Positions 1 through 8,349 of a stretch of 8,349 bases of DNA are shown here, in pieces. Origin of the DNA: Naegleria gruberi (lineage: Eukaryota). Numbering within the stretch: the stretch's first letter is position 1; the number at the start of each line of letters is the position of its first letter. The DNA is taken from NCBI GenBank assembly GCA_000004985.1, contig GG739072.1. One strand, written 5' to 3'. The translations under genes and the position numbers were made by a program. Under the pieces are notes generated by a model that did no database searches, was not told the origin of the DNA, and saw only the letters and a program-made list of their open reading frames with translations.

Positions 1-1
1 T

Positions 2-1583
2 GGTGGAGATACCGTTTACAATGTTTGTTTTTATGCTCTTGTTACAGTTGACGACTGCGGTAAAGGTCAGGTGGTCGCCATAGCAGTAACCACTGGAGGT
101 AAACAGGAAGGTGTTAAAGATGTAGTTGACATCACAGAATCAATCTTCAAGAAAGCTGACATTCCATTTACTATTCACAATATAGGTGTGGATGCTTGTG
201 ACTCATCATTAAACGAGTTTCAAGAAAGAGGGTTTTCAGTTTCAATATGCCGTTTTCATTTCATCAAGGACATCCAATCAAATTTGAAAGACAAAGTGTC
301 CGATACTAAAGTTCGATCAGAATTGTTAGGCTTGGTCTATAGAATGCTCATAAGCACACATGATGATGACTACCATGATTGTTTAGAGGCTTTGGAAAAC
401 ACAGACAAAGAAGGTGCTTTTTACAAATACTTCCATGAGCAATGGAATAAGCATCGACATTTATTAACAAATGCAGGCCGAACAAGTAGCATGTCTTTTA
501 TGAACACGACCAATTATGTGGAAAGTGCAATTAAGAGCCTACAAAAGCAAATCAAGGGAACAACTCAGAAGAAGAAATCTCTTCATGTTTGTTTATTGTT
601 GTCGATTTTGGCAATAAGAGGACAAGTGTTAAATGTTGTTCCTACCGATTTCAATGAAAGTGAAAAAGAAGCAAATCAACGGTTGGCAAAAGCCCGAGAA
701 ATGGTGAAACTCCCTATAGTTGTTGGTGATAACAATTATGTTGTACCAAGTGAATCAGATGATGATAATTATCTTGTTGTTGTTGGTGAGCAAGGTTTTT
801 TTTGCTCATGTGATGATTTTCTACACACCTGCGGCCGACCATGCAAGCACATTTATAGGGTAATACTTTCCTTACCGGTGGCTCAAAATTATTTGGGTCG
901 CAGTGCTGTGGAATTGTTGCAGGGTGTTTGCATTTTTTTTAACATCAACATTGAATTAAACAGAACCTCCACTATTCCACACTTTATTCCAAAGGATGAA
1001 CCATTACTTCTTCCTTTGGCAATCAATAACAAATTCCCGAGAAGGAAAAAGTGCGGTAGAAAACACAAACCACCAATTCCAATTACTAATCCAACAACAA
1101 AGTATGATCATGTACATGTAGATGACAATATTGAAGTCGTTCCTTTAGATGAGAACTTGCAATGTTCTGTGGATGAACTGATTCTTTCCAAAAATGAGCT
1201 TGTAGGTATTGTGAAGAACGGAGAAGAAATTCTCTTACATATTAAAATACCAAACAGAAAAAATGTAATAGATTTAGAGATATTCAAAACCAAGCACCAA
1301 GAAACTCAAATACGGATCTTCTGGGCTTTTATTGAAGAAAGTTTGAATAGATGTGATGCTTCCTATGTAAAGAAGATAAAAACCGCTGAGAATGAAACTG
1401 TAACAGGAGTGAAATTATCTAAAGACAAGACAAAGGTGAAACTCAGATTAGGAATTGAAAAATGGATATATTATTCAGTGAAATACCGACAATTCTTGAA
1501 TAATTTTATTGGATTGGATTGTTGGAAATTAACAGAGCAAAACACTACAATTACGAACGAAAGCCAAAAACAATTAGAAAATA
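2..1583 (+). CDS. MULE/MuDR-family (Mutator-like) DDE transposase with a SWIM zinc finger and a long C-terminal extension. Partial: the 5' end is upstream of the window and the 3' end is lost in the N gap.
   Basis: The reading frame (frame 2) is open from nt 2 to the gap with no stop in 527 codons, which is very unlikely by chance at this AT content. The translation ...VYNVCFYALVTVDDCGKGQVVAIAVTTGGKQEGVKDVVDITESIFKKADIPFTIHNIGVDACDSSLNEFQERGFSVSICRFHFIKDI... matches the MULE transposase core (compare MURA ...LLTAVGRDGNNQMFPIAWAVVEVENTESWTWFL...WTFISDQQKGLLNAISVVFPNAEHRMCARHI...). TTNYVESAIKSL matches the T-N-x-x-E-S-F-N catalytic Glu region. CSCDDFLHTCGRPCKHIY is a SWIM finger. The 'M' at 71 in the ORF track is a GTG codon internal to the domain, not a true start. 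The first catalytic Asp (the DATY-type motif) must lie upstream of nt 1. Confidence 0.8.
803..850 (+). other. SWIM-type zinc finger motif (C-x-C-x6-C-x3-C-x-H) within the transposase ORF.
   Basis: The codons are tgc(803) tca tgt(809) ... tgc(830) ... tgc(842) aag cac(848), giving CSCDDFLHTCGRPCKH. This spacing is typical of SWIM fingers found C-terminal to MULE/FAR1 transposase cores. Confidence 0.7.
1021..1095 (+). other. Basic, Pro-rich patch (KFPRRKKCGRKHKPPIPITNPTTKY) that resembles a nuclear localisation signal, in the transposase C-terminal extension.
   Basis: Dense R/K cluster, RRKK..RKHK, read from the translation. The function is inferred and not demonstrated. Confidence 0.35.
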
Positions 1584-4500
1584 NNNNNNNNNNNNNNNNN
1601 NNNNNNNNNNNNNNNNNNNNNNNNNNNNNNNNNNNNNNNNNNNNNNNNNNNNNNNNNNNNNNNNNNNNNNNNNNNNNNNNNNNNNNNNNNNNNNNNNNNN
1701 NNNNNNNNNNNNNNNNNNNNNNNNNNNNNNNNNNNNNNNNNNNNNNNNNNNNNNNNNNNNNNNNNNNNNNNNNNNNNNNNNNNNNNNNNNNNNNNNNNNN
1801 NNNNNNNNNNNNNNNNNNNNNNNNNNNNNNNNNNNNNNNNNNNNNNNNNNNNNNNNNNNNNNNNNNNNNNNNNNNNNNNNNNNNNNNNNNNNNNNNNNNN
1901 NNNNNNNNNNNNNNNNNNNNNNNNNNNNNNNNNNNNNNNNNNNNNNNNNNNNNNNNNNNNNNNNNNNNNNNNNNNNNNNNNNNNNNNNNNNNNNNNNNNN
2001 NNNNNNNNNNNNNNNNNNNNNNNNNNNNNNNNNNNNNNNNNNNNNNNNNNNNNNNNNNNNNNNNNNNNNNNNNNNNNNNNNNNNNNNNNNNNNNNNNNNN
2101 NNNNNNNNNNNNNNNNNNNNNNNNNNNNNNNNNNNNNNNNNNNNNNNNNNNNNNNNNNNNNNNNNNNNNNNNNNNNNNNNNNNNNNNNNNNNNNNNNNNN
2201 NNNNNNNNNNNNNNNNNNNNNNNNNNNNNNNNNNNNNNNNNNNNNNNNNNNNNNNNNNNNNNNNNNNNNNNNNNNNNNNNNNNNNNNNNNNNNNNNNNNN
2301 NNNNNNNNNNNNNNNNNNNNNNNNNNNNNNNNNNNNNNNNNNNNNNNNNNNNNNNNNNNNNNNNNNNNNNNNNNNNNNNNNNNNNNNNNNNNNNNNNNNN
2401 NNNNNNNNNNNNNNNNNNNNNNNNNNNNNNNNNNNNNNNNNNNNNNNNNNNNNNNNNNNNNNNNNNNNNNNNNNNNNNNNNNNNNNNNNNNNNNNNNNNN
2501 NNNNNNNNNNNNNNNNNNNNNNNNNNNNNNNNNNNNNNNNNNNNNNNNNNNNNNNNNNNNNNNNNNNNNNNNNNNNNNNNNNNNNNNNNNNNNNNNNNNN
2601 NNNNNNNNNNNNNNNNNNNNNNNNNNNNNNNNNNNNNNNNNNNNNNNNNNNNNNNNNNNNNNNNNNNNNNNNNNNNNNNNNNNNNNNNNNNNNNNNNNNN
2701 NNNNNNNNNNNNNNNNNNNNNNNNNNNNNNNNNNNNNNNNNNNNNNNNNNNNNNNNNNNNNNNNNNNNNNNNNNNNNNNNNNNNNNNNNNNNNNNNNNNN
2801 NNNNNNNNNNNNNNNNNNNNNNNNNNNNNNNNNNNNNNNNNNNNNNNNNNNNNNNNNNNNNNNNNNNNNNNNNNNNNNNNNNNNNNNNNNNNNNNNNNNN
2901 NNNNNNNNNNNNNNNNNNNNNNNNNNNNNNNNNNNNNNNNNNNNNNNNNNNNNNNNNNNNNNNNNNNNNNNNNNNNNNNNNNNNNNNNNNNNNNNNNNNN
3001 NNNNNNNNNNNNNNNNNNNNNNNNNNNNNNNNNNNNNNNNNNNNNNNNNNNNNNNNNNNNNNNNNNNNNNNNNNNNNNNNNNNNNNNNNNNNNNNNNNNN
3101 NNNNNNNNNNNNNNNNNNNNNNNNNNNNNNNNNNNNNNNNNNNNNNNNNNNNNNNNNNNNNNNNNNNNNNNNNNNNNNNNNNNNNNNNNNNNNNNNNNNN
3201 NNNNNNNNNNNNNNNNNNNNNNNNNNNNNNNNNNNNNNNNNNNNNNNNNNNNNNNNNNNNNNNNNNNNNNNNNNNNNNNNNNNNNNNNNNNNNNNNNNNN
3301 NNNNNNNNNNNNNNNNNNNNNNNNNNNNNNNNNNNNNNNNNNNNNNNNNNNNNNNNNNNNNNNNNNNNNNNNNNNNNNNNNNNNNNNNNNNNNNNNNNNN
3401 NNNNNNNNNNNNNNNNNNNNNNNNNNNNNNNNNNNNNNNNNNNNNNNNNNNNNNNNNNNNNNNNNNNNNNNNNNNNNNNNNNNNNNNNNNNNNNNNNNNN
3501 NNNNNNNNNNNNNNNNNNNNNNNNNNNNNNNNNNNNNNNNNNNNNNNNNNNNNNNNNNNNNNNNNNNNNNNNNNNNNNNNNNNNNNNNNNNNNNNNNNNN
3601 NNNNNNNNNNNNNNNNNNNNNNNNNNNNNNNNNNNNNNNNNNNNNNNNNNNNNNNNNNNNNNNNNNNNNNNNNNNNNNNNNNNNNNNNNNNNNNNNNNNN
3701 NNNNNNNNNNNNNNNNNNNNNNNNNNNNNNNNNNNNNNNNNNNNNNNNNNNNNNNNNNNNNNNNNNNNNNNNNNNNNNNNNNNNNNNNNNNNNNNNNNNN
3801 NNNNNNNNNNNNNNNNNNNNNNNNNNNNNNNNNNNNNNNNNNNNNNNNNNNNNNNNNNNNNNNNNNNNNNNNNNNNNNNNNNNNNNNNNNNNNNNNNNNN
3901 NNNNNNNNNNNNNNNNNNNNNNNNNNNNNNNNNNNNNNNNNNNNNNNNNNNNNNNNNNNNNNNNNNNNNNNNNNNNNNNNNNNNNNNNNNNNNNNNNNNN
4001 NNNNNNNNNNNNNNNNNNNNNNNNNNNNNNNNNNNNNNNNNNNNNNNNNNNNNNNNNNNNNNNNNNNNNNNNNNNNNNNNNNNNNNNNNNNNNNNNNNNN
4101 NNNNNNNNNNNNNNNNNNNNNNNNNNNNNNNNNNNNNNNNNNNNNNNNNNNNNNNNNNNNNNNNNNNNNNNNNNNNNNNNNNNNNNNNNNNNNNNNNNNN
4201 NNNNNNNNNNNNNNNNNNNNNNNNNNNNNNNNNNNNNNNNNNNNNNNNNNNNNNNNNNNNNNNNNNNNNNNNNNNNNNNNNNNNNNNNNNNNNNNNNNNN
4301 NNNNNNNNNNNNNNNNNNNNNNNNNNNNNNNNNNNNNNNNNNNNNNNNNNNNNNNNNNNNNNNNNNNNNNNNNNNNNNNNNNNNNNNNNNNNNNNNNNNN
4401 NNNNNNNNNNNNNNNNNNNNNNNNNNNNNNNNNNNNNNNNNNNNNNNNNNNNNNNNNNNNNNNNNNNNNNNNNNNNNNNNNNNNNNNNNNNNNNNNNNNN

Positions 4501-6781
4501 NNNNNNNNNNNNNNNNNNNNNNNNNNNNNNNNNNNNNNNNNNNNNNNNNNNNNNNNNNNNNNNNNNNNNNNNNNNNNNNNNNNNNNNNNNNNNNNNNNNN
4601 NNNNNNNNNNNNNNNNNNNNNNNNNNNNNNNNNNNNNNNNNNNNNNNNNNNNNNNNNNNNNNNNNNNNNNNNNNNNNNNNNNNNNNNNNNNNNNNNNNNN
4701 NNNNNNNNNNNNNNNNNNNNNNNNNNNNNNNNNNNNNNNNNNNNNNNNNNNNNNNNNNNNNNNNNNNNNNNNNNNNNNNNNNNNNNNNNNNNNNNNNNNN
4801 NNNNNNNNNNNNNNNNNNNNNNNNNNNNNNNNNNNNNNNNNNNNNNNNNNNNNNNNNNNNNNNNNNNNNNNNNNNNNNNNNNNNNNNNNNNNNNNNNNNN
4901 NNNNNNNNNNNNNNNNNNNNNNNNNNNNNNNNNNNNNNNNNNNNNNNNNNNNNNNNNNNNNNNNNNNNNNNNNNNNNNNNNNNNNNNNNNNNNNNNNNNN
5001 NNNNNNNNNNNNNNNNNNNNNNNNNNNNNNNNNNNNNNNNNNNNNNNNNNNNNNNNNNNNNNNNNNNNNNNNNNNNNNNNNNNNNNNNNNNNNNNNNNNN
5101 NNNNNNNNNNNNNNNNNNNNNNNNNNNNNNNNNNNNNNNNNNNNNNNNNNNNNNNNNNNNNNNNNNNNNNNNNNNNNNNNNNNNNNNNNNNNNNNNNNNN
5201 NNNNNNNNNNNNNNNNNNNNNNNNNNNNNNNNNNNNNNNNNNNNNNNNNNNNNNNNNNNNNNNNNNNNNNNNNNNNNNNNNNNNNNNNNNNNNNNNNNNN
5301 NNNNNNNNNNNNNNNNNNNNNNNNNNNNNNNNNNNNNNNNNNNNNNNNNNNNNNNNNNNNNNNNNNNNNNNNNNNNNNNNNNNNNNNNNNNNNNNNNNNN
5401 NNNNNNNNNNNNNNNNNNNNNNNNNNNNNNNNNNNNNNNNNNNNNNNNNNNNNNNNNNNNNNNNNNNNNNNNNNNNNNNNNNNNNNNNNNNNNNNNNNNN
5501 NNNNNNNNNNNNNNNNNNNNNNNNNNNNNNNNNNNNNNNNNNNNNNNNNNNNNNNNNNNNNNNNNNNNNNNNNNNNNNNNNNNNNNNNNNNNNNNNNNNN
5601 NNNNNNNNNNNNNNNNNNNNNNNNNNNNNNNNNNNNNNNNNNNNNNNNNNNNNNNNNNNNNNNNNNNNNNNNNNNNNNNNNNNNNNNNNNNNNNNNNNNN
5701 NNNNNNNNNNNNNNNNNNNNNNNNNNNNNNNNNNNNNNNNNNNNNNNNNNNNNNNNNNNNNNNNNNNNNNNNNNNNNNNNNNNNNNNNNNNNNNNNNNNN
5801 NNNNNNNNNNNNNNNNNNNNNNNNNNNNNNNNNNNNNNNNNNNNNNNNNNNNNNNNNNNNNNNNNNNNNNNNNNNNNNNNNNNNNNNNNNNNNNNNNNNN
5901 NNNNNNNNNNNNNNNNNNNNNNNNNNNNNNNNNNNNNNNNNNNNNNNNNNNNNNNNNNNNNNNNNNNNNNNNNNNNNNNNNNNNNNNNNNNNNNNNNNNN
6001 NNNNNNNNNNNNNNNNNNNNNNNNNNNNNNNNNNNNNNNNNNNNNNNNNNNNNNNNNNNNNNNNNNNNNNNNNNNNNNNNNNNNNNNNNNNNNNNNNNNN
6101 NNNNNNNNNNNNNNNNNNNNNNNNNNNNNNNNNNNNNNNNNNNNNNNNNNNNNNNNNNNNNNNNNNNNNNNNNNNNNNNNNNNNNNNNNNNNNNNNNNNN
6201 NNNNNNNNNNNNNNNNNNNNNNNNNNNNNNNNNNNNNNNNNNNNNNNNNNNNNNNNNNNNNNNNNNNNNNNNNNNNNNNNNNNNNNNNNNNNNNNNNNNN
6301 NNNNNNNNNNNNNNNNNNNNNNNNNNNNNNNNNNNNNNNNNNNNNNNNNNNNNNNNNNNNNNNNNNNNNNNNNNNNNNNNNNNNNNNNNNNNNNNNNNNN
6401 NNNNNNNNNNNNNNNNNNNNNNNNNNNNNNNNNNNNNNNNNNNNNNNNNNNNNNNNNNNNNNNNNNNNNNNNNNNNNNNNNNNNNNNNNNNNNNNNNNNN
6501 NNNNNNNNNNNNNNNNNNNNNNNNNNNNNNNNNNNNNNNNNNNNNNNNNNNNNNNNNNNNNNNNNNNNNNNNNNNNNNNNNNNNNNNNNNNNNNNNNNNN
6601 NNNNNNNNNNNNNNNNNNNNNNNNNNNNNNNNNNNNNNNNNNNNNNNNNNNNNNNNNNNNNNNNNNNNNNNNNNNNNNNNNNNNNNNNNNNNNNNNNNNN
6701 NNNNNNNNNNNNNNNNNNNNNNNNNNNNNNNNNNNNNNNNNNNNNNNNNNNNNNNNNNNNNNNNNNNNNNNNNNNNNNNNN
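1584..6781. other. Assembly or scaffold gap: 5,198 consecutive N. This is not sequence.
   Basis: Uninterrupted n from 1584 to 6781. The non-round length suggests an estimated gap size from paired reads. Both flanking ORFs run into it. Confidence 0.99.
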
Positions 6782-7318
6782 TGAATATTCCAAAGAATTC
6801 ACAACTTCTGGTGCTTGATATAAATAATCTACTGATCGACTGGAATTGAACTTTGAATTGTTAACACCTAGCTTAACAGCTCTTGAGAAATTACCAATTT
6901 TGTATCGTCCTTCATCCTTAAAGTAGAATATATTCTCTGGTCTCAAATCACAATGGACAAAATCTAAATCATGTAAACGAGAAAGACTTTCGGCAACATG
7001 TAAGCAAACCTTCAAATCATTTGTTTCGTCTATTTCTTTCACTAAATATTCTGCAAGTGAATATTCTGCTTTCGGAATAATTACATAATTTTTCAAGAAA
7101 TCAATATTTCCATTGTCTAATATTGGTACTAAATAATTATCAGTTGCATCTTGTTGGGTATTTTTGATTTTTAAATAGGTTTCGTATTCTTCCCCAATTA
7201 AAATTTTCATCAGAAATTTCTTGGAAGGATCATCCTTCAAGCAAACATTAACGAAGCGTGATTGTTTAAAATTTTCATCGAGTGCTGAATATTTGACGGG
7301 CCACGATTGCTTGTACAT
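6782..7318 (-). CDS. Eukaryotic-type protein kinase-like protein, paralogue of the gene at 7367..8338. Only the N-terminal 179 aa are present and the 3' end is lost in the gap. Atypical motifs: no glycine-rich loop, HCD catalytic loop, and NFS in place of DFG.
   Basis: The ATG is at 7318..7316 (cat on the + strand). An in-frame stop sits 2 codons upstream on the minus strand (TAA, complement of 7322..7324). Translation: MYKQSWPVKYSALDENFKQSRFVNVCLKDDPSKKFLMKILIGEEYETYLKI...LHDLDFVHCDLRPENIFYFKDEGRYKIGNFSRAVKL...YLYQAPEVV. This contains the HxDLKPEN-type catalytic loop (HCDLRPEN), the APE motif and a candidate beta3 Lys (FLMKIL). The ORF is continuous up to the first N. Confidence 0.78.
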
Positions 7319-7366
7319 TTTTTATAATATTCTAATTCGAAACCTTTCAGAATTCAAAAAACAAAA
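7319..7366. promoter_or_regulatory. 48-bp divergent intergenic region that must hold the core promoters or 5' UTRs for both head-to-head kinase genes. It is AT-rich, with a TATAAAA-like motif immediately 5' of the minus-strand ATG.
   Basis: The sequence is ttttataatattctaattcgaaacctttcagaattcaaaaaacaaaa. The reverse complement reads ...gaattagaatattataaaaATG for the minus gene. The plus gene has an A-rich leader, ...ttcaaaaaacaaaaATG. It contains the short palindromes ttcgaa and gaattc and an imperfect inverted repeat, aattcgaaa/tttcagaatt. Confidence 0.4.
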
Positions 7367-8338
7367 ATGAGTGAAGGCCAGTGGAGGTGTGTGATTAAAG
7401 CACATCCTCCCCATGATGTTCTGGAAATTTGTTCTCTACTAAACAGCTTTGTTATTGAAGTTGATAGAATATTTATTTCTAATTGCCAGATTTTTGCTTT
7501 TGCTGGCGTGTGGGAATTAACATTCCCAAGCCGAAACGAGGAAGGAAACGATAGATTTATTGAATTTAATGAATCTACATTCAACAAATTGCGAAGTTAT
7601 TGTTTAAATATTGAAAGACTATTTCTTTCGGGAACCAAAGCTATTAGTACCGAATCTCTGTATCTAAAAATTGTTCTATTATTGGAGGAGGAAGATAATC
7701 CACTGGAGAGGTACAAGTATATTTACAACAAAGTGAAGGAAGCCGAAATATCTTGTGTGCAACACTATTATGAATATTTAGAACACCAATATTTTGTAAT
7801 TATTAGCGAAAAAGCAGAGTGTGATTTAAAAACCTATTTGGAAACGAATGAGTTGAGTTTGGAAGTTAGGATAAATCTCTGTGTACAATATGCTGAGCTA
7901 GTACTAAAATTACATGAGCAGAATATTGTTCATTGCGATTTGAAACCAAGCAATGTATTGGTACTCAAGGATGGCAGTTTAAGGCTAACTGATTTTGAAG
8001 GGTCTTCTTACTTGAAAGATAACAAGAGCTTTTTCAATTCCCATTGTAAATCAATTGGTTACTTTGATGAGACAGTTAGTGTTGAGCAGTTTCAAGACCT
8101 TTTAAATCGTGATTTATTTGCTTTGGGTATTAGTTTTATTGAAATATTTATGTGTAATCCGAATAATCATATTACAACAAAGCACGAATTCATCAAGAGA
8201 AAAGAGTTTGCCAAATATCCATATTCAACAATTTATCANACAGTGGAATCTTTTCTTAAAAACGATCAGTCTCGTAGTATTAAAGATTTAATACATAAAT
8301 TACAGGAAGTTAGCATTGAGTTGAGTTACATGATTTAA
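7367..8338 (+). CDS. Protein kinase-like protein, 323 aa and complete. It has a roughly 130-aa unrecognised N-terminal region and a kinase-fold C-terminal region with HCDLKPSN, DFE in place of DFG, and subdomain IX DLFALG. It has no glycine-rich loop.
   Basis: The ATG is at 7367, with an in-frame upstream stop at 7325..7327 (taa), and the ORF ends at TAA 8336..8338. The translation contains ...LHEQNIVHCDLKPSNVLVLKDGSLRLTDFEGSSYL...DLFALGISFIEIF...RSIKDLI, which corresponds to kinase subdomains VIb, VII, IX and XI. There is one ambiguous base (n at 8239), giving one X residue. The motif order parallels the minus-strand gene: AECDLKTYL...HCDLKP versus AEYSLAEYL...HCDLRP. Confidence 0.8.
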   Translation: MSEGQWRCVIKAHPPHDVLEICSLLNSFVIEVDRIFISNCQIFAFAGVWELTFPSRNEEGNDRFIEFNESTFNKLRSYCLNIERLFLSGTKAISTESLYLKIVLLLEEEDNPLERYKYIYNKVKEAEISCVQHYYEYLEHQYFVIISEKAECDLKTYLETNELSLEVRINLCVQYAELVLKLHEQNIVHCDLKPSNVLVLKDGSLRLTDFEGSSYLKDNKSFFNSHCKSIGYFDETVSVEQFQDLLNRDLFALGISFIEIFMCNPNNHITTKHEFIKRKEFAKYPYSTIYXTVESFLKNDQSRSIKDLIHKLQEVSIELSYMI

Positions 8339-8349
8339 TTATTTCCAGA

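What the first reader, a model, noticed from the sequence alone, without database searches (positions are those of the whole stretch)
2..1583. MULE transposase with apparently intact catalytic residues, a SWIM finger and an unusually long uncharacterised C-terminal extension
The visible DDE residues look intact: the second Asp in HNIGVDACD, and the Glu in NYVESAIK together with the CRFH C-x-x-H motif. The SWIM finger is complete. The ORF then stays open for another roughly 240 codons (nt 865..1583), including an NLS-like RRKKCGRKHK patch and a Lys/Glu-rich region (KIPNRKNVIDLEIFKTKHQETQIRIFWAFIEESLNRCDAS...). An uninterrupted frame of this length in AT-rich DNA argues that the whole region is under coding constraint. 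This means either a recently active autonomous element or a domesticated MULE-derived gene (FAR1/FHY3- or MUSTANG-like).
Basis: partly seen in the sequence, partly recalled or inferred. Interest (0 to 1): 0.55.

Follow-up and report, generated by a model that had tools for sequence, protein, structure and literature searches.

The report
Mutator-like transposase gene fragment in Naegleria
This is most of the transposase gene of an ordinary Mutator-like (MULE) jumping gene in the amoeba Naegleria gruberi, cut off by the contig start and an assembly gap; its long tail is normal for its relatives, so the finding is real but not surprising.

Summary
Frame +2 of nt 2-1583 is open for 527 codons, against a maximum of 186 in 1000 shuffles. 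It is cut by the contig start and by a 5198-N gap.

The window is a Naegleria gruberi scaffold, and NCBI calls the product 'predicted protein, partial'. The protein itself scores below Pfam's MULE threshold (14 vs 27.6 bits). Membership in the Mutator superfamily rests on other evidence:
- a 735-aa homolog (E=1.6e-40) reaches the MULE threshold;
- a family profile and the AlphaFold model both hit the ISCth4 (IS256/Mutator) transposase;
- all motifs align: D3, D64, CRFH, E174 and a SWIM finger.

That homolog sits inside a 3.1-kb element with about 180-bp terminal inverted repeats (TIRs) and a perfect 10-bp target-site duplication (TSD). A Willaertia relative is flanked by 117-nt inverted repeats and has decayed.

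The tail is not unusual, since relatives carry about 200 aa after SWIM. Residues 292-364, including the basic patch, are conserved. The rest is only weakly conserved.

A second N. gruberi contig, identical over 144 aa, extends the ORF 76 aa past the gap edge.

The best reading is a transposon-borne transposase, not a domesticated gene. This copy's TIRs, TSD and copy number could not be tested. Interest is low.

The parts
2..1583 (+). Open reading frame (527 codons, frame +2). It encodes roughly the C-terminal two-thirds of a MULE transposase and is truncated by the contig start and by the N gap.
   Evidence: 0 stops against 22-50 in the other frames. Shuffle maximum is 186 codons. Identical to the NCBI N. 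gruberi 'predicted protein, partial' P0001 over aa 17-478.
2..706 (+). DDE catalytic core: an RNase H-like fold with an all-helical insertion between D2 and E.
8..10 (+). Codon of the first catalytic Asp (D3, in GGDTVY).
   Evidence: Aligned with the D of GYDSVY (P0003), SVDSVY (P0006) and IVFIDAIH of ISCth4.
191..193 (+). Codon of the second catalytic Asp (D64, in GVDACD).
   Evidence: The column is conserved in P0003, P0004 and P0006 and aligns with ILCADAL of ISCth4. The neighbouring D67 is not conserved; it is His in P0003.
248..259 (+). CxxH motif (CRFH, aa 83-86), a hallmark of Mutator/IS256 transposases 19 residues after D2.
   Evidence: IC(K/R)FH is conserved in all close homologs and aligns with CIVH of ISCth4.
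521..523 (+). Codon of the catalytic Glu (E174, in NTTNYVES).
   Evidence: The NTNNxxE(S/A) motif is conserved across the family and aligns with YTTNTIES of ISCth4.
773..874 (+). SWIM zinc finger (Pfam match aa 258-291; CxCx10CxH at aa 268-283, nt 803-850).
   Evidence: Pfam PF04434 at 23.5 bits, above the 19.6 cut-off. GRPCKHI is conserved in relatives.
875..1093 (+). Family-conserved post-SWIM block (aa 292-364): helices, the IN.ELN..S.IPHFIP motif (IPHFIP at nt 974-991) and the basic patch RRKKCGRKHK (nt 1040-1069), a probable nuclear localisation signal.
   Evidence: The tail-only phmmer search hits P0004, P0003, P0008 and P0010 at E=4e-10 to 6e-9 within this block. See also the alignments. 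pLDDT is about 90 up to aa 335. The NLS role is inferred.
1094..1583 (+). Far C-terminal region (aa 365-527): a disordered linker followed by a possible small alpha/beta module (aa ~390-511). It continues for 76 more residues in P0002, beyond the gap edge.
   Evidence: Pfam finds nothing here. In pairwise BLASTP the only colinear match is to P0003, at E=0.21; the P0010 segments are not colinear (E>=9). A profile built from the P0003 and P0010 tails hits this region at E=5e-5 in a 37-sequence set. pLDDT is 44-82 in the full model and 39 when modelled alone.
1584..6781 (.). Assembly gap (5198 N). It hides the last ~76 codons, the stop codon, the 3' TIR and whatever else lies there.
   Evidence: Gap coordinates. 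P0002 (XP_002668046.1, on a 1523-bp contig) is identical over window aa 384-527 and continues with NSQDVDD...RRKIPPKPAGPIK.

Best explanation
Nt 2-1583 is the 3' two-thirds of the transposase gene of a Mutator-like (MULE) class II DNA transposon in Naegleria gruberi. It is an intact, probably young copy.

Shown:
- The product has the Mutator/IS256-type DDE core (D3, D64, CRFH, E174), followed by a SWIM zinc finger and a family-conserved block containing a basic patch.
- Its closest full-length relative is the single ORF of a 3.1-kb element. That element has ~180-bp terminal inverted repeats built from 19-20-bp subrepeats, and a 10-bp target-site duplication.

Inferred mechanism, from what is established for MuDR and Muta1:
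- The missing N-terminal ~260 aa bind the subterminal repeats.
- The basic patch imports the protein into the nucleus.
- The DDE core cuts the element out and pastes it elsewhere, duplicating 9-11 bp of target.
- The far C-terminal ~240 aa is a fast-evolving, lineage-specific tail with a weakly conserved module. It may serve multimerisation or regulation.

The full protein would be about 860 aa: roughly 260 missing residues, 527 in the window and 76 from the second contig.
For: - Open frame of 527 codons, far beyond chance.
- An exhaustive HMMER search of 1.84e9 representatives gave 36 hits. The best non-self hit is P0003 (735 aa, E=1.6e-40), colinear over query aa 5-361.
- P0003 reaches the Pfam MULE gathering score. 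Of 36 family members, 16 hit MULE (best 2e-21) and 3 hit Transposase_mut.
- The family profile hits the ISCth4 'Mutator family transposase' 6xg8 at E=6.5e-4, with the D, D, CxxH and E columns aligned.
- The L001 element has TIRs at 6144-6326 and 9038-9286 (153 nt, 91% complementary), tandem 19-20-bp units, and a perfect GTTTTCAATG repeat abutting both ends.
- The Willaertia magna relative is flanked by a 117-nt inverted repeat pair and has two in-frame stops, so it behaves as a decaying transposon. Other relatives are frameshifted and sit next to hAT or pogo transposase genes.
- The named close relatives are all heteroloboseans and are patchy. No Naegleria ortholog other than the two N. gruberi fragments was found.
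- A second small N. gruberi contig carries a 100% identical 144-aa stretch. The window breaks at the contig end and at a gap inside the element, as repeats often do in assemblies.
- A MuDR-superfamily element has already been reported in N. gruberi (PMC3164196, Figure S2 legend).
Against: - For this copy neither TIRs, nor a TSD, nor copy number could be examined. The 5' end lies before the contig start and the 3' end lies in the gap. No tool gave access to the N. gruberi assembly.
- The window protein alone does not reach Pfam's MULE threshold.
- Only two annotated N. gruberi proteins belong to the family, and they may represent one locus.
- N. gruberi is poor in transposons: 5.1% repeats (PMC6125883) and 0.28% TEs (bioRxiv 10.64898/2026.06.24.734286).
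- An intact frame is also what a domesticated gene would show.
- Homology of the far tail to the relatives' tails is weak.
Confidence: 0.75

Rival explanations
1. A domesticated MULE-derived host gene, analogous to FAR1/FHY3, MUSTANG or animal ZSWIM proteins. The transposase would have lost its TIRs and now serve as a DNA-binding or regulatory protein. The long tail would then be a functional (for example activation) region kept open by selection.
For: - The reading frame is long and fully intact, including a tail with no known domain.
- Only one or two copies appear in the annotated proteome of a TE-poor genome (PMC6125883).
- GC3 is like that of the neighbouring host kinase genes.
- Distant family members hit ZSWIM1-3 RNaseH-like models, and one is named ZSWIM9-like.
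Against: - No ortholog turned up in other Naegleria species in an exhaustive search. The next-best hit is only 33% identical and comes from a metagenome.
- The closest full-length relative is inside a TIR/TSD-bounded element.
- The relative in the sister genus Willaertia is a decayed copy flanked by inverted repeats, not a conserved gene.
- The complete catalytic triad and CxxH motif are retained.
- The tail evolves fast rather than being conserved.
Confidence: 0.1
2. An immobile young relic: a transposase gene from a recent insertion that can no longer move, for example because it lacks one TIR or has a truncated 5' end. It would be intact only because too little time has passed to accumulate stops.
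For: - Relatives in Willaertia, Acrasis and the metagenomes are mostly frameshifted or stop-containing, so decay is the usual fate.
- Neither the element ends nor the N-terminal DNA-binding part can be seen for this copy.
Against: - 603 consecutive open codons (527 plus 76) and perfect aa identity between the two N. gruberi fragments show no decay at all.
- This rival differs from the main explanation only in present activity, which sequence alone cannot decide.
Confidence: 0.15

Closest known systems
Eukaryotic Mutator-like elements (MuDR/MURA, Jittery, Hop, Muta1; Pfam PF10551 MULE plus PF04434 SWIM)
   Same: The DDE core carries the CxxH motif after D2 and the NTNNxxE(S/A) motif around the catalytic Glu, with a SWIM finger downstream. 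Relatives have a single-ORF element with long TIRs and a 10-bp TSD. The estimated protein size of about 860 aa is close to MURA; that comparison rests on my own knowledge.
   Different: The sequence is very divergent: its own PF10551 score is sub-threshold. It has a clade-specific post-SWIM IPHFIP block and a fast-evolving tail. The host lineage, Heterolobosea, is not among the six groups in the 2019 MULE survey (PMC6446971).
IS256-family / ISCth4 transposase (PDB 6xg8, 6xgw, 6xgx), the prokaryotic branch of the Mutator superfamily
   Same: It is the only solved structure hit by the family profile (E=6.5e-4) and the top Foldseek hit. The catalytic D, D, CxxH and E columns align. NCBIfam IS256 gives a weak hit.
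   Different: Identity is only 13-19%. ISCth4 has no SWIM finger and no long C-terminal tail, is bacterial, and uses copy-out/paste-in chemistry (that last point is from my own knowledge of the ISCth4 work).
Metagenomic element on JGI contig Ga0394780_002286 (L001; protein P0003, 735 aa)
   Same: It is the closest full-length homolog: 33% identity, E=1.6e-40, colinear through the core, SWIM finger, IPHFIP block and basic patch. Its tail is weakly similar.
   Different: Its post-SWIM tail is 203 aa, against 320 aa here. Its host organism is unknown. Its TIRs and TSD are visible, whereas those of the window copy are not.
FAR1/FHY3, MUSTANG and ZSWIM: domesticated MULE transposases
   Same: The architecture matches: a MULE core, a SWIM finger and a C-terminal region of ~200 aa or more. 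Distant family members hit ZSWIM1-3 models.
   Different: There is no evidence of conserved orthology, and the relatives are mobile or decaying elements. An N-terminal FAR1/WRKY-type domain cannot be checked because the N-terminus is missing.
MuDRF element reported from N. gruberi (Repbase; PMC3164196, Figure S2 legend)
   Same: Same superfamily and same host species. It is a single-protein element with a MuDR-type TSD.
   Different: MuDRF is defined by an N-terminal GCM domain and is described as a distant MuDR branch. The N-termini of P0003 and of the Willaertia copy show no GCM hit, and the window lacks its N-terminus. Whether the two are the same is untested.

Membership tests
Mutator superfamily (MULE/IS256) DDE transposase | Sequence or profile homology of the catalytic domain to MULE/IS256 models | tested here: met
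   The protein's own PF10551 score is sub-threshold (14 bits vs 27.6, E=0.071). The link holds through other evidence. Homolog P0003 (E=1.6e-40 to the window) reaches the MULE gathering score. Of 36 family members, 16 hit MULE (best 2e-21) and 3 hit Transposase_mut. The family profile hits ISCth4 6xg8 at E=6.5e-4. NCBIfam IS256 gives E=3.6e-4.
Mutator superfamily (MULE/IS256) DDE transposase | D-D-E triad with a C/DxxH motif shortly after D2 and the N..E(S/A) motif at the Glu | tested here: met
   D3, D64, C83-x-x-H86 and E174 are all present. D1 to D2 is 61 residues and D2 to E is 110. All fall in conserved columns and align to ISCth4.
Mutator superfamily (MULE/IS256) DDE transposase | RNase H-like catalytic fold with a helical insertion domain | tested here: met
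Eukaryotic MULE element | SWIM (or CCHC) zinc finger C-terminal to the core | tested here: met
   PF04434 scores 23.5 bits, above the 19.6 cut-off, at aa 258-291. The CxCx10CxH motif is present.
Eukaryotic MULE element | Terminal inverted repeats, often long, flanking the transposase gene | not testable with these tools
   The 5' end lies before the contig start and the 3' end lies in the N gap. Relatives do have inverted repeats: L001 has 153-nt arms at 91% complementarity with 19-20-bp subrepeats, and L002 has 117-nt arms at 86%.
Eukaryotic MULE element | Target-site duplication of 8-11 bp | not testable with these tools
   It cannot be seen for this copy. The L001 relative has a perfect 10-bp GTTTTCAATG at both ends. 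No clear TSD was found in L002.
Eukaryotic MULE element | Multiple copies or insertion polymorphism in the host genome | tested here: inconclusive
   A second N. gruberi contig (1523 bp; P0002) is 100% identical over 144 aa. It could be another copy or an unplaced piece of the same locus. The N. gruberi assembly is not in any searchable collection.
Domesticated MULE-derived genes (FAR1/FHY3, MUSTANG, ZSWIM) | Conserved orthologs across related species, with no mobile relatives | tested here: not met
   No ortholog from another Naegleria species appeared among the 36 hits in 1.84e9 representatives or in the 90%-cluster search. The closest relatives are a TIR/TSD-bounded element and decayed copies. 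Caveat: unannotated orthologs would be missed.
Domesticated MULE-derived genes (FAR1/FHY3, MUSTANG, ZSWIM) | Absence of TIRs and TSD at the locus | not testable with these tools
   The flanks are not in the window.
MuDRF (Repbase branch of MuDR reported in N. gruberi) | N-terminal GCM DNA-binding domain | not testable with these tools
   The N-terminus is missing from the window. The N-termini of homologs P0003 and the Willaertia copy give no GCM hit at E<=10. The MuDRF sequences are held only as an image.

The most novel reading that the evidence does not exclude
This may be an intact, currently mobile autonomous MULE in the otherwise TE-poor N. gruberi genome. It would belong to a MULE clade, so far seen only in heteroloboseans and metagenomes, whose transposases carry a previously undescribed post-SWIM module: the IN.ELN..S.IPHFIP block, a basic patch, and a weakly conserved beta-alpha-beta C-terminal domain. 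If so, it would be the first candidate native cut-and-paste vector for Naegleria genetics, and the tail would be a new accessory domain of Mutator transposases.
Probability: 0.2. Interest if true: 0.4.

Novelty: new member of a known kind. Interest (0 to 1): 0.17.

Why it matters
The practical value is mostly in annotation. A 'predicted protein, partial' of N. gruberi, which has no precomputed Pfam domain, can now be labelled a Mutator-like transposase. A small divergent MULE clade can also be defined in Heterolobosea (Naegleria, Willaertia, Acrasis, Pharyngomonas), a lineage absent from the main eukaryote-wide MULE survey. If a complete active copy exists, it could be developed into a transposon tool for Naegleria. 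None of this changes what is known about how Mutator elements work.

Tried and rejected
- Word-indexed protein searches returned almost only the query's own records. They missed homologs that the exhaustive HMMER search found, so they are not used as strong negative evidence.
- Pfam on the tail alone found nothing. BLASTP of the far tail against P0003 and P0010 was not significant.
- DNA for the N. gruberi contigs of P0001 and P0002 could not be fetched.
- Metagenome scans did not help. The window protein gave no relatives. Two alignments were too divergent to search with. A narrower alignment gave 5 loci that match only the SWIM finger, and these were not pursued.
- A viral-contig scan found nothing, which speaks against a giant-virus origin.
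- No TIRs were found around the relatives in L008, L009 and L010. No clear TSD was found in the Willaertia locus.
- dN/dS was not computable: the only close sequence is identical at the protein level and has no DNA available, and all the others are about 33% identical.
- No tRNAs and no notable tandem repeats occur in the window.
- A test for a GCM domain in the homologs' N-termini, to link them to the published MuDRF, was negative. The published alignment is only an image.

Full report
**What the window is.** The 8349-bp window is a complete small scaffold. It holds readable sequence at 1-1583 and 6782-8349, separated by 5198 N, plus one N at 8239. The only database protein matching at 100% identity is a 462-aa 'predicted protein, partial [Naegleria gruberi]' whose longest contig is 8349 bp. 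The organism is therefore the heterolobosean amoeba N. gruberi.

**Checking the observation.**
- Frame +2 of nt 2-1583 contains no stop in 527 codons. The other five frames contain 22-50 stops.
- In 1000 shuffles of nt 1-1583, the longest open frame averaged 83 codons and never exceeded 186.
- In the post-SWIM part alone (nt 875-1583) the frame stays open for 236 codons, against 6-21 stops in each of the other five frames.
- All quoted peptides are present at the stated places.
- The ORF is cut at both ends, by the contig start and by the gap.

**Is it a Mutator-like transposase?** Taken alone, the protein passes Pfam SWIM (23.5 bits, cut-off 19.6) but not Pfam MULE (14 bits, E=0.071, cut-off 27.6). 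Four other lines of evidence restore the classification:
1. An exhaustive HMMER search of 1.84e9 representative proteins gave 36 hits. The best non-self hit is P0003, a 735-aa protein (E=1.6e-40, 33% identity) colinear over query aa 5-361. P0003 reaches the MULE gathering score.
2. Across the 36 members, 16 hit MULE (best 2e-21), 13 hit ZSWIM1-3 RNaseH-like and 3 hit the bacterial Transposase_mut family.
3. A profile of the family hits a single PDB sequence, the ISCth4 'Mutator family transposase' 6xg8 (E=6.5e-4). In that alignment the family's D, D, CxxH and NTNNxxE columns fall on IVFIDAIH, ILCADAL, CIVH and YTTNTIES. NCBIfam's IS256 model gives a weak supporting hit.

**Catalytic residues.**
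- D3 (nt 8-10).
- D64 (nt 191-193). D67 in the same peptide is not the catalytic residue, because it is His in P0003.
- CRFH at aa 83-86.
- E174 (nt 521-523).
- The SWIM finger is CxCx10CxH at aa 268-283.

**The C-terminal extension.** It falls into three parts.
- *Residues 292-364 are conserved family sequence.* This stretch holds helices, the motif IN.ELN..S.IPHFIP and a basic patch. The patch reads RRKKCGRKHK here, RKKRKR in P0003, RRNKKRKR in P0004 and RGRKKNK in P0010. Tail-only phmmer searches hit these relatives at E=4e-10 to 6e-9. Conservation of the patch fits a nuclear localisation signal, but that role is an inference.
- *Residues 351-387 are predicted disordered*.
- *Residues ~390-511 are predicted, at moderate confidence (pLDDT 44-82), to form a three-strand / helix / three-strand / helices module*.
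  - Pfam finds nothing there.
  - In pairwise BLASTP the only colinear match is to P0003, at E=0.21. The P0010 segments are not colinear (E>=9).
  - In tail-only phmmer searches the matches to P0010 (E=0.004) and P0003 (E=0.4) are colinear.
  - A profile made from the P0003 and P0010 tails picks out the Naegleria tail as its only significant hit, at E=5e-5 in a 37-sequence set.
  - The module is therefore probably shared by the closest relatives but evolves fast. Modelled alone it gave pLDDT 39, so its fold is unknown.

Length alone is not unusual. Most relatives that have a SWIM finger carry 170-230 residues after it, and two carry 331-345.

**Closing the gap.** A second N. gruberi protein, P0002 (XP_002668046.1), is 220 aa, partial, and sits on a 1523-bp contig.
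- It is identical to window aa 384-527 and continues for 76 residues: an acidic stretch with a repeated LEIVGSE, ending ...RQRVNRRKIPPKPAGPIK.
- The post-SWIM tail is then 320 aa. Adding the ~260 N-terminal residues seen in P0003, the full protein would be about 860 aa. This figure is an inference.
- P0002 also reads straight through the point where the NCBI model of the window protein stops (KDKTK|GTGAAA), so there is no intron at that point.

**Transposon or domesticated gene?** The readable sequence cannot show this copy's ends, so the answer rests on relatives and distribution.
- *P0003's gene (L001 6711-8918)* lies between inverted arms at 6144-6326 and 9038-9286. The best pair is 153 nt at 91% complementarity. 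The arms are built from about nine tandem 19-20-bp units with the core TCTGAATTTGC. The 10-mer GTTTTCAATG directly abuts both ends. This is a textbook autonomous MULE of about 3.1 kb, and it sits next to a pogo/Tc5-type transposase gene.
- *The Willaertia magna relative (L002)* is flanked by a 117-nt, 86% inverted repeat pair. Its reading frame carries two in-frame stops.
- *Other relatives* are split by frameshifts or sit beside hAT fragments.
- *Distribution.* The named close relatives are all heteroloboseans: Willaertia, Acrasis kona and Pharyngomonas kirbyi. No ortholog from N. fowleri or N. lovaniensis appears.
- *What this pattern means.* It combines patchy distribution, mobile and decaying relatives, an intact catalytic triad, and an assembly that breaks inside the element with a redundant identical fragment. 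That is what a transposon shows, not a FAR1/FHY3- or MUSTANG-like host gene.
N. gruberi is TE-poor (PMC6125883; bioRxiv 10.64898/2026.06.24.734286).
- I put 0.75 on 'transposase gene of an intact, probably young MULE copy'. Within the remainder I put 0.15 on an intact but immobile relic and 0.10 on domestication.

**Comparison with what is known.** Mutator-like elements are well described across eukaryotes. The 2019 survey lists animals, fungi, amoebozoans, stramenopiles, parabasalids and plants, but not Heterolobosea (PMC6446971). [quoted passage not shown] MuDRF is a distant MuDR branch with a GCM domain and a 9-bp TSD. The superfamily's presence in this species is therefore not new. Whether this family is that element is untested: the window lacks its N-terminus, the homologs' N-termini show no GCM hit, and the published alignment is held only as an image.

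**Verdict.** The finding is real and correctly classified, apart from the word 'unusually'. It amounts to a divergent new member of a known kind of mobile element. Interest is low, at about 0.17. The upside is that an active native transposon in Naegleria, or a new accessory domain in the tail, would be modestly useful.

Noticed in passing
window 6782-7318 (-) and 7367-8338 (+): Two divergently transcribed protein-kinase genes start only 48 bp apart, with ATGs at 7318 and 7367. Both hit Pfam Pkinase (E=1.5e-11 and 2.2e-18), and they are paralogs at 36% identity. The minus-strand gene runs into the gap and reads GNFS where the DFG motif is expected. The plus-strand gene reads DFEG. One or both may therefore be atypical kinases or pseudokinases.
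   Followed up: partly
window 1433-1441: The NCBI gene model for the window protein (P0001) ends at ...KDKTK, just before GTGAAA. The predictor apparently treated this as a splice donor leading into the gap. The model on the second contig (P0002) reads through the identical sequence (KDKTKVKLRLG...). The two annotations of the same sequence disagree, and the first is probably clipped.
   Followed up: partly
P0002 residues 145-220 (sequence beyond window nt 1583): The part of the tail hidden by the gap is acidic and low in complexity. It has an internal repeat (LEIVGSE twice) and ends in a second basic motif, RQRVNRRKIPPKPAGPIK. The last ten residues are the only part of the tail-only model with pLDDT above 70.
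   Followed up: no
L001 4235-5833 and L009 1295-2902: The metagenomic contigs carrying the closest relatives are transposon-rich. A pogo/Tc5-type DDE_1 transposase gene lies directly upstream of the MULE in L001. hAT transposase fragments lie upstream of the MULE relative in L009.
   Followed up: no
L001 ~7000-7080 and L002 ~9180-9260 (N-terminal regions of P0003 and of the Willaertia copy): Both N-termini share a Cys/His-rich stretch: YQCQCQCHPNCKKKVKIIHKH in P0003 and YLYKCKCNENCKIYYKIIHQY in Willaertia. No Pfam model matches it. It is plausibly the zinc-binding DNA-recognition domain of this MULE clade. The corresponding part of the Naegleria protein lies before the contig start.
   Followed up: partly
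window 8239: A single ambiguous base (N) lies inside the plus-strand kinase ORF and gives an X in its translation.
   Followed up: no

Follow-up and report, generated by a model that had tools for sequence, protein, structure and literature searches.

The window, the whole 8,349-nt stretch that was analysed, is a small scaffold of the amoeboflagellate Naegleria gruberi, 62% of which is written as N. Its GC content of 31-38% matches the 35% of the N. gruberi genome (PMC9928731). The right-hand contig of the scaffold carries two intron-less open reading frames on opposite strands, here called PLUS and MINUS. They lie head to head with starts 48 bp apart, as an earlier note on this DNA had described. 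The layout is as follows.

1584..6781, no strand: assembly gap of 5198 N
6782..7318, minus strand: MINUS ORF, ATG at 7318, running to the gap edge, 179 codons visible
7319..7366, no strand: spacer between the two ATGs, exactly 48 bp, 19% GC (TTTTTATAATATTCTAATTCGAAACCTTTCAGAATTCAAAAAACAAAA)
7367..8338, plus strand: PLUS ORF, ATG at 7367, TAA at 8336-8338, complete, 323 aa

Position 6782 is the first real base past the gap, which is why the pair's coordinates begin there and why MINUS is truncated and has no visible stop codon. The gap conceals the 3' part of MINUS along with all sequence up to a MULE/SWIM transposase-like fragment on the same scaffold. Neither the gap nor its cutting of MINUS appears in the earlier note. 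A search of the SWIM/MULE ORF against viral contigs and the PDB returned nothing informative, and tRNA and Rfam scans of the window gave no matches. The only tandem repeat is a trivial one of 9 nt.

PLUS and MINUS are not chance open frames. At 31-34% GC a stop codon is expected every ~13 codons, and the probability that none would occur by chance at the local composition is ~3e-12 for the 323 codons of PLUS and ~4e-7 for 178 codons of MINUS. Both start codons sit in an A-rich context (AAAAATG), and upstream of each lies an in-frame stop, 14 codons away from the ATG in PLUS and 2 codons away in MINUS.

Both products belong to the kinase fold, as first proposed. The Pfam Pkinase profile, with its curated gathering cut-off of 31.7 bits, matches PLUS at 67.1 bits (E=2.2e-18) and MINUS at 43.7 bits (E=3e-11). 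All of the motifs on which the proposal had been built were recovered: the hinge (AEYSLAEYL/AECDLKTYL), the catalytic loop (HCDLRPEN/HCDLKPSN), and the turn preceding the DFG position (FKDEG/LKDG). A motif scan confirmed the absence of a GxGxxG glycine-rich loop from both proteins, a loop that is typical of the eukaryotic protein kinase (ePK) family and not obligatory within it. Nor do the other reading frames of 6782-8349 contain a GxGxxG, the lone off-frame pattern match spanning a stop codon, and a hidden upstream exon or alternative frame supplying the loop was rejected across the same interval. Both proteins carry H-C-D, with no Arg before the catalytic Asp, and are by definition non-RD kinases, a further point on which the initial description was accurate. 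The missing loop also bears out the description of both proteins as atypical kinases.

PLUS is a divergent single-domain eukaryotic-type kinase whose core spans approximately residues 95-315. Its residues were mapped through an alignment of 52 kinase cores together with alignments to TTK and StkP. The β3 Lys is K101, aligned to the β3 Lys of TTK, and the catalytic loop reads H189-C-D191-L-K193-P-S-N196, a Ser/Thr-type DLKPxN in the 52-core alignment. At the DFG position D209-F-E retains the Asp and replaces the Gly with Glu, the αF Asp is D249, and FDE stands at the APE position. The catalytic set is thus complete: β3 Lys, HxD Asp, catalytic-loop Lys and Asn, DFG Asp, and αF Asp. Codon 291 contains a single N at position 8239, and the resulting CAN encodes either His or Gln.

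The AlphaFold model of PLUS (pTM 0.66) places the C-lobe at pLDDT >90, and the predicted structure is that of a bilobal kinase. In a Foldseek search with this model, the top 50 PDB matches were all protein kinases, at E~1e-9 and TM~0.5. Residues 1-92 were modelled at pLDDT <50 with no recognisable β1, Gly-loop, or β2, and no similarity to anything was detected for this N-terminal region of ~92 residues. The retention of every phosphotransfer residue suggests that PLUS is an active, if atypical, non-RD Ser/Thr kinase. Kinases of the non-RD type often do not need activation-loop phosphorylation, and PLUS would probably be independent of it as well. The poorly modelled first 92 residues and their lack of β1, Gly-loop, and β2 make ATP binding uncertain, and PLUS may likewise be an inactive kinase.

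The visible part of MINUS ends at the gap just past its APE motif. MINUS keeps the β3 Lys (FLMKIL), HCDLRPEN, and APE, and its P-loop region contains zero glycines. At the DFG position it reads G-N-F-S, an exchange of the metal-binding Asp for Asn, and NFS was found in no other of the 52 aligned kinase cores. The exchange corresponds to a single base (AAT versus GAT) on a small scaffold of possibly low coverage. The loss of this Asp is another feature that the earlier note does not mention. The sequence definition of a pseudokinase requires that one or more of three residues, the VAIK Lys, the HRD Asp, and the DFG Asp, be missing (PMC7586955), and this definition applies to MINUS, which has lost the DFG Asp, but not to PLUS. 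On these grounds MINUS is probably a pseudokinase that would have a non-catalytic role, as scaffold or allosteric partner, or else an enzyme of very low activity.

The human pseudokinase STK40 (SgK495) offers a precedent. STK40 has 'TNFCL' at the DFG position and a degenerate P-loop, 'GNSPVP' (PMC7586955). MINUS resembles it in having Asn-Phe for Asp-Phe and a glycine-free P-loop while keeping the β3 Lys and an intact HxDxxxxN. The resemblance to STK40, and to Tribbles (TRIB), lies in motif state alone, with no specific sequence kinship to the incomplete MINUS protein. In the PDB, MINUS comes closest to SNRK and RSK2, at ≤28.8 bits.

Judged by their motifs and profile matches, both proteins are highly divergent members of the ePK superfamily (PF00069) that fall into the unclassified or 'Other' group. 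PLUS shares with the superfamily the kinase fold, the β3 Lys, HxD, DLKPxN, the DFG Asp, and the αF Asp; the pair differs from it in lacking a glycine-rich loop, and PLUS further differs in reading DFE at the DFG position and FDE at the APE position. None of the named ePK groups (AGC, CAMK, CMGC, CK1, STE, TK, TKL) showed an affinity to the pair, and the matches are not concentrated in any of them. Sequence matches in the PDB are weak (≤38 bits) and mixed, including bacterial StkP, TTK/Mps1, CaMK1, STK10, CDK, RSK, and GRK1. The Foldseek matches of PLUS spread over CMGC, CAMK, TKL, and TK, and its library matches are taxonomically scattered, with ciliates, fungi, and animals among them. Among CMGC kinases, HCD is typical of the DYRK/HIPK type. 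Neither with these nor with the non-RD immune kinases of plants and animals was a specific similarity detected, and the CMGC matches that did appear (Pho85, CDK5) reflect the generic fold only.

The two proteins are recognisably related to each other. BLASTP aligns them at 36% identity over 101 aa (E=5e-13), the pairwise similarity that the earlier note had anticipated, and their Smith-Waterman score of 136 compares with 37±6, and a maximum of 66, in 500 shuffles. At the DNA level, the reported identity of roughly 70% near the catalytic loop was recovered as 68% over the best 60 nt and as 70% within a 64-nt inverted repeat with the following arms.

6913..6976, minus strand: MINUS catalytic-loop arm of the inverted repeat, 64 nt, 70% complementary (LHDLDFVHCDLRPENIFYFKD)
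7910..7973, plus strand: PLUS catalytic-loop arm of the inverted repeat, 64 nt, 70% complementary (LHEQNIVHCDLKPSNVLVLKD)

A second collinear inverted match of 17 nt (88%) lies at β5/hinge. Across all aligned codons the DNA identity is 55%, and the same codon is used at 27 of the 45 identical residues, where ~20.5 would be expected from codon usage alone. With overall identity this low and codon sharing near expectation, the DNA similarity can be attributed mostly to protein conservation and AT-biased codons. As evidence of a recent duplication it was rejected on the same two grounds.

Whether PLUS and MINUS are sister paralogues, as the idea of a diverged inverted duplication requires, is a separate matter, and here the evidence divides. 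They are distantly related and head to head, and PLUS is the best match of MINUS in every set tested, albeit narrowly, with 39.5 bits against 39.1 bits for a Tetrahymena kinase; other scores of MINUS reach ≤33.5 bits with kinases of giant-virus MAGs and ≤28.8 bits with PDB kinases. The relation is not reciprocal. MINUS ranks only 25th-31st among the best 150 library matches of PLUS, also after PLUS is cut down to the part that MINUS covers, and about 24-30 unrelated kinases outscore it within that shared region. For trimmed PLUS, MINUS scores 40.8 bits, whereas unrelated metagenomic kinases reach 62, 56, and 54 bits. A neighbour-joining tree (138 columns, 52 taxa) joins the two as a cherry with 22% bootstrap. 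The AE..L hinge, HCD, and activation-loop F-N-S were considered as derived characters specific to the pair and rejected, since unrelated top matches carry them as well: HCD is present in 32 of 289 catalytic loops (11%) of the unrelated matches of PLUS, and AE.DL-type hinges recur in three of them (P0036, P0114, and P0146).

Given the 22% bootstrap, the better matches of PLUS elsewhere, and the narrow lead of PLUS among the matches of MINUS, a local inverted duplication is plausible but unproven as the origin of the pair. The simplest origin, to which about even odds can be given, would be a local inverted duplication in the distant past, after which MINUS diverged fast. The possible alternative is chance adjacency of two of Naegleria's kinase genes. 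PMC9928731 gives a kinome of about 265 predicted kinases among roughly 16,000 genes, and from these figures ~4 adjacent kinase pairs would be expected by chance.

The earlier note had gone further in seeing an expanding, lineage-specific kinase family, and here the searches point the other way. No relative of PLUS at E≤1e-30 was found among 1.84 billion protein cluster representatives, and no word-sharing relative of either PLUS or MINUS was found in 5.8 billion proteins (E≤1e-3, E≤1e-2). The claim of an expanding family is not upheld, as neither search (of the representatives with PLUS, of the proteins with both) returned an additional close paralogue. The empty word searches leave no family alignment to build on. 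PLUS and MINUS are, as far as these sequence searches extend, orphan genes of the kinase superfamily.

The geometry of the locus bears on its expression. Head-to-head orientation and a short spacer are features of gene pairs with bidirectional promoters, and both are found here, with 48 bp between the ATGs. With start codons this close, the promoters must overlap or each must sit inside the other gene, and in either arrangement co-regulation of PLUS and MINUS is likely. The spacer presumably contains divergent promoters that are shared or overlap, together with the 5'-UTRs. In its divergent orientation and its very short, AT-rich spacer the locus resembles the head-to-head gene pairs of compact eukaryotic genomes. 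Gene-dense genomes have many such pairs, and the arrangement alone does not imply functional coupling. With a probably active kinase next to a probably inactive relative, under likely co-regulation, the locus also recalls kinase/pseudokinase partner systems such as LKB1-STRAD, HER2-HER3, and Toxoplasma ROP18-ROP5, purely as an analogy. Such a layout is what would be expected of a dead paralogue that regulates a live one.

The best explanation of the locus, at a probability of roughly 70%, is that it holds two divergently transcribed orphan kinase genes, one encoding a probably active non-RD Ser/Thr kinase and the other a probable pseudokinase. The stronger original proposal, in which the two are direct local inverted duplicates belonging to an expanding lineage-specific family and sharing one bidirectional promoter, is unlikely. 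The head-to-head arrangement, the collinear inverted DNA matches, the common HCD, AE..L..YL hinge, and missing Gly loop, the best match of MINUS, the neighbour-joining cherry, and the slight excess of identical codons are all consistent with it. Against them stand the low bootstrap, the many kinases that surpass MINUS as matches of PLUS, the recurrence of the motifs in unrelated proteins, the lack of any further family member in the collections searched, and the number of adjacent kinase pairs expected by chance.

Less probable again is that both ORFs are non-functional, unannotated pseudogenes decaying on a repeat-rich, unplaced scaffold beside a transposase remnant. The product of the neighbouring ORF is present in the protein collection as a 100% identical record while PLUS and MINUS are absent from it, and they may be unannotated genes or decaying ones. 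The scaffold is small, gapped, and carries the MULE/SWIM fragment, and the degenerate motifs (no Gly loop in either protein, NFS in MINUS, DFE and FDE in PLUS) would also suit decay. The intact frames in AT-rich DNA argue against it, however, as do the A-rich start contexts with in-frame stops just upstream, the full set of catalytic residues in PLUS, and its confidently modelled C-lobe.

A more ambitious reading would make the pair a signalling module that is complete in itself, confined to this species, and absent from the public gene set. Here one 48-bp bidirectional promoter would drive both genes, the pseudokinase would be a paralogue that regulates the orphan active non-RD kinase beside it, and the module might have come from giant viruses of amoebae or have been traded with them. 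The exchange with giant viruses is suggested by the location of the best matches of PLUS on giant-virus-like contigs. This reading is improbable as a whole.

Those contigs raise the question of whether the genes themselves have a giant-virus (NCLDV) origin, or are common to the giant-virus gene pool, rather than having been inherited vertically in Naegleria. The best single-domain library matches of PLUS, P0036 (66 bits) and P0052 (63 bits), lie on metagenomic contigs of giant-virus character, with dense genes mostly devoid of Pfam domains plus dNK or UDG genes. A profile scan of IMG/VR found relatives encoded in 143 giant-virus contig stretches at 24-35% identity, and giant viruses that infect Naegleria are known (reference list of PMC12344493). 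The identity is nevertheless about 25-31% and restricted to the generic kinase core, other top matches lie in ciliates, fungi, and animals with no phylogenetic coherence, and a common AT-rich amino-acid composition can inflate the scores. An IMG/VR scan with PLUS as a single protein found no relative. The readable 3.1 kb contain no viral hallmark gene, the SWIM ORF has no viral relative, and the GC content is that of the host. A viral origin was rejected as the main explanation, the profile scan having returned only generic kinases of giant viruses, at 23-35% identity, with higher values of up to 59% confined to short stretches (≤52 aa) at the catalytic loop. It is the least probable of the readings considered.

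Under the preferred reading, that of an orphan kinase and a probable pseudokinase transcribed divergently, the locus is nothing unusual for a protist whose kinases number in the hundreds, with no sign of a larger gene family, and it leaves the current understanding of kinases and genome organisation unchallenged. Its weight is modest: two apparently unannotated and very divergent additions to the kinome, one of them a candidate pseudokinase. The pair would also serve as a small example of how orphan kinases devoid of a glycine-rich loop arise in protists. If the two proteins turn out to be expressed together and to interact with each other, the locus would offer a natural kinase/pseudokinase pair of compact layout from a deep-branching eukaryote.

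Two divergently oriented open reading frames (ORFs) with the ePK fold, here called PLUS and MINUS, lie 48 bp apart on a small scaffold, interrupted by a gap, from the heterolobosean amoeboflagellate Naegleria gruberi, MINUS being read from its visible part. Real sequence makes up 3.1 kb of the 8349 bases, and the kinase pair sits wholly on the right-hand contig (6782-8349). The features of the window are as follows.

2-1583, plus strand: SWIM/MULE ORF on the left-hand contig, already open where the window begins and running into the gap
1584-6781: assembly gap of 5198 N (62% of the window), cutting off MINUS and the SWIM/MULE ORF and hiding what lies between
7318 down into the gap, minus strand: MINUS, 179 codons visible, ending just past the APE motif
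7319-7366: spacer between the start codons, 48 bp, 19% GC
7367-8338, plus strand: PLUS, an intact ORF of 323 codons
7367-7642, plus strand: N-terminal extension of PLUS (residues 1-92, about 92 residues), of low AlphaFold confidence
8239: single N inside PLUS codon 291 (CAN, His or Gln)

Position 6782, where the earlier note began the pair, is the first base past the gap, and the 179 visible codons of MINUS contain no stop. Both start codons stand in an AAAAATG context, with in-frame stops 14 codons upstream in PLUS and 2 codons upstream in MINUS. With this base composition, stops should come about once in 13 codons, and open frames of these lengths are very unlikely by chance (P about 3e-12 for PLUS and 4e-7 for MINUS). 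One rival reading of the pair is that both are decaying pseudogenes; the others are viral acquisition and the expanding family of the earlier note.

Both proteins are kinases. The Pfam Pkinase model scores 67.1 bits for PLUS and 43.7 bits for MINUS against a cut-off of 31.7, and the two align by BLASTP with 36% identity over 101 residues (E=5e-13; Smith-Waterman score 136, shuffles 37±6). The earlier note was thus correct in describing related kinase-fold proteins on opposite strands with starts 48 bp apart, and every motif it quoted is present. A GxGxxG loop, which it had reported missing, was looked for in PLUS, MINUS and every other frame, and none was found. Neither fits a named kinase group; their sequence matches in the PDB are mixed and weak, reaching at most 38 bits for PLUS (StkP, TTK, CaMK1) and at most 29 bits for MINUS (SNRK, RSK2).

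Catalytic residues were mapped from A2, an alignment with the best library matches, and from PDB alignments. Apart from the Gly loop, the set in PLUS is complete: K101 lies opposite the AIK lysine of TTK as the β3 Lys, an αC Glu is plausible, the catalytic loop is of Ser/Thr type (H189-C-D191-L-K193-P-S-N196), D209-F-E and F-D-E stand where DFG and APE are expected, and the αF Asp is D249. An AlphaFold model built on A2 (pTM 0.66) has pLDDT above 90 in the C-lobe and below 50 in the first 92 residues, and it is devoid of the β1/Gly-loop/β2 hairpin. All of the top 50 Foldseek matches in the PDB are protein kinases (E~1e-9, TM~0.5), drawn from several groups (Pho85/CDK5, PhK-γ, BRAF, FGFR2, Abl). 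Residues 1-92 have no detectable similarity to anything; at the usual place of the hairpin the model puts, with low confidence, two helices (18-36 and 69-88), and the region may be either an N-lobe that has degenerated or a small domain of its own. From its residues, PLUS would be an active, atypical Ser/Thr kinase of the non-RD class, to which the HCD of both proteins had been taken to point and does.

MINUS keeps the β3 Lys (FLMKIL), HCDLRPEN and APE. Its DFG position reads G-N-F-S (6887-6895, minus strand), with Asn for the metal-binding Asp and Ser for the DFG Gly, a state unique among 52 aligned kinase cores, although the Asp-to-Asn change rests on one base (AAT vs GAT) in a small scaffold. 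Under the standard sequence definition, a pseudokinase lacks one of the VAIK, HRD or DFG residues (PMC7586955), and because the DFG Asp is lost, MINUS is a pseudokinase candidate. Human STK40 is comparable, with 'TNFCL' at the corresponding position and a P-loop that has degenerated (PMC7586955); the P-loop region of MINUS is glycine-free. Its role would then be non-catalytic. The earlier note did not mention the G-N-F-S signature. In the N-terminal coding region of MINUS, a perfect 14-nt direct repeat, TTAAAATTTTCATC, occurs at 7198-7211 and 7266-7279; its two copies fall in different reading frames (..DENF.. and ..MKIL..), and a chance match in AT-rich sequence is the probable explanation.

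The evidence on the proposal that the pair is a diverged inverted duplication is asymmetric. Searches with MINUS put PLUS first in each set tried, by a narrow margin (39.5 bits), followed by a Tetrahymena kinase (39.1), about 80 giant-virus loci (at most 33.5) and the PDB (at most 28.8). In the other direction, with PLUS cut back to the stretch that MINUS covers, MINUS reaches 40.8 bits and comes 25th-31st in PLUS's top 150 library matches, outscored by metagenomic kinases at 62, 56 and 54 bits. A neighbour-joining tree (138 shared columns, 52 taxa) joins the two, both as long branches, with a bootstrap of 65/300. This asymmetric matching is the pattern expected of a fast-evolving, degenerating paralogue, which leaves an old inverted duplication as the simplest candidate origin of the pair. 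The N. gruberi genome comprises 40.9 Mb at 35% GC in 1,977 scaffolds, with 265 predicted protein kinases (PMC9928731); from that source we calculate that about 265 kinases among some 16,000 genes would give a handful of chance-adjacent kinase pairs.

The motifs common to PLUS and MINUS were rejected as diagnostic of the pair: among PLUS's matches, 32 of 289 catalytic loops carry HCD, and AE.DL-type hinges and F-x-S/T-x-C activation-loop motifs recur in unrelated ones. The roughly 70% DNA identity claimed around the catalytic loop is real locally, as a 64-nt, 70%-complementary inverted repeat (6913-6976 and 7910-7973), and a collinear 17-nt match lies at β5/hinge, but identity over all aligned codons is 55%. 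Identical residues use the same codon in 27 of 45 cases, about 20.5 being expected from codon usage. Most of the likeness in DNA follows from amino-acid conservation combined with the AT bias of the genome and is no trace of a recent duplication.

A search of PLUS against 1.84 billion cluster representatives gives 8200 matches to generic kinases at E<=1e-3; 97 of them pass E<=1e-10, and no match reaches E<=1e-30. The high-ranking matches are multi-kinase-domain proteins whose scores sum over domains; the best single-domain matches reach 55-66 bits at about 25-30% identity. The last show no taxonomic coherence: Tetrahymena, the fungi Microsporum and Paraphysoderma and a sea cucumber (with an IRE1-like protein) are all represented, alongside many metagenomic proteins without a name. 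P0036 and P0052, the best two of them, come from densely gene-packed metagenomic contigs. PLUS's best library matches are located as follows.

L001, 613-1605 and 4244-5332: metagenomic contig
L002, 8001-9221: metagenomic contig
L003, 891-2111: metagenomic contig

The two kinase genes of L001 are on the same strand, about 2.6 kb apart. Genes on these contigs mostly lack Pfam domains and are accompanied by dNK (deoxynucleoside kinase) or UDG (uracil-DNA glycosylase), a giant-virus-like context for P0036 and P0052. Giant-virus MAGs in IMG/VR also hold many PLUS relatives, at 24-35% identity. Acquisition of the pair from viruses is nevertheless an improbable lead, because similarity is this low and AT-rich composition is common to both. 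The earlier claim of an expanding, lineage-specific family is not supported, given the lack of PLUS matches at E<=1e-30 and a word-indexed search of 5.8 billion proteins that returned nothing for either protein.

That collection contains the product of ORF 2-1583 from the same contig but no identical or near-identical PLUS or MINUS, so both are apparently absent from the public N. gruberi gene set and unannotated; the ambiguous base at 8239 may be one reason that PLUS has no gene model there. ORF 2-1583 itself is 100% identical to NCBI 'predicted protein, partial [Naegleria gruberi]'. Its SWIM zinc finger is above the Pfam threshold (23.5 bits), a MULE transposase match immediately before the finger falls below threshold (14 bits, E=0.07), and together they mark the ORF by sequence as a Mutator-like transposase-type gene. 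With no further relative in the 5.8 billion proteins, IMG/VR or the PDB, the ORF may exist as a single copy or have been domesticated, and not belong to an active repeat family.

The two genes would have common or overlapping promoters and be co-regulated, and MINUS may modulate PLUS, with STRAD-LKB1 and ROP5-ROP18 as analogues. The most far-reaching reading, to which we give a probability of roughly 10%, is that kinase and pseudokinase form a co-regulated module that has escaped annotation and may be related to viruses. The earlier note's evolutionary and regulatory interpretation, which included a shared bidirectional promoter, exceeds the evidence. PLUS and MINUS add two highly divergent members to a thoroughly studied superfamily, in an organism whose richness in kinases was already recognised.

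Follow-up and report, generated by a model that had tools for sequence, protein, structure and literature searches.

Protein kinases are classed as pseudokinases by sequence when they lack at least one of the VAIK Lys, the HRD Asp and the DFG Asp, and substituting these catalytic residues is a routine way to abolish conventional kinase activity (PMC13519141). In human ULK4, the DFG position is occupied by NFC; the protein binds ATP tightly with no need for Mg2+, which destabilises the complex, with N139 contacting the α and β phosphates of ATP and Arg125 and Lys126 also making phosphate contacts (bioRxiv 10.1101/2020.06.18.159293). STK40 likewise has NFC at this position (bioRxiv 10.1101/2020.06.18.159293), within 'TNFCL'. 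PEAK1 and PEAK2 (SgK269 and SgK223) represent a different kind of case, since they keep the catalytic-loop Asp and APE and act as scaffolds (PMC5660093). Here we compare these systems with a kinase-like gene fragment from Naegleria gruberi, a predicted pseudokinase in which NFS stands at the DFG position.

The window, by which we mean the whole stretch of DNA analysed, corresponds to one complete, small and unplaced scaffold (GG739072.1, 8349 bp) in the draft genome of the amoeboflagellate N. gruberi. Its 3150 determined bases have a GC content of 34%, and three long ORFs were found in it, at 2..1583 (plus strand), from 7318 down to 6782 (minus strand) and at 7367..8338 (plus strand). The features of the scaffold are as follows.

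2..1583, plus strand: remnant of a MULE/IS256-like transposase with a SWIM zinc finger (CSCDDFLHTCGRPCKH), assigned from a SWIM match, the transposase match being weak
1584..6781, no strand: scaffold gap, a run of 5198 N amounting to 62% of the scaffold
6782..7318, minus strand: protein-kinase-like gene, its first 179 codons, covering kinase subdomains I to VIII, supported by the ORF, Pfam, AlphaFold2 (AF2) and Foldseek
7319..7366, no strand: spacer of 48 bp, 19% GC, between the divergent start codons
7367..8338, plus strand: head-to-head kinase-like paralogue of 323 aa, with a Pfam Pkinase match of 67.1 bits

One further ambiguous base (N) is present at 8239, inside the neighbouring kinase-like ORF. 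In the gap, the minus-strand kinase-like gene loses the rest of its C-lobe and any domains that follow it, and the transposase-like ORF loses its 3' end. As the start codons are separated by only the 48-bp spacer, any promoter region serving the two kinase-like genes would have to be bidirectional and very compact. The SWIM/MULE ORF, which is truncated on one side by the scaffold start and on the other by the gap, is 100% identical to EFC35675.1 / XP_002668419.1 ('predicted protein, partial [Naegleria gruberi]'), and when 5.8 billion proteins were searched by word index, it matched nothing related besides itself. Exact-protein look-ups gave no recorded gene context for the scaffold proteins or for EFC35779.1, an N. 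gruberi protein considered below.

The minus-strand ORF starts with an ATG at 7318 and its frame is open down to 6782, where the gap begins. The N-terminus of this ORF is fixed, because an in-frame TAA lies two codons 5' of the ATG; we considered a missing upstream exon carrying the Gly-rich loop and rejected it on account of the same stop. An open frame of 179 codons would arise by chance with p ~1e-6 at the local base composition (31% GC). The 179-aa fragment matches the Pfam Pkinase family (PF00069) with 44.6 bits against a cut-off of 31.7 and an E value of 1.5e-11, over profile positions 84-174, and by its sequence it is thus a member of the eukaryotic protein kinase superfamily, the curated threshold having been passed. 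Kinship to bacterial kinases (MAD6, PknB) was also considered and rejected, the NCBIfam scores being far under their cut-offs and reflecting the generic kinase core only. The AF2 model of the fragment (pLDDT 77, pTM 0.71) comprises the N-lobe and the first half of the C-lobe, with elements in the expected order: β1-β3, αC (43-54), β5, αD, αE (98-117) and β7/β8 (130-133 and 138-141). Confidence is highest in the catalytic core, where pLDDT exceeds 90 across residues 100-140, and helices αF to αI of the fold fall within the gap. The best PDB matches to this model in Foldseek were all protein kinases, with E values of about 1e-7 and TM scores of 0.6-0.67.

We assigned the active-site motifs from phmmer alignments, from a 29-sequence MAFFT alignment of the fragment with distant kinases, and from the AF2 model. 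All of the following lie on the minus strand.

7244..7282, minus strand: residues 13-25 (LDENFKQSRFVNV) at the Gly-rich loop position, with no glycine (29-sequence alignment)
7205..7207, minus strand: K38, the β3 (VAIK-type) Lys in 'FLMK', codon AAA, in an invariant alignment column and in predicted strand 34-39
7187..7189, minus strand: E44, the αC Glu, codon GAA, in a column with Glu in 25 of 29 sequences and in predicted helix 43-54
6932..6955, minus strand: catalytic loop, H122-C-D124-L-R126-P-E-N129 (phmmer and 29-sequence alignment)
6884..6892, minus strand: N143-F144-S145 at the DFG position, codons AAT TTC TCA (phmmer, 29-sequence alignment and AF2)
6806..6814, minus strand: A169-P-E171, an intact APE at the end of the activation segment (phmmer and 29-sequence alignment)

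The initial annotation had proposed that NFS replaces DFG, with Asn for Asp and Ser for Gly, and this placement is borne out by profile alignments, pairwise alignments and the AF2 model alike. In the 29-sequence alignment, the column of N143 (codon AAT, at 6892..6890) holds Asp in 26 of 29 sequences, that of F144 holds Phe in 27 and that of S145 holds Gly in 26. In the AF2 model, which supplies the structure prediction that the initial annotation had called for, the fragment adopts a kinase fold and N143 comes right after predicted strand β8 (138-141). A phmmer search against PDB chains placed HCDLRPEN...YKIGNFS...YQAPE opposite HRDLKPEN...VKLTDFG...YSAPE of SNRK; the stretch of the fragment concerned, HCDLRPENIFYFKDEGRYKIGNFS, was also aligned opposite 'YRDLKPENIL..HIKLTDFG' of RSK2.

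The same annotation had the catalytic Asp (HCD), the catalytic-loop Asn (RPEN) and APE as retained and the Gly-loop as absent, and we reach the same assignments. D124 and N129 are both in invariant columns of the 29-sequence alignment, and APE is intact at residues 169-171. Residues 13-25 contain no Gly in a protein whose N-terminus is set by the upstream stop; S20 and V23 occupy Gly-loop columns that hold Gly in 15 of 29 and 17 of 29 sequences, and AF2 models these residues with low confidence, placing a short helical turn at 17-20. To these deviations we add one that was missing from the earlier list, which is that R126 (in DLRPEN) puts Arg at the catalytic-loop Lys position, where 27 of the 29 aligned sequences have Lys. 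Thus, judged by this alignment, the features of catalytic competence that are present in the fragment are the β3 Lys/αC Glu pair and the catalytic Asp and Asn, while those that are absent are the DFG Asp and the GxGxxG Gly-rich loop.

By the sequence rule given above (PMC13519141), the fragment is a predicted pseudokinase because the DFG Asp is absent, as had been suggested initially, and the other deviations agree with this call. The Gly-free phosphate loop and the change of the DFG Gly to Ser strengthen it, and the change of the catalytic-loop Lys to Arg points the same way. Retention of K38, E44, D124 and N129, on the other hand, leaves room for nucleotide binding. It is unusual for a long-dead site to have kept all four, and this could mean that some catalysis persists, perhaps in altered form, or that the change is very recent. 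Metal binding at the DFG position should also be regarded as weakened rather than strictly impossible in the case of N143, because the carbonyl oxygen of an Asn can ligate Mg2+, as N171 of PKA does.

The reading that we favour, and consider probable, is that the fragment encodes the pseudokinase domain of a fast-evolving, lineage-specific protein, with a binding, scaffold or regulatory role that is possibly nucleotide-stabilised but non-catalytic. The domain retains the kinase fold along with most residues that face nucleotide and substrate (K38, E44, D124, N129, the spine Phe F144 and APE). With no carboxylate for the two Mg2+ ions and no backbone clamp from the Gly-loop, we infer that Mg-ATP would be mispositioned for efficient phosphoryl transfer, and the protein would then serve as a binding, scaffolding or allosteric module. 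If nucleotide is still bound, it would most likely be metal-free, with the Asn143 side chain and Arg126 touching the phosphates directly in the manner of ULK4. The C-terminal domains that the kinase-like domain would regulate, whatever they are, would sit within the gap.

The fragment is like both ULK4 and STK40 in having Asn at the position of the DFG Asp, a retained Phe, a third residue other than Gly and a degenerate Gly-rich loop. The β3 Lys, αC Glu and HRD His, however, are all kept in the fragment but missing from ULK4. No specific sequence kinship to ULK4 appeared in the PDB search, in which SNRK, RSK, PAK and PKR were the best matches, at E values of about 1e-5. PEAK1 and PEAK2 resemble the fragment in retaining the catalytic-loop Asp and APE, but they are metazoan proteins in which SHED dimerisation helices flank the kinase domain and the nucleotide pocket is occluded, and the common ground shown is the kinase fold only.

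The nearest relatives of the fragment are in N. gruberi itself. The head-to-head neighbour, which is open throughout its 323 codons, shares 36% identity with the fragment (E 6e-13); in an alignment to StkP it has HCDLKPSN in the catalytic loop and DFE for DFG, and it has no APE. Its AF2 model has a pLDDT of 70, with the N-terminal ~75 residues poorly modelled (pLDDT <50). The closest full-domain relative is EFC35779.1 / XP_002668523.1, a protein of 893 aa with 33-36% identity over residues 34-173. This protein is from the same organism and is degenerate as well, and the N-lobe stretch 'VPI.D.G..D...Y.I.PK' is common to both, but the degenerate sites differ: EFC35779.1 has Thr for the β3 Lys and HGN for HxD, while it retains the DFG Asp in the form of DFK. 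The strongly degenerate kinase-like domain of EFC35779.1 is followed by two PPPDE/Peptidase_C97 domains. Because these nearest relatives, at 33-36% identity, are degenerate too, the gene of the fragment is placed by its sequence among fast-evolving, degenerate kinase-like genes.

Beyond N. gruberi the matches are distant. No orthologue of the fragment was found among about 15 billion proteins, and a word-index search gave no relatives. When 1.84 billion cluster representatives were searched exhaustively with phmmer, 654 matched at E values up to 1e-3, with identities of 26-42%; none of them matched at E <1e-30, the best identities were 33-40%, and no orthologue more than about 36% identical came to light. 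A profile built from the fragment, its neighbour and EFC35779.1 gave generic kinases only (26-42% identity), and its negatives are weak evidence, given that it missed its own member EFC35779.1. No related sequence was found in viral contigs, in a phage collection or in metagenome contigs, and there was no exact DNA match in bacterial and archaeal genomes; the idea that the DNA came from a virus or a bacterium was given up when the SWIM/MULE ORF proved identical to an N. gruberi protein.

The best phmmer scores are sums over several kinase domains in long multi-kinase proteins from Tritrichomonas musculus, an oomycete and metagenomic eukaryotes. The best matches, from T. musculus and Thraustotheca clavata, have 3-6 tandem kinase domains per protein; in two T. 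musculus proteins the first domain is degenerate, having HCN with GFE or NLR, and the later domains are canonical. Multi-kinase proteins of the T. musculus type resemble the fragment in that several of their domains are degenerate, with HCN/GFE, NLR or NFG, but the identity of these protist proteins to the fragment is only 27-40%, they come from other supergroups, and their tandem domains have no evident counterpart here.

We surveyed the same motifs in 263 kinase-domain stretches taken from the 150 best distant matches, a set that is biased toward the query. The DFG position was readable in 237 of the 263 stretches, and Asn was present there in 23 of them, or ~9% (NFG in 6, NFE in 6, NFS in 2, and others). 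Among 244 stretches spanning both motifs, which are not independent samples, the DFG Asp was missing in 5 of the 11 with Arg in the catalytic loop, compared with 18 of the 187 with Lys (Fisher p = 0.004). This is indicative of loss of the catalytic-loop Lys accompanying loss of the DFG Asp among distant kinase-like sequences.

The fragment and the neighbouring ORF are both absent, as exact sequences, from the protein collection, and with no protein of identical sequence there, the fragment is apparently unannotated. We considered the possibility that it is a decaying or non-functional copy (a pseudogene) or an assembly leftover, in which case NFS, the Gly-loop and the Arg change would be neutral decay following a recent duplication in a poorly assembled region associated with a transposon. 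Absence from the collection fits this explanation, as the scaffold's MULE/SWIM ORF does occur there, and so do a scaffold of just 8349 bp that is 62% N with one more ambiguous base, a transposase-like ORF on that scaffold, the degeneration of both the neighbour and the nearest paralogue (each in different motifs), and the failure to find an orthologue anywhere in the collections searched. The coding sequence itself argues otherwise, however. It stays open over all 179 codons in DNA of 31% GC, for which the chance probability is about 1e-6, and its ATG starts right after a stop. In addition, K38, E44, H122, D124, N129, F144 and APE are intact, the AF2 model is confident in the core, and the neighbouring ORF is open as well, over 323 codons. 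We regard decay as unlikely, even though it would fit several features of the scaffold.

The retained residues raise the opposite possibility, that the fragment belongs to an active but atypical kinase in which Asn143 and the charge of Arg126 support an altered use of cations (one metal, Mn2+ or none). The fragment still has D124, N129, the K38-E44 pair and APE, and there is precedent for Arg in the catalytic loop, as the Src-family tyrosine kinases have Arg at the same position (HRDLRAAN). Compensation of this general kind is known from WNK and POMK, which were first called pseudokinases and in which compensating residues are present (PMC13519141). Nevertheless, replacement of these catalytic residues routinely kills activity, and the metal-independent activity reported for CASK (GFG) is now doubted (PMC13519141). 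With the loss of all the Gly-loop glycines, a second element that positions the γ-phosphate is gone, and ULK4 and STK40, the natural examples of Asn at the DFG position, are non-catalytic. Retained activity thus seems to us quite improbable.

A more elaborate idea, and one that we think very improbable, is that a Naegleria-specific clade has kept the Lys-Glu pair and the catalytic Asp and Asn, and has used the Asn and Arg swaps for metal-independent nucleotide binding or phosphoryl transfer, so as to control an effector hidden by the gap, for which a PPPDE peptidase would be the candidate. Finally, we can set aside as exceedingly improbable the suggestion that N143 is a sequencing error for a true GAT codon in an ordinary DFx kinase. 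A single G-to-A difference would be enough, and the scaffold, with its large gap and the N at 8239, is of low quality. Such an error would nevertheless leave the Ser for Gly (TCA versus GGN, at least two changes), the Gly-free loop and R126 unexplained, and Asn is a natural variant here, found in about 9% of the related stretches that we surveyed. A miscalled base at AAT would be unlikely to alter the picture, since the remaining deviations require several independent changes.

Finding a predicted pseudokinase in a protist genome is nothing out of the ordinary, and human proteins with Asn at the DFG position have already been characterised, so beyond annotation the significance of this one is small. 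If metal-free ATP binding or retained activity were true of this protein, it would be a natural test case for the dispensability of active-site residues, for which ULK4, STK40 and CASK are human precedents. Taking the fragment as a non-catalytic pseudokinase, the N. gruberi gene set gains one unannotated, probably non-catalytic kinase-like gene and its degenerate head-to-head neighbour, and the fragment and its relatives illustrate how lineage-specific kinase duplicates in protists degrade at differing catalytic motifs.

Follow-up and report, generated by a model that had tools for sequence, protein, structure and literature searches.

The window analyzed here is an entire 8,349-bp scaffold of Naegleria gruberi, which comprises three readable pieces, the first of them followed by a long run of N that represents either an assembly gap or a mask (Table 1). 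The open reading frame (ORF) in the first piece encodes a SWIM zinc finger (Pfam E = 4e-5) and displays weak similarity to MULE, Mutator, and IS256-type transposases, suggesting a Mutator-like transposase. Its product, the only protein found annotated on the scaffold, is 100% identical to the NCBI entry 'predicted protein, partial [Naegleria gruberi]'. The N run hides the 3' ends of this ORF and of a kinase-like gene on the minus strand, which is arranged head to head with the plus-strand kinase-like gene that is the subject of this analysis (hereafter, the target). Only 48 bp separate the two start codons, and any promoter elements of both kinase-like genes must lie within the spacer or overlap the coding regions. 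A repeat scan of the window, with the 5.2-kb gap inside it, revealed no terminal inverted repeats linking the kinase-like genes to the transposase. Two short ORFs overlap the target gene in other frames (7354-7587 on the minus strand, 77 aa, and 8109-8291 on the plus strand, 60 aa); neither yielded any matches, and both are taken to be chance ORFs.

Table 1. Features of the N. gruberi scaffold and of the target kinase-like gene, in order of position
Feature	Position	Strand	Extent or basis
Open frame running off the scaffold 5' end and into the N gap	2-1583	+	
N run (assembly gap or mask)	1584-6781		5198 N, 62% of the scaffold
Paralogous kinase-like gene, 5' part, ended by the N gap	6782-7318	-	~176 codons; Pfam Pkinase E = 6.9e-11
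Spacer between the divergent start codons of the head-to-head kinase-like genes	7319-7366		48 bp; A/T-rich
Target ORF, divergent eukaryotic-type protein kinase-like protein	7367-8338	+	ATG to TAA, 323 codons
Residues 1-95, N-terminal region without detectable homolog	7367-7651	+	Sequence searches
K101, beta3 (VAIK) Lys in LYLKIV	7667-7669	+	Invariant Lys column in both MAFFT alignments
Residues 119-314, stretch matched by Pfam Pkinase	7721-8308	+	Profile positions 51-245 of 263
Catalytic loop H189-C-D191-L-K193-P-S-N196	7931-7954	+	H189, D191, N196 invariant; K193 near-invariant
D209-F210-E211, DFG with Gly replaced by Glu	7991-7999	+	DFE in the DFG column of every alignment
Activation-segment end, residues 234-240 (DETVSVE)	8066-8086	+	APE equivalent in two registers
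D249-L-F-A-L-G254, subdomain IX (DxWSxG), start of helix alphaF	8111-8128	+	Near-invariant D249 and G254
Codon 291 (CAN), ambiguous base 8239 in third position	8237-8239	+	Sequence read in frame
R303 of RSIKDL, probable subdomain XI Arg	8273-8275	+	Register not secure

The target had been described in the initial annotation as a complete gene for a 323-aa kinase-like protein, and closer inspection confirms this: a single frame extends from the ATG at 7367 to the TAA at 8336-8338, with an in-frame stop 14 codons upstream of the ATG and with both other plus-strand frames full of stops. At a GC content of ~33%, ~7.5% of random codons are stops, and simple arithmetic puts the probability of a 323-codon open run at ~1e-11. 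The first alternative ATG lies no earlier than codon 263. A search of the 5' part of the gene for an intron or an upstream exon that might supply a G-loop gave no plausible candidate: there are no candidate 5' splice sites, the other frames are closed by stops, and the neighboring gene starts 48 bp upstream. The GC content at third codon positions is 0.27 in residues 1-95 and 0.31 in the rest of the gene, and the neighboring genes match these values as well. The lack of an alternative start, the lack of a plausible intron, and this uniform composition jointly make it very likely that residues 1-95 are translated, if the gene is expressed. The undetermined n at 8239, flagged at the outset as a point to be settled, is without consequence for the frame because codon 291 specifies His or Gln whichever base stands there, so that a stop is impossible. 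The target was absent from all protein collections searched, and an exact-sequence look-up found it not to be on record; given that the transposase of the same scaffold is present in those collections, the target is unannotated, having been missed by the genome annotators. Overall, the ORF represents a real, intron-free, unannotated N. gruberi gene.

The assignment of the target to the kinase fold holds. The Pfam Pkinase profile (PF00069) matches with 67.1 bits against a gathering cut-off of 31.7 (E = 2.2e-18), and 400 kinase sequences from the PDB match at E <= 0.001, with StkP and TTK scoring best. AlphaFold2 (AF2), supplied with an alignment of 115 kinase sequences, produced a bilobal kinase model in which the C-lobe reaches pLDDT 90-93, and beta3, alphaC, and beta4-5 reach 58-79, with beta1 and beta2 being unreliable; among the significant PDB matches listed for this model by Foldseek, there are protein kinases only. 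No other Pfam domain was identified in the 323-aa protein, nor was a signal peptide or any other targeting signal. The possibility of a tyrosine kinase was considered and rejected, given that DLKPSN is a Ser/Thr-type loop (not HRDLAARN or HRDLRAAN) and that PF07714 scores below PF00069. Thus, the target belongs to the eukaryotic protein kinase (ePK) superfamily, within which it is very divergent and lineage-restricted.

For the inventory of conserved motifs, we used pairwise HMMER alignments, MAFFT alignments of 20 and 115 sequences, a purpose-built hidden Markov model (HMM) of 113 kinases, and hhalign. The HCDLKPSN, DFE, and DLFALG motifs, as well as the Arg of RSIKDL, are all present as first read from the sequence. 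Of the two lysines proposed for beta3, the one in LYLKIV (K101) occupies the invariant column, being aligned with VVIK in P0121, YAIK in P0145, and VILK in P0123, and the match to TTK starts at residue 100; the alternative in YIYNKV can be dismissed. The catalytic loop is of the non-RD type, with Cys substituted for Arg at H-C-D 189-191, a variant shared by 42 of the 416 retrieved kinase domains, and of the Ser/Thr type (DLKPSN). The replacement of DFG by DFE is likewise borne out and is rare (3 of 416 domains); the metal-binding D209 is kept in a column that is near-invariant in the MAFFT alignments. Subdomain IX coincides with a helix predicted by AF2 over residues 245-262 (alphaF), and R303, offset by 2-5 residues from the column of the conserved Arg in the hhalign and MAFFT alignments, is the probable subdomain XI Arg.

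One element of the initial annotation is called into question by realignment, namely, the APE position read as GYFDET, which is probably out of register. The profile alignments (113-kinase HMM and hhalign) and the 115-sequence MAFFT alignment favor S238-V239-E240, and the 113-kinase profile places S238-V239-E240-Q241 on S-P-E-Q with HMMER per-residue posteriors of 9 and *. The pairwise alignment with StkP and the 20-sequence MAFFT alignment choose D234-E235-T236 instead, with the column of the APE Glu falling on T236; the pLDDT in this part of the AF2 model is 55-64. A Glu is available in either register (E240, or E235 one residue off), with R303 nearby, so that GYFDET would reflect a shifted register and not a lost motif.

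The classical positions of the nucleotide site that are missing or cannot be placed are the Gly-rich loop, the Gly of DFG, and the Glu of alphaC. As originally noted, there is no glycine-rich loop: GxGxxG does not occur in residues 1-101, where the only glycines, G4, G47, G60, and G89, are spaced too widely for any two to fall within six residues. I119 stands in the column of the alphaC Glu in four alignments and Y116 in the Pfam alignment, with a Glu (E125) only in the alignment with P0145. Judged by these alignments, the invariant catalytic positions are kept, and those of the nucleotide lid and the regulatory-spine anchor are altered.

The first 130 residues had been proposed to match nothing recognizable and to form a lineage-specific N-terminal domain, a claim that stands for residues ~1-95 and fails for residues ~96-130. 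The latter ~35 residues pair with beta3 and alphaC in the alignments with TTK and with several metagenomic kinases, and thus belong to an ordinary N-lobe, whereas no homolog of the former was detected. In particular, no match to the target among 1.84 billion representative proteins searched with HMMER aligns before residue 94, so that conservation of this region among homologs, which the initial annotation had suggested looking for, was not found. When searched alone, the region retrieved nothing from Pfam at E <= 10, and from the PDB only coronavirus nsp16 at E values of 0.2-0.8, taken here as a chance match. The N-lobe of a kinase requires beta1 and beta2, so residues 1-95 must contain or replace both strands. 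Attempts to place these strands with MAFFT (in two alignments) and with hhalign in global and local modes resulted in four incompatible outcomes, none of them significant: the strands fell at residues 27-57, interrupted by a 40-residue insert, at residues 78-97, with the loop deleted, at residues 3-16, or nowhere. The eventuality that proper alignment would turn the region into an ordinary N-lobe with a normal G-loop did not materialize.

Structure prediction is unreliable in the N-terminal region. With the kinase alignment, AF2 yields pLDDT <50 over most of residues 1-92; with residues 1-100 as a single sequence, one of the five models reaches pLDDT 74 and adopts a beta-beta-alpha-beta5-alpha sandwich, and the other four score 39-56. 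Structural comparison of the single-sequence model recovered only de novo designed proteins and ferredoxin-like sandwiches, which is what over-idealised single-sequence models typically match, and no significant match among viral models; we treat the modeled fold as tentative. The secondary structure elements are concordant between the two AF2 runs, which makes an alpha+beta module in this region plausible. Residues ~1-95 may form a domain of their own, with a regulatory or targeting role, or, alternatively, a scrambled beta1/beta2 lid with an insertion. A bolder reading, in which the N-terminal ~90 residues constitute a small alpha+beta module, not seen before, that replaces the Gly-rich beta1-beta2 lid and, together with the Glu of DFE, enables a kinase family restricted to Naegleria to hold nucleotide and metal in a novel manner or gives it a novel ligand specificity, strikes us as quite improbable.

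Searches for relatives consistently placed the target far from other kinases. A word-indexed search of 5.8 billion proteins returned nothing at E <= 0.001, and the exhaustive HMMER search of the 1.84 billion representatives produced 8,200 generic kinase matches, none with an E value below 1e-30. Scans of viral, prokaryotic-genome, and metagenome contigs recovered distant kinase cores only, with no relative found in 2.9 million viral contigs, and no ortholog was identified in any collection, including other Naegleria proteomes as far as these are represented. The best single-domain relatives, mostly unnamed metagenomic proteins, score 55-66 bits, and nothing known in the collections exceeds ~30-40% identity over partial stretches of ~100-180 residues. 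A complete lack of homologs combined with an unexpressed ORF had been named as an outcome that would undermine the initial interpretation; close homologs are indeed missing, and what was found are distant kinases and a single paralog. The highest-scoring single-domain relative, P0035 (66 bits), contains DFT at the DFG position, and its similarity to the target is at the generic kinase level only. P0035 is encoded at positions 8001-9221 of locus L011 on a 90-kb metagenomic contig (ZENG19-1_SAMN07679372_METAG-scaffold_138) with dense ORFans on both strands and almost no Pfam matches except for a uracil-DNA glycosylase; the contig has the appearance of a large, uncharacterized DNA virus.

The closest relative of the target found anywhere is its minus-strand neighbor, which is 37% identical over 95 core residues (E = 5e-13). 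The two genes, which diverge from their common 48-bp spacer, share HCD, an A-E-x-x-L motif after beta5, and the lack of loop glycines. The paralog contains FLMKIL and HCDLRPEN motifs, and differs from the target in having NFS rather than DFE in place of DFG, a canonical, intact APE, and only ~37 residues before the beta3 Lys, compared with 100 in the target; its 3' half lies in the gap. Comparison of the N-terminal regions of the two proteins showed no significant similarity (2782 of 5000 shuffles scored as well), and the extra ~60 N-terminal residues are, in this pairwise comparison, specific to the target. The paralog combines an open frame and a lack of loop glycines with an identity of only 37%, which argues that the glycine-less lid is an old, maintained family trait and not a product of fresh decay. 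The variable DFG motif, too, would be a family trait of some age. Under the operational definition, a pseudokinase is missing one or more of three residues: the Lys of VAIK, the Asp of HRD, and the Asp of DFG. By this three-residue rule, the paralog, in which the metal-binding Asp is absent, is likely a pseudokinase, and the target, in which K101, D191, and D209 are all present, is not, although it may have lost activity for other reasons.

Comparison with characterized kinases helps to delineate what is unusual about the target. With Hanks-type (ePK) Ser/Thr kinases, such as bacterial StkP/PknB and human TTK/Mps1, it shares the bilobal fold, the beta3 Lys, the metal-binding Asp, the H-x-D-L-K-P-x-N loop, and the DxxxxG of subdomain IX, and its S-x-E-Q, in the register chosen by the profiles, resembles the bacterial SPEQ version of APE. 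It deviates from these kinases in lacking GxGxxG, in having DFE and HCD instead of DFG and HRD, in an alphaC Glu that cannot be aligned, in a deletion of ~3 residues between APE and alphaF, and in the ~95 unmatched N-terminal residues. DFE links the target to the class III/IV lanthipeptide synthetases LanKC and LanL, for instance, ThurKC, and to the corramycin kinase ComG. In characterized, active class III lanthipeptide synthetases, DFE is the conserved form, and in ThurKC, the Glu of DFE (E384) contacts K108 and R275 and helps to hold the activation segment (PMC10604976); ComG, which also contains DFE, is active, and its Glu was modeled as a Mg2+ ligand (PMC10996006). LanKC and LanL are also the top NCBIfam matches of the target, at 41 and 40 bits, respectively, over the kinase core only. 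Membership in these families was rejected because the scores are far below the cut-offs (575 and 650), there is no lyase or cyclase domain, and the target is eukaryotic; the resemblance amounts to a common substitution on a common fold.

Taken as a whole, the retained residues lead us to favor, tentatively and at slightly less than an even chance, the reading of the target as a non-RD kinase of the Ser/Thr type that is constitutively configured, has a non-canonical lid, and is, we infer, catalytically competent. In such an enzyme, K101 would hold the ATP phosphates, D191, K193, and N196 would make up the catalytic loop, and D209 would bind Mg2+. By analogy with the DFE-bearing bacterial kinase domains, E211 might anchor the activation segment or assist in metal binding, and the N-terminal ~95 residues would supply a non-canonical structure in place of the Gly-rich lid. 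Because the loop is non-RD (HCD), activity would not depend on phosphorylation of the activation loop, and the presence of DFE in active class III lanthipeptide synthetases and ComG argues that this substitution is compatible with catalysis.

A functional pseudokinase, expressed and folded, but no longer capable of phosphotransfer, is the main alternative and somewhat less likely. Under this scenario, the protein would act as a scaffold, as an allosteric partner, perhaps of its neighbor or of another kinase, or as a nucleotide-binding switch, and the N-terminal ~95 residues would be an interaction module. The lack of a Gly-rich loop, the Glu in place of the DFG Gly, and the Ile in the alphaC Glu column in most alignments are in line with loss of activity, as are the poor AF2 prediction of the activation segment and N-lobe and the paralog only 48 bp away, in which NFS eliminates the metal-binding Asp. 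The latter implies that this small family tolerates the loss of catalytic residues, as is typical of pseudokinase radiations, and lineage-specific expansions of kinases that include many pseudokinases are frequent in protists, the coccidian rhoptry kinases being an example. However, the conservation of K101, D191, D209, N196, and K193 would not be expected after long drift if catalysis were irrelevant, and the kinase domains with DFE in bacteria are active (PMC10604976).

The same odd motifs and the orphan N-terminus could also reflect drift in a young or decaying copy that retains an open frame, but is unexpressed or free of selection. Such an origin would account for a gene that is annotated in no source, has no ortholog in any collection, including the Naegleria proteomes covered, and resides on a repeat-rich 8.3-kb scaffold next to a 5.2-kb gap and a Mutator-like/SWIM transposase. 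We nevertheless consider it unlikely, given that a frame of 323 codons at 33% GC would be short-lived without selection, the catalytic residues are intact, third-position codon composition is uniform along the gene, and the paralog has diverged to 37% identity with both copies remaining open as far as they are visible. Still less credible, and in our estimation very improbable, is a viral origin of the scaffold, either as part of a large DNA virus or as an integrated element, with the kinase pair consisting of viral paralogs. The intron-free, tightly packed genes, the 48-bp divergent spacer, and the virus-like contig carrying P0035 fit this scenario. However, a GC content of ~33% and compact, largely intron-poor genes are the norm in N. 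gruberi, the record was deposited as N. gruberi, no viral hallmark gene is present in the window, the resemblance to P0035 is merely generic, and no relative was found in the viral contigs searched.

With the target, the N. gruberi kinome gains an overlooked gene and probably a small family. The target represents an extreme natural case of drift of the ATP lid in a kinase fold with the catalytic residues in place. If active, it would be, as far as we could find, the first eukaryotic DFE kinase without a Gly-rich loop, and would help to establish what the kinase fold minimally requires; if inactive or unexpressed, it would be an ordinary orphan paralog. It could serve to test how far a kinase can dispense with its ATP lid. 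The target is not a new kind of system; it is a very divergent protein of an established superfamily, its N-terminal region is an orphan, and it has no bearing on a long-standing open question. There is nothing in it to surprise a kinase specialist, given that protists commonly have divergent, lineage-specific kinase-like paralogs whose motifs are degraded and whose extensions are unique. The coccidian rhoptry kinases (PMC3682881) and the Giardia NEKs are examples of such divergent kinase and pseudokinase expansions. The protist expansions share with the target a fast-evolving ePK fold, degraded ATP-site motifs, lineage-specific N-terminal extensions, and clustering of paralogs; no sequence relationship to the rhoptry kinases or the Giardia NEKs was detected, and the Naegleria scaffold displays just two members, positioned head to head.
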